A stretch of DNA of 57,019 nucleotides from Thermoplasmatota archaeon (GCA_965234725.1 CBDDUX010000047.1:1-57019), one strand, 5' to 3'; counted from the first letter of the stretch, positions 1 through 57,019 are shown. Notes: generated from the sequence alone by a model not told the origin. Made by a program: numbers and translations.

Positions 1-70
1 TTATTTAAAACTTGCTCTCTTAACCCTTTCAATCTTCCTAAAGGGGTACAAAAAACAATATGGGATTTCA

Positions 71-418
71 TTGGGATTGTTAGGATTACTTACGATCATT
101 ATAATAATCCTTGGAAGCGTATTGGATGAATTTTGGATGTTTAGTGCGTTTGGCGTGGTTTTCTTCCTGCTTGCTTTCTTCTTTTTAGAAAAAAAAAAGG
201 ATTGGTTTGATCGAGATGAAAGGACCAAGATGATAGAAACGAAAGCATCCCATTACACATTATACACCTTCATTATATTGGCGTTATTCGCAAGTTTTAT
301 CTCAGGAACCGCTGAACTCGAAGTAACTATTGGAATGGCATTCATGGGTATCGCAATGTTTCTCCAACTGATAAGAATTATCTTCTGGGCTTATTTTAAA
401 AATAAATATGAAGGATAG
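71..418 (+). CDS. DUF2178-like membrane protein (start uncertain, may begin before the window)
   Basis: Four hydrophobic segments around the motif DERTKMIETKAS; directly upstream of an XRE HTH gene, the usual pairing. Confidence 0.7.
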   Translation: MGLLGLLTIIIIILGSVLDEFWMFSAFGVVFFLLAFFFLEKKKDWFDRDERTKMIETKASHYTLYTFIILALFASFISGTAELEVTIGMAFMGIAMFLQLIRIIFWAYFKNKYEG

Positions 419-431
419 GGGGAGGGAGAAT

Positions 432-626
432 ATGAAAAATAAATTAAAGGCCTATCGTGCCATGCATGACCTTTCCCAAGAAGACCTTGCAAATGCGACA
501 GAGGTAACTAGACAGACCATCATAGCCATCGAGAAGAGAAAATATGACCCTTCACTTCCACTTGCATTCAAATTCGCTAGATACTTTGAGGTTACCATCG
601 AAGATATCTTCCAGTATGAAGAATGA
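432..626 (+). CDS. Cro/C1 (XRE) helix-turn-helix transcriptional regulator
   Basis: MKNKLKAYRAMHDLSQEDLA...VTRQTIIAIEKRKYDPSLPLAFK; GGAGGG upstream of ATG at 432. Confidence 0.93.
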   Translation: MKNKLKAYRAMHDLSQEDLANATEVTRQTIIAIEKRKYDPSLPLAFKFARYFEVTIEDIFQYEE

Positions 627-1056
627 TGAAATCCGACTCCCCCCAGAAGAGGCAATTCTTTAATATTCTGAAACAAATAATTCATAGGACCACAACCTGG
701 ATCCTATGGTGTTGAGACCATCAAGTTCTATGGATTTCCTTTCCGATTTGTGCTCAATTACGCAGAAGTAGGAAAAAAATATTCATTTTTCAGCATTATT
801 TCATGGATTATTAGTAACTAAATAATCTCAATTAATGATGAAATAATCAAGTATTTAAAATCTAACCTCCGTAACTTGATTTTCCGACTTTAACACCAAA
901 GTGGAAATGCCCGGATATCATCTTTCATAAGGTTTTTTCTTCTTCTTACTTGATTTAATATCTCCCAATAATAATTATCAACCTACTTCGAGGACCGGCT
1001 CTTTTCCTTATCATATATGGTTGAAAGGATAAGTCGTATCAGTTCTATATGGTGGT

Positions 1057-1536
1057 ATGGAAGGATCGAAGAAAGCCATTTTCGGGGCGGGATGTTTCTG
1101 GGGTGTGCAGTCATCATTCGACAAAGTAAAAGGGGTCCTGAAGACGACTGTGGGTTATTCAGGAGGAAAAACAAAGGATCCCACCTATGAGGAGGTATGT
1201 TCCAATTCCACGGGTCATGCCGAGGTCCTCCTCATTGAATATGACCCTTCAAAGGTATCGTTCAAACAACTTCTGACACATCTCTTCAACATCCACGACC
1301 CAACGACCCTGGACCGTCAGGGTTACGATTTCGGAAATCAGTACAGGTCCTCGATCATGTATCTTGATGAGGACCAGAAGGTCCAGGCGGAAGAAATGAT
1401 CCGGGTTCTTGAGGAGAAGAAAGTGTTCCCGAGGCCGATTGTTACCGAAGTGGTTCCGGCGGGTCCTTTTTACGAAGCAGAGGAATACCACCAGAAATAC
1501 CATGAGAAACATGGTCTTTCAGGATGTCCGATATGA
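1057..1536 (+). CDS. msrA: peptide-methionine (S)-S-oxide reductase MsrA
   Basis: GAGCFWG active site, GHAE, QG.D.G.QYRS and AEEYHQKY motifs. Confidence 0.97.
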   Translation: MEGSKKAIFGAGCFWGVQSSFDKVKGVLKTTVGYSGGKTKDPTYEEVCSNSTGHAEVLLIEYDPSKVSFKQLLTHLFNIHDPTTLDRQGYDFGNQYRSSIMYLDEDQKVQAEEMIRVLEEKKVFPRPIVTEVVPAGPFYEAEEYHQKYHEKHGLSGCPI

Positions 1537-1552
1537 CGGTCAGATCATTCGT

Positions 1553-2296
1553 TCAACCACTGATATATGTATCCTTGAATTTTCCGTTTACGTATAGGAG
1601 CGATGAGACGGATGCCACGAGAAGGAGGACGAGATATGCAAGCCTCATCATACCTGCCGTGTATGCCTTCATAGAGATTTCCGTGCCGATATCAGTGTAA
1701 TCTTCCACATCATATTCCTTATCTGGATCGATCTCATTGATCTCTCCTTCAAGTTGATCCTGTATGAGAAAACCACCGCCTATCATGGATCCCAATGTGG
1801 TGAGTATGAACATCCCCAGGACAACCTTTCCCCATTTGGGAGTTATCCCCCATAGTCCAAGAAGATAGGATCCCATCATAATGAAAGAAGGGATGAATCC
1901 GATCCATGTAAGGTAGATCTGGATTCTGAAAAGATCCCTCAGATCCGAACCGGGGGCGCCTTTGTCGAGGTCCATTCCCGCGACCTTGACCGCGTTAATT
2001 ATGATCGATGTTACGAAAAACACGAAGAGAAGGAAAACGGATATCAGTACGAAGATCAGGGCTGCCCTAGTCAACCAGACATGCTCTCTGGAAAATGCTG
2101 AGGATCCTCTGGCTATGAGGACAAGTCCCACAACCGATCCTATCGTCGCTATCAGACCAATTAGCTGGGTAAGACAAGCAATCAATGAAACGGGAGGCAG
2201 TAAGTATGAAATTATCATCAAGAGGACCGATACTCCGAGGATTACTACCCCCAATCTGGTCCTCTTAACCGATTCAAGCTTGTCAACATTTTCCAT
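1553..2296 (-). CDS. multi-pass membrane protein of unknown function
   Basis: 247-aa ORF with about six hydrophobic segments. Confidence 0.7.
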   Translation of the reverse strand: MENVDKLESVKRTRLGVVILGVSVLLMIISYLLPPVSLIACLTQLIGLIATIGSVVGLVLIARGSSAFSREHVWLTRAALIFVLISVFLLFVFFVTSIIINAVKVAGMDLDKGAPGSDLRDLFRIQIYLTWIGFIPSFIMMGSYLLGLWGITPKWGKVVLGMFILTTLGSMIGGGFLIQDQLEGEINEIDPDKEYDVEDYTDIGTEISMKAYTAGMMRLAYLVLLLVASVSSLLYVNGKFKDTYISG

Positions 2297-2449
2297 TTCC
2301 GATCCTCCATGCAGTATTGGATTATTGATTTCATCTCTATCTTATAATTTTCCGACACTCAATTGTAACTATCTTGTTTTTACCGCGTTCAGTAATTTTT
2401 TTAAGTATATTTTTATCTATAATAAAAGTGTTCGAGGTTGGGGTTCAAT

Positions 2450-3685
2450 ATGAAGAAGAGAAGGGGAAAACAACCGGTCAAGCCCAACATGGAGGAGGCA
2501 TTGAAGGAGAGGCTCGTCTATCTCAAGGGTGCCCAGGGATCGACGATGAACATCCCGATCATCTACCGCAGGACCTTTGACTGGGATTCCGATTCCGTCA
2601 TATTCAAACCTGTAAATAAGAGGGCTTTTGTAGTTTACAGGTCAGACCTGGATACCGAAGAGATGGAACCGTCCAACTTCATTACCAGGGATCTAGATGT
2701 TAGCAACCTACCATGGTACCCTACAGGAAGGGTGGGAGCTGAGGAAAAGGACCGCTCCAAGATAGAGGAATTGAAGGTAGCTCTGGTATCACACTCTCTT
2801 TCGGACAGGTTCGTCCATGTGGAGATCAGAAAACCAAAGGACAAGGACCTGGATAGAAATCTCAGAGAGGACTTGGAATACCTTTCCGGAGAGCTTGGGT
2901 ATTCCTATTCCACAATTCCCGGTGCCTACAGGTGCACCTTCATCTATCCCAGAAATACCAACGAACAGATGGTCAACAGATCCGTCTCGGTCCTTCGGTC
3001 CACATTGAAGGTCCTGAGGAAGTTCATTGACGATCTACTTCAACTTTCAATTGAAGAGATGGAGGAACGATTGGATGAACTTATGTATTCAGTTGAAATG
3101 GCCGAGAAGAACCTGGACCGGCTCTATACCGATGCTCTCAACGTCCATTGGGACCTGCCCCAGATAGAACCTGCAGGTTTTTTCATCCTTTCACAGGCAT
3201 GTGAGAGGGTCCATGACGAGATCGAATATCTGGTGGATTCCACGATAGAAGTCCGTGACATGCTCTCCTGTGCAGAAGCTGATGATGTGAAGGAGCTGCT
3301 CTATGAAGAGGCGATATCCATCTGGAGGTCCTCCGTGGGGAAGTCTATTGATAGGATGGAGAAAACTCTGGATATTTATTATATGGAAGATGAGAAAGAG
3401 GCGGTCAGGTCCTGCCTTAAGATAATTAGGGACCATCGAATGGAGAAGCAGAACAGGTCATCTTTCCAGGACCATTCGGTGACGGAACTTGCCACAAAGA
3501 TCGAATCTCTGTCAGCCAGGACTTCTAAGACGGGGAATCTTAAACTGTTGGCCAGAAAGGAATGCATAGGCACCATAGAACTTCTTTTTGCAATGAACCA
3601 GGCAGCTGCGAGGATAAGCAGTCTTTCCAAGATCTTCGCGACAAAGGTCCTCTACATCATCAACTCCAGGCAGATGGATTCGTAA
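2450..3685 (+). CDS. divergent AbrB/PhoU-like regulator (archaeal phosphate-uptake regulator architecture)
   Basis: N-terminal RLVYLKGAQGSTMNIP resembles the AbrB hairpin of archaeal PhoU; helical C-terminus with EKNLDRLY and CERVHDE resembling PhoU repeats. Confidence 0.55.
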   Translation: MKKRRGKQPVKPNMEEALKERLVYLKGAQGSTMNIPIIYRRTFDWDSDSVIFKPVNKRAFVVYRSDLDTEEMEPSNFITRDLDVSNLPWYPTGRVGAEEKDRSKIEELKVALVSHSLSDRFVHVEIRKPKDKDLDRNLREDLEYLSGELGYSYSTIPGAYRCTFIYPRNTNEQMVNRSVSVLRSTLKVLRKFIDDLLQLSIEEMEERLDELMYSVEMAEKNLDRLYTDALNVHWDLPQIEPAGFFILSQACERVHDEIEYLVDSTIEVRDMLSCAEADDVKELLYEEAISIWRSSVGKSIDRMEKTLDIYYMEDEKEAVRSCLKIIRDHRMEKQNRSSFQDHSVTELATKIESLSARTSKTGNLKLLARKECIGTIELLFAMNQAAARISSLSKIFATKVLYIINSRQMDS

Positions 3686-3788
3686 TTAGGACCTGTATAT
3701 TCACATGTATTTGGTCCTAAAAAGGGTCCCGATCGATATTTTAATTGAATAGCCGAAAGGGTTAAAAACAGTTTTTAGGAGTAGTAAT

Positions 3789-4853
3789 TTGTTGACAATC
3801 GAGTCAGCAGGAGAGTTACAGGAGATGAAACAAAGAGGAACACACAATGGATCCGGTGCATTTCTTGCATCGGCGATCATGGTCTCGGTGGGGTTCCTCT
3901 TGGTCATGGCAGGAGATGGGGTTGCAGCAGGTTCGCCCCAGGTAGTTCTTGACATTTACCAGGAGAGGGCTTCGGCCGATGCCGATGGAGTAGGGTCTGA
4001 TGAGATCTTACTAAATGGGACTGTAAGTGTCTTGACCCCATGGAGTCCAGATCAGCAAGTTGTAGAAATAACATTACAGGTTTTAGATGATGACCTCAGT
4101 TGGATCTTTGATCCTCCCAAAATGGTCTTTGAAAAATATGGTGAGAGAATCCAGAACTTTGATCTGAAGTTATCCGTTCCCCACACATATCCAGCTGGGG
4201 AGACCAATGTGGAGATTGGTGGTAGGTGGTATAACAAACCAGGAATAACCGGAGGAACCATTGGATCGGACAATGTGATATTGAACATGGCGCCATTCGA
4301 GGATGGCAGCATTGGAGCCCCCACATCCCTGGAATTGAAGGAGAATGAGGAAAAAATAGTACCAATTGTAGTCCTGAATCCAGGTAATGTAAAAGAACAT
4401 TATCTCATCGAAACCGAAGGTGATGACATTCTCCGAAATGTGGGGATATCTTTTTCATTGGAGGAAGGTGGGATGGTCGAGGTTGATGCTGGAAATGATG
4501 GTGAGGTGTCGGCCGTTCTGATCGGAAATGGATTCTCCCCTGATAGAACATATCACTTGACATTCAAATTAATGGACTTAGACTCGAATATCGAATATGA
4601 TCGAGTGATTATATCCATCTATACCGTCAAAGAAAATGAAATTCCTCCAATCCCCCATGCAGATGATGATGACGACGGGAATGATAGTAACGATATAGTA
4701 CCTGAAGAGGAGACCGAGGATGGAACTAACCCCGTGGTCAACACATCAGGAAATGGGATGTCAGGTACTCTGATCGGGTATATTTTTCTGGTACTTGTTA
4801 TTGGAGTTGCTGCCATTGGTGGATTCATAGTATACAGCAAAAATAAGGATTAA
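3789..4853 (+). CDS. secreted Ig-like surface protein with C-terminal membrane anchor (choice-of-anchor T-like)
   Basis: Signal peptide (start probably 3825), beta-rich body with N.GN motif, acidic linker, C-terminal TM plus basic tail; paralogue at 9749. Confidence 0.75.
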   Translation: MLTIESAGELQEMKQRGTHNGSGAFLASAIMVSVGFLLVMAGDGVAAGSPQVVLDIYQERASADADGVGSDEILLNGTVSVLTPWSPDQQVVEITLQVLDDDLSWIFDPPKMVFEKYGERIQNFDLKLSVPHTYPAGETNVEIGGRWYNKPGITGGTIGSDNVILNMAPFEDGSIGAPTSLELKENEEKIVPIVVLNPGNVKEHYLIETEGDDILRNVGISFSLEEGGMVEVDAGNDGEVSAVLIGNGFSPDRTYHLTFKLMDLDSNIEYDRVIISIYTVKENEIPPIPHADDDDDGNDSNDIVPEEETEDGTNPVVNTSGNGMSGTLIGYIFLVLVIGVAAIGGFIVYSKNKD

Positions 4854-4873
4854 AATTGGAGATAAATGTCATA

Positions 4874-4903
4874 GGTCCGGTTTAATCATCCGGACCCTTT
4901 TTT
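4874..4903 (+). terminator. hairpin plus T-run terminator between convergent genes
   Basis: GGTCCGG/CCGGACC stem followed by CTTTTTT. Confidence 0.65.
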
Positions 4904-4920
4904 CTCATTATTATGCTGCT

Positions 4921-6000
4921 CTATATCTCTACTATATCGCTCATATCGTAGAATTCGCCAGTTAATACATTGAAGAACGAATCCTCATCAGTATCCCATA
5001 ACAACGGAGAGGTATTGAATCGATATTCCTCCAGGTTAGATAGGCCGTCAGGTCTGTAGATCAGAACATATCTACTTCCGTTTTCGAAATGGATCACACT
5101 CTGGACATCGATATCCATCGAAGCATCAGACGGATCCAAAGGATCAAGGAATGCGATCCTGGAGAGGTGATAGTAGTTCAAAACGTAGGAACTATCGGGA
5201 ATGAAGTAACCGTTCACCACCCTCTCCTCTTCTGAAAGGACCTCTACATCTTCCACTTGGAGATCACCTGACTCATCAAAGAACATTTCAACTAACTCTC
5301 GGCCGAAATGAAACTCCCATCCATCATCCATTCCGTCGTTGTCAGTATCCGATAAGGACGGATCGGTTGTTACTCTTTCCATAATCCTTTGATTATAAAT
5401 TCGAAAGTCCACATGGAAATGAAAACCACCTTTCATTGCTATCTCAGTAGCGTTGAGTTCTGGGCTCAGTCCCCCGAATACGGGGTCGCTCTCGTTGAAA
5501 CATCATCTCTCAAAATCATATTCCGCACCCCCGCAGTATTCCCTGAGGTTGAAAAGGGATTCTTCATCTGATATTTCCCCATCATGGTCTGCATCGAATC
5601 CATCTCCATCCGGATTCTCGAATGCATCCTTTACCAATGGATCAAGGGTCCATTTCATCAATTGAGGATCCCATTTCCTGTTGAGGATCTCCCAACCGTC
5701 TTCCATTCCGTCTCCGTCCGTATCCGGATCATAGGGGTCGGTTCCGTATTCATTGATCTCTTCCACATCCGACAATCTATCCGGCCAGATCACAACCGTC
5801 TCATCGATCATCAACCTGTCGGAATCCGCTTTTTTTATAGCACGGTCAAAATGCGAATCCTCCCATCTCATATTATCATCGAGGTATTTTGTTCCATTTG
5901 AAGGTGGAAAGAAATGGAAGTAGAGGGGCCCGGATGCAATAATGATGAACAAGATGAGGATCGAAATTTTAATTCTCCCTCTGTTCTTCTCATACATCAT
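4921..6000 (-). pseudogene. membrane-anchored DxDGDG (TSP3/binary-toxin-like Ca-binding) repeat protein interrupted by one in-frame TGA
   Basis: ORFs 5503-6000 and 4921-5436 share a frame and are separated only by TGA at 5503-5505; both halves carry DTDxDGMxDGWE, DGLSNLEEY-type motifs. Confidence 0.7.
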
Positions 6001-6152
6001 CCCTATCTCCTTACTTCCCCTTGGATCTTCGATCCTTTATTGGGATATTTAAAAAGGACCTTCACATGAACTTGATCCGTTTTTAAAGAGCGATATTTAT
6101 AATTATAAATATAGTTTATACTTAATAATTCTCTTATAATCACAGATCAATG

Positions 6153-6397
6153 TAGTTATCAGGCCCTGGATGGCCCAAATACAAGAAAGAAATGACAACC
6201 TTCATCTGTTCACCCAACAGGTCCTCGCCTCACGGGTCAGTTGGTACCTGAGGGGGGGGATTCCGGCTGAAGAAGTCGGAGAGGAGCGGGAACTGAGCGA
6301 TCAGGCTCTGCGGAGGAGAGGAGAATGCCAACACAGGGGCAGGGGGTCTACCTACACCCCCTGCCCTGCTACTTCCGAACGGAGGTGGCGATAATTG
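6153..6397 (+). ncRNA. candidate structured non-coding RNA of unknown family
   Basis: Terminal stem 6153-6160/6390-6397, at least six internal hairpins with G-U pairs on the + strand, GCGA tetraloop, upstream TATA-like AT tract, downstream T6. Confidence 0.55.
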
Positions 6398-6470
6398 ATT
6401 TTTTAAACATCTCTCACAAAGCTTACTTAGCTTGTTGTCTCATTTACCTCCTCTAAAATGGGTGACAGAA

Positions 6471-7577
6471 ATGACAAGCGAGGTTTTCATGGCTGACCTT
6501 CGATCCAAAGGAAATGAGTCCAATACCGTCACGAAGGTCAAGAGATTATTTGATGAAGCTGGTCTGGCCAGTATAATAAGTAAAAAGGACCTAACTGCGA
6601 TCAAGCTCCATTTCGGCGAGAGAGGTTCCGATGCTTTCATCAATCCTATTTTCGTGAGACAGGTCGTGGAGAAGATCAAGGAAGGGGGTGCCAACCCGTT
6701 CCTGACTGATTCCAACACCCTTTATCGGGGTGACAGGCACAACGCAGTGGACCACCTGATAAATGCCATAGAGAACGGTTTCGATTTCTCGGTAGTAAAA
6801 GCTCCACTGATAATCGCTGACGGTCTGAAATCCAAGGATGTCAGTTGGATAGACATCAATGGAAAGCATTTCCAGAAGGTCAGGATCGCTGCAAATATCG
6901 CGCAGGCCGATTCCATGATCACCATGTCACACTTCAAAGGACACATCATGGCTGGTTTCGGAGGGGCGATAAAGAACCTGGCCATGGGGGGAGCCTCTGC
7001 TTACGGAAAGATGGACCAGCATTCAGTGAGGCCGGAAGTGATAGAAAAGAAGTGCATCGGCTGCAGGATGTGTATGAAGATCTGTCCCGTAAATGCCCAT
7101 ATCTACGAGAATGGCAAGGTCCATATTGACAAAGAGATCTGCATCGGATGTGGTGAGTGTATCATTGTCTGCCCCCAGGAAGCGATAGGTCTTGACTGGT
7201 CTTCGGAGATAGTACCTTTCCAGGAAAGAATGGCAGAGTACGCTCATGGGACCACTGTGGGAAAGGAGGGGAGGATCGGTTATTTCAATTTCCTCACCAG
7301 AATATCTCCTCAGTGCGATTGTTTCTCATGGTCCGATTACCCGATAGTTCCAGATATTGGAATACTTGCATCGAAAGACCCAGTTGCTATAGATAAGGCG
7401 TCCTTCGACCTGGTAAATCAACAGAGGGGATTCAAACAATCATCACTTAAAAGCGGTTGGGAACCCGGTGAGAACAAGTTCAAAGGCCTGAAACCGGAGA
7501 TAGATGCGGAGTATACTCTGAGATATGCAGAAGAATTGGGTATGGGTTCAACAGAATATGAGCTGATAAAAATATAA
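6471..7577 (+). CDS. DUF362 domain protein with 2x[4Fe-4S] ferredoxin insert
   Basis: AIKLHFGE, SHFKGH..AGFGGAIKNLAMG, two CxxCxxCxxxCP motifs, CDC, DPVAIDKA. Confidence 0.92.
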   Translation: MTSEVFMADLRSKGNESNTVTKVKRLFDEAGLASIISKKDLTAIKLHFGERGSDAFINPIFVRQVVEKIKEGGANPFLTDSNTLYRGDRHNAVDHLINAIENGFDFSVVKAPLIIADGLKSKDVSWIDINGKHFQKVRIAANIAQADSMITMSHFKGHIMAGFGGAIKNLAMGGASAYGKMDQHSVRPEVIEKKCIGCRMCMKICPVNAHIYENGKVHIDKEICIGCGECIIVCPQEAIGLDWSSEIVPFQERMAEYAHGTTVGKEGRIGYFNFLTRISPQCDCFSWSDYPIVPDIGILASKDPVAIDKASFDLVNQQRGFKQSSLKSGWEPGENKFKGLKPEIDAEYTLRYAEELGMGSTEYELIKI

Positions 7578-7583
7578 AAAAAA

Positions 7584-7604
7584 GGGGCCAGATAATTAGG
7601 CCCC
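7584..7604. terminator. hairpin terminator between convergent genes
   Basis: GGGGCC/GGCCCC stem preceded by an A-run, which reads as a U-run on the - strand transcript. Confidence 0.65.
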
Positions 7605-7632
7605 CTTCCCTGAATTAAGGTTCAGGATCCTA

Positions 7633-8121
7633 TCACTCTGTTTCCTGATAGCTTTCAAGGGTTTTCACGAGATGGATCTCTTCCATGACCTTTCCGATCT
7701 CGGTGGGGGCCAGTCTTAGCCTCCTGTCCTTGAAACCAGTCTTTATAAGGATCTTCCATACCTTGAACTTCTTCAGTTTATCATATGGTATCTCCAGTGA
7801 TGTGATCTTTCCAACCTTCTCACCTTCCGAATCTACCACATGTACCTTTTGAAGATCATCATATGGGTAGAGGTTCTTGGTCGGGATCTCGGGGACCTCT
7901 ACCTCAGTTATCTCGTCCTTAGCTATCAATTTCATATCGGTGGTATCGACCTTCATGATGTCGGAGATGTTAACCAAAAAGCTCTTTTTAAGAGCTCCAG
8001 GGGATGCTTTGAATGCTACGATCTCCCATTTGTCCAGGTCCAGGTATATCTCTTTGATCTTACCGATATGTTCTCCAACGGAGTTCGTGATCTCATATTT
8101 CTCAATAAGTTCTTCCATCAT
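7633..8121 (-). CDS. tandem PRC-barrel domain protein
   Basis: Two PRC-like repeats: YEITNSVGEHIGKIKEIYLD and VHVVDSEGEKVGKITSLEI; GAGGTG upstream of ATG at 8121. Confidence 0.85.
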   Translation of the reverse strand: MMEELIEKYEITNSVGEHIGKIKEIYLDLDKWEIVAFKASPGALKKSFLVNISDIMKVDTTDMKLIAKDEITEVEVPEIPTKNLYPYDDLQKVHVVDSEGEKVGKITSLEIPYDKLKKFKVWKILIKTGFKDRRLRLAPTEIGKVMEEIHLVKTLESYQETE

Positions 8122-8131
8122 GTAATTCACC

Positions 8132-8479
8132 TCACTTCTTGGCAACCTTAGGTGCCTTATCGATGGCGGCCAGTTCCCTCTCCATCTGAGATGTGGATGC
8201 CTCGGCGTCCATCATGTAGTCTGTCATTGCCTTGACCCTTCCGGTAAGGTTCGTGTATCGATCCTCATAGACCACAAGGTCCAGGCCGGTAACTATTCCG
8301 TATTCGGAGATATATGAATCGAGGTTCTGATCAAGGTATTTCTCTATCCTTCCGTCGAAGAGCCTTCTCTTGTACTCTGGTGCCTCTTCCTCTACCTCTT
8401 CTTCTTCCTTCTTTGCGAAAAGGGACCTGAACCAGGATCCGAAACCTCTTCTTTCTTCTTCTTCAATTATTTCTTCCAT
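8132..8479 (-). CDS. short coiled-coil protein, paralogue 3 of operon
   Basis: GGAGGTG SD; amphipathic GFGSWFRSLF segment; shared motif IEKYLDQNL...EYGIVT..D followed by heptads. Confidence 0.8.
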   Translation of the reverse strand: MEEIIEEEERRGFGSWFRSLFAKKEEEEVEEEAPEYKRRLFDGRIEKYLDQNLDSYISEYGIVTGLDLVVYEDRYTNLTGRVKAMTDYMMDAEASTSQMERELAAIDKAPKVAKK

Positions 8480-8491
8480 TCATAACACCTC

Positions 8492-8821
8492 CTAAAAACC
8501 CTCCAGTTTCCCAATATGGGTTTCTATTCTTTTCATCCTCTGGTCCAGACTCTGCCTCTTCTTTTCAAGTACAACTATATCGGTGTCGACCTTGGATAAC
8601 CTGGTTCCGATATCCTTCTTGAAGGTCTTTACCCGGTCCCGTGTGATGAAATCCCATTCCGTCATTATCTTCCTGAAATTCTCATCGAAGTAGAGCTGCA
8701 GATGTGAAGGCATTGCCTTCTTCTTGATGCTTCTGAGCCTGAAGAACCAGATAAGGGACAGGACAAAAAGCAGGAAAAGGCCCGCGATCAAAACTATGTA
8801 CCAAATGTCGGTATTGTTCAT
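8492..8821 (-). CDS. membrane-anchored short coiled-coil protein, paralogue 2
   Basis: GAGGTG SD before ATG 8821; N-terminal TM, basic stretch, LQLYFDENF...EWDFITRD, then heptads. Confidence 0.8.
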   Translation of the reverse strand: MNNTDIWYIVLIAGLFLLFVLSLIWFFRLRSIKKKAMPSHLQLYFDENFRKIMTEWDFITRDRVKTFKKDIGTRLSKVDTDIVVLEKKRQSLDQRMKRIETHIGKLEGF

Positions 8822-8831
8822 TTTTAACACC

Positions 8832-9104
8832 TCACTCCGTGCCATACTTAATCTTGAAGCGATCCAGCCTCACGCGGTTTTCATTGATCCTTCCTGTAAA
8901 GATCTTCTTCCAGCCCTCAAGTTCGGTCATCCTCTTCTCCAGACCTTCGAAATCGCCCTCCAGGCTTGAGATATCCGACCTGTCTGCTACCTTGAATTCA
9001 TCCATGAGGTCAGGTAAATGCTCTGATAGATACTGGTCGAGCTTCTTGTTCATGGAGAAAGCATGGGTGGCCGAGAATGCCTGCATTCTTTGACCTACTT
9101 TCAT
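8832..9104 (-). CDS. short coiled-coil protein, paralogue 1
   Basis: ATGA overlap with upstream gene; LDQYLSEHL...EFKVADRSD, then LEKRMTELE heptads. Confidence 0.8.
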   Translation of the reverse strand: MKVGQRMQAFSATHAFSMNKKLDQYLSEHLPDLMDEFKVADRSDISSLEGDFEGLEKRMTELEGWKKIFTGRINENRVRLDRFKIKYGTE

Positions 9105-9478
9105 TTTTCATCCTCCTCTTCATCCTCTTCCTTGTGCTTTTTCAACTTATCCTTAAATTTATTCCATGAGACCTTCATATCCTCTGAAAGGGTAGTATAT
9201 GGTGAGATCGTGATCTCATCCCCTTCATTGACCTTGAGGTCTTTCATGTCTTGTTCCCTAAGGATCACTCTTCCCTTCTTTGCCAGGTTGTCGGAAACCA
9301 GGTTCACGACATTCTTCTTCTTGCCGCTTGAGATGGTCACCATCTTTGGGACCTCCTCACCGAAGCAGGAAAGATGAGAGGAATTGATCCTTGCAACTCC
9401 CGAATCAACGGAGTCTATCGAGCTGCTAATCACCTTCAAGGTGACCTGATGCTCTTCGCTATCACATTCATTTTCCAT
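9101..9478 (-). CDS. stand-alone CDC48/VAT/NSF N-terminal double-psi beta-barrel domain protein
   Basis: LKV....DSVDSGVARIN...VTISSGKK...GRVILREQDMKDLKVNEGDEITI follows the CDC48_N pattern; no AAA domain follows. Confidence 0.72.
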   Translation of the reverse strand: MENECDSEEHQVTLKVISSSIDSVDSGVARINSSHLSCFGEEVPKMVTISSGKKKNVVNLVSDNLAKKGRVILREQDMKDLKVNEGDEITISPYTTLSEDMKVSWNKFKDKLKKHKEEDEEEDEK

Positions 9479-9748
9479 TGATAATCACATCCTGTGAAGT
9501 ACTCATTTACTCCAACGTCTCGATATCTTAATTGGTGTAGATAAACTTTTACACAGATTATTTAACAATTAAAGCTTTAATTTCGATATATGAATTTTTA
9601 TTCAAAAATTTTATTATAAAACTAATTATAATTTCTCACCTTTTTTTGATGATTTTTTGTTCATCAATGCCGTGATATGATAACGATCGTAAGAGAAAGG
9701 ACATCTTTGTTCAATAAAGGGGTTATAAGTTCCTGACAATGGACCCGT

Positions 9749-10669
9749 ATGGAGAAGGATAGGGCCATTTCAGCAAGTGCCTTCCTATTGCTTCTATTAC
9801 TGATGTCGATCTTCTCTTCCATTCCTATTGCAGATACCGTGAATTCTATCTCACCTTGGCCTATCATTATCCGACTTGAAGAATCCAAGATCAATGTGTC
9901 ATTGGACGGGACAAACGACTCTATAGCGTCAGTAATAGGGAGTGTGAACTGCCATTTCCCTTCAAATTATGAGCAGTTAAATGTTACACTTTCCGTTAAT
10001 CCAAGCGGATTCGATTGGAGTCCATTTCCATCATTTATGATATTCACTGATAAGGTCTCAAATCACTATTTCACCATTTTAATAACCGTTCCTCACAACA
10101 CTTCATCCGGGATCCCATTACCTGTAAGCATCACTGGAAAATGGGAAGCAAAATCGAATAACATGTCAGGAGGTATGGAGGTGGCCTCCTGCATTCTTGT
10201 TCCCAGGCAGTATTACAAGCTGTCGGTGATTCAGTGTGAAAATACTACTGTCAGAGCAGGAAATGATGCTAAAATTCCGATCAGATTATTGAATGAGGGC
10301 AATGGTGCGGACAGGCCAAGGATCCAGATAGATAATCTGGATCACCTTATTAGCAGAGGTTGGGAGGTTCAGCTTTCCCAGGATAAATGCTCACTTCCAG
10401 CCAATAGAATGAAGGTTCTTTCCATTTTTTTCCACGTCCCCTCCAACGAGGTTCCGGGAACCTATGAGATCAAATTGATAATAATCTCTGCCATTGCGGA
10501 ATCGCTTGGCGAGATATCATGCATTGGACAGAGGACCATTGAGGTCAAGGTCCTGAACAATTATAAGGATGAACTTATAACAGCTGCTTGGATCTCGGCT
10601 CCTCTCCTCATTCTGGTGGCGGTCACGATCCTTGTAATATCATTATATGCAAAGAGAAATAGGAGTTGA
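9749..10669 (+). CDS. secreted Ig-like surface protein with C-terminal anchor (choice-of-anchor T-like)
   Basis: Signal peptide, ITVPHNT, ITGKW, NEGNGAD, C-terminal TM with KRNR; similar to 3789-4853. Confidence 0.75.
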   Translation: MEKDRAISASAFLLLLLLMSIFSSIPIADTVNSISPWPIIIRLEESKINVSLDGTNDSIASVIGSVNCHFPSNYEQLNVTLSVNPSGFDWSPFPSFMIFTDKVSNHYFTILITVPHNTSSGIPLPVSITGKWEAKSNNMSGGMEVASCILVPRQYYKLSVIQCENTTVRAGNDAKIPIRLLNEGNGADRPRIQIDNLDHLISRGWEVQLSQDKCSLPANRMKVLSIFFHVPSNEVPGTYEIKLIIISAIAESLGEISCIGQRTIEVKVLNNYKDELITAAWISAPLLILVAVTILVISLYAKRNRS

Positions 10670-10721
10670 TCTCAGTTATTCTGGGAAAACCTTTTCTCCT
10701 TATCGTCCAATATATTCCATC

Positions 10722-10991
10722 ATGGAGCTCCGTAAAGGGATCGCGGGAAAGGACCTCCTGTGGAAGGTCAAAGGCAGTCTTGATGACGAATCCTTCCTGG
10801 AATTCGAGACAATGGTCCTCAACTCCGGTTATTCGGGGGAGGACCTGACCCTGGACCTCTCCGATGTCCAGCTGATCTCGGATAGTGGAAGACGGTCCCT
10901 TGACAGGGTTGTCAGGACTGCAAAGGAGAGGGGGGCTCAAGTAAGGGTTCTGATCCCCGAGAAGACCTCATCGGGAAAGCTGTTCCATTGA
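10722..10991 (+). CDS. STAS domain protein
   Basis: VKGSLD...LTLDLSDVQLISDSG...L...AKERGAQV matches the STAS pattern. Confidence 0.75.
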   Translation: MELRKGIAGKDLLWKVKGSLDDESFLEFETMVLNSGYSGEDLTLDLSDVQLISDSGRRSLDRVVRTAKERGAQVRVLIPEKTSSGKLFH

Positions 10992-11004
10992 ATTGAATAT
11001 CCTT

Positions 11005-11994
11005 TCAGGACCTTTCCTCGCTCTTCATCAACGTCTCCACAAGGAGGTTCAGGTCATCCGAATGTTTCTTGAGCATCTCTTTAGCTTCCAGTTTTAGCCC
11101 CCTCATATTTGATACCCTAACATCATCCAGATCATCGTTCCCTGAATCAAGCCTGCTCTGGAACCTGAAATACCTCTTGGTCCTTCCCGGGGGCTTGAGG
11201 AGTTCATTCAGCTGATAATCAATCGTATCGCTAACTCCATCGAAGATGACATTAAGTATGGGTTGGGCCCACTGTGCAAGACCCCAGTCCTTTGCATCGT
11301 TGTGCTGTATCCTTCTTGTAAGTTCTCCGGTTCCCAGGGAGACCATCAGAATATCCTCGGATTCCGGGAACATGGTCCTTGCTTCCACATAAGCGCACAT
11401 TCCCGGATTGTTCGCATATACTCCACCGTCAATAAGTGAGTAATAATCCGAGGAATCCATGGCTGTCAACTTCTTTGGTGAGAAATACGTGGGAGCGGCA
11501 GAAGCGGCCCTGGCCACGTCCTTCATGGCGAAGTCGTAACTTTCGGATACCCTTGCTCTATCGCTTCTGAAGAACCAGGGAGTTCTACCCTCGATCTCAT
11601 AAGCGGGGATCATTACAGGAGTTATTGCATCCTTCAATCTGGTCTCTCCGAAGAACTCGTCCAGGACCTGTTCCACTCCTTTGTCCGGATATTTCTCATC
11701 CAGAAGGTTCCAACCTGATTCCACCCTCTTCCATAGGGGAATGTGGAATATCCTTTTCCCCTGGGTCTCATAGAAACCAATGAGGGATTTGGCATCATGG
11801 GCAGGACCACCGCTTTTCCCGGGAACTGTCAATGCCATTGCTATCAAACCTCCGGTGGAAGTGCCCACGATGAGATCGAAGAGATGGGAGATAGGCCTCT
11901 GGGCCTTTCCCTCTATCTCTTTGAGCACAAGTGATGGTATGATCCCTCTAATTCCCCCTCCATCGATGGATAGTACTCTGATCGGTTCTTTCAT
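11005..11994 (-). CDS. patatin-like phospholipase
   Basis: DGGGIRG, GTSTG nucleophile, SAAPTYF, DGGVYANNP, SLGTG. Confidence 0.95.
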   Translation of the reverse strand: MKEPIRVLSIDGGGIRGIIPSLVLKEIEGKAQRPISHLFDLIVGTSTGGLIAMALTVPGKSGGPAHDAKSLIGFYETQGKRIFHIPLWKRVESGWNLLDEKYPDKGVEQVLDEFFGETRLKDAITPVMIPAYEIEGRTPWFFRSDRARVSESYDFAMKDVARAASAAPTYFSPKKLTAMDSSDYYSLIDGGVYANNPGMCAYVEARTMFPESEDILMVSLGTGELTRRIQHNDAKDWGLAQWAQPILNVIFDGVSDTIDYQLNELLKPPGRTKRYFRFQSRLDSGNDDLDDVRVSNMRGLKLEAKEMLKKHSDDLNLLVETLMKSEERS

Positions 11995-12050
11995 TTTGGA
12001 TCCCCGACAATGTATGATATTGAAAACTATTTAAAAGTTGTATAGAGAGG

Positions 12051-13334
12051 TCAAAGACCGAGTTCACTTTCTATTTCCATCATGATCTCAGAACATCTTT
12101 CCTTCCAATTCGTCTGGTCAGGCAGTTCACCATCAAGATATTCAACATCTCCGGAAACAACTGTCCCTCTCACAAGGTTGCCAGTTGCAGAATAGACAAG
12201 GGCAGACATCAGATTGTCCCTTCTGAGAGGCATGATCTGGGGGTCGATATCAACTATTGTGAGGTCTGCAACCATGCCTTCACCCACCTTGCCTCCACAC
12301 AGACCAAGGATATTGTAACCGTTGATCGTGGCACAAAGGAGAGAATCCTCAGCTGTTGCGGCAACAGGGTCCCAGTACTGGCCTTTCTGTAAAACGGCCA
12401 TTGCCTTCATTTCTCTGAACATATCCAGTGAATTGTTGGACGCGGCCCCGTCGGTCCCGAGACCGACGGTCACCCCCTGTGCCTTCAGGTCCCTGTAAGG
12501 AAAGAAACCGCCTGTACCAAGTTTCTGGTTGGAGTTTGGGCAGTGAACGGCCTTCGCCCCGGTTTCCTTCATCCTGTTGAATTCCCAGGATGAGGTCCAT
12601 CCCAGATGAGCGAGTATCGTCCTCTCCCAGAGGCAACCGTTCACATCCAGCTCCTCCAGGGCCAGTCTTCCTCTCTCCTTTCTGTTGTCGAACACCTCCT
12701 TCCTTGTCTCGGAGCAGTGAACATGCAGCGGGATCTTTTCTTTTCTGGAAAGCTCCCCTGCCCTTCTCATCGCATCCTCATCATTGGTGTATATGGAATG
12801 AAGGTTAACCATCGGAATGATCCTTTCGTCTCTCCTATATTCCTCAATGAAGTCAACCGCCTGTTCCATTCTTTCATCCGTTGATCCGAAAACAGAGATC
12901 AAGGGAGGGCCGTTCGCCATTCTAATTCCAACCCTCTTTGCCGCGGGGGCTGATCGAAAAGCGCTGTACATATCAATACAGGCGGTCGTCCCTGTCCGTA
13001 TCATCTCCAGAAATCCCACTTCGGCTCCCAATTCCTCCAATTTCGGTGTGAGCCTTCCTTCAACCTCCCACATGCTTGACAACCATTCAGGCAGAGTTGC
13101 ATCATCGTTCAATCCTCTTAGAAGGACCATTGCAGCATGTGTGTGCGAATTCACAAGACCAGGCATAATTATGGACCCGGTACAATCGATGACCTCATCC
13201 CCTCTCTGTGGATCGATATCCCCAACTTGGGAGATCGCACCTTCCTCGATCCTTACACTTGCATCTTCAAGGATCCTGTTACCTTCCATTGTAAGGATGA
13301 ATCTGGCATTTTTTAGAATAATGGGCTCTTTCAT
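12051..13334 (-). CDS. amidohydrolase, 5-methylthioadenosine/S-adenosylhomocysteine deaminase (MtaD)-like
   Basis: PGLVNSHTH, HVHCSET, HCPNSN.KL, LGTDGAASNNSLDMF. Confidence 0.88.
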   Translation of the reverse strand: MKEPIILKNARFILTMEGNRILEDASVRIEEGAISQVGDIDPQRGDEVIDCTGSIIMPGLVNSHTHAAMVLLRGLNDDATLPEWLSSMWEVEGRLTPKLEELGAEVGFLEMIRTGTTACIDMYSAFRSAPAAKRVGIRMANGPPLISVFGSTDERMEQAVDFIEEYRRDERIIPMVNLHSIYTNDEDAMRRAGELSRKEKIPLHVHCSETRKEVFDNRKERGRLALEELDVNGCLWERTILAHLGWTSSWEFNRMKETGAKAVHCPNSNQKLGTGGFFPYRDLKAQGVTVGLGTDGAASNNSLDMFREMKAMAVLQKGQYWDPVAATAEDSLLCATINGYNILGLCGGKVGEGMVADLTIVDIDPQIMPLRRDNLMSALVYSATGNLVRGTVVSGDVEYLDGELPDQTNWKERCSEIMMEIESELGL

Positions 13335-14014
13335 AGGACCTTTGCCTCCTGAATAATGAACCTTGCATTATATTCTCCCTTCACCTCAACATTTCCAGTG
13401 ACCTCCAGCCTTTTAGGAAATAATGGGCCACCCAGTATCATTGTCTCAGCTTCTCCTCCCTCGAAAGCCGGATGGGACCCCCACGTTCTTGCGTTTTTCA
13501 TGAACTTCGAAACCATTGCATCATCCACAGGGGTTCCCAGGTCCTCAACCGAGAATCCGGGAGATGAATAGGATACCAGCATGTATGAGAATCCCTGTTC
13601 CTGTAATTCTCTCATATATTTCCAACCGTCCTTTCTCCAGATGGGGGTATATGAGATCATACCCGCATCCATGGCAGCATGGGAAAATTTCATCCTCTGG
13701 AAATCAGACAATAGTGCCCCAGAGCATATTGCCTCCAGATCGAACCTTTCCTTCAGGTCGATAAGGGCCTCAGTCAATACCTCTTGCTCCTTTTCTTTTT
13801 CAGAGGGGGACCTGACGACCTCAGTATGAATTCCTGTCAGGTCCTTGAAGAGATGTGAGGCCTCCAGACCTGGAGTATGGTAAAGCCATGAATCCGGGTC
13901 CTCTGACCTGATGGTCAAAAGTACCGGAACCTCGAATCCGGAAAGGAGCATCCTGTGGAGTGCATAGGCAGAATCCTTTCCCCCGCTGAAGAGGCAGCAG
14001 ACCCTCATGGCCAT
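13331..14014 (-). CDS. dph6: diphthine--ammonia ligase (PP-loop ATPase)
   Basis: SGGKDS PP-loop, SWLYH, GALLSDFQ, HPAFEGGEAET. Confidence 0.9.
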   Translation of the reverse strand: MAMRVCCLFSGGKDSAYALHRMLLSGFEVPVLLTIRSEDPDSWLYHTPGLEASHLFKDLTGIHTEVVRSPSEKEKEQEVLTEALIDLKERFDLEAICSGALLSDFQRMKFSHAAMDAGMISYTPIWRKDGWKYMRELQEQGFSYMLVSYSSPGFSVEDLGTPVDDAMVSKFMKNARTWGSHPAFEGGEAETMILGGPLFPKRLEVTGNVEVKGEYNARFIIQEAKVL

Positions 14015-14130
14015 GGTAAGGATCTATGATTATTTATCATATGGGAATTTCAAATTATTGTCGATCAGCTCTTTAAATAATCCCATTCATTAGAAGACTA
14101 CTTGAGTCAGTGTGGGTGGGGGTTGTACGT

Positions 14131-14162
14131 TCGAATGCGAATGTATTTTCATTCGCGTTCGA
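14131..14162 (+). other. hairpin immediately upstream of the intron (class C target structure)
   Basis: TCGAATGCGAATG / CATTCGCGTTCGA 13-bp stem with one G-U pair, ending 3 nt before the intron 5' end. Confidence 0.75.
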
Positions 14163-14165
14163 TTA

Positions 14166-16068
14166 GTGTGCCGGGCATGTCTGGCATCTTGGGGGTGCAA
14201 GTCCCCTATACAGCCTGGTGGAGGCGAAGTATTAGCGACTCGCAAGGGCATCATCGTGAGGTGCTGTCTGAAGGAAGCGATAGCAAAGTCGTGACCTGAC
14301 GAACAGGAACTGGATACAAGGCAGTTGCAGACGGACGAGCGTGCAAATCACCGCAAAGTCCACCATCCACCAAGTTCTGCCGCTGTAAATCCAGCAGGTT
14401 ACGAGGAAGGAGGTCAGACTTACCCCGGGAGGTCTGCAACGTGTCCATACAGGACTGAGGCAACCGCGAGATTGCCCTATTGCGTTGCAGAAGTCAGCAG
14501 AGGGCATAGTAGGTTTGGGGCTATTACCCTGATAAACCGAAGGCCCGAACGATATGAAGTGGTAAGTAGGATATGGTTCTCATGACAGGAGAGCAGCAGA
14601 AAACCGATTTTGATACGCCCTCCGTTGGTAACCGGACGAGTGAAACTCGGATGGAACCGGATAGGGCTGAACCTGTTTTGACGAGCAATGGTACCGAAAA
14701 CCCTGCGAAACGCGGTTTTGTGATAGAACATGACCATTTGATGGAGGAGATTATAGGGTATGAGAACAGACAGGACGCTTTGAAACGAGTAATCCGAAAC
14801 AAGGGGAGTCCAGGTGTGGATGGAATGACCCTGAAGGAACTTCCTTTTTATCTCCAGGAAAACTGGAAAGATATTGAGGAACAGCTTCTCCAGGGGACAT
14901 ACAAGCCATCTCCAGTCCGGCAAGTGGAGATACCCAAGCCAAGCGGAGGAATTCGCAAGTTAGGTATTCCCACTGTTCTGGATCGATATGTTCAGCAGAT
15001 GGTCCTTCAGGTCCTTCAACGGTATATCGATCCGACCTTTTCGGACAGTAGTTTTGGATTTCGTCCGAATCGATCCGCTCACCAGGCGATTGCCCGGGCG
15101 CAGGAACACATACAGGCAGGATATCGTTGGGTGGTGGACATTGACCTGGAGAAGTTTTTCGATCGGGTCAATCACGATGTATTAATGTCCCTTCTTGCCA
15201 AACGCATCAGGGACAAACGGGTTCTGAAGCTCATCCGAGCTTTTCTGAATTCCGGCGTGATGTCCGATGGACTGACAAGCTTTAAGACTGAAGGCACTCC
15301 CCAGGGCGGTCCACTTTCCCCTCTTCTGTCCAATGTAGTTCTTGACGTTCTTGACAAAGAACTTGAACGTCGTGGTCATCGCTTTGTTCGTTATGCAGAT
15401 GACTGTAATATCTATGTCAAGAGCGAACGGGCGGGTTCCCGAGTGATGGAAAATATTACTCGTTTTCTGGGCAAGAAGTTGAAACTGAAGATTAATGAAC
15501 AGAAAAGCGCAGTAGGCAAACCCGGTGCTCGTAAATTCCTCGGTTTCAGTTTCTTGCTTGGAGATAAAGTCAAGCGCCGAATAGCTCCACGATCCCTGAA
15601 GAAGTTCAGGTCCCGGGTCAGGGCAATAACCAAGCGTAATCGTGGTTGGAACCTTGAGTATGTTATCCAGGACCTGAATCGTTATTTGCGGGGTTGGCAT
15701 GGTTATTTTGGTTTCTGTGAAACTCCATCCATACTGGCAAAGCTGGATGGCTGGATAAGGCGACGTCTTCGCAGTCTTTCATGGAAACAGTGGAAGACCC
15801 CCCGAAATCGTCGAAAGGAACTGAGATCCCGTGGCATTTCAGGCAAGTCTCTGAAATCGGCCTCAAGTGGGAAAGGTCCCTGGCGGATGGGTGCGTCTCC
15901 AGCAGTTAACCATGCATTACCCAACGGTTACTTCAGGTCCCTCGGTCTCTATGAGCTTGGTTCTCCTCGGTCGAAGTAGTTTCGCACAATCATATCGAAC
16001 CGCCGTGTACGGTTCCGTATGCACGGTGGTGTGACAGGGACAGTCCGTGAGGACCTACCTATGTCGAT
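14166..16068 (+). mobile_element. group II intron, class C (IIC), apparently full length
   Basis: 5' GTGTGCCGGGCATG; GGGGGTGCAAGTCCCC and AAGTCAGCAGAGGGCATAGTA motifs; short DV with CGC triad (GAACCGCCGTGTACGG...CACGGTGGTG, ~15997-16032); DVI ending ...ATGTCGAT at 16068. Confidence 0.92.
14573..15979 (+). CDS. ltrA: group II intron reverse transcriptase/maturase, no endonuclease domain
   Basis: NKGSPGVDG, IPKPSGGIRKLGIPTV.DR, DLEKFFDRV, GTPQGGPLSPLL, RYADD, FLGF, maturase X domain LN.YLRGW.GYF. Confidence 0.97.
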   Translation: MVLMTGEQQKTDFDTPSVGNRTSETRMEPDRAEPVLTSNGTENPAKRGFVIEHDHLMEEIIGYENRQDALKRVIRNKGSPGVDGMTLKELPFYLQENWKDIEEQLLQGTYKPSPVRQVEIPKPSGGIRKLGIPTVLDRYVQQMVLQVLQRYIDPTFSDSSFGFRPNRSAHQAIARAQEHIQAGYRWVVDIDLEKFFDRVNHDVLMSLLAKRIRDKRVLKLIRAFLNSGVMSDGLTSFKTEGTPQGGPLSPLLSNVVLDVLDKELERRGHRFVRYADDCNIYVKSERAGSRVMENITRFLGKKLKLKINEQKSAVGKPGARKFLGFSFLLGDKVKRRIAPRSLKKFRSRVRAITKRNRGWNLEYVIQDLNRYLRGWHGYFGFCETPSILAKLDGWIRRRLRSLSWKQWKTPRNRRKELRSRGISGKSLKSASSGKGPWRMGASPAVNHALPNGYFRSLGLYELGSPRSK

Positions 16069-16083
16069 TTAACTCATACGGTC

Positions 16084-17202
16084 CTAGGACATCAGATGAT
16101 CGGGATTCAGTCCCTTCAGTTCATCCAGGACGAACATTCCATCCTTCCTCACAAGGACATCGTCGAAATAGATCTCCCCACCTCCCCATTCCTTCGTCTG
16201 GATAAGGACTATGTCCCAGTGGACCTTGGATGAGTTACCATTGGGAGCCAGATCGTACGAGTTCCCCGGAGTGAAATGTATGGACCCTGCTATCTTCTCA
16301 TCGAATAGAGTGTCAAGCATGGGTTTGGTAACGAAGGGATTGACCCCTACCGCGAATTCACCAACATACCTTGAACCATCATCGGTATCCAGTATCTTGT
16401 TCAGTTCCTCCGTATTGTTTGCTGTTGCCTTGATGATCTTTCCATCCTTGAATTCCAATCTAAGGTCGGAGAAGACCTTGCCCTCATACAGGGTTTCGGT
16501 ATTGTAATGTATGACACCATTCACAGAATCCTTCACTGGGGCTGTGAAGACTTCCCCATCGGGTATATTGAGTTCTCCGTCGCATTTGATGACTGGTATA
16601 TCCTTGATGGAAAATGTCAGATCGGTCCCGGGTGATACTATCCTAACCTTGTCCGTTCTCTTCATCAGATCCACAAGGGGATCCATTGCTAGAGACATCT
16701 TTGTATAGTCCATGGTACACGTATTGAAATAGAACTCCTCGAATGCTTCGGTTGACATCTTCGCCTGCTGGGCCATGGATGGTGTGGGCCAGCGGAGAAC
16801 GACCCACTTTGTGTTCGGGACCCTGTAATTGATGTGGACGGGTCCGAACCAGTGTTTCTTGTAAAGTTCCATCTTTTCCGAGGGAACATCGGAGTGTTCC
16901 GTGATGTTGAAGGAACCCCTGAGACCGATATAGGCATCGGACCTCTTGATTTTCTCCATCTCAAGAGCCCCTAAAGTTTCCATCGTGGGCTCATCGCATC
17001 CCTTGAAGACCTTTCTAAGGACCTTTGCGGATTTAATAGATACAATGGGGGTTGCTCCTTTTTCATATACCTTATCAACTAAAAGCTCCACCATCTCATT
17101 GGGTATGTCAAACGCTTCGATGTAGACCTTCTCACCTTTTTTCAGTCTGGTCGAATGGTCTATCAGTACATCTGCAAGCTTCTTCATCCTTGGATCATAC
17201 AT
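16084..17202 (-). CDS. aminopeptidase, peptidase M29 family
   Basis: NIPDGEVFTAP, GEFAVG, LFDEKIAGSIH...G, SKVHWD. Confidence 0.95.
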   Translation of the reverse strand: MYDPRMKKLADVLIDHSTRLKKGEKVYIEAFDIPNEMVELLVDKVYEKGATPIVSIKSAKVLRKVFKGCDEPTMETLGALEMEKIKRSDAYIGLRGSFNITEHSDVPSEKMELYKKHWFGPVHINYRVPNTKWVVLRWPTPSMAQQAKMSTEAFEEFYFNTCTMDYTKMSLAMDPLVDLMKRTDKVRIVSPGTDLTFSIKDIPVIKCDGELNIPDGEVFTAPVKDSVNGVIHYNTETLYEGKVFSDLRLEFKDGKIIKATANNTEELNKILDTDDGSRYVGEFAVGVNPFVTKPMLDTLFDEKIAGSIHFTPGNSYDLAPNGNSSKVHWDIVLIQTKEWGGGEIYFDDVLVRKDGMFVLDELKGLNPDHLMS

Positions 17203-17302
17203 TGGAATACCTCGATTGGCGCAATGTCAGAAAGGTATTAAAGATGAACGCAGACCACATGTGAGGACAATCATTAAGAACAGATATTCCTGGTTATATT
17301 AT

Positions 17303-17395
17303 GAAGGCGGTGAAGGAGGGAGTCTCCTCTGTTGATGTTGTTCCTGTTTTCAGATATCTCCCAGATAGAAGGCCGATCGACCCTTCACCGTCTTC
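17303..17395 (+). ncRNA. candidate small structured RNA
   Basis: 14-bp terminal stem GAAGGCGGTGAAGG/CCTTCACCGTCTTC (one G-U), inner GGGAG/CTCCC pairing, intergenic. Confidence 0.35.
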
Positions 17396-17461
17396 TCTAA
17401 GATGATTCTAAAATGGGATCCATATCTTCTAAAGTCAATTGTAAAGTTTTAAAAAAAAATA

Positions 17462-17489
17462 GAAAAAAAGAGGGGCCCGAAAGGGCCCC
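17462..17489 (-). terminator. thermosome terminator hairpin with U-tract
   Basis: On - strand GGGGCCC-TTTC-GGGCCCC followed by TCTTTTTTTC. Confidence 0.75.
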
Positions 17490-17516
17490 GTTGTTATTGA
17501 ATTATTATATCCGTGC

Positions 17517-19175
17517 TCAATAGTCCATGTCGCCCATGCCGCCCATTCCACCCATGCCAGGTGGCATTCCGCCTGCGCCGGGAGGCATGCCGCCTCCACC
17601 GCCGGACTTGGAGGCGATAACATCATCGATCCTCAGGATCATGTTGGCAGTCTCTGTGGCTGCCTGGATCGCCTGGGTTCCGACCCTTAGAGGCTCAAGG
17701 ACGTTCAGTGCCCTCATGTCCTCGATCTGGCCTGAGTAGACGTTGACACCATGGAAGACCTTGCCATCGGAATGGGCCTTGTTGATGGATATTATAGTAT
17801 TGATCGGATCAAGGCCAGCATTCTCTGCCAGGGTCCTGGGGACGACCTCAAGGGCGGTGGCAAAAGCTTCTATCGCGAACTGCTCCCTGCCTCCTGTCTG
17901 GATGGCGAAGGTCCTGAGCTCCCTTGCGATCTCGATGGCGGCTGCTCCACCACCAGCTGTCATCTTTCCGTCCTCAATTGCGACTGCGACTGTTGAAAGG
18001 GCGTCATGCATTCCCCTCTCGATCTCATCGATAACATGCTCTGAAGCACCTCTAATTAGGATTGAAACAGCCTTGGCATTGGTGCATCCGGTTACGAATG
18101 TCATCTGGTCTCCGCCGATCTTCTTCTCCTCTACTGCGCCCGCAGTTCCAAGGTCCTCCGATGTGAGGTCCTCCAGGTTCGAGATGATCTTTGCACCAGT
18201 TGCCTTTGCAAGTTTCTCCATATCGGACTTCTTCACCCTTCTGACCGCGAATATGCCTTTCTTGGCGAGGAAGTGCTGGGCGAGATCGTCGATACCTTTC
18301 TGGCAGAATACCACATTGGCTCCTGATTCCTCGACCTTGAGTGCCATCTTCTTCAGGTAGTTCTCCTCGTTATCAAGGAACTGCTGAAACTGGCTGGGGT
18401 CGGTGATCTGTATCTTTGCATCCACTTCGGTCTTCTTCACTTCGAAAGCTGCATTTATAAGTGCGATCCTAGGATTATCCAGGAATTTGGGCATGCCTTC
18501 ATGGACCCTTTCCTTGTCCACGATGATCCCCTCTATCAGTTCGGTGTCCTTGATGGAACCTCCCTGCTTCTTCTCGACCTTGATATTGTCGATGTCCGCA
18601 GTGGTCTTTCCATCCCTAACTTCCGTGATGGATTGTACTGCCTTCACGACTATCTGGGCAAGTTCATCCTTCATGTCCCCGGCGGCCTTGCCGGTCATGG
18701 ATGTCTTTGCAATGTTGAGGAGTGACTCGTTCCCCTCTTCGATGGGCATTGCGATCCTGTTGAGGACCTCCATGGACTTTGCGGCTGCCAGCCTGTATCC
18801 CTCTGTGATCAGGGTGGGGTGGATGTTCTTCTCTATAAGGTTCTCTGAGAGCTTCAAGAGCTCTCCTGCGAAGATAACGGCCGTGGTTGTCCCGTCACCG
18901 CACTGTTCATCCTGGGTCTTGGCGACCTCGATGACCATCTTTGCAGCCGGGTGTTCCACATCGACTTCCTTGAGAATGGTCACACCATCGTTGGTGATGA
19001 CTACATCTCCCATGGAATCCACAAGCATCTTGTCCATTCCCTTGGGGCCAAGGGTGGTCCTTACCGCGTCGGCTATGGCCTTTGCAGCTGCGATGTTGTT
19101 GGATTGTGCTCCTTTTCCGCTCTTTCTCTCGGTTCCTTCCTTCAATACAAGGATGGGTGTTCCTCCTGCATACAT
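17517..19175 (-). CDS. ths: thermosome subunit (group II chaperonin)
   Basis: TLGPKGMDKMLV, ITNDGVTIL, GDGTTT, ILRIDDVI, GGM-rich C-terminal tail. Confidence 0.98.
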   Translation of the reverse strand: MYAGGTPILVLKEGTERKSGKGAQSNNIAAAKAIADAVRTTLGPKGMDKMLVDSMGDVVITNDGVTILKEVDVEHPAAKMVIEVAKTQDEQCGDGTTTAVIFAGELLKLSENLIEKNIHPTLITEGYRLAAAKSMEVLNRIAMPIEEGNESLLNIAKTSMTGKAAGDMKDELAQIVVKAVQSITEVRDGKTTADIDNIKVEKKQGGSIKDTELIEGIIVDKERVHEGMPKFLDNPRIALINAAFEVKKTEVDAKIQITDPSQFQQFLDNEENYLKKMALKVEESGANVVFCQKGIDDLAQHFLAKKGIFAVRRVKKSDMEKLAKATGAKIISNLEDLTSEDLGTAGAVEEKKIGGDQMTFVTGCTNAKAVSILIRGASEHVIDEIERGMHDALSTVAVAIEDGKMTAGGGAAAIEIARELRTFAIQTGGREQFAIEAFATALEVVPRTLAENAGLDPINTIISINKAHSDGKVFHGVNVYSGQIEDMRALNVLEPLRVGTQAIQAATETANMILRIDDVIASKSGGGGGMPPGAGGMPPGMGGMGGMGDMDY

Positions 19176-19214
19176 GTTGATCTTACCTCCTTAGTCGGTG
19201 CCTCTGTATCGCAC

Positions 19215-19256
19215 ACTTCTATAAATTATTTTCTATATATGGCGACTTCTATAAAT
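19215..19256 (-). promoter_or_regulatory. tandem TATA-like boxes upstream of thermosome
   Basis: ACTTCTATAAAT at 19215-19226 and 19245-19256 (ATTTATAGAAGT on - strand), partial third copy at 19231. Confidence 0.55.
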
Positions 19257-19453
19257 ACATATCTAAACTGCAAGTTAACTACTGGGCAATGTTTTCTTTT
19301 TTGTGGACGGACTTTCCAGCTCCTCTTGATAGCAAATGATAAATAACCTAAATATCGTCCGAGATGACGTTGTGGAATATGATCCACAACGAGGTAGATC
19401 CGACATGATCGATGAAGACCCTCACCAACGATGGATAACAGGAGGAAACAGCC

Positions 19454-20740
19454 TTGGCAATGTTGAATTTGGCCAAAACCCCAGGGGGTACCAATTCAGC
19501 AGGGGCCATGTACGGCAAATCACTCCTTTCCATTGCCAGGTTCCTTCATCTTGAACCAACCCTTTTTACCCAATCAATGGGTGTTCTTTTCATATGTGCG
19601 ATGATCGACCTGTTTCCCGGATATTTCCTGGGATCCATGGAACGATACCTTATTCTTGTCCCCGGATTGCTGATACTCCTTCCACCCACAGTGGGTCTCC
19701 GTGGAAATACATTTGGAGCCCTTGCATCGAGACTCAGCTCCAAACTGCATTTAGGTACATTAGGATCTAATATCAAAAACAACCGCGACCTGAATGATCA
19801 GGTTATCGCGACTGGCCTGCAGCTCATGGTGCTTTCATCATTGATACCTCTCGTTGGCGGACTGGTCTCCTTGCTTTTCCATATGGAGATCGCACCATTG
19901 TCAATTCTTCTGTTCATTTCCCTTACTGCGGGATTCCTATCAGGTATTCTGATGTTCGTCATATCACTCGGGATCACATTCGTATCCTTCAGGAAAGGTT
20001 TGGACCCTGACAATGTTTCCGCACCTATAATCGCATCCTCAGGAGATATATTGACGATACCGATACTCTTTTTTTCGGCCTGGGTCTCCTTGAACATCTC
20101 CTTATTACTGATGGAGATATTCTCCCTTTCCATCCTGATAATAATAGGAGTAACAGGTCTTTTCATCCTATCAAGATATAGAATAGAGGTAAGAAAGATC
20201 CTTATCGGAACGTTCCCCCTAGCATTTACGGCTATTACAATCTCCACTTTTTCCGGACTTTTACTGACCGCATCCTTCGATACTTTCCTCAAAGGGACGA
20301 TATTCCTCTTGCTGGTCCCTGCGATCAACGGTCAGGGTGGATCCATCGGTTCCATAATCGGGTCTCGTCTATCTTCGGCAGGATACCTCGGACAGGACAG
20401 GATCACACTGATCCCGAACTATACCGGAAGGTCCTCCTTCGTGACGCTTTGGGTCATATCATTGATCGTTTTCTCATTTCTAGGCGTTGCTGGTCTGATA
20501 ATGGGAACCCTCGCTGGTATCGGATCCCCCCCTTTCATAGTACTAGCCGGGACGATCCTTCTAGGAGCCTCGATGATAACATTACTTTCCTCCACAATAG
20601 CATATTACATCACCTATCTCTCCTTCAGGACCGGTCTGGACCCTGACAATGTGGTGATCCCTCTTCTTACAGCAATAATGGACGTTGTAGGTACTGGCTC
20701 ATTGATCCTATGCCTGATATTGGTGGATGCGACCATATGA
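19454..20740 (+). CDS. MgtE integral-membrane-domain divalent cation transporter (duplicated domain)
   Basis: Two GLDPDNV..P motifs, GLRGNTFGALASRLSSKLHLG; exact start uncertain. Confidence 0.9.
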   Translation: MAMLNLAKTPGGTNSAGAMYGKSLLSIARFLHLEPTLFTQSMGVLFICAMIDLFPGYFLGSMERYLILVPGLLILLPPTVGLRGNTFGALASRLSSKLHLGTLGSNIKNNRDLNDQVIATGLQLMVLSSLIPLVGGLVSLLFHMEIAPLSILLFISLTAGFLSGILMFVISLGITFVSFRKGLDPDNVSAPIIASSGDILTIPILFFSAWVSLNISLLLMEIFSLSILIIIGVTGLFILSRYRIEVRKILIGTFPLAFTAITISTFSGLLLTASFDTFLKGTIFLLLVPAINGQGGSIGSIIGSRLSSAGYLGQDRITLIPNYTGRSSFVTLWVISLIVFSFLGVAGLIMGTLAGIGSPPFIVLAGTILLGASMITLLSSTIAYYITYLSFRTGLDPDNVVIPLLTAIMDVVGTGSLILCLILVDATI

Positions 20741-20802
20741 TGCATTGATCAGGATAAGAAACGATTATTTATCACCGCTACATTGGGCGCTCAGGTGTTC
20801 GC

Positions 20803-22182
20803 TTGACAGATGAGAAGTATCAGGGTTATAGGGGGCCCGCCCTGGAGGTCCTGAAAAGAGAGAATGTCGCTGTCTGGGATATGATAAGGATAAAGACCCC
20901 GGATGCCGAGATGGAAGGTATACTTCTCCCGAGGTCAGCCGGGGATGACCAGCATCTCGTCTTGAAGATGATCACCGGTTACAACATAGGTGTCAGATTC
21001 GATAATGTGGTCTCGATAAAGCATCTGGGATCGAAGAAAGCGAACTACAAGATCCCTGAGAAGGAATTCCCCTTCGATGAGAAAAAACCGAATGTAACGA
21101 TCCTGGGAACAGGTGGGACGATAGCCTCCAGGCTTGATTACAGGACCGGAGCTGTCATACCTGCCTTCACTCCCGGGGAACTTTTCGGGGCTGTTCCAGA
21201 ACTGGCAGATATTGCCAATATCAAGACCAACAAGCTTTTTGGTGTATTCTCGGAGAACATGGGCCCGCATCAATGGAAGATCCTGGCCAAGAATATAAAA
21301 AAGGAGATCGAGGAGGGAGTGAAGGGGATCGTGATCGGTCATGGGACTGATACGATGCACTATACTGCCGCGACCCTTTCGTTCATGGTGCAGAATAGTC
21401 CGGTCCCTATCGTATGTGTGGGAAGTCAGAGGTCCTCGGATAGGCCCTCTTCAGATGCAGCAAGGACCCTTATCGGTTCGGTAACGACTGCGGCCCATTC
21501 AGATGCGGCAGAGGTTACGGTATGCATGTTCGGAACGACATCCGATAAGTACTGCTTCCTTCACAGGGGGACCAGGGTAAGGAAGATGCATTCTTCCTAC
21601 AGGAATACGTTCAAATCACTTGGGGATACCCCTTTAGGTAAGGTGCAGGATGGCAATTTCACCTATTTCAAAGATGATTACAAAAGAAGGAGAGAGGACA
21701 GGAATGTTGATATCTATCCCGATTTCGAGGAGAGGGTGGCAGTACTCTACTACTACCCCAATATGCATCCGGATATCCTTGAATCCATGATAGACAAAGG
21801 CTACAAAGGGATCATCATTGCAGGGACGGGCTTGGGCCATGTGAACAAACCCCTCTACGATCCTCTACAGAGAGCCCACGAAGAAGGTATTCACCTTTTC
21901 ATGGCAGTTCAGACCCTCTACGGATACACTCAGATGTTCGTTTACGACACTGGCAGGGACCTGATGGCAAGAGGTGTGATCCCATTGGGGAACATGCTGC
22001 CTGAGGTTGCATACTGCAAATTGGGATGGGTCCTGGGCCAGGTCCAGGAACCAGAGGCAGTTAACAAGATGATGCTGAATCCAATAGCTAATGAGATAAC
22101 TCCGAGAGAACCTTACAACGGATTCGTTCAGGGCCAGGGAGGCCAGGATATTGTTGAGGAATTCCTAGCGGAATTCAGTTGA
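20803..22182 (+). CDS. gatD: Glu-tRNA(Gln) amidotransferase subunit D
   Basis: LKMITGYNIG N-domain, TGGTIASRLDYRTGAV, HGTDTM, GSQRSSDRPSSDA, RKMHSSYR; TTG start. Confidence 0.96.
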   Translation: MTDEKYQGYRGPALEVLKRENVAVWDMIRIKTPDAEMEGILLPRSAGDDQHLVLKMITGYNIGVRFDNVVSIKHLGSKKANYKIPEKEFPFDEKKPNVTILGTGGTIASRLDYRTGAVIPAFTPGELFGAVPELADIANIKTNKLFGVFSENMGPHQWKILAKNIKKEIEEGVKGIVIGHGTDTMHYTAATLSFMVQNSPVPIVCVGSQRSSDRPSSDAARTLIGSVTTAAHSDAAEVTVCMFGTTSDKYCFLHRGTRVRKMHSSYRNTFKSLGDTPLGKVQDGNFTYFKDDYKRRREDRNVDIYPDFEERVAVLYYYPNMHPDILESMIDKGYKGIIIAGTGLGHVNKPLYDPLQRAHEEGIHLFMAVQTLYGYTQMFVYDTGRDLMARGVIPLGNMLPEVAYCKLGWVLGQVQEPEAVNKMMLNPIANEITPREPYNGFVQGQGGQDIVEEFLAEFS

Positions 22183-22248
22183 ATATGGGGATCTCCGTGT
22201 ATTCCATGACGGAATATAGATTATATAGTAAACCAACAGTTATCAACA

Positions 22249-22274
22249 GTGCTCCTTTTCCATTAAAGGAGCAC
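22249..22274. promoter_or_regulatory. perfect inverted repeat in leader of the large surface-protein gene
   Basis: GTGCTCCTTT-N6-AAAGGAGCAC, about 22 nt after TTATATA (22221-22227). Confidence 0.45.
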
Positions 22275-22304
22275 GCGTTTCGTATGGCGGTAAGGTGTTA
22301 AGAT

Positions 22305-25300
22305 ATGTATACAGGTCCAGGAGGGTTTCAGAGGACCAGAGCATCAGCTCTAATTTCGATAATCATAATGTTCTCTTCAGTGTTCTTTATGATTGACCAA
22401 CCCGGAGTGGGCTTAAGGGACATTGGCGATCCCCAGACTATCTCTGGCATCTGGAACCATTTTGGCAATGTCACATCCATCGGAGATCTGGATCAGGATG
22501 GAGATATCGAACTTGTTATCTCACTGCCAGATGACCCGACATATGGACCCGAAGCAGGGACAGTCTACCTTTTCTGGGGAGACGATGAAGGTTTCTCCGA
22601 TCTTAGTCCCTCCAATGCGGATATCATCTTTCATGGGAATAATGGAGATAGGTTCGGAGCTTCAGTTACATCGTGGGACGTTCAGGGTAATGGTTGGGAA
22701 GAGATCGTGATAGGGTGTCCTGGGGCAAATACCAGTTCCGGGAAGGTATTAATCTTCAATCAAGTCCAGGTCAACGATGCTGATGCTGGAACGGTCTATG
22801 GGCCCGAATGGGCATATATAGAACTGATCGGCCAGTCCACAAACTCCTTCGGAGGATGGATGTGTAAAGGAAACTACACTGGATCCGAATACGATGATCT
22901 GGCGGTCCTCTCCTCGGGAAATGATACCACCGAACCTCAGGTCCATCTCTTCATGGGAGGTGGAGTCCCAGGTTTAGGTGTAAATATGACCCTTCCAGCC
23001 CTCAGCGTTTCCCCCACTACCCAGTGCGTTTCCCTTGACCTTATGGGAAGGGGGATGGATGCTCTTATCTATTCCACGCCGGACAGGGGTATGATGAGGG
23101 TTATTTATTATGGCATTGAGGAGACACTCTTCCTTCTCCCTGGTGCGAACTCCACTGGTGTTGTGGATTTCCAGGGTTCGATCCAATCATCCGGCAATAC
23201 CTACGGGTGGGGGGCAGGAGATGATGGTTGGGATACATCTGGGAGTGATGTATTCGATCCCCCTCTGATCCCAAATTCACTGAGGTTCAATCAGGCAACA
23301 GGTAATGCCAGAGGTCACAACCGCTCTATTGAGAATGTGAGCCGATTGGAGATCGAGATGGGCGGAGTATCCCCCTCAACCTCTGGATCTCCCGAGTCGG
23401 GCGCATATGGAGTGAGCTTTCAACTTTCCCCATCTGACTTGGTGGGAAAGAACTCGGCTCTCCTTTCTTTCGATTATATCTGGGAGGATTGGGGATTCGA
23501 GGATAATGAGAGAATGTGGATCAAGGGAAGGATCACCAACGGTGATGGGGACTCGAATTGGCTCGGCTCCAATATAGATTTCAATCCAGCCCCTGATACG
23601 ACTCCGGAGATCTGGACATTGAAGGGAGTTAACTCCGGGGGTAGCGGGATCTTCATGAGCGGAATAGGACATTACGAGGAAGAGGTTCTGAGCATTCTAG
23701 GTCCATCCGGAGAACATTACCTTGAACTCGGAGGGAAGATATCACGATGGACCAACACTGTCGAATGCGGAGCGGTTGGATTCGATAATATCACCCTTGC
23801 ATTGAGATCTCTGGAGATGGATATCACAACAATGACTGGTGCAAACGGTATAGGCTCCACACTTATGGCCGAGGATATCGACGGGGATGGATCATTGGAC
23901 CTTGCTTCGGGAAATCCTAAGCAGGACAAGGTGAGGATCTACCTGGGGAATGATCCTTACTGGGATTCCTTTTCTGCATTCAACGAGGAAAAAGCGAATA
24001 TGACCATAACTGGTGATACTGGTTCAGACTTTGGAAGGGACCTGATGGTGATCGGGACTTCCCCCTTCACACCCATGAAGGGTCTTTTCATTTCCTTCCC
24101 GGCCTGGTCAGATGGATCACTTAACGGAACCGGTGCGATTGTCATATTCGACCTCCCGATGGAAGAAGGGGAATACACTCTTGATGGGGGTTTCCTGGTA
24201 CACCATGATGAGAGCGAGTATGCCTTCGGTCTGAAAATGATCTCCCTCGGAGATCCTGATGAGGATGGATACCCGGATTTCATGGTCATTCTCCTGGATG
24301 GATCGAATAGATTGATGGTAAAAAAATACGATAGGGGCCCGAACTATCCGGAACTCAGACTCAACTCACCCCCTCGTGGAGTACCTCTCTCGGGAACAAT
24401 TGAGATCAAAGCCACAATGAGCGATAAGGACCTAGATGCTACTCCTTGGGATATCATGTTCTACAGGTCCATCGATAACAGGTCCTGGTCACCCGTGGGG
24501 AACGGGACACCTGACAAGGTGGAGGGCCAGTCAGCCATTAAATATTGGGATACAAAAACTTTCGAGAACCGTCTTTATTTCCTCAAGGTTGAGGTTACGG
24601 ATTCCTTCGGCCTTTCCCTTGCTAGATACTCTAACTCGATCCAGGTCCTGAATCATAGAGCCCCCAATATATTCCTCACCTATCCTGCCGATGGGATAGA
24701 GCTTAACGGAAATGTCGAGATAACCGCCAGGGTCTTTCCACCACCCCAAGAATACCTCGCCATGCCTGTAAGGTTTCTCCTGAGCAGAGATGGGGAGAAC
24801 TGGACCGAATTCGCGAACAGGTCCTCGACAGTTCCGGGTTCCGATGTGGATTACTCAACCGTCCTGGATACTGAAAACCTCGAAGACGGGGAGATATGGT
24901 TCAAGATCAATGCTTCCACCGAATTCGGACTGGGGGCGGAAGAGAGTAATTCTGAACCCTGTATCATTGATAATTATTATTCTCCGGAGATCGAGTTCCT
25001 GGGAGAATATACAGGTAATCTTTCAGGTGTGATCAATGTATCTGTCAGGGCGTACGACAAGGACCTTGATCTGGATCCACCTGTTCAACTTTTCATCAAG
25101 GACCCGGATGTATTGGCCTGGGACCTCCTTGGGGACCTTATAGGACCAATAGGCAACTGGACATATTACTACAACTGGGATACCACTGGAGTAGAGAATG
25201 GAGAATATGATCTCATGGCAAGGGCTATGGATATGACCTTCAATGAGGCACAAGAGGCTCTTTCAGGACACGTCAGGATCCACAATCCATACACACCTAC

Positions 25301-26696
25301 CATCTCGATCGTCAATATCGAAGAGGGCTCGATCCTGTCCGGGACTCCACGGATCCGGATCCAGATCATAGACAGGGATATGAATTTCAACAAGACCGAT
25401 GTGAAGCTGTTCTACAGGGATCCCGATGTTGGGATCTGGAACAGGATATCTCCGGTCCTTGTGATCGGAGCGAATGCCACAGCTGACTGGGATACGACCT
25501 ATCTTAAGAACAAAGGTTATGATCTAAGGGCTGAAGTGACCGATAGGGACAATCTCTCTGCCTACACTGAGGTCTTGGGGGTCATTGTAAAGAACCTGAT
25601 ACCACCGACGGTCCAGGGTGAACTTTTCACGTCCTCAGGTCCGATAAAAGGAGAGAGGAGGATTTTCTTCAATATCACTGATGATGAACCCATATCCATC
25701 GAAAACATAACTGTCGAGGTCTTCGTTTTTTCCGGATGGGTGGAGATCGTGCCTGTCTTCAGATCGGATCCTGAGGCGGTCTTCGTTCCCGGAAAGAACG
25801 TCAGCTTCTACATTGATTGGAACACCTTGGATGAGGATGAGTTCGGAAATCCTTTGTTCCCCGACGGCCCTGGCTATGAGATCCGAATAACCTACACCGA
25901 TCCCGATGCCCAGAGCGAGGTGTGGAGATCGGTTGTATCATATTCGGTTTCGAACAGAGTTACGGGAGGAGGAAGTGGACCGAACGAGGATGGATCGTCC
26001 ATAGATCCAGGTCTCCTTGCCATTATGGTGCTTATCGCTGTTGTCGTGGTCGTCCTGCTTGTTGTCGGATTGTTCATCTGGAGAGGGAGCAACAGTGAGA
26101 GGAAAGGTTCCATCACCGATATCGAGGAGATCAGGCCAAGAGAGGTAATGGAACCACCAAAGGAAGAGGAGGCGCCCTCGTACTATCAAGAAAGAAAGAG
26201 TGAGATTTACTCTCCACCGGGTTGGGGATCGGAAACCTCTGATGAACCAGCACCCGTTACGGCCGTCCCATTCTATTCCTCGGAGGATGCCGGAGCATTC
26301 ATGTCGGATGTTGATGAGATAGATACCAGTCCGGGAAAGAAGACAGATCTCCTGGAGGATATCTTCGGAGAAGAGAAGAAGGCCCCTCCCAAAAAGAAAC
26401 AGAGGAAGCAAAGGGAAGGACTTTCATTGGAGGTTGAACTCCCAGCCGGTGCAATGCCTTCCAAAGCGGAGGATGAACCTGAGGATTGGGCCGAGGCGGA
26501 GGAATGGGACGAGGAGGAAGAGGCCTGGGAAGAGTTCGAAGAACTGGAAGATGATGACGACGAATGGGAAGAGGAGGAGGAAGAGGACATACTGGTCGTC
26601 ACATGCAAATGCGGCAACGAGATAGAGATCTCATCTTCCGGAGACGGCAGGTTCAGCTGTAATGAATGTGGAAGGAAGGGCCGTGTCAAACTCTGA
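22305..26696 (+). CDS. large cell-surface protein: FG-GAP/integrin-alpha repeats, tandem Ig-like domains, TM, acidic cytoplasmic tail with Zn ribbon
   Basis: GDLDQDGDIEL, DRFGAS, DIDGDGSLDL, GDPDEDGYPDF; repeated WDT...ENG.Y.L Ig units; TM near aa 1240; CKC...CNEC terminus. Confidence 0.85.
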   Translation: MYTGPGGFQRTRASALISIIIMFSSVFFMIDQPGVGLRDIGDPQTISGIWNHFGNVTSIGDLDQDGDIELVISLPDDPTYGPEAGTVYLFWGDDEGFSDLSPSNADIIFHGNNGDRFGASVTSWDVQGNGWEEIVIGCPGANTSSGKVLIFNQVQVNDADAGTVYGPEWAYIELIGQSTNSFGGWMCKGNYTGSEYDDLAVLSSGNDTTEPQVHLFMGGGVPGLGVNMTLPALSVSPTTQCVSLDLMGRGMDALIYSTPDRGMMRVIYYGIEETLFLLPGANSTGVVDFQGSIQSSGNTYGWGAGDDGWDTSGSDVFDPPLIPNSLRFNQATGNARGHNRSIENVSRLEIEMGGVSPSTSGSPESGAYGVSFQLSPSDLVGKNSALLSFDYIWEDWGFEDNERMWIKGRITNGDGDSNWLGSNIDFNPAPDTTPEIWTLKGVNSGGSGIFMSGIGHYEEEVLSILGPSGEHYLELGGKISRWTNTVECGAVGFDNITLALRSLEMDITTMTGANGIGSTLMAEDIDGDGSLDLASGNPKQDKVRIYLGNDPYWDSFSAFNEEKANMTITGDTGSDFGRDLMVIGTSPFTPMKGLFISFPAWSDGSLNGTGAIVIFDLPMEEGEYTLDGGFLVHHDESEYAFGLKMISLGDPDEDGYPDFMVILLDGSNRLMVKKYDRGPNYPELRLNSPPRGVPLSGTIEIKATMSDKDLDATPWDIMFYRSIDNRSWSPVGNGTPDKVEGQSAIKYWDTKTFENRLYFLKVEVTDSFGLSLARYSNSIQVLNHRAPNIFLTYPADGIELNGNVEITARVFPPPQEYLAMPVRFLLSRDGENWTEFANRSSTVPGSDVDYSTVLDTENLEDGEIWFKINASTEFGLGAEESNSEPCIIDNYYSPEIEFLGEYTGNLSGVINVSVRAYDKDLDLDPPVQLFIKDPDVLAWDLLGDLIGPIGNWTYYYNWDTTGVENGEYDLMARAMDMTFNEAQEALSGHVRIHNPYTPTISIVNIEEGSILSGTPRIRIQIIDRDMNFNKTDVKLFYRDPDVGIWNRISPVLVIGANATADWDTTYLKNKGYDLRAEVTDRDNLSAYTEVLGVIVKNLIPPTVQGELFTSSGPIKGERRIFFNITDDEPISIENITVEVFVFSGWVEIVPVFRSDPEAVFVPGKNVSFYIDWNTLDEDEFGNPLFPDGPGYEIRITYTDPDAQSEVWRSVVSYSVSNRVTGGGSGPNEDGSSIDPGLLAIMVLIAVVVVVLLVVGLFIWRGSNSERKGSITDIEEIRPREVMEPPKEEEAPSYYQERKSEIYSPPGWGSETSDEPAPVTAVPFYSSEDAGAFMSDVDEIDTSPGKKTDLLEDIFGEEKKAPPKKKQRKQREGLSLEVELPAGAMPSKAEDEPEDWAEAEEWDEEEEAWEEFEELEDDDDEWEEEEEEDILVVTCKCGNEIEISSSGDGRFSCNECGRKGRVKL

Positions 26697-26787
26697 AAAG
26701 TAAAAGAATGGTTCCAATCTTTGGTTTAATACAGGACTCGAATACTCTTGCCACGAAGCGGGATAGGACCCGCATCGAGGTGAGATA

Positions 26788-27810
26788 ATGGCAAAGAAGA
26801 GATCCAAGAGATTCGAGGTCCCAGTTGGGGCCGTATATGCACTGCTGGCTGCAATGTCGTTGATATGTGTTACAGTCCTTGCAGTGGCGCTTGCAGGAGA
26901 TAACGGTTCGAATGAGAGGGAGAAGCTAGAGGCTCCGAGAGAGCTTCTTCCGCATCTTTACATCGAGGATGTCTATTTCAGAAGCAGGGAAACAGTGGAC
27001 GTTACTCTTGATGTCATCATCTATATCACAAATGATGGGACAGCGGATGCCGGAGAAGTGATGGTGCATATCTGGCCCATCGTTGAAGGTTCCAATATTG
27101 CCACGGATATGGTAGAGGTGAACTTCGGCAGGATCGGTGTGAATCAAACGTTGAAAGGTGAGGAGAACATCAAATTACAGGCAGGGACCATCCATTCCGT
27201 GGAGATCCTGATCTTCGGTTCGGGAAAGATGCTTGTAAAGGGAAGGGCGACTGTTTCAACAGATGGGGATGGGGGTGCAGAGTTCAATACCGTAGAGGTC
27301 AGAGGGACCACCGGTGACATGGACTATGACGGGCTCCCTGACAGCTGGGAGAGGCATTACGGTCTCGACCCGGAGGATTCCAGGGATGCCCTTCAGGATA
27401 AGGACAGGGATGGATTGACGAACCTTGATGAATACAAGCTGTCAAGGGATCCTACCAGGACCCCGGCTGAAGAGAATTCGGCTAGTAAAAGTGATGACAC
27501 TCCAATCAGCGGGATCTTTGATACTGAGAAAGATGACAATGGTTCCGCCATTGCATTGGGAGCAGGTCTTTTCCTCCTCCTTATAATCGGCGTGATAGCG
27601 GTCCTGATAATCGGAGCCGTCATGTCCAGAAGGAGGATGGAAGCCAATCCAAAATTGAAGGAAGAGAGGCCCAAGAGGGTAAGGGATTCGATTTTCCCCT
27701 CAAAGGAGGTCGCTCCGTCCCCACCCTTTGTTATGGAAGTAAGGGAGGGCCACAGAGAAGATGAGGACCCTGAGAGCGACCTTCCTGAGGGAAGGGGAAT
27801 ATATGAATGA
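26788..27810 (+). CDS. surface/membrane protein with CARDB-like Ig domain and DxDGDG repeats
   Basis: N-terminal TM, YITNDG, DYDGLPDSWE, DRDGLTNLDEY, second TM. Confidence 0.78.
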   Translation: MAKKRSKRFEVPVGAVYALLAAMSLICVTVLAVALAGDNGSNEREKLEAPRELLPHLYIEDVYFRSRETVDVTLDVIIYITNDGTADAGEVMVHIWPIVEGSNIATDMVEVNFGRIGVNQTLKGEENIKLQAGTIHSVEILIFGSGKMLVKGRATVSTDGDGGAEFNTVEVRGTTGDMDYDGLPDSWERHYGLDPEDSRDALQDKDRDGLTNLDEYKLSRDPTRTPAEENSASKSDDTPISGIFDTEKDDNGSAIALGAGLFLLLIIGVIAVLIIGAVMSRRRMEANPKLKEERPKRVRDSIFPSKEVAPSPPFVMEVREGHREDEDPESDLPEGRGIYE

Positions 27811-27834
27811 GGGACAATAAGGGAGAGGAGAGAC

Positions 27835-28890
27835 ATGAGGAAGGAAAGGGAAGCAGGGAGGAACCTTGGGCTGAATTACTTATCAGTTCAAATCCTCGTC
27901 TGCTTCCTGGTATTCACTATTTTCATTATCAATACATCCGCTCAAGAAGAATTGGATACGGATTCGGATGGAATGCCCGATTCCTGGGAAGAGACCTACG
28001 GATTGAACATCACCGATCCCTCGGATGCCTCTGAGGACCCTGACGGTGATGGTCTGATTAACCTTAGGGAATATGAGTATCGTGTCTATCCCTTCGATCC
28101 GGATTCGGATTCAGATGGTATGCCGGACGGCTGGGAAGTGGATTACGATCTTGATCCCAAGAAGTATTCGGCTGATAATGATGCGGATCGGGATGGATTT
28201 TCTGATCTTGAGGAATATATGAATGGATCAGATCCAACGAATGGCTATGATCCAGGAGATGATGATACACCAATCGATAATGAAAAAGCAGATGACGGGA
28301 GTGCCGCATCCAGTTTTCTCTGCCTCATCGTGATGATCATCATTGTATTCTTTGTGGTATTCTTCCTGATCCTTGGTTTCTACTCCAAGTTGAAGAAGGA
28401 CAAACTGTTGGACCACGAGACAAGACAGAGGATCATGGATTTTATCAAGGGCCATCCCGGGACCTATTACACTGAATTGAGGAAGGAACTGGACCTCGCC
28501 CACGGCGTCCTGACACATCACTTGAACATCATGGAGACCCAAGAACTGATCTTCTCCAAACAGGACCGCCAGTTCCGGAGATTCTATGTTGACGGACTTT
28601 ACAAGGACACTCCCATGGTCACTGGCACACAGAAGAGGGTCCTGGATGAGATCAGAAGATATCCGGGTTCGTCACAGAAACAGATCGCTGATCAACTGGA
28701 CCTCTATCCAATGATGATCAGCTATCATGTCAGTCAGCTGGAGGTCCTTGGTCTGGTTGAGAAGAGGAAGGAAGGTAGGAGGAACCTTCTCTTTGCATGT
28801 TCAATAAAAGAGAAAAAAATGGAAGATACAATACTCGGAAGAGGACCTTTCGAAGGACCCGCTCCTGAGATGGGATTGGTGGAGAATTGA
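27835..28890 (+). CDS. membrane-anchored winged-HTH regulator with extracellular DxDGDG repeats
   Basis: Signal peptide, four DxDxDG repeats, TM, two wHTH units (TRQRIMDFIKGHPG...HHLNIM; KRVLDEIRRYPG...YHVSQL). Confidence 0.85.
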   Translation: MRKEREAGRNLGLNYLSVQILVCFLVFTIFIINTSAQEELDTDSDGMPDSWEETYGLNITDPSDASEDPDGDGLINLREYEYRVYPFDPDSDSDGMPDGWEVDYDLDPKKYSADNDADRDGFSDLEEYMNGSDPTNGYDPGDDDTPIDNEKADDGSAASSFLCLIVMIIIVFFVVFFLILGFYSKLKKDKLLDHETRQRIMDFIKGHPGTYYTELRKELDLAHGVLTHHLNIMETQELIFSKQDRQFRRFYVDGLYKDTPMVTGTQKRVLDEIRRYPGSSQKQIADQLDLYPMMISYHVSQLEVLGLVEKRKEGRRNLLFACSIKEKKMEDTILGRGPFEGPAPEMGLVEN

Positions 28891-28921
28891 GTTTCAAGTG
28901 GAACTTCTTGTCCCAGTCCTG

Positions 28922-29323
28922 TTACCAGAAGTCGGAACCTATCTCGATAAGGTTCCCCTCAGGATCAGCGATCATGGAGGACCTCATCTTCCATGGTTCA
29001 TCCCGGGGTTCATAGATGGGTTTCGCTCCTTGATCGACAAATCTCCTGAAGAAGAGATCAACATTTTCTTTTTCACCTACGTTTATTGCAAGTTCAAAGG
29101 TCCCGTTGATACCTTCCGGGTATGATGGATCCTTCCCCAGGAGGCCGGGAAGTTTCTCCCTCTCATACATTGCGAACCTAATTCCCTCGTGCTTGAACTC
29201 GGCATAAGGTCCTTCCCCATTCCATTCTATTTCGATGCCTATCACATCACGGTAGAATCCCACCATCTTCCCCAGGTCCTTCACGAAGAGACCTATCAGG
29301 TCGAATTTGATGTTCATTTCCAT
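28922..29323 (-). CDS. VOC/glyoxalase family protein
   Basis: LFVKDLGKMVGFYRDVIG...PW..RS..IADPEGNLIEI. Confidence 0.92.
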   Translation of the reverse strand: MEMNIKFDLIGLFVKDLGKMVGFYRDVIGIEIEWNGEGPYAEFKHEGIRFAMYEREKLPGLLGKDPSYPEGINGTFELAINVGEKENVDLFFRRFVDQGAKPIYEPRDEPWKMRSSMIADPEGNLIEIGSDFW

Positions 29324-29362
29324 TTCTCCTCCTTTCTGACGATCATTTTCTATACACCCTGT

Positions 29363-30358
29363 TCACTCGAAGTACTCGAAAGCATCGATGATATCCAGAT
29401 ATACTCCGTCGAATCCAGCGGCGATTATCCGGTCAAGATAAGAATTCGTACTGCCGAAGATTATATCCTGCCAGGCAGGGTCCCAATATCGGACCTTGTA
29501 ATTCCCTTCCCAATCGGGATTCTCCTTTTCCAGCCATGATGGTTTATTATCCTTCCATTCCGACTTCCAGTAGAAACGGTAATCCTCAGCTTCACCAATG
29601 CTCATATAAGCGATGACCAGCCGTTCTCCTCCATTCTCCTTGGTCTTTAATGAATTGACCTCACTGGAGGAAAGGATATCCCCATCATAGAACACATCGA
29701 TCAAGATGATGTCGTAATTGTTATCCCCCAAAGCACTTAGATATTCGCTTCGAGTGGAAAAACCATCCGGGTCCAGGATGTAAAGGAAGTTCTTTGCCTC
29801 CGAGAGAGACGTGATATTGTCGGAGTTCATATTGAAGGGATCCTCAGGGTGCGATGGGATATCATCCAGGTCCCTGTGGTCTGCCGAGAAGGAGATGTAT
29901 CCTTTCTGTGAGTTTTTGGAGTAGGAGTCGTCCATCTTGGATGGAGTTGAGCAGTAATCTGTAACGAGGACCTCAACTCCGTTGGATTCTGCAATATCAA
30001 GGAATGAGATCATGTATTCCGTCTCCGAACCAGGAGTGGCCTTGTTGTCATCCTCAAAACCATAGAAAAGGTCCTCTCTACCTACACCATCGATGGCATC
30101 GATATAATCTTGAGCGGGTGCCCCGTCCTCTTCTCCATTTTCCGTCAAAAGTTCAGGACCGTTCTGGGGGATTATTATGAGATCCGGATTGTATCCCTTG
30201 CCATACGAACTAATGTTGATGACGAGATCTCGCATGTATTGTTTATATTCTCCAGAGGGGGGTGTGTCTTCATCATCGTCACTACTTTCAATACATCCAG
30301 CTGTAAGGATCAGGATCAAGATGAGAACTGGTGTGAAGTGCCTCTTCATGACCCTCAA
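29363..30358 (-). CDS. lipoprotein, endo-alpha-1,4-polygalactosaminidase (GH114, MJ1477/TM1410-like)
   Basis: TAGC lipobox, IIPQNG, AYMSIGEAEDYRFYW, ENPDWEGNYKVRYW, GFDGVYLD. Confidence 0.88.
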   Translation of the reverse strand: MRVMKRHFTPVLILILILTAGCIESSDDDEDTPPSGEYKQYMRDLVINISSYGKGYNPDLIIIPQNGPELLTENGEEDGAPAQDYIDAIDGVGREDLFYGFEDDNKATPGSETEYMISFLDIAESNGVEVLVTDYCSTPSKMDDSYSKNSQKGYISFSADHRDLDDIPSHPEDPFNMNSDNITSLSEAKNFLYILDPDGFSTRSEYLSALGDNNYDIILIDVFYDGDILSSSEVNSLKTKENGGERLVIAYMSIGEAEDYRFYWKSEWKDNKPSWLEKENPDWEGNYKVRYWDPAWQDIIFGSTNSYLDRIIAAGFDGVYLDIIDAFEYFE

Positions 30359-30458
30359 TGGAGGTCCAGGTATTAATCTGGTGACCTGTGATCGGTAATT
30401 ATTTCAAAATAAACCATACGTTTTTATATCGATAGATATATTGTAATACGGTAATCTT

Positions 30459-30674
30459 ATGGATACTGTAACCGTATCACCAAAATTTCAAGTTGTCATC
30501 CCCTCCAATATCAGGGATAGGCTGGGAATCCTCCCCGGGGAGAAGGTGGTGGTCATGGAAAAGGACGGGGTGATCCATATGGTCAGAATAGGGAAGATAA
30601 AGACCCTAAGAGGCAAGTTCAAGAAGGTCACTTCAGAGGGGTTAAGAGATGAAAGGGACAGAGATGCTATCTGA
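30459..30674 (+). CDS. vapB: AbrB/MazE-type antitoxin
   Basis: VTVSPKFQVVIPSNIRDRLGILPGEKV; overlaps PIN gene. Confidence 0.9.
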   Translation: MDTVTVSPKFQVVIPSNIRDRLGILPGEKVVVMEKDGVIHMVRIGKIKTLRGKFKKVTSEGLRDERDRDAI

Positions 30675-31062
30675 GATCAAACATTATATTATAGATTCGT
30701 GTGGCTGGATCGAGTATCTATCTGATGGCCCTCTTGCAGATAGTTTTTCTCGATATATTGAACAGGCTACCCCGAAAGAATACTTCACTCCTTCGATCGT
30801 CATATATGAGGTATACAAACGGTTGAGGACCATATATTCGGAAGAAGAAGCAATGAAAGCGATCGCCCATATCAAATACTTGACAACGATCATTGATATG
30901 ACTGAATCGATTGCGTTGAAGGCAGCGGACCTTAGCTTTGAAAGAAAGATCCCCATGGCCGATTCAATAATACTTGCATCTTCATTGATGACGGATTCCA
31001 CCATTGTTACTTGTGATTCGGATTTCAAGGATATGGACGGGATCATTTTATTTGCAAAATAA
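30649..31062 (+). CDS. vapC: PIN-domain toxin (start probably 30664)
   Basis: IIDSCGWIEY, IYEVY, MADSIILA, VTCDSDF. Confidence 0.92.
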   Translation: MKGTEMLSEIKHYIIDSCGWIEYLSDGPLADSFSRYIEQATPKEYFTPSIVIYEVYKRLRTIYSEEEAMKAIAHIKYLTTIIDMTESIALKAADLSFERKIPMADSIILASSLMTDSTIVTCDSDFKDMDGIILFAK

Positions 31063-31075
31063 AAGATGAAAATTC

Positions 31076-31561
31076 TTAATTGATGATATTATCTGATCTT
31101 GAATCGATCCATCTCTTTCCACAACGAATGCAGTTATCCCTGTGAACAGATACCAATTGACCGCAATTTGGACAGGTCCATCTCCTGATCTCATTTTCAA
31201 TGAACCTTTCAATTCCTTGGTCCTTGATCATTTCCAGGTTCTCCAGCATGGACATATGATACTTTCCACTGTATCTTTTATCCAGCTGCTTCAAACGTTG
31301 GCAGGGATATTTATCACATTGGAAACAATATCCTAGACCCTCTTCCGGGTTACGTTCATTACAGTTCCTAATCCTGCAAACAACACAATGATGAGGTTTG
31401 TTCTCATCATCACCCAGGCATCCCTGACAAGGTTTCCTTTCCCTCAGATATCCGATGCAAAGAGCACAGTTCATTCCACAGGGAGCTATATGATATATCT
31501 CCATGCCCTCAGAACCTCTCGGTGTGGACTCATTCATGGTGGATCGTTCATAATCCCTCAT
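31076..31561 (-). CDS. DUF3795 Cys-rich protein
   Basis: APCGMNCALC, CQGC, C.IRNC, CFQCDKYPC..L, CPNCG. Confidence 0.85.
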   Translation of the reverse strand: MRDYERSTMNESTPRGSEGMEIYHIAPCGMNCALCIGYLRERKPCQGCLGDDENKPHHCVVCRIRNCNERNPEEGLGYCFQCDKYPCQRLKQLDKRYSGKYHMSMLENLEMIKDQGIERFIENEIRRWTCPNCGQLVSVHRDNCIRCGKRWIDSRSDNIIN

Positions 31562-32172
31562 TTTGGTATAAATAAACCATCCGGATCGGATCCCCGGAGT
31601 CCGGCTTCCTTCAGATAATTCGGGACCAATGAGAGGTCCTTTTCCTGTTTTGGCCCTATCAAATGATAATGTCTGGACCTCTCAAGCATGTCCCCGATGT
31701 ATTCGAGGTCTTCCTCGGTTGTCATCCAGTTCCTTTCATCCAACTTCGAAAGGTTGAAGGGAATCGAATATTCCCTGAGAGTCTTCTCACCGGATGTGTT
31801 GAAATAAAGGTCGAAATACGACATGGCGAGCTCTCTAATGTTCCTGTAAACAGGCTCCCTGAACCTCAATGTTGTGAAATTGGATTTTGCTATGGATCCC
31901 CAAAAACCGTTCTTCTTGAATACGGCTATTACATGATCATCATCGTTAACAGCCCTGAGGTCCACTATCAAAGGTGGATAACCAATTGTCCTCAGCTGTG
32001 CGGCAGCAAAAAGGGCCCCTTCGAAGCAATGGGCTGTCTTTTCCCTGAGGACCCTTGAAGGTGATTTCGTATCTCCTTTTGTGTTGTACGGGATCCCATC
32101 TAGGAATTCCTGGATCAGGATGGGTTTGTTAAAGGGACCTGTAGTTTGGTCATTTTTCGGAAGATCATCCAT
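31558..32172 (-). CDS. transglutaminase-like conserved protein
   Basis: AHCFEGALFAA, DDDHVIA, WGSIAKSN; likely start 32172 because the longer ORF crosses a terminator-like hairpin. Confidence 0.75.
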   Translation of the reverse strand: MDDLPKNDQTTGPFNKPILIQEFLDGIPYNTKGDTKSPSRVLREKTAHCFEGALFAAAQLRTIGYPPLIVDLRAVNDDDHVIAVFKKNGFWGSIAKSNFTTLRFREPVYRNIRELAMSYFDLYFNTSGEKTLREYSIPFNLSKLDERNWMTTEEDLEYIGDMLERSRHYHLIGPKQEKDLSLVPNYLKEAGLRGSDPDGLFIPK

Positions 32173-32222
32173 ATACTCTGGACAGCTTTGTCGATAATTT
32201 ACCTTTTGTATTGAAGAAATCA

Positions 32223-32244
32223 GGGGCCCTGAAAATAGGGCCCC
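32223..32244 (-). terminator. hairpin after surface-protein gene
   Basis: GGGGCCCT/AGGGCCCC stem 32 nt past the stop at 32277; weak U-tract. Confidence 0.5.
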
Positions 32245-32276
32245 ATTCGTTCCTTCGGAGGGTTTGGCAAACAACT

Positions 32277-35012
32277 TCACTCGATCAGCATGTCCCAGTC
32301 CATTTCTTCTTCATCCAGACTGCCGCTTTTAATGGTCTTCTCTTCATTTTCGCTCATATCAAGATCGAAATCATGATAGAACTGCTCTCTCTTTTTCTTC
32401 TTCTGGGTGGTGGTGAAACCCCAGATCCCGAGAACGAGGATAGCAGCTATGATGACCACGATAGCCAGAGAGACGAACAGTATGATAGGTGTTCCAGAAT
32501 TCGTTTTATCTTTCCCCATTGAAGCTTCCAGGTGATTGGATCCAGCGTCCGGGATGTAGAGTTGAAGAAGGTATTTTCCATCCTTGAACTGAATTGAATA
32601 TAGAGGATCATCACCGGTAGAGTTGACGAGCTCATCATATGAGGTGGAGGATAATTCGTTCCCGTCAAGTTTGATAACAATTCCTTTCTTTGTCAACTCT
32701 CCGAAAAGGTCCTGATCGATCTCGAGGGATACGATCCTGTCCCTGGTCTCATTGGATTCGATGAGGATCGAGATCTTACCCTGCTTGTAATCCTCAATTA
32801 TCAGAGAAAGACCATCCTCCAGTTCGATGACATCCATCTCCACGTCACCGGAAGTTCCGGAAGTGAGGGAAGCACTTGCGCTGAAATTTTCCTTCACTGT
32901 TGTTCCTCCTCCAGGCTTGGCCACATATAGCATGTACGAACCTGATGTTGGATAGGTCACGGTATAATTGGTCGAAGAGGTCTGGAAATGGTAGGAGTAA
33001 TTGCCTGCGCTTAGGTTCAGGACCTTGAATGCTGTGACTCCGGTCGTATAGGAGGTTCCGACTATGTTCATCGAATAGTTTGTACCATTGCTTGAAGATG
33101 TCCCAATGTGGATCTTGATATATGTTGGAGCGTCTCCATCAATGTCTCTGTATAGTATTGTGAAATTGACCAGTTGACCTTCAGTGGGTCTTGATGGGCT
33201 TTCTGCTGGAGAATGTATCACTGGTGGTGAATCAGTAGGCGTGGGTATGGATTTGCTGACATTCAAATTTAAAAAGGAGTTGTTACCAGGATACCATACC
33301 TTGCTCCCATGATTTGCGTTAACGGTTTTAAAATGATATGCGTAGTCACCCTCGAAAAATGGAACAGTATATCTTGCTGTGACACCGCTGGAATAAGAGC
33401 TCCCAGTCCATGTCATGTTGAATTCGATAAGATATGCAAGTATAACCTTTGATCCGTTTACAGATTTTGGTATCAGATTCAATATGATATAGGTTGGAGC
33501 ATCTCCATCGATATCTTTGTAATACACTGAGAAGGTGACATTCTCTCCCTCTTTTGGAGATGAGGGAGAATGCATCCCTCCTTCCAGGACAGGAGCATGA
33601 TCTTGTGCAGATTGGGGTCTCACGTAAAGAGTGTAGTTATTGTCAGATGTCATTGAGTAGTTACCTACCGTGCAATCGAAATAGTAGGTAAAATTCCCCT
33701 CCCAAAGAGCGATCTCTTTGTAATATTGAACCCCATGAAAGAAATCCGTCCCGGAAGTTGACATGTCTAATTTGAAAATGGGACCTCCGGAAGGGCGCAG
33801 GATCAGTCTTACATTATCTGGCTCGATGCCTGAGGTTTTTTCCTTGTACCATAATGTGAAGTTGCATGTCTGATTGTTAACAGGGGATGTCGGGCTCACT
33901 GCAGGACTGTAGATTGTGGGAAGGATAACTGATCCTTCTCCTACGACCAATTGATAAAAATCATTTTCCGGAAGGGTTGCATTATAGGTATTGTAGGCCA
34001 TATACCTGTAATAATAGGTGCCACTGGGTAATGTCGTGTTAGTAGTGTATGTCAATCCAATGTTGTAACTGTAGCTTTGGTAGGTTTCAAGACTCAGAGA
34101 TTTATAATAACTCTTTTCCGAGTCAAAAATGTAAACAGCTATCCCTAGAGGGGCGTCGTTGTCGATATCCCTGTAATTGACACTGAAATATATTGTCTCA
34201 TCCTCATCCGGATGTGATGGGTATATGGAATTATTATAGAGGATCGGTGGATGATCGATTGGTTCAGGAGAGGCAATGTATAGGTGATAATATCCGGAGG
34301 ATGGATTGTAAACAGTTTCATTCTTGAAGTTCATGGCAAAATACCTGTAGGAATAATTACCCTCATCAAGCTTCAACCTGATGATGCTGCACCAGACTCC
34401 CGTCGTATAATTTCCAGATGATATATTCATTCCATATGTCTCGATATTGTATCCGTCATATATCTCCACCACAACATGCTCTGGAGCATCACCGTCCAGG
34501 TCCCTGTATTTAACAGTAAAATTTACCCCAGTCTCCGCAGTAGGTCTGTCGGGATGATATTGCGGATCGATCAATTCCGGATCATTGGAAACCGATCCAT
34601 TCAAAAAGAACGTCAGATTCGAGCTGGAGGGATACCGGCGGGTTCCATTGACGGTATAGGCATTGAAGTAGAATTCATGAGTTCCAGGTGCAATAGAACC
34701 CGTATGATTGAAAAAGAATGTTTCCCCGGTCCTGATATGGAGGAGGGTTTCATTCTCGCTTGTCATGTTGTAGAAGAAACCATCCACGGCGACCAGAATC
34801 CCATTGGGTGTGTTATTCAGGTCGTCACGATAACTCAATGTGAAATTGAATGTTGTGTTCACTTCCCCGGTTGTTGGAGTCACTTTTCCATCCCATATAT
34901 ATGAATTGTAATCTCTCGAGGGTCCTGCCTCTGTGGAATTAAGGACTATTAATGATCCGAGAAGTAGTAGAACCGTCATCAGTATGGCCGATAATGATTT
35001 GCTTGATCGCAT
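32277..35012 (-). CDS. cell-surface glycoprotein with about six Ig-like repeats and C-terminal anchor
   Basis: Signal peptide; repeated F(T/S)xxY(R/K)DxDxDAP...G.Y.Y.F units; many NxS/T sites; C-terminal TM plus KKKKR. Confidence 0.85.
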   Translation of the reverse strand: MRSSKSLSAILMTVLLLLGSLIVLNSTEAGPSRDYNSYIWDGKVTPTTGEVNTTFNFTLSYRDDLNNTPNGILVAVDGFFYNMTSENETLLHIRTGETFFFNHTGSIAPGTHEFYFNAYTVNGTRRYPSSSNLTFFLNGSVSNDPELIDPQYHPDRPTAETGVNFTVKYRDLDGDAPEHVVVEIYDGYNIETYGMNISSGNYTTGVWCSIIRLKLDEGNYSYRYFAMNFKNETVYNPSSGYYHLYIASPEPIDHPPILYNNSIYPSHPDEDETIYFSVNYRDIDNDAPLGIAVYIFDSEKSYYKSLSLETYQSYSYNIGLTYTTNTTLPSGTYYYRYMAYNTYNATLPENDFYQLVVGEGSVILPTIYSPAVSPTSPVNNQTCNFTLWYKEKTSGIEPDNVRLILRPSGGPIFKLDMSTSGTDFFHGVQYYKEIALWEGNFTYYFDCTVGNYSMTSDNNYTLYVRPQSAQDHAPVLEGGMHSPSSPKEGENVTFSVYYKDIDGDAPTYIILNLIPKSVNGSKVILAYLIEFNMTWTGSSYSSGVTARYTVPFFEGDYAYHFKTVNANHGSKVWYPGNNSFLNLNVSKSIPTPTDSPPVIHSPAESPSRPTEGQLVNFTILYRDIDGDAPTYIKIHIGTSSSNGTNYSMNIVGTSYTTGVTAFKVLNLSAGNYSYHFQTSSTNYTVTYPTSGSYMLYVAKPGGGTTVKENFSASASLTSGTSGDVEMDVIELEDGLSLIIEDYKQGKISILIESNETRDRIVSLEIDQDLFGELTKKGIVIKLDGNELSSTSYDELVNSTGDDPLYSIQFKDGKYLLQLYIPDAGSNHLEASMGKDKTNSGTPIILFVSLAIVVIIAAILVLGIWGFTTTQKKKKREQFYHDFDLDMSENEEKTIKSGSLDEEEMDWDMLIE

Positions 35013-35099
35013 TTTAGCACCTCATTTTCCTTGATAAGATGGAACTGAGAACTGATTTACTTAAGCATCACGGGACATTACCCTGAAATTATACCAAAG

Positions 35100-37919
35100 A
35101 TGCAGAAATTATCCCATGTGCCGGAAAACATATTTAACGCTATTAGGAGGTCCCAGTTCGATAAAATGGAGGAGGGATCCGTCCGACCCCTACGTATAGG
35201 GGTCCAGAGGAAAATACTTCTTCTTTTACTGGAGAATATGAAGTATATCGATGATTTCGAGGTTCCCGAGGTCCTTTCCCAGAAGGGGATGGGTCGGAAG
35301 CTATCCCTTAGACAGAATCATGTTTCCAGAGCACTTACCGAATTGAAGGATGAGGGTCTGGTCGGTGTTAGGACAGCCCACATCATGGGTGTGGGAAGAA
35401 GACGGAATATCTATTTCCTGAAGGAAAAGGGAGTGATGGAGGTCAATGATTATATCCGATCGCTTCAGCAAAGGAAGTTCCCTGTCAGACTTCCAGACGG
35501 GGGATTGAAATTATTTTCGATCCCTAAGATATTGGAACTGATTACAAAGAGGTCCGGGACTAAACCTTCTTATTACCAGCTACTAACCTCTTTCTATGAT
35601 GGTTCCGAATTCAATATTGTCACGGGAAAGAAAACCCCTTCATCACAGGAACCTCCGGTAAGCAGACATTTTTTCGGAAGGGACAAGGAGATCAGTGATC
35701 TTAATAGAGCTATAAATGACAGGAAGATCGCAGTCGTATCTGTGGTCTCACTCGCAGGGATGGGGAAGACCACGTTGATGGGAAAGGTCCTTTCTGATAA
35801 GAAAAATACCGACTGGACCTCCCTGACCGAGTGGACAGGTCCTGAAAGGATACTTTCCAAGTGGGCGCGGTTCCTTGGTATGCATGGCAGAATGTCCCTT
35901 CTGGACCTTATTGGATATAAAGGATACAATGATCCGGAAGAAGCTGTTGATCGATTGCTCGAGGATCTAAAGGGATTGGATGCCATACTGGTTCTGGACG
36001 ATTATCATAGATCCGATAGCAGGATCGATGATCTACTATCAATGGTCCTATCAAAGTCAATGAAAAGCGATCACACGATATTGATCGGTTCCAGAGAAAG
36101 GCCAGGTTTTTACGGGAAAGACGATGTTCAGATAAGGAAATGCGTTTCAGAGATAACACTGGAAGGTCTTGATCGTGAAAGCTCCATGAAACTGCTTGAG
36201 GAGAGGAGCGTCCCTCTGCCTGAAAGGGAACGTATATTCAATATAACCAGGGGACACCCTCTATCGCTCGAATTGATCTGCAGGTCCTCTCTGAAGGACC
36301 CCATGGGATTGACCAGGGAGGTCGAGGATTATCTCGGAAAGGAACTACTATCCGGTCTCGATGAGAAGGAAAGAGAGGTCCTATGTCTTGCCGCTGTTTA
36401 CGAGGAACCCGTGGTCCAGGATGGTTTGCTCATACTTCCCGGTTCAAACAGATCTGTCCTGGATTCTCTAAAGGAGAAATTGATCCTGAGGTCTTACCCG
36501 GATGGAACATTGGACCTTCATGCTCTACTCCGTTACAATCTGAGGATGTGGATGGGAGAGGTGGATCTCACAAGGTATACCGAGATCGCCCTTTCACACC
36601 TTTCGACAAGGGGCTCGGAGAGAGAGGTCCTTCACTATCTTGTTCTCCTGGAAAGATCCGGAAAGAAGGAAGAGATCAATAGAATGTTTCTGGACCTAGG
36701 TGAGGAATTGATCGAATGGGGCAACTCACTGATCTTGGATCATCTGAAACTCATGGATGGTTCTTCCCTTTCCGGATTGGATAGAATGAAGTTCCTCATT
36801 TTGAAAGCAGATCTGGATATCTTTAACGGAGATATTAACCGGAGCAGGACAAGATTGAAGGAGGCCCTGGATCTGAGCAGTACTTTGAGTTCGGAAGAAA
36901 AGAACGATGAGGAGGTTTTCGAACAGATCACAAGAATATACAATCTCAGAGCGGAGCTATCCAGGCTGGAGGGAAAAGAGAAAGAAGTGATCTCCCATCA
37001 AATTGAAAACGTATCCCGGACCAGAAAACATGGAAATGAACATTCTCTGGGAAAAGCACTCAACAATCTTGCTCTTGCATACAAGAATGCCGGTCAACTC
37101 AACAAAGCAATGACTTCACTGGTCGAAGCATCTGAGATCTTCAAGAGGATCGATGATTCGGTTTCTCAGGCAATGGTTGAAGCAAATCTATCTGAGCTAA
37201 TGGTGATGAAAGGGGAGATCAAGACTGCCAGGAAGCATTTGAGATCAGTTGAAGGTATCTCGATCAGGTCACCGAAGATCGAATCAAGATTGAGAAGGAA
37301 GACAGGGCGTATCAAGGTTATGATGAGGGACTGGAATGGTGCCATTGATGATCTTCAGAAAGCCTATTCCTGCAGTGTGGATGGAGGGGAGAGACAGGGA
37401 GCTGCTCTGTCGATGTGTGAGATGGTGGAAGTTTCCATTAAAAGTGGGGATATGACCTCGGCAGTATCGAACCTTCAAAATCTCATACCTTTCATGCAGG
37501 GTGCAAGGGAAGAGGAGAAATGGACCAAGGATATCGCATGGTGTTTTCTTAGAAATGTTCACACTTTGAAAAACGTGAAGATACCTTCGAGGATCGTCGA
37601 TGGTGTAAGATATTCCCTTGAAATGATATTTGATAGGGAAGAGCACACAACAGCTGTTAAGGGATTGGGTGAGATAAGAGGGAAGTGTCCTGATCATTCC
37701 ATCCTGATACGATCTCTCAATATTGCATCCCAGCTACTCAGAGAACGGGGTGACATCCATGCTTCCATTGTGGTTTCCCTCTGGATCGCAGAGGACCTTT
37801 TGGAAATTGGGGATAGAACCCAAGCCAAAAAGGTTCTTTCAAGGATCATCAAGGATGCAAGCAAAATTGGTTTTTCAAAGGCTTCAAAGAAAGCCGAGAA
37901 GTTGTTAAAAGGGATCTGA
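35100..37919 (+). CDS. wHTH-STAND ATPase-TPR regulator (start probably 35166)
   Basis: MarR-like N-terminus (QNHVSRALTELKDEGLV), FFGRDKE, Walker A SLAGMGKTT, Walker B LVLDDYH, GHPLSL, TPR ALNNLALAY. Confidence 0.85.
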   Translation: MQKLSHVPENIFNAIRRSQFDKMEEGSVRPLRIGVQRKILLLLLENMKYIDDFEVPEVLSQKGMGRKLSLRQNHVSRALTELKDEGLVGVRTAHIMGVGRRRNIYFLKEKGVMEVNDYIRSLQQRKFPVRLPDGGLKLFSIPKILELITKRSGTKPSYYQLLTSFYDGSEFNIVTGKKTPSSQEPPVSRHFFGRDKEISDLNRAINDRKIAVVSVVSLAGMGKTTLMGKVLSDKKNTDWTSLTEWTGPERILSKWARFLGMHGRMSLLDLIGYKGYNDPEEAVDRLLEDLKGLDAILVLDDYHRSDSRIDDLLSMVLSKSMKSDHTILIGSRERPGFYGKDDVQIRKCVSEITLEGLDRESSMKLLEERSVPLPERERIFNITRGHPLSLELICRSSLKDPMGLTREVEDYLGKELLSGLDEKEREVLCLAAVYEEPVVQDGLLILPGSNRSVLDSLKEKLILRSYPDGTLDLHALLRYNLRMWMGEVDLTRYTEIALSHLSTRGSEREVLHYLVLLERSGKKEEINRMFLDLGEELIEWGNSLILDHLKLMDGSSLSGLDRMKFLILKADLDIFNGDINRSRTRLKEALDLSSTLSSEEKNDEEVFEQITRIYNLRAELSRLEGKEKEVISHQIENVSRTRKHGNEHSLGKALNNLALAYKNAGQLNKAMTSLVEASEIFKRIDDSVSQAMVEANLSELMVMKGEIKTARKHLRSVEGISIRSPKIESRLRRKTGRIKVMMRDWNGAIDDLQKAYSCSVDGGERQGAALSMCEMVEVSIKSGDMTSAVSNLQNLIPFMQGAREEEKWTKDIAWCFLRNVHTLKNVKIPSRIVDGVRYSLEMIFDREEHTTAVKGLGEIRGKCPDHSILIRSLNIASQLLRERGDIHASIVVSLWIAEDLLEIGDRTQAKKVLSRIIKDASKIGFSKASKKAEKLLKGI

Positions 37920-37927
37920 CCTGAAGA

Positions 37928-38497
37928 TCAATTCTTTTTGAAGATCAATGTATAATGGGATCTCTTTTCGAATTTTTCAATGAGAATGAAATCATTTTTT
38001 AAGAAGATCGTTCTCAATTCCTCAACTGTCATCAGATCAGGATCTCCTGCCTGTTCGGAAATGGATACGATCCCTCCATCTTTCAGGATCCGTCTGAATT
38101 CAGTTAGATATAGGTCCTTGTTCTCCACCTCTCCAAGGACCGTTACAAGGAAGATGATATCGAATTTCTTATCAGGGAAAGGGAATTGTTCTCCATCGCT
38201 TTTCACGAATTCAACATTGTTGATCCCTTTTCTCTTCAATCTCTTCTCAGCTTTATCCAGCATTTCGCGCTGGATGTCGAAAAGGACGAGTTTCCCTTCA
38301 GGGACTGCTTTTGCAACCTCAATGCTGAAGAATCCCGGTCCTGGTCCAACTTCCAGAATGATGGAATCGGCTTTCGGCTTGATCTGTTTGAGGAGTTTCT
38401 TAGGTGAAAGTATGAGTTTCCGGAATGGTAGAAGCAAGGTGAATGCATACCTGGAAGGAAAGACTCCTTTTCCCGAGAAGCTCCTTTCATCTCCCAC
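37928..38497 (-). CDS. class I SAM-dependent methyltransferase
   Basis: ILEVGPGPGFF, DIQREML, RRILKDGG. Confidence 0.92.
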   Translation of the reverse strand: MGDERSFSGKGVFPSRYAFTLLLPFRKLILSPKKLLKQIKPKADSIILEVGPGPGFFSIEVAKAVPEGKLVLFDIQREMLDKAEKRLKRKGINNVEFVKSDGEQFPFPDKKFDIIFLVTVLGEVENKDLYLTEFRRILKDGGIVSISEQAGDPDLMTVEELRTIFLKNDFILIEKFEKRSHYTLIFKKN

Positions 38498-38509
38498 CTT
38501 ATTACCGTC

Positions 38510-39214
38510 CTATTTTCGAATTGCGGAAATGCAAACCGTGTTGAAGTATCTCCCGCTTTCTGTCTTCATCATATCGATGTCCTGTTTTGCGTGTTCGTTG
38601 TCGCAATCAAGCCAGTCTTCCCAGGCAATCTTGTGGCATGACAGTTCCTTACACTTGATATTCTGAACAATGTCAGATCTGGTCCATAGGTCCTTCCACC
38701 AAGAACACGTGTGGAAATTGTATTCTTCCTTGTAGTAGGGTTTCATCTCAAAAGGGACATTACCGTCGAATTCCTTTTGGAGGCCGGGTATCCCGATCGA
38801 GATCTGTCCTCCCTTCTTTAAAAGAGGTGACAGATGCTTGTCAAGATAACCCTCCTCATAGCCGTAGTAGTGGTATGAATCCACACTTATTATCATATCG
38901 AAGAATTCTTCCGCAAATGGTAGTTCGTGTGCCTCCGCATGAATGGGTATTATGAGGTTTTCAAGTCCAAATTCCTTGAACCTCTGGAAGTTCTCGGTAG
39001 CACTAATCCAGAGATCAACAGCATATACGGTCACATTGAATTTCTTCGCAAGAAAGATCGAGGTCAAACCTTTTCCACAACCGAGGTCCAGAACCCTCAT
39101 GCCTTCTTTGAGATGCAGGTCCCTCACCATTTCCTCGATGATCCTTATCGAATTTGGTCCCATCATGTTCTTTTTCATGAATTCGTTATCGAATTCGAGG
39201 TCTTTCAACTTCAT
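38510..39214 (-). CDS. class I SAM-dependent methyltransferase
   Basis: MMGPN, VLDLGCGKGLTSIFLAK, DLWIS, SVDSYHYYG. Confidence 0.93.
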   Translation of the reverse strand: MKLKDLEFDNEFMKKNMMGPNSIRIIEEMVRDLHLKEGMRVLDLGCGKGLTSIFLAKKFNVTVYAVDLWISATENFQRFKEFGLENLIIPIHAEAHELPFAEEFFDMIISVDSYHYYGYEEGYLDKHLSPLLKKGGQISIGIPGLQKEFDGNVPFEMKPYYKEEYNFHTCSWWKDLWTRSDIVQNIKCKELSCHKIAWEDWLDCDNEHAKQDIDMMKTESGRYFNTVCISAIRK

Positions 39215-39219
39215 TTTGT

Positions 39220-40095
39220 TTACAACCTTTGTTTGTTGAAATCATCCGCATTTGATTTTGCAACGATTGCGAATTCATAACTTCCCGCATCAAATTCGTT
39301 ACCTGCCACATCAGAAAATATTTCCGTTATCTCAAGTCCATAGTTACGGAATTCCTCTTTCAATCTTTCCGGGGAAAAATACTGCAACCAGTTGTATATG
39401 GTTTTTGTTCTTTCAGGTCCAATAATCGTATATTTGTCAAGAATGACCTTCTCATCATTGTATTTGAAGATATTCAGGAATCCATGGTAATCATCCTTCG
39501 ACCAGAAACCGTTGAGAAGGTTCTTCTCGTATGTGGAGGATTCTTCCCTCATTTCAAAGGCCGGAATTGAATAGACATCGAGAAGAATGGATCCTCCAGG
39601 TTTTAGCAAACTTCTGAATTTCTTCAGAAGTTGCTTTCTCTGATCCGGTGCCAGAGCACAGAGGTCACACATGATCATTATTATAAGATCAAATCTTTGA
39701 TCCGTATCGAAATCGAAATAGTTCTTGTGGAAGTATTCTATTGAAAGACCTTCGTCTTCTGCGGTCCTTCTCGCGTATTCGATAGATCTCTTCGAGAAAT
39801 CTATGCCAGTGACATCTGCTCCTTTCTTCGCGAGTCTTGCCGTATACAATCCTGGTCCGCACCCGAAATCAATTATCTTCGAACCATTATCTATTTTGAA
39901 ATGGGAAACGATCCATTCGACTGATGGCCCTATGAATGATCCCCTTCTCGATGACACATCGATATTCTCGTTCAGATGATATTTCAGCATCTGTTCGGAT
40001 GTGTGTTCATCGGTCCAGAGTTGATCTGCGGTATAGAATTCGAATGGTTCCGGTCTGGATCTCATCTTTTCCAATTCTTTGAACATATTGACCAA
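39220..40095 (-). CDS. class I SAM-dependent methyltransferase
   Basis: IIDFGCGPGLY, GIDFSKRSIEYA, LKPGG.ILLDV. Confidence 0.93.
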   Translation of the reverse strand: MVNMFKELEKMRSRPEPFEFYTADQLWTDEHTSEQMLKYHLNENIDVSSRRGSFIGPSVEWIVSHFKIDNGSKIIDFGCGPGLYTARLAKKGADVTGIDFSKRSIEYARRTAEDEGLSIEYFHKNYFDFDTDQRFDLIIMIMCDLCALAPDQRKQLLKKFRSLLKPGGSILLDVYSIPAFEMREESSTYEKNLLNGFWSKDDYHGFLNIFKYNDEKVILDKYTIIGPERTKTIYNWLQYFSPERLKEEFRNYGLEITEIFSDVAGNEFDAGSYEFAIVAKSNADDFNKQRL

Positions 40096-40107
40096 TTCCG
40101 TATCATT

Positions 40108-40605
40108 CTATTTATCCATATTCAATTCCTCGAAGAATCCCGTTTTCCTGTTCTTTCTCACATTATCCCAGTCGAAGCAACGTCCGTTCATAGCGATATA
40201 TATCCCTGGGGGCATTGATTGAGCATAGGCCAAAGCACTTCCGAGGTTGAAGAGTCCGTCAGAAGAACCGAAGGTATACGGGATCATTGCTCCGGTAATG
40301 ACAATGGTCTTGTCCTTGATCGAACCTGCAAGTTTTCCTGCTGTTTCGACCATAGTGTCCGTTCCATGTGTGACAAGGATCCTGTTCTCTGGAGTCTTCT
40401 GGCAGTTGTGGACTATGATCTGACGGTCCTCGTCTGTCAGGCTGAGGCTGTCCACCATCATGAGGGTCCTGATGTCGACATCGAGGTTGCACCTTCCAAG
40501 TTGAAGCATCTCTTTGAAATGAGTATCCTTAAAGTAGAGTTGACCTGTGATGTAATTGTATTCCTTATCGAAGGTCCCTCCGGTGATGAAGATCTTGATT
40601 GCCAT
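40108..40605 (-). CDS. short asparaginase-domain protein
   Basis: TGGTFDK, THGTDTM, TGAMIP, SDGLFNLG. Confidence 0.9.
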   Translation of the reverse strand: MAIKIFITGGTFDKEYNYITGQLYFKDTHFKEMLQLGRCNLDVDIRTLMMVDSLSLTDEDRQIIVHNCQKTPENRILVTHGTDTMVETAGKLAGSIKDKTIVITGAMIPYTFGSSDGLFNLGSALAYAQSMPPGIYIAMNGRCFDWDNVRKNRKTGFFEELNMDK

Positions 40606-40639
40606 GAGGACCTCGTGAAAAGGGAGGATTAGATAAAGA

Positions 40640-40795
40640 TTCCCATAGAACCCTCATCTCCTTTACGAGTTCATCCGGTCTTTCCTCTGCGATGAAATGT
40701 CCTGCATCCTTGAACCTTACGACCTTTGCATTCGGGAATGCTTCGATCCATTTATTGAGATATTTATTCATGAGATCTTAGTCCTTCATTCCCTA
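40640..40795 (-). pseudogene. 3' relic of an alpha/beta hydrolase (haloalkane dehalogenase-like)
   Basis: Frame reads *GMKD*DLMNKYLNKWIEAFPNAKVVRFKDAGHFIAEERP, with TAG where WGMKD would have TGG; no N-terminal part. Confidence 0.7.
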
Positions 40796-40813
40796 GGTAT
40801 CGTCAGAGAGAAG

Positions 40814-41002
40814 TCAACTTTTTCCATATCTCCTCTTTGCAGCTCCTGTGGGGAAGAGCCTTGCGAACCTTTCCTGCTGCCAACTGAGGAATCTATTGAT
40901 GCATTTCGAGCAAATAGCCACTGATCTTGAATCCTCCAACGTCATTTCATTCAGAACGGGATCGTAGTTTGTTATTTCCTCTTTGCATATAGTACATTCC
41001 AT
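40814..41002 (-). CDS. small zinc-finger-like protein
   Basis: CTIC...CSKC; GGTG upstream. Confidence 0.7.
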   Translation of the reverse strand: MECTICKEEITNYDPVLNEMTLEDSRSVAICSKCINRFLSWQQERFARLFPTGAAKRRYGKS

Positions 41003-41038
41003 GTATTCACCATCATACCAAACTGTCTTCTATGAGAT

Positions 41039-41218
41039 TTAAAACTGGAGTTTAACGGGTTTGCATAAATTCTTCTTGCTGTTTGCCACCCTTCCACATT
41101 TCGTACAGAGGTAATTGGGTTCGTTTACAAGAGCCATATAAACTTCCTGGTCCTCATCCAGGAGCTTCTTCCTGAGCTTGCACAAAGACCCTTTGCATGA
41201 ACTCTTCTTGTCAGGCAT
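41039..41218 (-). CDS. 59-aa Cys-rich small protein (absent from the ORF track)
   Basis: MPDKKSSCKGSLCKLRKKLLDEDQEVYMALVNEPNYLCTKCGRVANSKKNLCKPVKLQF; CxxCGRxA...LCxP pattern. Confidence 0.72.
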   Translation of the reverse strand: MPDKKSSCKGSLCKLRKKLLDEDQEVYMALVNEPNYLCTKCGRVANSKKNLCKPVKLQF

Positions 41219-41287
41219 TTAAACCAATATCCATTCCATCCTGATTGAGGACATAAAGATTGTGCCGTATTTATGGAAACGCCCTCA

Positions 41288-41728
41288 TTATCCTGAGACC
41301 GATGACCCGGATCCTGATCTCCTCCAGTATGCGAGATACAACAATCCTGGCATCATCATTATCAGGGAAATGATCAGAGGACCGATGAATGACATCTTGA
41401 GGGATATGGTGTCCTGAAATGGTAAAAGAATGAGGAATATCAATTGAAAAGCAACTGCCAGACCTCCTCCGATAGCTTCTGATCTCCACGCTATTGCCAA
41501 TCCAATTGAACTAAGTAGAATCAGGACTGGACCCGAATATTCAATCAAAGCTATGTCATCTTCCGCATTGGGGTCCGCTTCACCGGAAGTGATGAGATTA
41601 TATATCATTCCAATGACAAAGAGGAGAACAAATGCAACAATCAAGGACCCCCATATTCTGGCTGTCAAGCGGATCCAGAATAATTTCCTTCCAGATATCC
41701 TTCCATCTTCTGTCAAGGTCCTCATCAT
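41288..41728 (-). CDS. four-TM membrane protein
   Basis: Four hydrophobic helices, GLAIAWRSEAIGG motif. Confidence 0.75.
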   Translation of the reverse strand: MMRTLTEDGRISGRKLFWIRLTARIWGSLIVAFVLLFVIGMIYNLITSGEADPNAEDDIALIEYSGPVLILLSSIGLAIAWRSEAIGGGLAVAFQLIFLILLPFQDTISLKMSFIGPLIISLIMMMPGLLYLAYWRRSGSGSSVSG

Positions 41729-41834
41729 CCATCATACTTCTATAATGGGGATGGATATGTTTCGGAGTTCAAAATAATTCCTATGGGGATCAATTGAATT
41801 CTTTGAGATCCTTTTCTCGACTATTTATTCGTTT

Positions 41835-42359
41835 TTAAAGGATCGAATGAACAGCTTCTATCAGATCATTGATGGGCTGGTCGATCTTTCCCCGATTGCG
41901 CAGAAGTTCCTTTATAATCTCATTCTCCCTGGAATCGGGCCTCCTGGCCTTATCCAACCTTATGAGGTCAACGACATCAAGGGGTTTGGATCTGGAAACG
42001 TGATATGTCACTTTGGCTATGTTGAACGGATCGCTCATGTAATCTAGGACATCCTCGAGGTTACAGAGGTTTGATACGGAATGAAGATCGGGATCCAGAT
42101 CGAGCTTCATGATCCGATCGTGGAGTTCACGATAGAGGTCCCTCCCTTTCTCGGTGGGGATATGGCCGCATATCCCTGCCATCCGGTCCTTCTCAAGAAG
42201 TTCTTCTTCCCTCATATGGGCCAATTTTTTATTCAGAGTATCGACTCTAATATTCAACGCCTTTGATAGATGACCCTTGTTGATCGCTGGGATCATTTTC
42301 TTCCTTCCGCGAAAGTACCCTATGCAGAAAAGAATTAACTCGTTCGATCCTGTTTTCAT
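41835..42359 (-). CDS. winged-HTH protein, possibly a truncated N-terminus of a larger regulator
   Basis: HLSKALNIRVDTLNKKLAHMREEELL...PTEKG wHTH pattern. Confidence 0.55.
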   Translation of the reverse strand: MKTGSNELILFCIGYFRGRKKMIPAINKGHLSKALNIRVDTLNKKLAHMREEELLEKDRMAGICGHIPTEKGRDLYRELHDRIMKLDLDPDLHSVSNLCNLEDVLDYMSDPFNIAKVTYHVSRSKPLDVVDLIRLDKARRPDSRENEIIKELLRNRGKIDQPINDLIEAVHSIL

Positions 42360-42762
42360 CTATCAGCCCATAATGTCCATTATTCTAAGTACATATATTA
42401 TTATCGTCCATTTGGTTTTTCAACCACATAAATAATGCATTCAATACTTTCGGATTATCGTTCCCTAATGGAGCTGTACCGAAATTCAGGGGATCTCTCC
42501 GACGGATAGAATGGATGGACTTTCTATCATTATTTTCGTGTATTCTGATCTCATTGCCTTGGAAATTTTCCCGCTCTTGATCATTAGTGCGACCCATTCC
42601 ACTGTTCTGGATCCAATGCTCCATATTGACGAGAACTTAGCACTTTGAATTCCTTTTAATGGAATAAAGTAGTGACACTTGAGCATAATCATCACATATA
42701 CATATATACTACTTCCATTTAGGACCCTTTGTCAATAAAATTGACATAAGAAAGGAATTATC

Positions 42763-44064
42763 ATGGATTTTGAATCATTCAACTTACATTCCAGTATTTT
42801 AAAGAGGGTCAAAGACCTTGGATATCGAATACCAACTCCAATTCAGGAAGAGGCAATACCATACATTATGCAGGGAGAGGACCTACTTGGTCTGGCGCAA
42901 ACAGGCACTGGGAAAACAGCTGCCTTTGTCTTACCGATCCTGCAACATCTCAGAACAGGGTCTTTGGGAAAACTTCGTGCTTTGATCATTGCCCCAACGA
43001 GAGAATTGGCAGAACAGATCAATGACTCGATCAATGCTCTGGGAAGTCAAACAAGACTTCGAAGTATGACAATTTATGGCGGGGTCAGTGCAAATAACCA
43101 ATTGAAAGGATTGAGGTCAGGTGTGGAGATCGTTGTCGCCTGTCCGGGAAGATTGCTTGACCACTTGAAAAGCGGGAATATCGACCTTTCCAAGATCGAT
43201 ATACTCGTTATTGATGAAGCCGATAGGATGTTCGATATGGGCTTCCTGCCAGATATTCGAAGGATCATGAAATATGTTCCAAGGAAAAGGCAAACACTGC
43301 TATTTTCTGCAACAATGCCTCAAGATATTCGGCGATTGGTAAATGATTTCATGTATCAGCCGGTAACGGTCACGATCGATCATACCAGCCCCATAGATAC
43401 GGTATCCCATGCTCTATATCCTGTTCAAGGACATCTGAAGACAGATATGCTTATAGATTTATTGAGCAAAACAGATACAGGATCCGTCCTGGTATTTACT
43501 CGTACAAAGCATCGGGCAAAGCGTCTCGGGATCCATCTGGATAAGATAGGATACAAGGCTGCATCGCTGCAGGGCAATATGTCGCAGAACCAGAGACAGA
43601 ATGCCCTGAATGGTTTCAGGGATGGGACCTATCAGATCCTTATAGCCACTGATATTGCAGCCCGCGGAATAGATGTTTCCTCCATCTCTCATGTTATCAA
43701 CTATGATATACCGGATACACCGGATGCATACACTCATAGGATAGGGAGGACCGGAAGAGCCCTAAAAACAGGCGATGCTTTCACAATGGTAACGGATGAG
43801 GATGAACAGATAGTCCGTTCGATCGAGAGATCACTGGGTTCAAAGATCGAACGCCGCACCATTGATGATTTTGATTATAATAGATCTCTTCCAAAAAGAT
43901 CTGACCATTTTGGAAGATCAAGAGCATATTCAAGGGATCGAAACGGACAAAATAGGAGGAATTCGGGTACTCAAATCAAAAGGGAACCGGAAACTCACCG
44001 CATAAAAAGATTTTCTGATGGACCAGGCTCTCTCAGATACAGGGAGTTTTCAAGGGATCGATAA
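42763..44064 (+). CDS. DEAD-box RNA helicase (RhlE-like)
   Basis: PTPIQ, AQTGTGKT, PTRELA, DEAD, SAT, ARGID, HRIGRTGR. Confidence 0.97.
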   Translation: MDFESFNLHSSILKRVKDLGYRIPTPIQEEAIPYIMQGEDLLGLAQTGTGKTAAFVLPILQHLRTGSLGKLRALIIAPTRELAEQINDSINALGSQTRLRSMTIYGGVSANNQLKGLRSGVEIVVACPGRLLDHLKSGNIDLSKIDILVIDEADRMFDMGFLPDIRRIMKYVPRKRQTLLFSATMPQDIRRLVNDFMYQPVTVTIDHTSPIDTVSHALYPVQGHLKTDMLIDLLSKTDTGSVLVFTRTKHRAKRLGIHLDKIGYKAASLQGNMSQNQRQNALNGFRDGTYQILIATDIAARGIDVSSISHVINYDIPDTPDAYTHRIGRTGRALKTGDAFTMVTDEDEQIVRSIERSLGSKIERRTIDDFDYNRSLPKRSDHFGRSRAYSRDRNGQNRRNSGTQIKREPETHRIKRFSDGPGSLRYREFSRDR

Positions 44065-44197
44065 AAACGATCCAACTTAGATGTTCCTGATGATCATAAG
44101 ATACAATCCCCTTTCCAGAACTACCGGAATGCTCTGTCAAGTCCCCTTACCGTACTCATTAATATGAGTTATCCATCATTGGAACCTGGCCGGTAAA

Positions 44198-44452
44198 ATG
44201 AAGACCAAGCGAAATTGGGAAATGATCCCGGAAGAGAAAAAAGAAAAGATCATCAGGGACCTCATTTTCTTCTTTGAGGAGGAGAGGGACGAGAGGATCG
44301 GTATGATCGGGGCTGAAAGTATCTTGGATTTCTTCCTCCACACTATCGGTATCGAGATCTACAACCAGGGTGTCGAGGATTCCATCACCTTCATCAGAAC
44401 TAGGTTCCAGGAAATGGAATTGGACATGGGATCCATATTATTGAAGAAATAA
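44198..44452 (+). CDS. DUF2164 family protein
   Basis: FFEEERDERIG.IGAE.ILDFF...IG..IYNQGVED. Confidence 0.85.
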   Translation: MKTKRNWEMIPEEKKEKIIRDLIFFFEEERDERIGMIGAESILDFFLHTIGIEIYNQGVEDSITFIRTRFQEMELDMGSILLKK

Positions 44453-44617
44453 CATGAATCGCAATTATCTCATTTTTTACAATTTTTCAATTAAGGTAAT
44501 GTTCAAGGTCTACCCTATTATATGATCCAATGAAAGGGCAGTGTCAATGAGGAAGGTCTCAATTTTCGGACGATCCCTATCTCAAAGCCTGAACAATACA
44601 TGTCTAAGGACCTATTT

Positions 44618-46960
<2,343 letters not shown>

Positions 46961-47163
46961 TTAGTGAGGCGAGGAGAACAGCAACGATGAGTTGACAAGC
47001 AACCCGTTGAATATTGAACCACGATTCTAAGTATGTTTGTATATGTTATCATGATGATCAAAGTGTGAGAGCTATATTAAAAATGAGATCAATGATAGTA
47101 CAGGTGTTTCGGAGTTCAATTTTCTGGATAAACAATTATATCAAAGGATATCATGGAAAGAAT

Positions 47164-47478
47164 ATGGTCGAAGAGGAGTTCGCAACCGGTGTTGTACACG
47201 AAGTTCCGGATGATCTGAGAAAGGTCCTTTTATCCTCACAATCGGTTCGGGATTCATGGAATGACCTTACACCGCTTGCTCGCAACGAGTGGATATGTTG
47301 GGTAATCTCTGTCAAGAAAGAGGAGACAAGGAAAAATCATATTGAGAGGGTTAAAGAAGATCTCCTAAAAGGAAAACGTCGGCCTTGTTGTTGGGCAGGA
47401 TGCCCTCATCGTGAAAAGGGCCGGGATGAAGAAATGGTTCACGAAAACAGAATATTCATTCTGAATGGGAAGAGATAG
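47164..47478 (+). CDS. YdeI/OmpD-associated (OmdA) family protein
   Basis: VPDDLRKVL...WNDLTPLARNEWICWV...GKRRPCCWAGCPHR. Confidence 0.85.
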   Translation: MVEEEFATGVVHEVPDDLRKVLLSSQSVRDSWNDLTPLARNEWICWVISVKKEETRKNHIERVKEDLLKGKRRPCCWAGCPHREKGRDEEMVHENRIFILNGKR

Positions 47479-47497
47479 ATCAATTACGGTTATTCGA

Positions 47498-48316
47498 TCA
47501 TTTCCTGATGAAGGTCCCTTCCCTTAATTCTCTGAAAGCGGTATCAAGTTCTTCATCGGTATTCATAACGATAGGTCCTCCCCAGGCTATAGGTTCATTC
47601 AATGGGTCACCCGCAACGAAGATGAATTTCCCCTTTCCTATGATCTGGACTTCCCCCTTCTCTTCAAGTAGGGTGCAGTGTCCGGAATCCACCGCCTTAT
47701 CACCAATATAGATGGATCCTTCATAGACGAAGATGAAACAGGTTCTCTTGTTGGTTGAGTGATCGAAGGTCCCATCCAGATGGACATCGAAATAATCGAC
47801 ATCAATGAAAAGGTCCTTTACCGGTCCTCTCACTCGATCATAGGACCCTGCGATCACCTTGACAGCTCCTCCATCGAATTCAACAGATTCGAGATCATCC
47901 TTTGTCAATCCCATGTATCGGGGTCCTGTCATCTTCTTGTTCCTGGGGAGATTGACCCATAACTGAAAACCCATGGTTTCTTCCTTTGATTCAATTGGCA
48001 TCTCCTGGTGGATTATTCCGGAACCAGCGGTCATCCATTGGACATCACCTGATCTTATCACTCCGCTGTTTCCTATATTATCACCATGTTCCACCTCGCC
48101 TCTGATCATGTAAGTTACTGTCTCTATTCCACGATGGGGATGCCAGGGAAATCCTTTCATGTAATCTGCAGGATCATCAGAACCGAAATGGTCCAGAAGT
48201 AGGAACGGGTCGAAAGAAGGGACCTGATGGAAACCAAATACCCTTTTCAATCTTACACCGGCACCTTCCATGGTCTGTCTGCTCTCTATAATTGATCTTA
48301 TCTTTCTCATGATCAT
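47498..48316 (-). CDS. pirin family protein
   Basis: DPFLLLDHF, HPHRGIETVTY, WMTAGSGIIHQE, QLWVNLP, GPIVMNT. Confidence 0.95.
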   Translation of the reverse strand: MIMRKIRSIIESRQTMEGAGVRLKRVFGFHQVPSFDPFLLLDHFGSDDPADYMKGFPWHPHRGIETVTYMIRGEVEHGDNIGNSGVIRSGDVQWMTAGSGIIHQEMPIESKEETMGFQLWVNLPRNKKMTGPRYMGLTKDDLESVEFDGGAVKVIAGSYDRVRGPVKDLFIDVDYFDVHLDGTFDHSTNKRTCFIFVYEGSIYIGDKAVDSGHCTLLEEKGEVQIIGKGKFIFVAGDPLNEPIAWGGPIVMNTDEELDTAFRELREGTFIRK

Positions 48317-48357
48317 TCCTCGTTAATTGTTCCTTTGATATGAGCGATATCTCAATC

Positions 48358-48684
48358 CTATCTCGAATTCCATTTCATCTTCATGTACACATTTCCCTTT
48401 TCCATTTCATAGAGCATCTGCTGAAGCCGTTTTCGCTTTGTCTCATCCATTTTTGCTCTGTTGATCCAACCGATGTAATCGTTCTGTTGATATGGTGGTC
48501 GGTTCTTGTATTCACCCATTAGATCTCTTCCGTTCAGTGCTTTTTCCACGAAATCGGGCATGGGATGGATCGGACGTTTCAGATCTGAAAGGTCCTTGTT
48601 CATGATCCATGGATGTTTTTCAATTGATATCACCTTTGTGAGATAGTTTTTAACATCGAGCAGGACCCCTTCCACCTTGTCCAT
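48358..48684 (-). CDS. YdeI/OmpD-associated (OmdA) family protein
   Basis: MPDFV..AL...RPPYQQNDYIGWINRAK...RLQQML.E. Confidence 0.82.
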   Translation of the reverse strand: MDKVEGVLLDVKNYLTKVISIEKHPWIMNKDLSDLKRPIHPMPDFVEKALNGRDLMGEYKNRPPYQQNDYIGWINRAKMDETKRKRLQQMLYEMEKGNVYMKMKWNSR

Positions 48685-48864
48685 TAGATCTCCAATGGAA
48701 ATGATATGAAGAACTATGTTTGTTCATATGGGGGCAGGAAGTTCCAGGTATCAGCACATTTGAATTCAGTCTCGTCAATTCATGATCTTATGATTGGCCT
48801 GACCAGACACATTCCGGGATATTGCCTCCCGTTATATGCTTGGCCAGTCCAATTGAATATTGCT

Positions 48865-51024
48865 TCAATCCGAAAGGTTTGCGGATCTCCTGACCCCATC
48901 CGATGACTTTCCGTCCTTCCGCCCTTCTTCATTATCTTCAGGATCACTCTTCTCTACACGATACGTCCTGTATCCGGTTGCAATAATGCCGGTCAAAGAG
49001 ATGATGACAAGGATCATCACTATCACCAGAAGTATCGTGATAACGTTGTCATTCTCATCGAGTTCGGATCCGTTCTCCTCAACCTCGGTTGAGACCTCAT
49101 CTACATCCGTTATGATCTCATCTAGCTTTGATAGGGCTAAAAGGGTGGCAGAGATGTCTGAAATGTCCGAGATGATCGCTGAAATATCCTCCCGTATTAT
49201 GGAATCGTTCTCCCAGAGTGAGAGGACATGCTCCCAGATCCTTGCAAGATCGGATAGCGTCTCGAATCTTAGATCATCAACATTCTCCGAAAGGGAACGG
49301 ATCGATCCGGAAAGAGAGAGGTTCAATGCGGCCAATGATCCCCTTAGCATTTCAGTTCTGGTGGTAATATAATCCTCAAGCCCTTCCTGACCTGAAGTAA
49401 TGTTCGATTCCATCACCTGGATCCAATTTCGGTCCTCCTCGTTCTGGGTGATCAATTCCAACATCACTTGGTGCATGGATTCGTTCATATCCTCCCATTG
49501 GGATTCAACTAGCACCCGCACAGATCCATCCAGCTGGTCAAAGCGGTCGAATATGGACAATAGGTTTGTGGTCAATTTCTCATCAAGACTCCTGTTCATC
49601 CCGGTCAGATGGGTGAGGAGGTCAAATTCTAAGGCATCGATCCTTGTAGAGAGATTTATTTCAATGTCATCTAACCTCATAGTGAGGTTCCCCTCCATTA
49701 GCTCCATTCGTAGCAAGATGGAATCCATATCCATAGTGAGGAAGTTCAGGGGATTCAGAGGTTCCGGATCATCTAGATCCGGTATCCCATCATTATCATC
49801 ATCCTCATCCATATTGTTACCTTCACCATCATGATCGGTATCCAACCATTCAAGGATGTCAAGGGGAAAGGAGTCGTTCCAATCGGGATGTCCGTCATTA
49901 TCCATGTCCGGATCCGCATTGTCACCGATACCATCCCCATCCGAATCAATGTACTCATATGGATTCTCGGGGAATTTATCATTGGAATCGGATACTCCAT
50001 CATTATCGAGGTCCATCACTGCGATATATATGTCCCAGTTCTCGTTCCTTTTATCCTCCCAGACCATAATATCGCCATGGATCTCCACATTTCCCTGCTC
50101 GAGTACATTGGTGGTTACCGGATCCACGATGGAAGTGACGATGTCATGGGTGAAGATGTTCCAGTTTGTGTCACTGTTCCCTTCCCAAACAACACGCTCA
50201 GAAAAAATTGCGGGTTCCCTTTCATTGCTTGATTCGGAGTTGATCCTCCTTTCGGTGTTTGTTGTCAGATTGTAAAGATATATATCATAGTTCATGACAC
50301 CGTTCCTCAGGTCCTGCCAGACGATCCTGTCACCATATATATCCGGATTCTCCTGGTCCAGTGCGTTAATGGTTATCCGTTTCTCCACACTTGAGGTAAT
50401 ATCGTAGGAATAGATATCCCAGTTACCGTTCCTATCATCCTGAAATACCACGGTATTCCCAAATATCTTCGGCATTGTCTGACTGTTGGGATCGGTTGTT
50501 AGCCTTCTCTCTGTGGTCGTTGCCAGGTCATATGAGTAGATGTCCCAGTTACCGTTCCTGTTGTCCTGATAGACAACAATGTTCCCATGGATTCTTGGCA
50601 TTTGCTGGTCCGATGTGTCTGTTGTTATGCGGATCTCGGACCCAATTGAAAGATCTAGATAGTAGATATCCCAATTACCATTCCTGTCATCCTGAAAAAC
50701 AATGATATCGTCATGGACGACAGGATACATCTGGTCATTCTGGTTCGTGTTCAATCTTTTCTCAACCATGCTATCGAGATCAAAGGTATAGATGTCCCAG
50801 TTACCATTCCTGTCATCCTGCCATACGATGGTCCTCCCATATATGTCGGGTTCTTGCTGGTCGCCAGTATCATATGTTACCCTTTCAAGTGTTCCAAGTG
50901 AATCACCTTTTCTGGCCTCTGCGGTCATATCATCGTTCAAAATGAATGTCAATGATCCAGCAAGGATCAACATCGCAACAATAATCGGGCCAAAAGACCC
51001 CAAAAGGAATTTTTCAGATCTCAC
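48865..51024 (-). CDS. surface protein: beta-propeller repeats, TSP3 repeats, long helical stalk, C-terminal TM
   Basis: Seven V(W/F/Y)xDxRNxNWDIY-type repeats, DxDxDG...D.FP repeats, helical region, TM; GTG start. Confidence 0.88.
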   Translation of the reverse strand: MRSEKFLLGSFGPIIVAMLILAGSLTFILNDDMTAEARKGDSLGTLERVTYDTGDQQEPDIYGRTIVWQDDRNGNWDIYTFDLDSMVEKRLNTNQNDQMYPVVHDDIIVFQDDRNGNWDIYYLDLSIGSEIRITTDTSDQQMPRIHGNIVVYQDNRNGNWDIYSYDLATTTERRLTTDPNSQTMPKIFGNTVVFQDDRNGNWDIYSYDITSSVEKRITINALDQENPDIYGDRIVWQDLRNGVMNYDIYLYNLTTNTERRINSESSNEREPAIFSERVVWEGNSDTNWNIFTHDIVTSIVDPVTTNVLEQGNVEIHGDIMVWEDKRNENWDIYIAVMDLDNDGVSDSNDKFPENPYEYIDSDGDGIGDNADPDMDNDGHPDWNDSFPLDILEWLDTDHDGEGNNMDEDDDNDGIPDLDDPEPLNPLNFLTMDMDSILLRMELMEGNLTMRLDDIEINLSTRIDALEFDLLTHLTGMNRSLDEKLTTNLLSIFDRFDQLDGSVRVLVESQWEDMNESMHQVMLELITQNEEDRNWIQVMESNITSGQEGLEDYITTRTEMLRGSLAALNLSLSGSIRSLSENVDDLRFETLSDLARIWEHVLSLWENDSIIREDISAIISDISDISATLLALSKLDEIITDVDEVSTEVEENGSELDENDNVITILLVIVMILVIISLTGIIATGYRTYRVEKSDPEDNEEGRKDGKSSDGVRRSANLSD

Positions 51025-51183
51025 ATCATTCCCTCCAACAAGAGTGATTTCAATCTCTTGAGAGAAGGAATCAGAAGGTGTTCTATTAATACCGGTTCTG
51101 GAACACCGTTCTAGATGTGGAACAAACCTCTAGGAATGGTTTGACAATATCAACATTATAAACCTGAAGGTCACCTTCCCTCT

Positions 51184-52101
51184 CTATTGATCGAAAAGGC
51201 CCTCAACACTCAGGTATCTCTGTCCCGAATCCGCAAGGATACAGACGATCCTCTTTCCTTTGTTCTCTTCTCTTTTAGCGATCTCAATGGAAGCATGGAC
51301 CACGGCACCTGATGAAATGCCAACAAGGATACCTTCTTCCTTTGCCAGTTTTCTGCACATGGAAAAAGCTTCATCCTCCGACACTAATAAGATCTCATCG
51401 ATGAGGTCCCGATCAAGTGTCTCAGGAACGAATCCGGGAGCAGTCCCCATCATTCTATGGGGATTGAAAATACCCTGGGAGATGTAAGGGGATTCTCTTG
51501 GTTCCACTGCAATGGTTTGAATTTCACTTTTTTTCTCCTTCAGATATTTTCCACATCCGCAGATTGTCCCTCCTGTTCCCAGGGCAGCTACCAGTATATC
51601 GACCTTACCACTTGTGTCCCTCCATATCTCAGGTCCTGTGGCCAGGTAGTGGGCTCTTGGATTGGACGGGTTCACATGCTGGCCGACATAAAAAAGGTCA
51701 GGGTCCTCTGATATCATCCTCTTCATTTCCTTTCTAGCACCAGCTGTCCCCAGGTCCCTTGGGGTCAAGATCAATCGAGCCCCTAATGCTTTCAAGACCT
51801 TCCTTCTCTCCAATGATTGGATCTCACACATCACTAGAACCACTGGATATCCCTTGATGGCTCCCACCATCGCCACTGCCATACCAGTGTTCCCTGATGT
51901 ACATTCTATCAATGTCTGCCCGGGTCGGAGCTTCCCTTCTTTCTGTGCATCCTCAATGATCTGCATTACAGGTCTGTCCTTCAGTGAGAGAGGATTCATG
52001 AACTCGCATTTGGCTATGATATCATGCTCATGTGAAACTCTGGACAATTTCAGCATAGGGGTGTTCCCGATCATTTCGAGTATGCTGTTATTGATCTCCA
52101 T
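51184..52101 (-). CDS. cysK: cysteine synthase family PLP enzyme
   Basis: IGNTPM, KCEFMNPLSLKDR, TSGNTG, GTGGTI, GISSGA, DSGQRYLS; ATG at 52101 preferred. Confidence 0.88.
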   Translation of the reverse strand: MEINNSILEMIGNTPMLKLSRVSHEHDIIAKCEFMNPLSLKDRPVMQIIEDAQKEGKLRPGQTLIECTSGNTGMAVAMVGAIKGYPVVLVMCEIQSLERRKVLKALGARLILTPRDLGTAGARKEMKRMISEDPDLFYVGQHVNPSNPRAHYLATGPEIWRDTSGKVDILVAALGTGGTICGCGKYLKEKKSEIQTIAVEPRESPYISQGIFNPHRMMGTAPGFVPETLDRDLIDEILLVSEDEAFSMCRKLAKEEGILVGISSGAVVHASIEIAKREENKGKRIVCILADSGQRYLSVEGLFDQ

Positions 52102-52342
52102 GAGGGAACAACGAGGACCGGATAGATTAGATGTTCTGAAACAAGTATGGAACAGACCAACTATCATGATCTGGTAGCTGATCTCATTTTCTTGTGTTCC
52201 AAAGCTGTCAAAAATATCTTCCATGAACCTTGATGTCTCCAATTGTACAGTTATCGTGCAGTGATCTTATCATTGATACATAACAAATCAGACATTTTCC
52301 ATGGAAGGTTTTAAACATAAGTTGTCGTTTCAACGGGCCCGT

Positions 52343-53563
52343 ATGTTCAATTTCATCTATCTGCTGCTTCTGCTTATCGCAGCACTTTTCTTCGGTAAGC
52401 TTGCGGAGAGATTGAAATTGCCCACCATCGTGGGAAATATCTTTGGCGGATTGGCCTTCGGTCCTTTTCTGATAATAATCCTGAGGACCCTTGGCACCAT
52501 CCTTTCAATAAGCGAGATGAAAGATGTGGTGAACGATCTTCGCCCGGAGGTCGTGGAAAACGATGTCAGTTTCCTAATGGAGTTCGCCATAGTGATGCTG
52601 ATGTTCTCTTCGGGGATGGAAACCCGTATCAAAGAATTCCTGGCATCGTTCAAAACAGGCATTATTACAGCCTCACTGGGGGTCATCTTCCCATTCACAC
52701 TTGGATTCCTGGGAACCTGGTTTTATCTGGGGGACCCAATTATTGCTCTTTATGTTGGTGGGGCTTTATCAATAACCGCTGTGGCACTTTCGGTCTCCAC
52801 CTTGATCCAGATAGACGGGATAAGGACCCGTTTCGGTATGACAATAATCAATGCGGCCATTGTTGACGATATCATCGGAATAGTCGTGCTTTCTGTCCTC
52901 CTGTCCATTTCTTCCACCGGTCACCTTCCAAGTATTTTGATATTGGGTGTTACTGTCACACTTGCAGTAGGATTCGTTCTGGTTGCCCTTTTTATAATGC
53001 CCAATATCCTGAAAGGGACCTACAACCAATTGAAGGACATGAGGGCTACAGAAGGGATCAGTTTCACGATCTTGATTGCTGGTCTATTCGGATTGATTGC
53101 TCACCTGATGGGACTCCATATGATGATCGGTGCTTTCCTCGGTGGAATGGCAATCAGAGACTCCCTTAACAGCAGGACGCGTGAATCACTGGGACGTTGG
53201 TCCTATGGATTCTTTGCACCCATCTTCTTCGCCTGGGTGGGTTATTCCATGACGATTTCCGGAGCGGTCATATCACTTTTCGTTCCGTTGATCGTCGTAT
53301 TGGGATTCCTTGGAAAAGTGGTAGGCTCTGGATTAGGTGCCAAGATCTCGGGTCTCAACTGGGCAGAGTCATTCCTGGTTGGATTGGGAATGAATGGAAG
53401 AGCTGCGGTGGATCTGATCCTTGCAAGCGTTGCACTGCAGTCAGGAATTATCGGAAGGGACCTGTATTCGGCGGTTGTCCTGAACGCAATAATAATGGCC
53501 CTGCTTACACCAATACTCCTCAAAATTTTCTACAAGAAGTTCAGGAACAAGGGTTGGGTTTAG
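52343..53563 (+). CDS. cation:proton antiporter (CPA2, Kef/NapA-like)
   Basis: About 12 TM segments, NAAIVDDIIG, GAFLGG, FFAPIFF, GKVVG, GMNGR. Confidence 0.92.
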   Translation: MFNFIYLLLLLIAALFFGKLAERLKLPTIVGNIFGGLAFGPFLIIILRTLGTILSISEMKDVVNDLRPEVVENDVSFLMEFAIVMLMFSSGMETRIKEFLASFKTGIITASLGVIFPFTLGFLGTWFYLGDPIIALYVGGALSITAVALSVSTLIQIDGIRTRFGMTIINAAIVDDIIGIVVLSVLLSISSTGHLPSILILGVTVTLAVGFVLVALFIMPNILKGTYNQLKDMRATEGISFTILIAGLFGLIAHLMGLHMMIGAFLGGMAIRDSLNSRTRESLGRWSYGFFAPIFFAWVGYSMTISGAVISLFVPLIVVLGFLGKVVGSGLGAKISGLNWAESFLVGLGMNGRAAVDLILASVALQSGIIGRDLYSAVVLNAIIMALLTPILLKIFYKKFRNKGWV

Positions 53564-53611
53564 ATACAATTTGAGTAGAACCAATGGACCATAGAAAGGC
53601 CCTTCCAACCG

Positions 53612-54199
53612 TCAATTCTTCTTTTCCTTTCTTAACTCCTTGCCAACATCCAGTAATGCCTTCTCATGCTCATCCAAAATGGCTGACCAACGGAGTATCT
53701 TCTTGAATTGGATGATAAGGGATTTCATTGTCAATTCCCCGATAAGCTTCCCCTTGATAACCACTGGAAGTCTCTTGAGGTGATGTCTCTTCATCTTGGT
53801 CAAAGCTGAACCTATCGATTGTTTTGGAGACACGGAGATAAGATCGGTCGTCATCATGTCCTCTGCTGTTTCGATACCTCCGAACAACAGGGATTTGAAA
53901 TGGTGACCTGATATCGTGAACTGGTAGGGGTCTAACTTCCTCGGAGCTATCACATCAACAAGGTCCCTTTCGGTGATCAATCCTCTCAATTTCATCGATT
54001 TCAGGTTCTCGACAACCCAGATATGCTTTCTGGAACTGAGGATCCCGATGACCTCCTCAATGGATGTGTCAGGTGTGACGAAGCACATGTCCCACATCTT
54101 GGATTTCATGATGGTTGCTACGTCTATCTGATAGAATTGCTTGAGGATACTGGAGATGTCCGTTCCCTCGGACTTCTTGGGTTTGACATACTTGACCAT
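53612..54199 (-). CDS. CBS-domain pair protein
   Basis: VTPDTSI...GLITERDL; AEDMMTTDLISVSP...RLPVV..GKLIG. Confidence 0.85.
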   Translation of the reverse strand: MVKYVKPKKSEGTDISSILKQFYQIDVATIMKSKMWDMCFVTPDTSIEEVIGILSSRKHIWVVENLKSMKLRGLITERDLVDVIAPRKLDPYQFTISGHHFKSLLFGGIETAEDMMTTDLISVSPKQSIGSALTKMKRHHLKRLPVVIKGKLIGELTMKSLIIQFKKILRWSAILDEHEKALLDVGKELRKEKKN

Positions 54200-54350
54200 C
54201 TTCTTCCCCTGGGGTAGAATCGGTTCCCCATGCCATAGAGAGTGTACTTCAAGATAAACCTTGCCCGAGGAAAACAGGCACATACCAGTAACTGTAATAA
54301 ATCGGGACTTCATTGACCCGCTGTCCATAAGGCCCATCGGAGGTAATTAC

Positions 54351-55535
54351 ATGACAAGGAATCCCACTGCCTTCCTGAAGGAAGAATATGATGAACTGGT
54401 GAAGAACGGTTTCAACTGGCAGCTAAGAGAGCTTCAGGGGCCCTCGACACCCAGGTGCAAGGTGGATGGAAAGGAGCTGATCATGCTTTGCTCCAATAAT
54501 TATCTCAGCTTATCGAACCATCCCAGGCTCATTGCAGCAGCCAAGGAATGGGCTGACAAGAACGGTGCGGGATCAGGATCAGTAAGGGCGATCGCAGGTT
54601 CGATGGATATCCATTTCATGGTGGAAGAGGCCCTTGCGAAGTTCAAGAGAAGGGAATCTTCCCTTGTCTATCAGACAGGATTCGCAGCTAATGCAGGTCT
54701 CATCTCTCAGCTTGCTCCCGGTAAGGAAGACATGATCATCTCCGACGAGCTGAACCACGGTTCCATTATCGACGGTGTAAGATTATCAAAGGCTGAGAGG
54801 GGAGTATATCCCCACAACGACGTTGGCGGCCTTGAAGACCTGCTCAGGAAGACCCAGGACAAGAGGAGGGTCCTTGTGGTCACAGATGGTGTGTTCTCTA
54901 TGGATGGAGACACAGCTCCACTCGATAAGATCGTGAACCTTTGCGTTGAATATGGGGCAATGTCCTATGTCGACGATGCTCACGGAGAGGGCGTCCTTGG
55001 AGAGAAAGGGGCAGGTATCGGGGTCCATTACAAAGTGGATGACAAGCTGGATATTGAGATGGGAACATTCTCGAAGGCTTTCGGTGTAGTGGGCGGTCTG
55101 GTAGCCGGGTCACAGGACCTGGTGAACTTCGCCTACAACAAATCCAGGACATGGTTGCTTTCCGGCTCTCATCCCCCGGCTGTCGCTGGGGCACAGCTAG
55201 CTGCGATACAGGTATTGGAAGAGGAACCCCAGCATTGGGAAAACCTCTGGAAGAACACCAATTATTTCAAGAAGAGGATCCAGTCCATGGGATTCGACAC
55301 AGGGAACACAGAGACCCCAATCATCCCTGTGATGTGCGGAGAATCCCACAAGGCCAAACAGCTATCCCAGGAACTCTACAATGCAGGTGTTTTTGCTCTG
55401 CCGATCGTCTTCCCTATGGTTGCCAGGGACAAGTCAAGGGTCAGGGTCCAGGTAAATGCTGGATTGACCATGGAGATGCTCGATGAGGCCCTTGCGGCAT
55501 TCGAGATAGGCGGAAAGAAAGCCGGTATTATCTGA
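54351..55535 (+). CDS. kbl: 2-amino-3-ketobutyrate CoA ligase (glycine C-acetyltransferase); BioF-family PLP enzyme
   Basis: CSNNYL, SDELNHGSIIDG, TDGVFSMDG, DDAHGEG, GTFSKAFG, FPMVARDKSRVRVQ; GGAGGT SD. Confidence 0.85.
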   Translation: MTRNPTAFLKEEYDELVKNGFNWQLRELQGPSTPRCKVDGKELIMLCSNNYLSLSNHPRLIAAAKEWADKNGAGSGSVRAIAGSMDIHFMVEEALAKFKRRESSLVYQTGFAANAGLISQLAPGKEDMIISDELNHGSIIDGVRLSKAERGVYPHNDVGGLEDLLRKTQDKRRVLVVTDGVFSMDGDTAPLDKIVNLCVEYGAMSYVDDAHGEGVLGEKGAGIGVHYKVDDKLDIEMGTFSKAFGVVGGLVAGSQDLVNFAYNKSRTWLLSGSHPPAVAGAQLAAIQVLEEEPQHWENLWKNTNYFKKRIQSMGFDTGNTETPIIPVMCGESHKAKQLSQELYNAGVFALPIVFPMVARDKSRVRVQVNAGLTMEMLDEALAAFEIGGKKAGII

Positions 55536-55550
55536 TCCGGAATGTTTTTC

Positions 55551-55583
55551 AAGGGCCCTTCGGGGTCCTTTCAATATTTTTTT
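55551..55583 (+). terminator. UUCG-capped hairpin terminator
   Basis: AAGGGCCC-TTCG-GGGTCCTT followed by T-rich tract. Confidence 0.7.
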
Positions 55584-55613
55584 CTGGTTCGAATAGTTAC
55601 TATCTGATTGATT

Positions 55614-55832
55614 TCAGAAGAAGGTTCTCCAGGTGAAGATAATGAATAGACCGAAAATGACCGGCCAGATCACTATCTTGTGCCATAGGGGAGTATCGAT
55701 ATCCCAGTAGCCGATACCAAGTCTCTTTGAATGATAGAACCTGTAAGCGATCTCGAACGGATACCACAACAGGGCCGATATTGAAAGTCCAAGTTGAATG
55801 ATCAGGATGATCGTTTGGACGATCCCGGACAT
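55614..55832 (-). CDS. small two-TM protein or gene fragment
   Basis: Two hydrophobic segments; lies among decayed genes. Confidence 0.35.
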   Translation of the reverse strand: MSGIVQTIILIIQLGLSISALLWYPFEIAYRFYHSKRLGIGYWDIDTPLWHKIVIWPVIFGLFIIFTWRTFF

Positions 55833-55933
55833 GTCGGGTGACTTTGTCTCATACTTCTTTATTATTGCTGTTGTATTGATTTCCGATATGATCGATCATC
55901 GGTCAAACCCCATCCCCATCAACATATTCGCAT

Positions 55934-56179
55934 TTATTTGATACCTGAATGGAAGAGGGTCCTCCTTGAACCACCGAGAATTTCAGATAAACATTGGCAA
56001 AGATCAATTCGATCCAGGTATGACCAATATGAAATTGGAACATGAAGGATATCGTCCGACATCCCCTCAAGGTCCTTTGTGATAAGGACCGTTTCGAAAT
56101 TCACCTTCGGATAGGTTTCCATGAGATCCTTCAATCCTTCGAACTCCCTATCAGGTATCGTATTCACCATGGGACACAT
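55934..56179 (-). pseudogene. 3' relic of an AAA ATPase/DUF4143-type gene
   Basis: DREFEGL...VLITKDLE...HVPISYW resembles the C-terminus of that family; no upstream ATPase portion. Confidence 0.45.
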
Positions 56180-56353
56180 TGATCAAAAGGACCTTACCCA
56201 TAGATGATATGACGAGATCTATCTCCTTCTTTTTCAGGATGAAACCGGGATCCGATCCTCTATGGGCCAGATCCATAAACACTGCATTCTCGGCAAACCT
56301 TCCAGGGAAAGGACATTGATCGATCCTCTATTGTTCCACCATGGATTCCGATC

Positions 56354-56812
56354 TCATTTACCATCGATCTGCATGATCTTCAAAGGATCCGAAATAATCT
56401 GTTTATATTCCACTCTGCCTTCTTCAACTGCATCCTCTATGGTTGCCTGGTCCGTAACAAGGGTCGTTGAGGTTCCGGAACGCTCTATTCTGACTACCTT
56501 TCTGAGAAGTCCGTGAGGGGTCTTTTCCCCCACACCCATGGATAGGACATTTCCCTCTTCGATATCCGAAAGGTCCGGATCGGATCCTTCGAACACTATC
56601 TCCCTTGCATCAGGGGAAATGGATGTTAAGGAATCCATCAGGTCCTCATCAAGCTGTTTTGTTGTTTCAGGCATGGTAATATTGATCTTCGGATCATCTA
56701 TCCCTTTGTCATCATCGGCCTTTTAATCATCGCTACGATTCAAACATCCCGGTATCAAGCAACAAACCAGGAGTAACGATATCATAAGAAATGGCACTAT
56801 TCGCACTTTCAT
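56354..56812 (-). pseudogene. disrupted lipoprotein gene
   Basis: MKVRIVPFLMISLLLVCCLIPGCLNRSDD*KADDD... continues in frame into ORF 56354-56674; TAA at 56723-56725; apparently truncated at the 3' end. Confidence 0.65.
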
Positions 56813-57019
56813 GGGCTCCCACATATCGATCGCATTACAATTTAATAATATATTCGATAATTCCCATTGAATACTGATTCAATGATAAGATAAGGTCTCT
56901 CGACATTCAATAATAAGATTTCCTGCACGATCAGTAACCAATTGGAGAAAAATTCCTGAAGAAGAATTACAAAAAAAGCATTCCTACGGAATGCTCGAGC
57001 CTAACGGCTCTTTAGATCA

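Follow-up and report, generated by a model that had tools for sequence, protein, structure and literature searches.

A tightly folded RNA of about 250 nt upstream of the DUF362 gene in four genera of uncultured Thermoplasmatota

RESULTS

A strand-specific fold between an AT-rich promoter-like region and a DUF362 gene

The window, by which we mean the whole 57,019-nt stretch of Thermoplasmatota archaeon DNA that was analysed, carries a structured element on its plus strand at 6153-6397 (Table 1), and downstream of it a gene whose protein matches Pfam DUF362 (8.9e-53) and holds a 4Fe-4S dicluster insert. An earlier note had taken the element for a novel multi-hairpin non-coding RNA encoded on the plus strand, be it a free-standing RNA or a leader for the DUF362 gene, a proposal that is supported by the Rfam, covariation and open reading frame (ORF) tests presented here, and its coordinates and sequences are all borne out in the window. 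The GC-rich island that it placed after an AT-rich stretch is seen as a GC content of 0.61-0.64 at 6200-6349 versus 0.24-0.29 at 6050-6199, the genome mean being 0.454 (45.4%). Upstream of the element TTTATA lies at 6115-6120 and TTATAA at 6134-6139, and the T6 run lies 3′ of it at 6399-6404, in agreement with that description. Two features had been missed, namely a translated-looking short ORF in the relatives and a promoter-like box belonging to the DUF362 gene itself.

The plus strand of 6153-6397 has a minimum free energy (MFE) of -105.8 kcal/mol as compared to a mean of -85.2 (sd 5.0) for dinucleotide shuffles, corresponding to z = -4.13 with 0 of 200 shuffles as stable. As the reverse complement reaches only z = -0.66 and is matched or surpassed by 52 of 200 shuffles, the fold is beyond chance and strand-specific, and the plus strand likewise has the more negative z in 11 of 12 homologues (25 shuffles each). 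The near-complete folding claimed for this strand is reproduced by the MFE fold, which contains the closing stem together with every hairpin that the earlier note had named.

Table 1. Features of the element and its surroundings (positions in the window)
Feature	Position	Strand	Sequence and remarks
AT-rich promoter region, several TATA-like boxes	6081-6141	+	TTTATACT 6115-6122, CTTATAAT 6133-6140
Closing stem	6153-6160/6390-6397	+	TAGTTATC / GATAATTG; MFE fold
Closing stem, 5′ strand	6153-6160	+	UAGUUAUC, partner 6390-6397; MFE fold
Hairpin H1	6162-6175	+	GGCC-CUGGAU-GGCC; MFE fold
Purine/A-rich linker	6176-6203	+	Holds AUG 6192 and conserved CCUUC 6199-6203
Vestigial short ORF	6192-6251	+	AUG..UGA, 19 codons, no good Shine-Dalgarno
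Junction-closing helix	6200-6203/6318-6321	+	CUUC:GAGG; helix 1 of the g1 clade consensus
CTGTT/AACAG hairpin	6206-6220	+	MFE fold
Long irregular hairpin H2	6221-6261 (6221-6232/6249-6261)	+	GUCCUCGCCUCA ... UGAGGGGGGGGAU; MFE fold
Variable hairpin H3	6262-6280	+	UCCGGCU-GAAGA-AGUCGGA; MFE fold
Hairpin H4, GNRA loop	6284-6308	+	GAGC..CUGA-GCGA-UCAG..GCUC; MFE fold
Purine motif	6312-6325	+	GGAGGAGAGGAGAA; family consensus approximately GGGGAAAGAGAGGAGAGAG; resembles Shine-Dalgarno, mostly unpaired
GC-rich hairpin H6, 11 bp	6337-6366 (6337-6347/6356-6366)	+	MFE fold
Hairpin H7, 9 bp, loop GAAC	6368-6389 (6368-6376/6381-6389)	+	Genus g1 only
Closing-stem 3′ strand and U6	6390-6397 and 6399-6404	+	Likely 3′ end
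DUF362 proximal region	6418-6473	+	BRE/TATA-like box AAAGCTTACTTAG 6418-6430, Shine-Dalgarno GGGUGA 6460-6465, ATG 6471

The element lies outside the known RNA families

In keeping with the claim of novelty, the element has no match at gathering score in Rfam 15 (4227 models), and over the whole window the same search returned only group II intron domains, two of them, at 14250-14545. At E<=10 the region 6000-6520 yields six sub-threshold matches, the best of which, a microRNA hairpin model lying on the minus strand over the 11-bp hairpin, scores 23.5 bits against a cut-off of 71. The ten homologous loci from relatives that were compared with Rfam gave 0 matches. The earlier note had seen no RNase P, SRP or tRNA identity, and this agrees with Rfam at gathering score and with ARAGORN, which finds 0 tRNA or tmRNA genes in 5900-6600. 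Neither archaeal RNase P RNA (RF00373) nor archaeal SRP RNA (RF01857) matches at the element, and the genome carries its RNase P RNA (189.1 bits) and its SRP RNA (144.1 bits) on other contigs.

A single-copy element in tandem with DUF362

BLAST of the element against 61 related genomes returned a single full-length copy, 84% identical, from G004, a member of the same genus; synteny was then used to find further copies. Orthologues of the DUF362 protein are present in 21 of the 24 family genomes, and the layout found upstream of them is an AT-rich trough followed by a GC-rich island of 150-290 nt. This layout occurs in genus g1, to which the window belongs (G000, G004, G003, G001, G002), in genus g6 (G014, G023, G009, G022, G021), in g4 (G012, along with G007, where it is reduced to 145 nt, and G016, which keeps the last hairpin only) and in g7 (G010); it is missing in g5, g2 and g3, where a different gene abuts DUF362. 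The distance from the element to the DUF362 start codon is 45-150 nt, the upstream neighbour changes while the element-DUF362 tandem stays, and the reduced forms in G007 and G016 remain at the DUF362 promoter.

With R1, a covariance model of the 3′ domain of the element, 14 of the 24 family genomes, distributed over four genera, have one strong match each (33-93 bits). Thirteen of these matches adjoin a DUF362 gene on the same contig. The 14th, that of G018, is at the end of a contig, and behind it come the opening codons of a DUF362 reading frame. Thirteen genomes that belong to the class but not to the family gave no R1 match at E<=1e-4. The weak secondary matches of R1 (20-28 bits) were considered as paralogues and rejected, being coding regions or ordinary hairpin and U-run sites behind genes. 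In the window's genome nhmmer with the g1 alignment likewise detects a single copy (E 4.5e-63; next best 0.05), and a metagenome scan with the DUF362 alignment gave 57 loci, 3 of them carrying the element. The element is single-copy and always adjoins DUF362, and what lies there is a tightly folded RNA of about 250 nt, belonging to no known family, upstream of a DUF362 gene in four genera of uncultured Thermoplasmatota.

Compensatory change maintains the structure

Of the 61 pairs predicted, 9 are changed between the window and G004; each of the nine still pairs and none of the 61 is broken. Eight of the differences are one-sided, of G-C/G-U or A-U/G-U type, and the remaining one is a CG-to-UA double change. 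Read on the other strand, several of these differing pairs would be C-A. The alignment of six g1 sequences gives a consensus of 41 pairs in 6 helices, in which 88.6% of cells are paired versus 82.2% in shuffles and 12 pairs carry double changes versus 6.1 expected, a number reached by 0 of 500 shuffles; when the partner is moved by 1-3 columns as a slide control, pairing falls to 44-63% (maximum 62.6%). In the same manner the alignment of five g6 sequences gives 69 pairs with 89.1% of cells paired versus 86.8% in shuffles, 8 double-change pairs versus 2.8 (0 of 500 shuffles) and 36-51% paired in the slide control (maximum 51.3%). Both structures were derived from the alignments in which the pairs were then counted, which favours them, and the samples are small and made up of related sequences. 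Covariation, to which the earlier note had looked as the check on its RNA, is present in two separately aligned clades, above both the shuffle and the slide controls: the pairing is maintained by compensatory change and the structure is under selection.

The 16 elements available come from about four genera, between which alignment is unreliable. RNAalifold found no consensus in a MAFFT alignment of the 3′ domains from all 15 elements, the alignment being too poor, and the pair counts from model R1, which was built on this alignment (71.6% paired versus 65.0% shuffled, covariation 0.229 versus 0.134, 0 of 500 shuffles), are weak because R1 re-aligned the sequences almost as in its seed.

Helices and motifs of the element

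Among the helices listed in the earlier note, those additionally supported by variation are H1, the long stem H2, H3, H4, the 11-bp stem H6 and the 9-bp stem H7, and those least supported are the closing stem, which lies outside the clade consensus, and the CTGTT/AACAG hairpin, which is invariant and occurs in two genomes only. The closing stem is absent from the g1 clade consensus and degraded in G004, where an alternative stem uses the bases that replace the U-run; G004 and G001 are nevertheless able to form a closing helix at the same place from other sequences. The clade consensus also adds a helix that the earlier note did not name, the CUUC:GAGG helix closing the central junction, with 91.7% of cells paired and one-sided changes only. 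A GCCUUC(A/G)U motif is conserved across genera.

Across clades hairpins are found at equivalent places with different stems. At the position of H1 the relatives have GAGGCCC/GGGCCUC, GCCGG-GAAA-CCGGC (GCCGG/CCGGC) or GCGU/ACGC, and at that of H2, which differs from G004 by one CG-to-UA double change and several GU/GC changes, they have GGUCC...GGAC hairpins. The sequence of H3 is different in each g1 genome and the hairpin is formed in all of them, with double changes in 3 of 5 pairs (clade helix 3). H4, with double changes in 3 of 8 pairs (clade helix 4), has GGGCCCCGG/CCGGGGCCC as its g6 counterpart, and its stems across the clades are CUGA/UCAG with GAGC/GCUC, CCGGAGAG/CUCUCCGG, GAACGGA/UCCGUUC, GGGCCCCGG/CCGGGGCCC and CGCUCCCG/CGGGAGCG. 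The most conserved hairpin of the family is H6 (clade helix 5, 89.4% paired), which reads GGGCGGGG..CCCCGCCC in g6, g4 and g7, and H7 (clade helix 6) has 98.3% of cells paired with double changes in 3 of 10 pairs. The purine motif between H4 and H6 is found in 15 of 15 aligned elements.

A short open reading frame in the 5′ part

The ORF at 6170-6394, whose codon-level conservation would have argued for a protein, is ruled out as a 74-codon gene by frameshifts in G004 and by the differing open frames of the relatives. Indels of 1, 2 and 2 nt separate the window from G004, such that the frame is not conserved and the open frame of G004 switches midway to another frame of the window, and among the relatives the long open frames show no homology with one another.

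The 5′ part of the relatives has a different kind of frame: a strong Shine-Dalgarno (SD) sequence (GGAGGUGA or GGGGGUGA), a start codon 5-8 nt further on and a short ORF. An SD at this spacing is present in 10 of the 16 listed elements, with the short ORF, in g6 (6 genomes), L036, G012, G010 and G003. In g6 the ORF has 15 codons in all six genomes, encoding MKRKNPKDPHNHAFV and near variants, with UUG, UUG, GUG, AUG, CUG and AUG as starts and UAA or UGA as stops. In the five close genomes the variable sites are distributed 1, 1 and 7 over the three codon positions and 6 of the 8 variable codons show synonymous changes only, a binomial estimate for at least 7 of 9 sites at one given codon position being P about 0.008. 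This codon-level selection indicates that the short ORF is very probably translated in g6, where, in the consensus structure, its final eight codons and the stop pair with strands further 3′. Conservation of the peptide does not extend from one genus to another, the ORFs having 4, 15, 18, 27 and 33 codons of unrelated sequence, and in G007 and G001 there is no start codon near the SD-like motif.

The positional counterpart in the window is the 19-codon ORF of Table 1, which differs from that of G004 by 4 non-synonymous changes and 1 synonymous change (counted by hand). With its AUG at 6192 lacking an SD and this 4:1 excess, it looks like a relic. By codon comparison, the short ORF appears decayed in the window's genus and under coding selection in g6.

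With the short ORF and 12 nt on each side forced unpaired, thermodynamic prediction kept the terminal hairpin in 11 of 11 elements, with no sign of an antiterminator.

Promoters, ends and transcription

The promoter region of the element has a GC content of 0.24, and a block within it (..TAATAATTCTCTTATAAT..) aligns with TAAAATnCTCTTATAW at a fixed distance from H1 in g1, g6, g4 and L036. Given the several TATA-like boxes, the predicted 5′ end may lie anywhere from about 6113 to 6162, and if the TATA box at 6133-6140 is the one used, the closing stem would be partly upstream of the start and hence partly untranscribed. At the other end, the genome contains 36 stringent sites in which a GC hairpin is followed by T6 or longer. 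In three family genomes, including that of the window, such hairpin and U-run sites follow coding regions at three weak model matches, and this therefore looks like the ordinary transcript ending of the family. A purine motif of the GAGAGGAG type precedes just 1 of the 36 sites and so is no general terminator feature. The U-run of the element is replaced or absent in G004, in G002/L038 and in the strain of RNA contig X1.

The DUF362 gene appears to have a promoter of its own. Of 23 regions upstream of DUF362, 21 carry an AT-rich TATA-like 8-mer at -40 to -49 relative to the start codon, and as all 6 regions without the element are among these 21, the element is not needed as a leader. The archaeal TATA box usually has its centre some 26-27 nt before the start site, and this spacing predicts, for DUF362, its own promoter with a leader of about 15-20 nt that carries the SD. 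We found no significant pairing of the element with the region around the DUF362 translation start (z from -2.3 to +1.2), and of the 16 elements just two share words with the DUF362 leader, those of G021 (11 nt) and L036 (9 nt).

Two metatranscriptome runs, which contain small shares of the window, yielded one contig each. The first, of 241 nt, covers 6118-6360 and is a G004-type variant, the differences of which lie in loops or preserve pairs, and it begins at 6118, upstream of the predicted start. The second, of 225 nt, covers 6320-6544 and joins the 3′ part of the element, with the U-run replaced, to the DUF362 coding region. Assembled contigs carry no information on ends, strand or level and could derive from DNA, and uncovered parts are uninformative, and so the two hint only weakly at expression of the region and at read-through where the U-run is absent.

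DISCUSSION

The element is a structured regulatory or small RNA outside Rfam, about which a search by title and abstract found nothing in print. No paper was found in which DUF362 is treated together with a riboswitch; judged by title and abstract, no such RNA was among the matches listed for non-coding RNA in Thermoplasmatota, and only bacterial systems or tools were among those listed for archaeal leader-peptide attenuation. To our knowledge few structured RNAs of about 250 nt exist in Archaea beyond the universal ones, and we regard archaeal cis-regulatory RNA as poorly charted.

We tentatively propose, with rather less than even confidence, that the plus-strand stretch from about 6145/6161 to 6404 is a lineage-specific structured small-RNA gene of about 245-260 nt, forming a separate unit that acts in cis on DUF362. 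The element would be transcribed from its own conserved and strong upstream promoter block. The transcript would then either stop at the GC hairpins and oligo-U, leaving a stable closed RNA, or read across the DUF362 promoter to give a long mRNA with a structured leader, and the balance between stopping and read-through would set the expression of DUF362. In the relatives, translation of the short ORF may influence this balance, as the 3′ half of the ORF is paired into the central junction. We infer the action in cis from the tandem synteny kept in four genera with a variable upstream neighbour, from the repeated loss of the U-run, from the RNA contig that bridges the element and the gene and from the reduced forms that are still located at the DUF362 promoter. 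Against it stand the predicted promoter-like box of DUF362 itself, the terminator-like hairpin and U-run that end most copies in the manner of ordinary genes, the pairing of the two termini, a property in keeping with a stable, autonomous RNA, the lack of an antiterminator in the ribosome-occupancy folds and the lack of a pairing signal with the DUF362 start region.

This evidence against cis action makes a trans-acting or dual-function small RNA a serious rival, possible in our judgement and on the unlikely side. The RNA would be free-standing, dual-function where the short ORF is intact, and stabilised by the pairing of its ends, and its unpaired purine motif or the loop of H6 would contact other RNAs, the anti-Shine-Dalgarno end of the ribosome or a protein, possibly DUF362; adjacency to DUF362 would then reflect co-regulation or a functional partnership. 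The conserved promoter-like block of the element, the hairpin and U-run end resembling those behind ordinary genes, the closing helix linking the 5′ and 3′ ends and the TATA-like box that DUF362 possesses all fit an RNA of this kind, as do the conserved, mostly unpaired and element-specific purine motif and the absence of an antiterminator alternative in the ribosome-occupancy folds. What such an RNA does not readily account for is the DUF362 tandem kept in four genera while the upstream neighbour changes, the loss of the U-run in several lineages, and the rewiring of the central domain between genera (G012, G007), which would be unusual given a fixed partner.

A third possibility, which we regard as doubtful, is that the element is an archaeal translation-sensing leader or, alternatively, that the RNA serves the DUF362 protein as a dedicated partner or decoy. 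As a translation-sensing leader, ribosomes on the short ORF would remodel the RNA, and the remodelling would select between a stable small RNA and continuation into the DUF362 Fe-S gene. The partner or decoy version has a loose analogy in aconitase/IRP1, an iron-sulfur protein that binds iron-responsive RNA hairpins. The resemblance to bacterial leader-peptide attenuators (trp, his, trpL) lies in the SD and short ORF at the 5′ end of the relatives, with its 3′ part paired downstream, in the GC hairpin and U-run before the gene, and in a terminated product that could be a functional small RNA; the Sinorhizobium trpL attenuator also yields the sRNA rnTrpL and the peptide peTrpL (PMC7298713, PMC7968998). 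Unlike these attenuators, the element is archaeal, has a body of about 150 nt with 4-5 hairpins that is larger than an attenuator needs, and carries a decayed short ORF in the window's genus. A run of regulatory codons is lacking in the g6 peptide MKRKNPKDPHNHAFV, and the peptides of the other genera are unrelated to it; mutually exclusive terminator and antiterminator folds were not found among the predicted folds, 11 of 11 of which keep the terminal hairpin. The element thus fails on three defining features of a leader-peptide attenuator proper: regulatory codons, alternative folds and, by prediction, the lack of an intervening promoter. We know of no leader-peptide-type attenuator described in Archaea, and were the translation-sensing reading true, this would be the first.

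It is improbable that the transcript is simply the mRNA of a very small protein (15 residues in g6), with the GC-rich hairpins as its 3′ UTR and terminator. Codon-level conservation with turnover of the NUG start across the six g6 genomes, and an SD at 5-8 nt from the start in 10 of 16 elements, are what such an mRNA would predict, but the peptides are unrelated between genera (4, 15, 18, 27 and 33 codons), the SD-like motif of G007 and of G001 has no start codon close by, and an SD is lacking in the window. Furthermore CCUUC, the purine motif and H6 are more widely conserved than any peptide, and the hand count of the window ORF against G004 is 4 non-synonymous changes to 1 synonymous.

A ligand-sensing riboswitch within a long DUF362 5′ UTR is very unlikely. 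The position upstream of a single gene, the multi-stem junction, the GNRA loops and the terminator-like 3′ module would all suit one, and there are bacterial riboswitch and leader RNAs that remain as small RNAs after termination, to which the element is similar in being structured, in tandem upstream of one gene and terminator-like at its end. Unlike such RNAs, the element lacks a conserved aptamer core, a regulon and a known ligand, and its downstream gene keeps a predicted promoter, the promoter-like box lying between element and gene. The junction architecture is not conserved across genera, G012 closing the three-hairpin junction differently and G007 being without H2 and H3, and there is one copy per genome; this rewiring and the missing regulon make a riboswitch unlikely, and ribosome-occupancy folding gave no alternative fold. 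That the element has no function of its own, being GC-rich by chance, a terminator cluster or the coding sequence of the 6170-6394 ORF, is scarcely credible, for while GC-rich DNA yields long open frames and stable folds, and the weak secondary matches of R1 are ordinary gene terminators, the strand-specific fold beats dinucleotide shuffles, compensatory changes occur in two clades, synteny is conserved across four genera, and the 74-codon frame is broken in the closest relative, the open frames being non-homologous.

The element ties an RNA of about 250 nt with compensatory support to one uncharacterised enzyme family, DUF362, and contains an embedded short ORF that appears under coding selection in one genus and in decay in another. 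It offers a testable case in which a small archaeal transcription unit, translation of a leader ORF and termination at a hairpin and oligo-U may be coupled to a gene, and may give a handle on what DUF362 proteins respond to. According to PMC11770544, DUF362 shares a Pfam clan with the N-terminal domain of LarA.

Comparative genomics has brought up OLE, raiA, HEARO and ROOL as structured RNAs of unknown function. The element is similar to this class in its many hairpins, covariation support, narrow taxonomic range and unknown function, but it has no Rfam match (4227 models), is archaeal and is strictly linked to one gene family. Finally, its 3′ module (H6/H7 and U6) has the same form as the 36 terminator-like sites of the genome; what sets the element apart from them is the conserved structure of about 190 nt ahead of its hairpins, together with the purine motif. 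A weak R1 match in G011, L118, also resembles the 3′ module, but it stands at the end of an apparent small gene.

Possible hairpin and U-run ends in the genome and at locus L118 of genus g2

A stringent search of the whole genome to which the window belongs returned 36 sites where a run of at least six T follows a perfect GC-rich hairpin, and the 30 nt upstream of these are purine-leaning, with a mean of 0.61. This Thermoplasmatota lineage may commonly use bacterial-style ends of this hairpin and U-run type. A low-scoring match of covariance model R1, which was built on the 3′ domain of the element, falls at locus L118 in genus g2, a genus without the element at DUF362 (see table). The open frame of L118 ends in a purine tract, then GGCGGGGGG..CCCCCCGCC and then a U-run, an arrangement that closely resembles the 3′ module of the element. 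L118 may be either a small gene with the same type of terminator or a distant relative of the element.

Features around the element and in related genomes
Feature	Location	Strand	Description
Terminator-like hairpin	window 4873-4902	+	GGTCCGG..CCGGACC then T6; directly after 354-residue ORF ending 4853
Two ORFs	window 4921-6000	-	171 and 165 residues; between 354-residue gene and element
Group II intron RNA domains	window 14250-14545	+	Rfam group-II-D1D4-3, 129.5 bits; group-II-D1D4-1, 54.1 bits
Conserved block	~75 nt upstream of hairpin H1 in L022, L023, L110, L021, L024, L036		two TGAATTT(T)A-like repeats ~20 nt apart, then TAAAATnCTCTTATAW
L118, weak model hit	G011:C470 (genus g2)		GGAGGUGA-AUG then open frame

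Upstream and promoter regions

Both minus-strand ORFs of the window, the second of which (165 residues) weakly matches a bacterial TSP3-repeat, are missing from the corresponding interval of the closest relative, G004, where the homologue of the 354-residue gene directly precedes the element. G004 also has, upstream of its element, a hairpin nearly identical to the terminator-like one of the window. In genus g6 and at L036 the conserved repeat block forms part of the promoter region of the element, and the block, with its TGAATTT(T)A-like repeats, may be bound by a transcription factor.

The DUF362 start and shared words

The 11-nt context AGAAATGACAA is common to the relic AUG, the start of the decayed short ORF inside the element of the window (6188-6198), and to the DUF362 start (6467-6477). 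At L017 in G021 (genus g6) the 11-nt AATGAGCCCAC is common to the loop of hairpin H6 (11 bp in the window) and the DUF362 leader. Neither sharing is a general feature: when 16 elements were put through a shared-word test against the leader, only 2 stood out.

By eye, most genomes have a small potential hairpin right before the DUF362 start codon (6443-6465 in the window and the equivalent site in relatives), in which the GGUGA-like SD pairs with an ACC(U/C) stretch lying upstream; this hairpin is also possible in some genomes without the element. The group II intron lies ~8 kb from the element, on its downstream side.

What the first reader, a model, noticed from the sequence alone, without database searches (positions are those of the whole stretch)
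7633..9478. Five-gene operon: free CDC48/NSF N-domain, three paralogous coiled-coil proteins and a tandem PRC barrel; candidate membrane-remodelling or division module
Seen in sequence: five same-strand genes overlapping or ~10-12 nt apart with strong SD sequences, preceded by an AT-rich promoter region and closed by a terminator hairpin. Established: the double-psi barrel N-domain of CDC48/VAT/NSF is the substrate/adaptor-binding module, and archaeal PRC-barrel proteins (CdpB) act in FtsZ/SepF-based division. Inference: the three helical paralogues form a heteromeric bundle tethered by one TM subunit, engaged by the free N-domain and scaffolded by the PRC protein. This is a SNARE/NSF-like logic by analogy only. 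I know of no described system with this composition, though similar unannotated clusters may exist in other Euryarchaeota.
Basis: partly seen in the sequence, partly recalled or inferred. Interest (0 to 1): 0.85.

Follow-up and report, generated by a model that had tools for sequence, protein, structure and literature searches.

The report
Conserved archaeal membrane coiled-coil, barrel and RING module
The five small genes are a real, conserved operon of uncultured Thermoplasmatota archaea, and they turn out to be one half of a larger uncharacterised membrane-bound protein module (with a RING zinc finger) that also occurs in methane-producing archaea.

Summary
Five co-directional minus-strand genes (7633-9478) encode a stand-alone Cdc48-N-like double-psi barrel (DPBB), three small helical proteins (one with an N-terminal TM helix) and a tandem PRC barrel, closed by a hairpin plus U8.

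- **Paralogy:** profile comparison supports it (hhalign 89.6-96.8%).
- **Heterotrimer:** a complex model supports a parallel, in-register trimer (ipSAE 0.84, best control 0.26).
- **Conservation:** DPBB, one helical protein and PRC occur in the same 31 of 41 related genomes, always clustered. The window's genome holds a second full copy.

New here: the operon is half of a bigger system.
- A TM coiled-coil protein (X), a zinc-ribbon protein (Z) and a Prok-RING_2 finger co-occur with it. They are contiguous with it in some genomes and on another contig in this one.
- Metagenome contigs whose helical proteins match Methanomicrobiales proteins carry DPBB-X-two helical paralogues-TM paralogue-RING, without PRC or Z. 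The conserved core is therefore DPBB, coiled coils and RING, not the PRC barrel.

Function is unknown. My best reading is a membrane-anchored recognition or scaffold platform. A division role is possible but weakly supported. The SNARE/NSF analogy and PHA or gas-vesicle identities are not supported. I found no description in searchable literature, but one relevant paper (Burroughs et al. 2011) could not be read.

The parts
9101..9478 (-). Gene 1 (P0001, 125 aa): stand-alone double-psi beta-barrel of the Cdc48/VAT N-domain type, followed by a C-terminal helix (residues 99-124, conserved W-x-K-F) and an acidic tail
   Evidence: Pfam CDC48_N E 1.6e-5, below cut-off. AF2 model pLDDT 76.4. Foldseek top hits are p97/VCP N and the DPBB of archaeal VCP-like ATPases, E about 1e-6, TM to target 0.73-0.80. 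Family alignment A5.
8832..9104 (-). Gene 2 (P0002, 90 aa): soluble helical paralogue; its start overlaps the gene 1 stop (ATGA)
   Evidence: Alignment A2. hhalign to the gene 4 family 96.8%, E 2.4e-10. Chain 1 of the modelled trimer.
8492..8821 (-). Gene 3 (P0003, 109 aa from ATG 8821): N-terminal TM helix (residues 9-27), basic stretch, then the paralogous helical domain
   Evidence: Alignment A3. hhalign to the gene 4 family 92.6% and to the gene 2 family 89.6%. Chain 2 of the modelled trimer.
8132..8479 (-). Gene 4 (P0004, 115 aa): helical paralogue with an acidic N-terminus and a conserved aromatic/basic motif GF-x-x-W-x-[RK]-S-x-F (candidate amphipathic membrane-binding helix)
   Evidence: Alignment A4. 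Mean hydrophobic moment of the motif is 0.40, against a median of 0.26 and a 95th percentile of 0.49 for all 14-mers of the five proteins. Partner chain of the modelled trimer.
7633..8121 (-). Gene 5 (P0005, 162 aa from ATG 8121): tandem PRC barrel
   Evidence: Pfam PRC 34.7 bits, above cut-off 21.2, two stretches. AF2 pLDDT 92.0. Foldseek best hit 8qzo (A. fulgidus CdpB1/CdpB2), E 1.6e-8, TM 0.66-0.73. Profile versus PDB: 8qzo_A E 7.5e-5.
7576..7626 (-). Two hairpins followed by U8: likely transcription end
   Evidence: Sequence. Fold -24.4 kcal/mol, z -2.2. RNA-library contigs of three runs end at 7625-7635 (a weak hint only).
9479..9660 (-). AT-rich upstream region with the presumed promoter and the SD-like AGGATGTGAT before gene 1
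   Evidence: GC 0.30-0.34. Sequence. RNA-library contigs of three runs end at 9498-9506 (a weak hint only). No archaeal promoter model was run.

Best explanation
The five genes encode the cytoplasmic-face subunits of a membrane-anchored protein complex. That complex is one half of a larger conserved archaeal module.

Proposed anatomy:
- The three paralogous helical proteins (genes 2-4) assemble into a parallel, in-register heterotrimeric coiled coil.
- The trimer is held at the membrane by the N-terminal TM helix of gene 3, and probably also by the aromatic/basic N-terminal helix of gene 4.
- Two small beta-barrel proteins of peptide- or protein-binding folds act as the binding heads of this stalk: the free Cdc48-N-like DPBB and the tandem PRC barrel.
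- Three further proteins complete the module: the TM coiled-coil protein X, the zinc-ribbon protein Z and a Prok-RING_2 binuclear zinc finger. In this genome they are encoded on another contig, next to a membrane-bound double winged-helix protein.

Proposed function: with no ATPase or other enzyme domain in it, the module most likely works as a membrane-proximal recognition and scaffolding platform. It would capture particular client proteins and hold them at the membrane or hand them on.

The conserved core is DPBB, X, the coiled-coil paralogues and RING. PRC and Z are additions seen only in Thermoplasmatota among the loci searched.

Status of each step:
- Shown: gene order, conservation, co-occurrence, paralogy and folds.
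- Supported by a model only: the heterotrimer.
- Inferred: membrane topology, docking of the barrels and the RING, and the platform function.
For: Operon anatomy.

Identical phyletic pattern. DPBB, gene 4 and PRC each match in the same 31 of 41 related genomes. The same 10 genomes are negative in all three searches.

Synteny:
- All five genes are clustered in 23 distinct related loci and in 26 of 32 genome-collection loci.
- The order is permuted in one family (PRC-DPBB-2-3-4; L025-L028), which argues for selection on the gene set.
- Flanking genes differ between copies: class I LysRS with a PRTase, Na/H exchangers, or a DUF362 Fe-S protein.
- Phylum-wide, the gene 4 profile matches 37 of 401 genomes. 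In five of the six out-of-class loci (L069, L071-L074) all five families were found, with the extra genes X and Z inside the cluster; in L070 no DPBB was found in the stretch examined.

Paralogy: hhalign 96.8%, 92.6% and 89.6%. Cross-family HMM hits reach 3.7e-10.

Heterotrimer:
- ipSAE 0.84 in three runs (0.84, 0.84, 0.83); best of 3 controls 0.26.
- The tool's mark was reached by 58 of 80 solved complexes and by 2 of 110 mismatched pairs. These counts hold only roughly here, because I used my own alignments and three chains.
- The runs agree in at least 93% of contacts, and partner pLDDT is at least 85.
- Contacts pair homologous positions, for example gene 2 residue 62 with gene 4 residue 85, and gene 3 residue 85 with gene 4 residue 85. 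That means a parallel, in-register bundle (compare).

Folds.

The larger system:
- Z occurs in 29 of 41 relatives, all within the 31 operon-positive genomes.
- Prok-RING_2 occurs in 28 of 41: 27 of the 31 operon-positive genomes and 1 of the 10 negative ones.
- DPBB-2-3-4-PRC-X-Z is contiguous in L029, L033 and L034. The RING gene follows Z directly in L033 and L034; in L029 it lies about 1.2 kb upstream on the opposite strand.
- The window genome's own X, Z, X-paralogue, RING (51.9 bits, cut-off 22.4) and TM-plus-wHTH genes lie together on G000:C48.
- Of the 80 metagenome loci fetched with Methanomicrobiales-type relatives, I examined the 45 of at least 5 kb. They held ORF hits for DPBB (41), X (44), the TM paralogue (45) and 90 for the other paralogue profiles; RING was found in 36 loci, PRC and Z in none.
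- RING there scores E 7.7e-28 and 1.8e-33. Eight Cys are invariant across both lineages.

Expression. Contigs from four sediment metatranscriptome libraries (one study), 95-99% alike, cover the operon. One 2137-nt contig spans 7337-9470.
Against: - No experiment exists on any component. The heterotrimer is a model's confidence, not a measurement, and coiled coils can pair promiscuously.
- Homotrimers and other stoichiometries were not modelled.
- Docking of DPBB, PRC, X, Z or RING on the bundle was not tested at all.
- The amphipathic character of the gene 4 N-terminus is only moderate: mean 0.40, below the 95th percentile (0.49) of all 14-mers.
- 'Platform' is a broad function and does not name the clients.
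- RING and X/Z lie at separate loci in most genomes, so their link to the operon rests on co-occurrence among related genomes (not independent samples) plus contiguity in a minority of lineages.
- RING was not found in 4 operon-positive genomes (G011, G020, G026, G028; 62-85% complete) and was found in one operon-negative genome (G031; 83% complete, 800 contigs).
- RNA-library contigs do not prove transcription or a single transcript.
Confidence: 0.4

Rival explanations
1. Divisome accessory. The tandem PRC barrel acts like CdpB1/CdpB2 and binds SepF at the FtsZ ring. The coiled-coil trimer and DPBB form an extra membrane tether or regulator of division.
For: - The nearest solved structure to the PRC model is the A. 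fulgidus CdpB1/CdpB2 complex (E 1.6e-8, TM 0.66-0.73). The family profile hits 8qzo_A at E 7.5e-5.
- CdpB1/2 bind SepF and are needed for normal division in H. volcanii (passages and section 9 of bioRxiv 10.1101/2023.03.28.534543).
- Zhao et al. note that duplicated PRC domains are widespread and that many PRC genes neighbour Cdc48 ATPase genes (passages of bioRxiv 10.1101/2023.03.28.534520).
- The genome has SepF and two FtsZ genes over the family cut-off.
Against: - PRC was not found in any of the 45 Methanomicrobiales-type loci searched, which keep every other core part.
- The operon occurs in only 37 of 401 Thermoplasmatota genomes searched, so it is not a general division component.
- The genome has three other tandem PRC proteins. 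One (L089) matches 8qzo_A over nearly its whole length by single-sequence search (E 0.0021). A second (L090) and the operon's PRC protein give no hit at all.
- Zhao et al. state that not all stand-alone PRC proteins act in division.
- No ftsZ or sepF gene lies in any locus examined.
Confidence: 0.18
2. Membrane protein quality control of an ERAD-like logic. The RING finger marks or selects clients. The free DPBB, like the Ufd1/Cdc48 N-domain, binds the mark or the client. The cell's Cdc48 ATPase and proteasome then extract and degrade it.
For: - RING and DPBB are the two globular parts conserved in both lineages.
- The DPBB model matches p97 N-domains that bind adaptors and ubiquitin-like folds, and Pfam gives a weak UFD1_N1 hit (E 0.055).
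- The genome has one full Cdc48 (1007 bits) and one ThiF/E1-like gene.
- All the other parts are membrane-anchored or membrane-proximal.
Against: - No AAA ATPase, E1, E2, Ubl or JAB gene lies in any locus examined.
- No UQ_con E2 was found in the genome. That search rang in none of the 14 control genomes either, so it says little.
- From recall of the abstract of Burroughs et al. 2011 (not seen here), prokaryotic RING fingers are said not all to be ubiquitin-related.
- The parallel is an analogy between folds, not homology of a pathway.
Confidence: 0.15
3. Phasin-like coat or stress module. The helical paralogues and the amphipathic tails coat a hydrophobic surface such as a storage granule, a lipid body or damaged or curved membrane. 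This would be comparable to phasins, or to PspA/B/C-type envelope stress systems.
For: - Recurrent sub-threshold hits to the C-terminal part of Pfam Phasin PF05597: 2 of 27 gene 4 family members (best E 0.0059); distant relatives at 4e-4, 5e-4, 0.0086 and 0.012.
- One source names a relative 'polyhydroxyalkanoate synthesis regulator phasin'.
- ESM Atlas gives a lead to PHA_synth_III_E at 0.78.
- In one Methanomicrobiales-type locus (L166) the DPBB carries apolipoprotein-like amphipathic repeats (Apolipoprotein E 2.1e-6, below cut-off). A second (L102) shows a similar repeat by eye.
Against: - Every Phasin hit is below the family cut-off of 28.8 bits.
- No PHA synthase or gas-vesicle gene lies in the loci examined.
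- A TM-anchored in-register trimer together with RING, zinc ribbon and barrels is not the make-up of known phasin or Psp systems.
- I did not search the genome for PHA synthase.
Confidence: 0.1

Closest known systems
CdpB1/CdpB2 PRC-barrel division proteins of Euryarchaeota (PDB 8qzo, 8onw; Nussbaum et al., Zhao et al.)
   Same: PRC-barrel fold. The 182-residue 8qzo chain appears to hold two PRC-like stretches, like gene 5 (alignment). It is the best structural match of the gene 5 model. CdpB proteins are small adaptors acting at the membrane-proximal SepF/FtsZ ring.
   Different: - Sequence similarity is marginal: profile E 7.5e-5, and a single-sequence search finds nothing.
- Another PRC protein of the same genome is a better match to 8qzo_A.
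- CdpB genes are not reported in an operon with a DPBB, coiled-coil paralogues or a RING in the passages I read.
- No PRC gene was found in the Methanomicrobiales-type loci.
N-terminal domain of Cdc48/p97/VAT and of Ufd1 (double-psi beta-barrel, substrate and adaptor binding)
   Same: The DPBB fold matches over about 85 residues, and the Pfam CDC48_N profile is covered almost end to end.
   Different: Gene 1 is a free 125-residue protein. It has no second (beta-clam) subdomain and no AAA domains. Instead it has a C-terminal helix and an acidic tail. The score is below Pfam's cut-off.
Prokaryotic RING finger family 2 (Pfam PF14445; family defined by Burroughs, Iyer and Aravind 2011, which I could not read)
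   Same: The RING genes linked to this module are clear members: 51.9 to 115 bits against a cut-off of 22.4. Eight Cys are invariant.
   Different: The RING gene is not inside the window's operon. In this genome it lies on another contig. Its function is not known from any text I could see, and no E1, E2 or Ubl partner lies in the loci.
Phasins and PhaE-type PHA granule proteins (Pfam PF05597, PF09712)
   Same: A short shared motif at the start of the coiled coil ([LI]-x-x-Y-[LF]-[DS]-x-N ... E-[WY]-[GD]-[LI]-x-T-x-x-D) gives recurrent weak hits to the end of the Phasin profile.
   Different: All hits are below cut-off. The proteins here come as three paralogues with a TM anchor and are modelled as a heterotrimer. 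No PHA synthesis genes were seen nearby.
SNARE bundles with NSF
   Same: A membrane-anchored parallel helical bundle of paralogous small proteins, together with a protein that has the fold of the NSF/Cdc48 N-domain.
   Different: The model is three-stranded rather than four-stranded. There is no SNARE family hit, no ATPase in the module and no second membrane to fuse. This is an analogy only.

Membership tests
Cdc48/VAT N-domain (Pfam CDC48_N, DPBB fold) | Double-psi beta-barrel fold | tested here: met
   AF2 model (pLDDT 76.4). Foldseek gave 231 PDB matches at E <= 0.001. The top ones are p97 N and the DPBB domains of archaeal VCP-like ATPases, TM to target 0.73-0.80.
Cdc48/VAT N-domain (Pfam CDC48_N, DPBB fold) | Score over Pfam's curated cut-off | tested here: not met
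   25.5 bits against 35.1. NCBIfam CDC48 scores 14.6 bits against 802.65.
Cdc48 family AAA ATPase | Second N-subdomain and two AAA+ domains in the same protein | tested here: not met
   The protein has 125 residues: barrel, one helix and an acidic tail. The genome's full Cdc48 lies elsewhere, on G000:C21.
PRC barrel (Pfam PF05239) | Score over the curated cut-off; barrel fold | tested here: met
   34.7 bits against 21.2, in two stretches. Model pLDDT 92.0 with two barrels. PRC structures are the top Foldseek hits.
CdpB1/CdpB2 division proteins | Orthology to CdpB1 or CdpB2 | tested here: inconclusive
   Best structural hit is 8qzo and the profile E is 7.5e-5. However, the single sequence gives no hit, and a paralogue elsewhere in the genome matches 8qzo_A better (E 0.0021). 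No tree was built.
CdpB1/CdpB2 division proteins | Binding to SepF and mid-cell localisation | not testable with these tools
   SepF is present in the genome.
Phasin (Pfam PF05597) | Score over the curated cut-off (28.8 bits) | tested here: not met
   Best scores are 20.8 bits in distant relatives and E 0.0059 in 2 of 27 gene 4 family members. There is no hit for the window's own three proteins at E <= 1.
Phasin and PHA granule systems | PHA synthase genes in the locus or genome | not tested
   None was seen among the neighbours scanned. The genome was not searched for PhaC or PhaE.
Prok-RING_2 (Pfam PF14445), for the linked gene on G000:C48 | Score over cut-off and eight zinc-binding Cys | tested here: met
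   51.9 bits against 22.4. Eight invariant Cys and an invariant Q-C-x-x-C-G-R-W-x-C motif across both lineages.
SNARE/NSF | SNARE-motif family hit; NSF-type ATPase in the system | tested here: not met
   No SNARE family appears among the Pfam hits at E <= 1. No AAA gene lies in any locus examined.
Known anti-phage defence systems (PADLOC) | Any component model hit | tested here: not met
   The five operon proteins and X, Z and RING gave 0 families. The second X paralogue gave one weak, probably spurious Cas3 hit (E 0.0014, 15 bits). The wHTH protein hits generic Csa3/CasR HTH models only.

The most novel reading that the evidence does not exclude
The module is a previously uncharacterised archaeal membrane machine found in two phyla, Thermoplasmatota and Methanomicrobiales. 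In it, a RING finger and a free Cdc48/Ufd1-type DPBB sit on a TM-anchored heterotrimeric coiled coil and select membrane-proximal proteins for extraction or turnover. That would make it a prokaryotic forerunner, or an independent invention, of the RING E3 and Cdc48-Ufd1 logic of eukaryotic ERAD, working without a canonical E2.
Probability: 0.12. Interest if true: 0.9.

Novelty: categorically new. Interest (0 to 1): 0.72.

Why it matters
If the module is what it appears to be, it is a conserved machine of at least six to eight small proteins on which nothing has been measured. It occurs in abundant sediment archaea and in methanogens.

Three points make it worth pursuing:
- **Unusual combination of folds.** It brings together two folds central to eukaryotic protein quality control (a RING finger and the Cdc48/Ufd1 N-domain barrel) with the PRC barrel recently tied to archaeal division, all on a membrane-anchored coiled coil.
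- **Testable questions.** Working out its clients would test whether RING fingers had a membrane-associated, ubiquitin-independent role in archaea. It would also test whether PRC barrels are general membrane-proximal adaptors rather than division-specific parts.
- **An experimental entry point.** Relatives occur in cultured Methanomicrobiales; Methanolinea mesophila is named by one source.

The rating 'categorically new' means only that none of the known systems I tested fits, and that my literature searches found no description. All domain families are known. One unread paper (Burroughs et al. 2011) may already list the RING neighbourhood.

Tried and rejected
- **Pfam and NCBIfam on the three helical proteins:** only sub-threshold coiled-coil noise such as DUF16, XhlA and DUF7310.
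- **Profile of gene 4 against PDB sequences:** only generic coiled coils, best E 0.012.
- **ESM Atlas on gene 4:** unnamed archaeal clusters at 0.95, 0.92 and 0.91, and a weak PHA_synth_III_E lead at 0.78.
- **ESM Atlas on X:** nothing at 0.9 or above, with low recognition.
- **X as a fourth paralogue:** rejected, hhalign 21.6%.
- **PADLOC:** no defence-system membership.
- **UQ_con E2 search of the genome:** no hit, but uninformative because none of the control genomes rang either.
- **Generic sigma-70 and terminator scan:** counts at shuffle level, and it missed the real hairpin plus U8.
- **First metagenome scan with alignment A9:** failed for lack of a conserved stretch. I repeated it with the narrower A10.
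- **Burroughs et al. 2011:** not held under its DOI or its PMC id.
- **Literature searches that found no description of this gene set:**. Passages read in PMC11188069 and PMC6393860 do not mention it.
- **Earlier findings of this scan:** nothing returned.
- **RNA-library contigs:** no cover at 9562-9900 in any of the four runs. I draw no conclusion from that gap.
- **Supplements:** Supplementary Table 2 of Zhao et al. (PRC neighbourhoods) could not be seen. It may already list DPBB-only 'Cdc48' neighbours.
Full report
**1. What is in the window**

Five ORFs lie head to tail on the minus strand between 9478 and 7633. Reading the sequence, I place the starts at 9478, 9104, 8821, 8479 and 8121. 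Genes 3 and 5 begin at internal ATGs that are preceded by GGAGTGAGGTG and TGAGGTGA, not at the longest-ORF starts. Gene 1's stop overlaps gene 2's start (ATGA), and the other gaps are 10, 12 and 10 nt.

GC content drops to 0.30-0.34 upstream of gene 1. After the last stop, two hairpins fold at -24.4 kcal/mol (z -2.2) and are followed by U8. The translations are P0001-P0005.

**2. The parts**

- **P0001 (125 aa).** It covers the Pfam CDC48_N profile almost end to end, but below the cut-off (25.5 against 35.1 bits). With a 25-sequence alignment, its AF2 model (pLDDT 76.4) matches p97/VCP N-domains and the isolated DPBB domains of archaeal VCP-like ATPases (E about 1e-6, TM to target up to 0.80). 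After the barrel come a helix (residues 99-124) with a conserved W-x-K-F and an acidic tail.
- **P0005 (162 aa).** It passes the Pfam PRC cut-off with two stretches. Its model (pLDDT 92.0) is closest to PDB 8qzo, the A. fulgidus CdpB1/CdpB2 complex (E 1.6e-8, TM 0.66-0.73). The family profile reaches 8qzo_A at E 7.5e-5.
- **P0003.** It has a strong N-terminal TM helix (residues 9-27) followed by a basic stretch. That predicts a cytoplasmic C-terminal domain (inference from the positive-inside rule).
- **P0002, P0003 and P0004.** None has a family above threshold.

**3. Paralogy and the heterotrimer**

Pairwise BLASTP is marginal (E about 0.01). Profiles built from 23-28 orthologues each (A2, A3, A4) match one another at 96.8% (E 2.4e-10), 92.6% and 89.6%. 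Each family's HMM also hits the other two families in distant loci, down to 3.7e-10. The shared core is a short motif ([LI]-x-x-Y-[LF]-[DS]-x-N ... E-[WY]-[GD]-[LI]-x-T-x-x-D) followed by a heptad-rich helix.

I modelled gene 2 together with gene 3 (residues 36-109) and gene 4 (residues 30-115):
- ipSAE was 0.84, 0.84 and 0.83 in three runs. The best of three controls was 0.26.
- The tool's mark was reached by 58 of 80 solved complexes and by 2 of 110 mismatched pairs. The tool says these counts hold only roughly here, because I used my own alignments and three chains.
- The runs agree in at least 93% of contacts, and partner pLDDT is at least 85.
- The closest contacts join homologous positions, which means a parallel, in-register three-helix bundle.

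This supports the heteromer but does not show it.

**4. Conservation**

- P0001, P0004 and P0005 each match in the same 31 of 41 related genomes. The same ten genomes are negative in all three searches.
- By BLASTP the five genes are clustered in 23 distinct related loci. In 32 loci of the genome collection, 26 have all five, 2 have a diverged DPBB and 4 are cut by contig ends. The two sets overlap.
- One family has the permuted order PRC-DPBB-2-3-4.
- Record titles place the genomes in Thermoplasmatota.
- The window's genome has a second full copy on contig C77 and a third, lone DPBB gene on C7.
- Flanking genes differ between copies and look unrelated: class I LysRS with a PRTase, Na/H exchangers, or a DUF362 Fe-S protein.
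- Across the phylum, the gene 4 profile matches 37 of 401 genomes: 31 in the window's class and 6 scattered elsewhere.
- In 1.84 billion representative proteins the profile finds only 57 hits at E <= 0.001. In the larger collection, 186 proteins match at E <= 0.01. Of the 120 listed, none has a precomputed Pfam domain, every name given is 'hypothetical protein', and nearly all organism labels shown are Thermoplasmatota or Thermoplasmata.

**5. The operon is half of a larger system**

In five of the six out-of-class loci, and in one in-class locus (L031), I read two extra genes inside the cluster; the sixth (L070) shows the same two extra ORFs by eye:
- **X** (about 133-152 aa): a TM helix plus a coiled coil, between genes 3 and 4.
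- **Z** (about 106-123 aa): a C-terminal C-P-x-C...C-P-x-C zinc ribbon, between gene 4 and PRC.

In L070 and L031 no DPBB was found in the stretch examined.

The window's genome encodes these on another contig, in the order X-paralogue, Z, X, a 109-aa Cys-rich protein, then a 267-aa membrane protein with two winged-helix domains. The Cys-rich protein is a clear Prok-RING_2 finger (51.9 bits against 22.4).

Evidence linking them to the operon:
- Z occurs in 29 of 41 relatives, all of them operon-positive.
- Prok-RING_2 occurs in 28 of 41: 27 of the 31 operon-positive genomes and 1 of the 10 negative ones. It occurs in none of 14 control genomes.
- In three lineages DPBB-2-3-4-PRC-X-Z are contiguous. 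The RING gene follows Z directly in L033 and L034, and in L029 it lies about 1.2 kb upstream on the opposite strand.
- X is not a fourth paralogue (hhalign 21.6%).

**6. A second lineage**

Weak hits of the gene 4 profile (about 100 aa and about 73 aa) are homologous to the gene 4 family at 98.3%. The sources that name their close relatives give Methanolinea mesophila, Methanoculleus, Methanolinea, Methanoregula and Methanospirillum.

A metagenome scan returned 80 loci. I examined the 45 of at least 5 kb. They show one operon: DPBB, X, a paralogue of about 104 aa, a paralogue of about 73 aa, the TM paralogue, then a protein of about 107 aa. The counts were:
- DPBB: 41 ORFs
- X: 44 ORFs
- TM paralogue: 45 ORFs
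- other paralogue profiles: 90 ORFs
- last gene: 36 loci
- PRC: 0
- Z: 0

The last gene is Prok-RING_2 at E 7.7e-28 and 1.8e-33. It shares eight invariant Cys and the motif Q-C-x-x-C-G-R-W-x-C with the Thermoplasmatota proteins. In one of these loci (L166) the DPBB is followed by a stretch with a weak Apolipoprotein hit (E 2.1e-6) and a weak TrkA_C hit, both below cut-off; a second (L102) shows Lys/Gly/Ala-rich repeats by eye. Attributing the metagenome contigs to Methanomicrobiales is an inference from the names.

**7. Expression**

Four sediment metatranscriptome libraries from one study hold contigs 95-99% alike. One 2137-nt contig runs from 7337 to 9470, across all five genes. In the other three runs, contigs end at 9498-9506 and at 7625-7635.

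Contigs cannot prove transcription, transcript ends or a single transcript. This is consistent with a unit running from about 9500 to about 7625, and no more than that.

**8. What it probably does**

There is no enzyme or motor domain among the eight families. What the evidence shows is:
- two TM-anchored coiled-coil proteins (gene 3 and X);
- two soluble paralogues modelled to bundle with gene 3;
- a conserved aromatic/basic N-terminal helix on gene 4, with a moderate hydrophobic moment (0.40, against a median of 0.26 and a 95th percentile of 0.49);
- small modules of protein-binding folds: DPBB, tandem PRC, zinc ribbon and RING.

I therefore read the module as a membrane-anchored recognition and scaffolding platform (confidence 0.4).

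*The division reading* rests on the PRC barrel's likeness to CdpB. CdpB1/2 bind SepF and are needed for normal division, and PRC genes often neighbour Cdc48 genes. Against it:
- PRC is the lineage-specific part.
- The module is patchy in its distribution.
- The genome has FtsZ1/2, SepF and three other tandem PRC proteins. One of these matches the CdpB chain by sequence and the operon's PRC protein does not.

*An ERAD-like reading* (RING plus a Ufd1/Cdc48-type barrel at the membrane, feeding the cell's Cdc48) fits the conserved core. It lacks any E1, E2, Ubl or ATPase gene in the loci.

*A phasin-like coat reading* rests only on sub-threshold Phasin hits and amphipathic repeats.

No PADLOC defence family fits.

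**9. Novelty and limits**

My searches of the held literature found no description of this gene set. The passages I read in the ESCRT survey and the 'dark matter' review do not mention it.

The paper that defined the prokaryotic RING families (Burroughs et al. 2011) is not held. The PRC-neighbourhood supplement of Zhao et al. is closed. Either may list part of this neighbourhood.

Related genomes are not independent samples, so the co-occurrence counts overstate the support. All interactions other than the trimer are untested.

Noticed in passing
G000:C77, locus L035 1799-3650 (+): A second complete copy of the five-gene operon in the same genome, 43-63% identical protein by protein. Many related genomes carry two or three copies in different neighbourhoods, while X, Z and RING are mostly single-copy (Z matched twice in G029 and G033).
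   Followed up: partly
G000:C7, locus L036 2039-2398 (+): A third, lone DPBB paralogue (39% identical to gene 1) outside any such cluster. It is followed by an overlapping 159-aa ORF. Similar lone copies occur in many relatives.
   Followed up: no
G000:C48, locus L076 3244-4047 (-): A 267-aa protein with TM segments and two winged-helix domains (HTH_24, HVO_0163-type HTH) lies directly after the RING gene. It is conserved in 8 of the loci compared and is a possible membrane-bound regulator of the module.
   Followed up: partly
G016:C464 2429-8489: Two copies of the cluster with identical scores lie in tandem on one contig, with a Z gene between them (5542-5877). This is either a real tandem duplication or an assembly repeat.
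   Followed up: no
window 11005-11994 (-), 10647-10991 (+), 9749-10669 (+): Upstream neighbours are a patatin-like phospholipase, a small STAS-domain protein and a 306-aa protein with an N-terminal hydrophobic stretch, a C-terminal TM helix and no family hit. None of these was conserved next to the operon in the other genomes compared.
   Followed up: partly
window 6432-7577 (+): A DUF362 protein with two 4Fe-4S motifs lies convergent to the operon. It is conserved beside this operon copy in only 4 loci.
   Followed up: no
L102 4103-4561 and L166 3767-4579 (metagenome loci): In these Methanomicrobiales-type operons the DPBB carries long Lys/Gly/Ala-rich repeats of roughly 11 residues. L166 gives a sub-threshold Apolipoprotein hit and, at its C-terminus, a sub-threshold TrkA_C-like hit.
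   Followed up: partly
locus L089 2088-2360 (G000:C35): A run of masked bases (read as X in the translation) lies near the tandem PRC gene on this contig. These are withheld or unknown bases, not biology.
   Followed up: no
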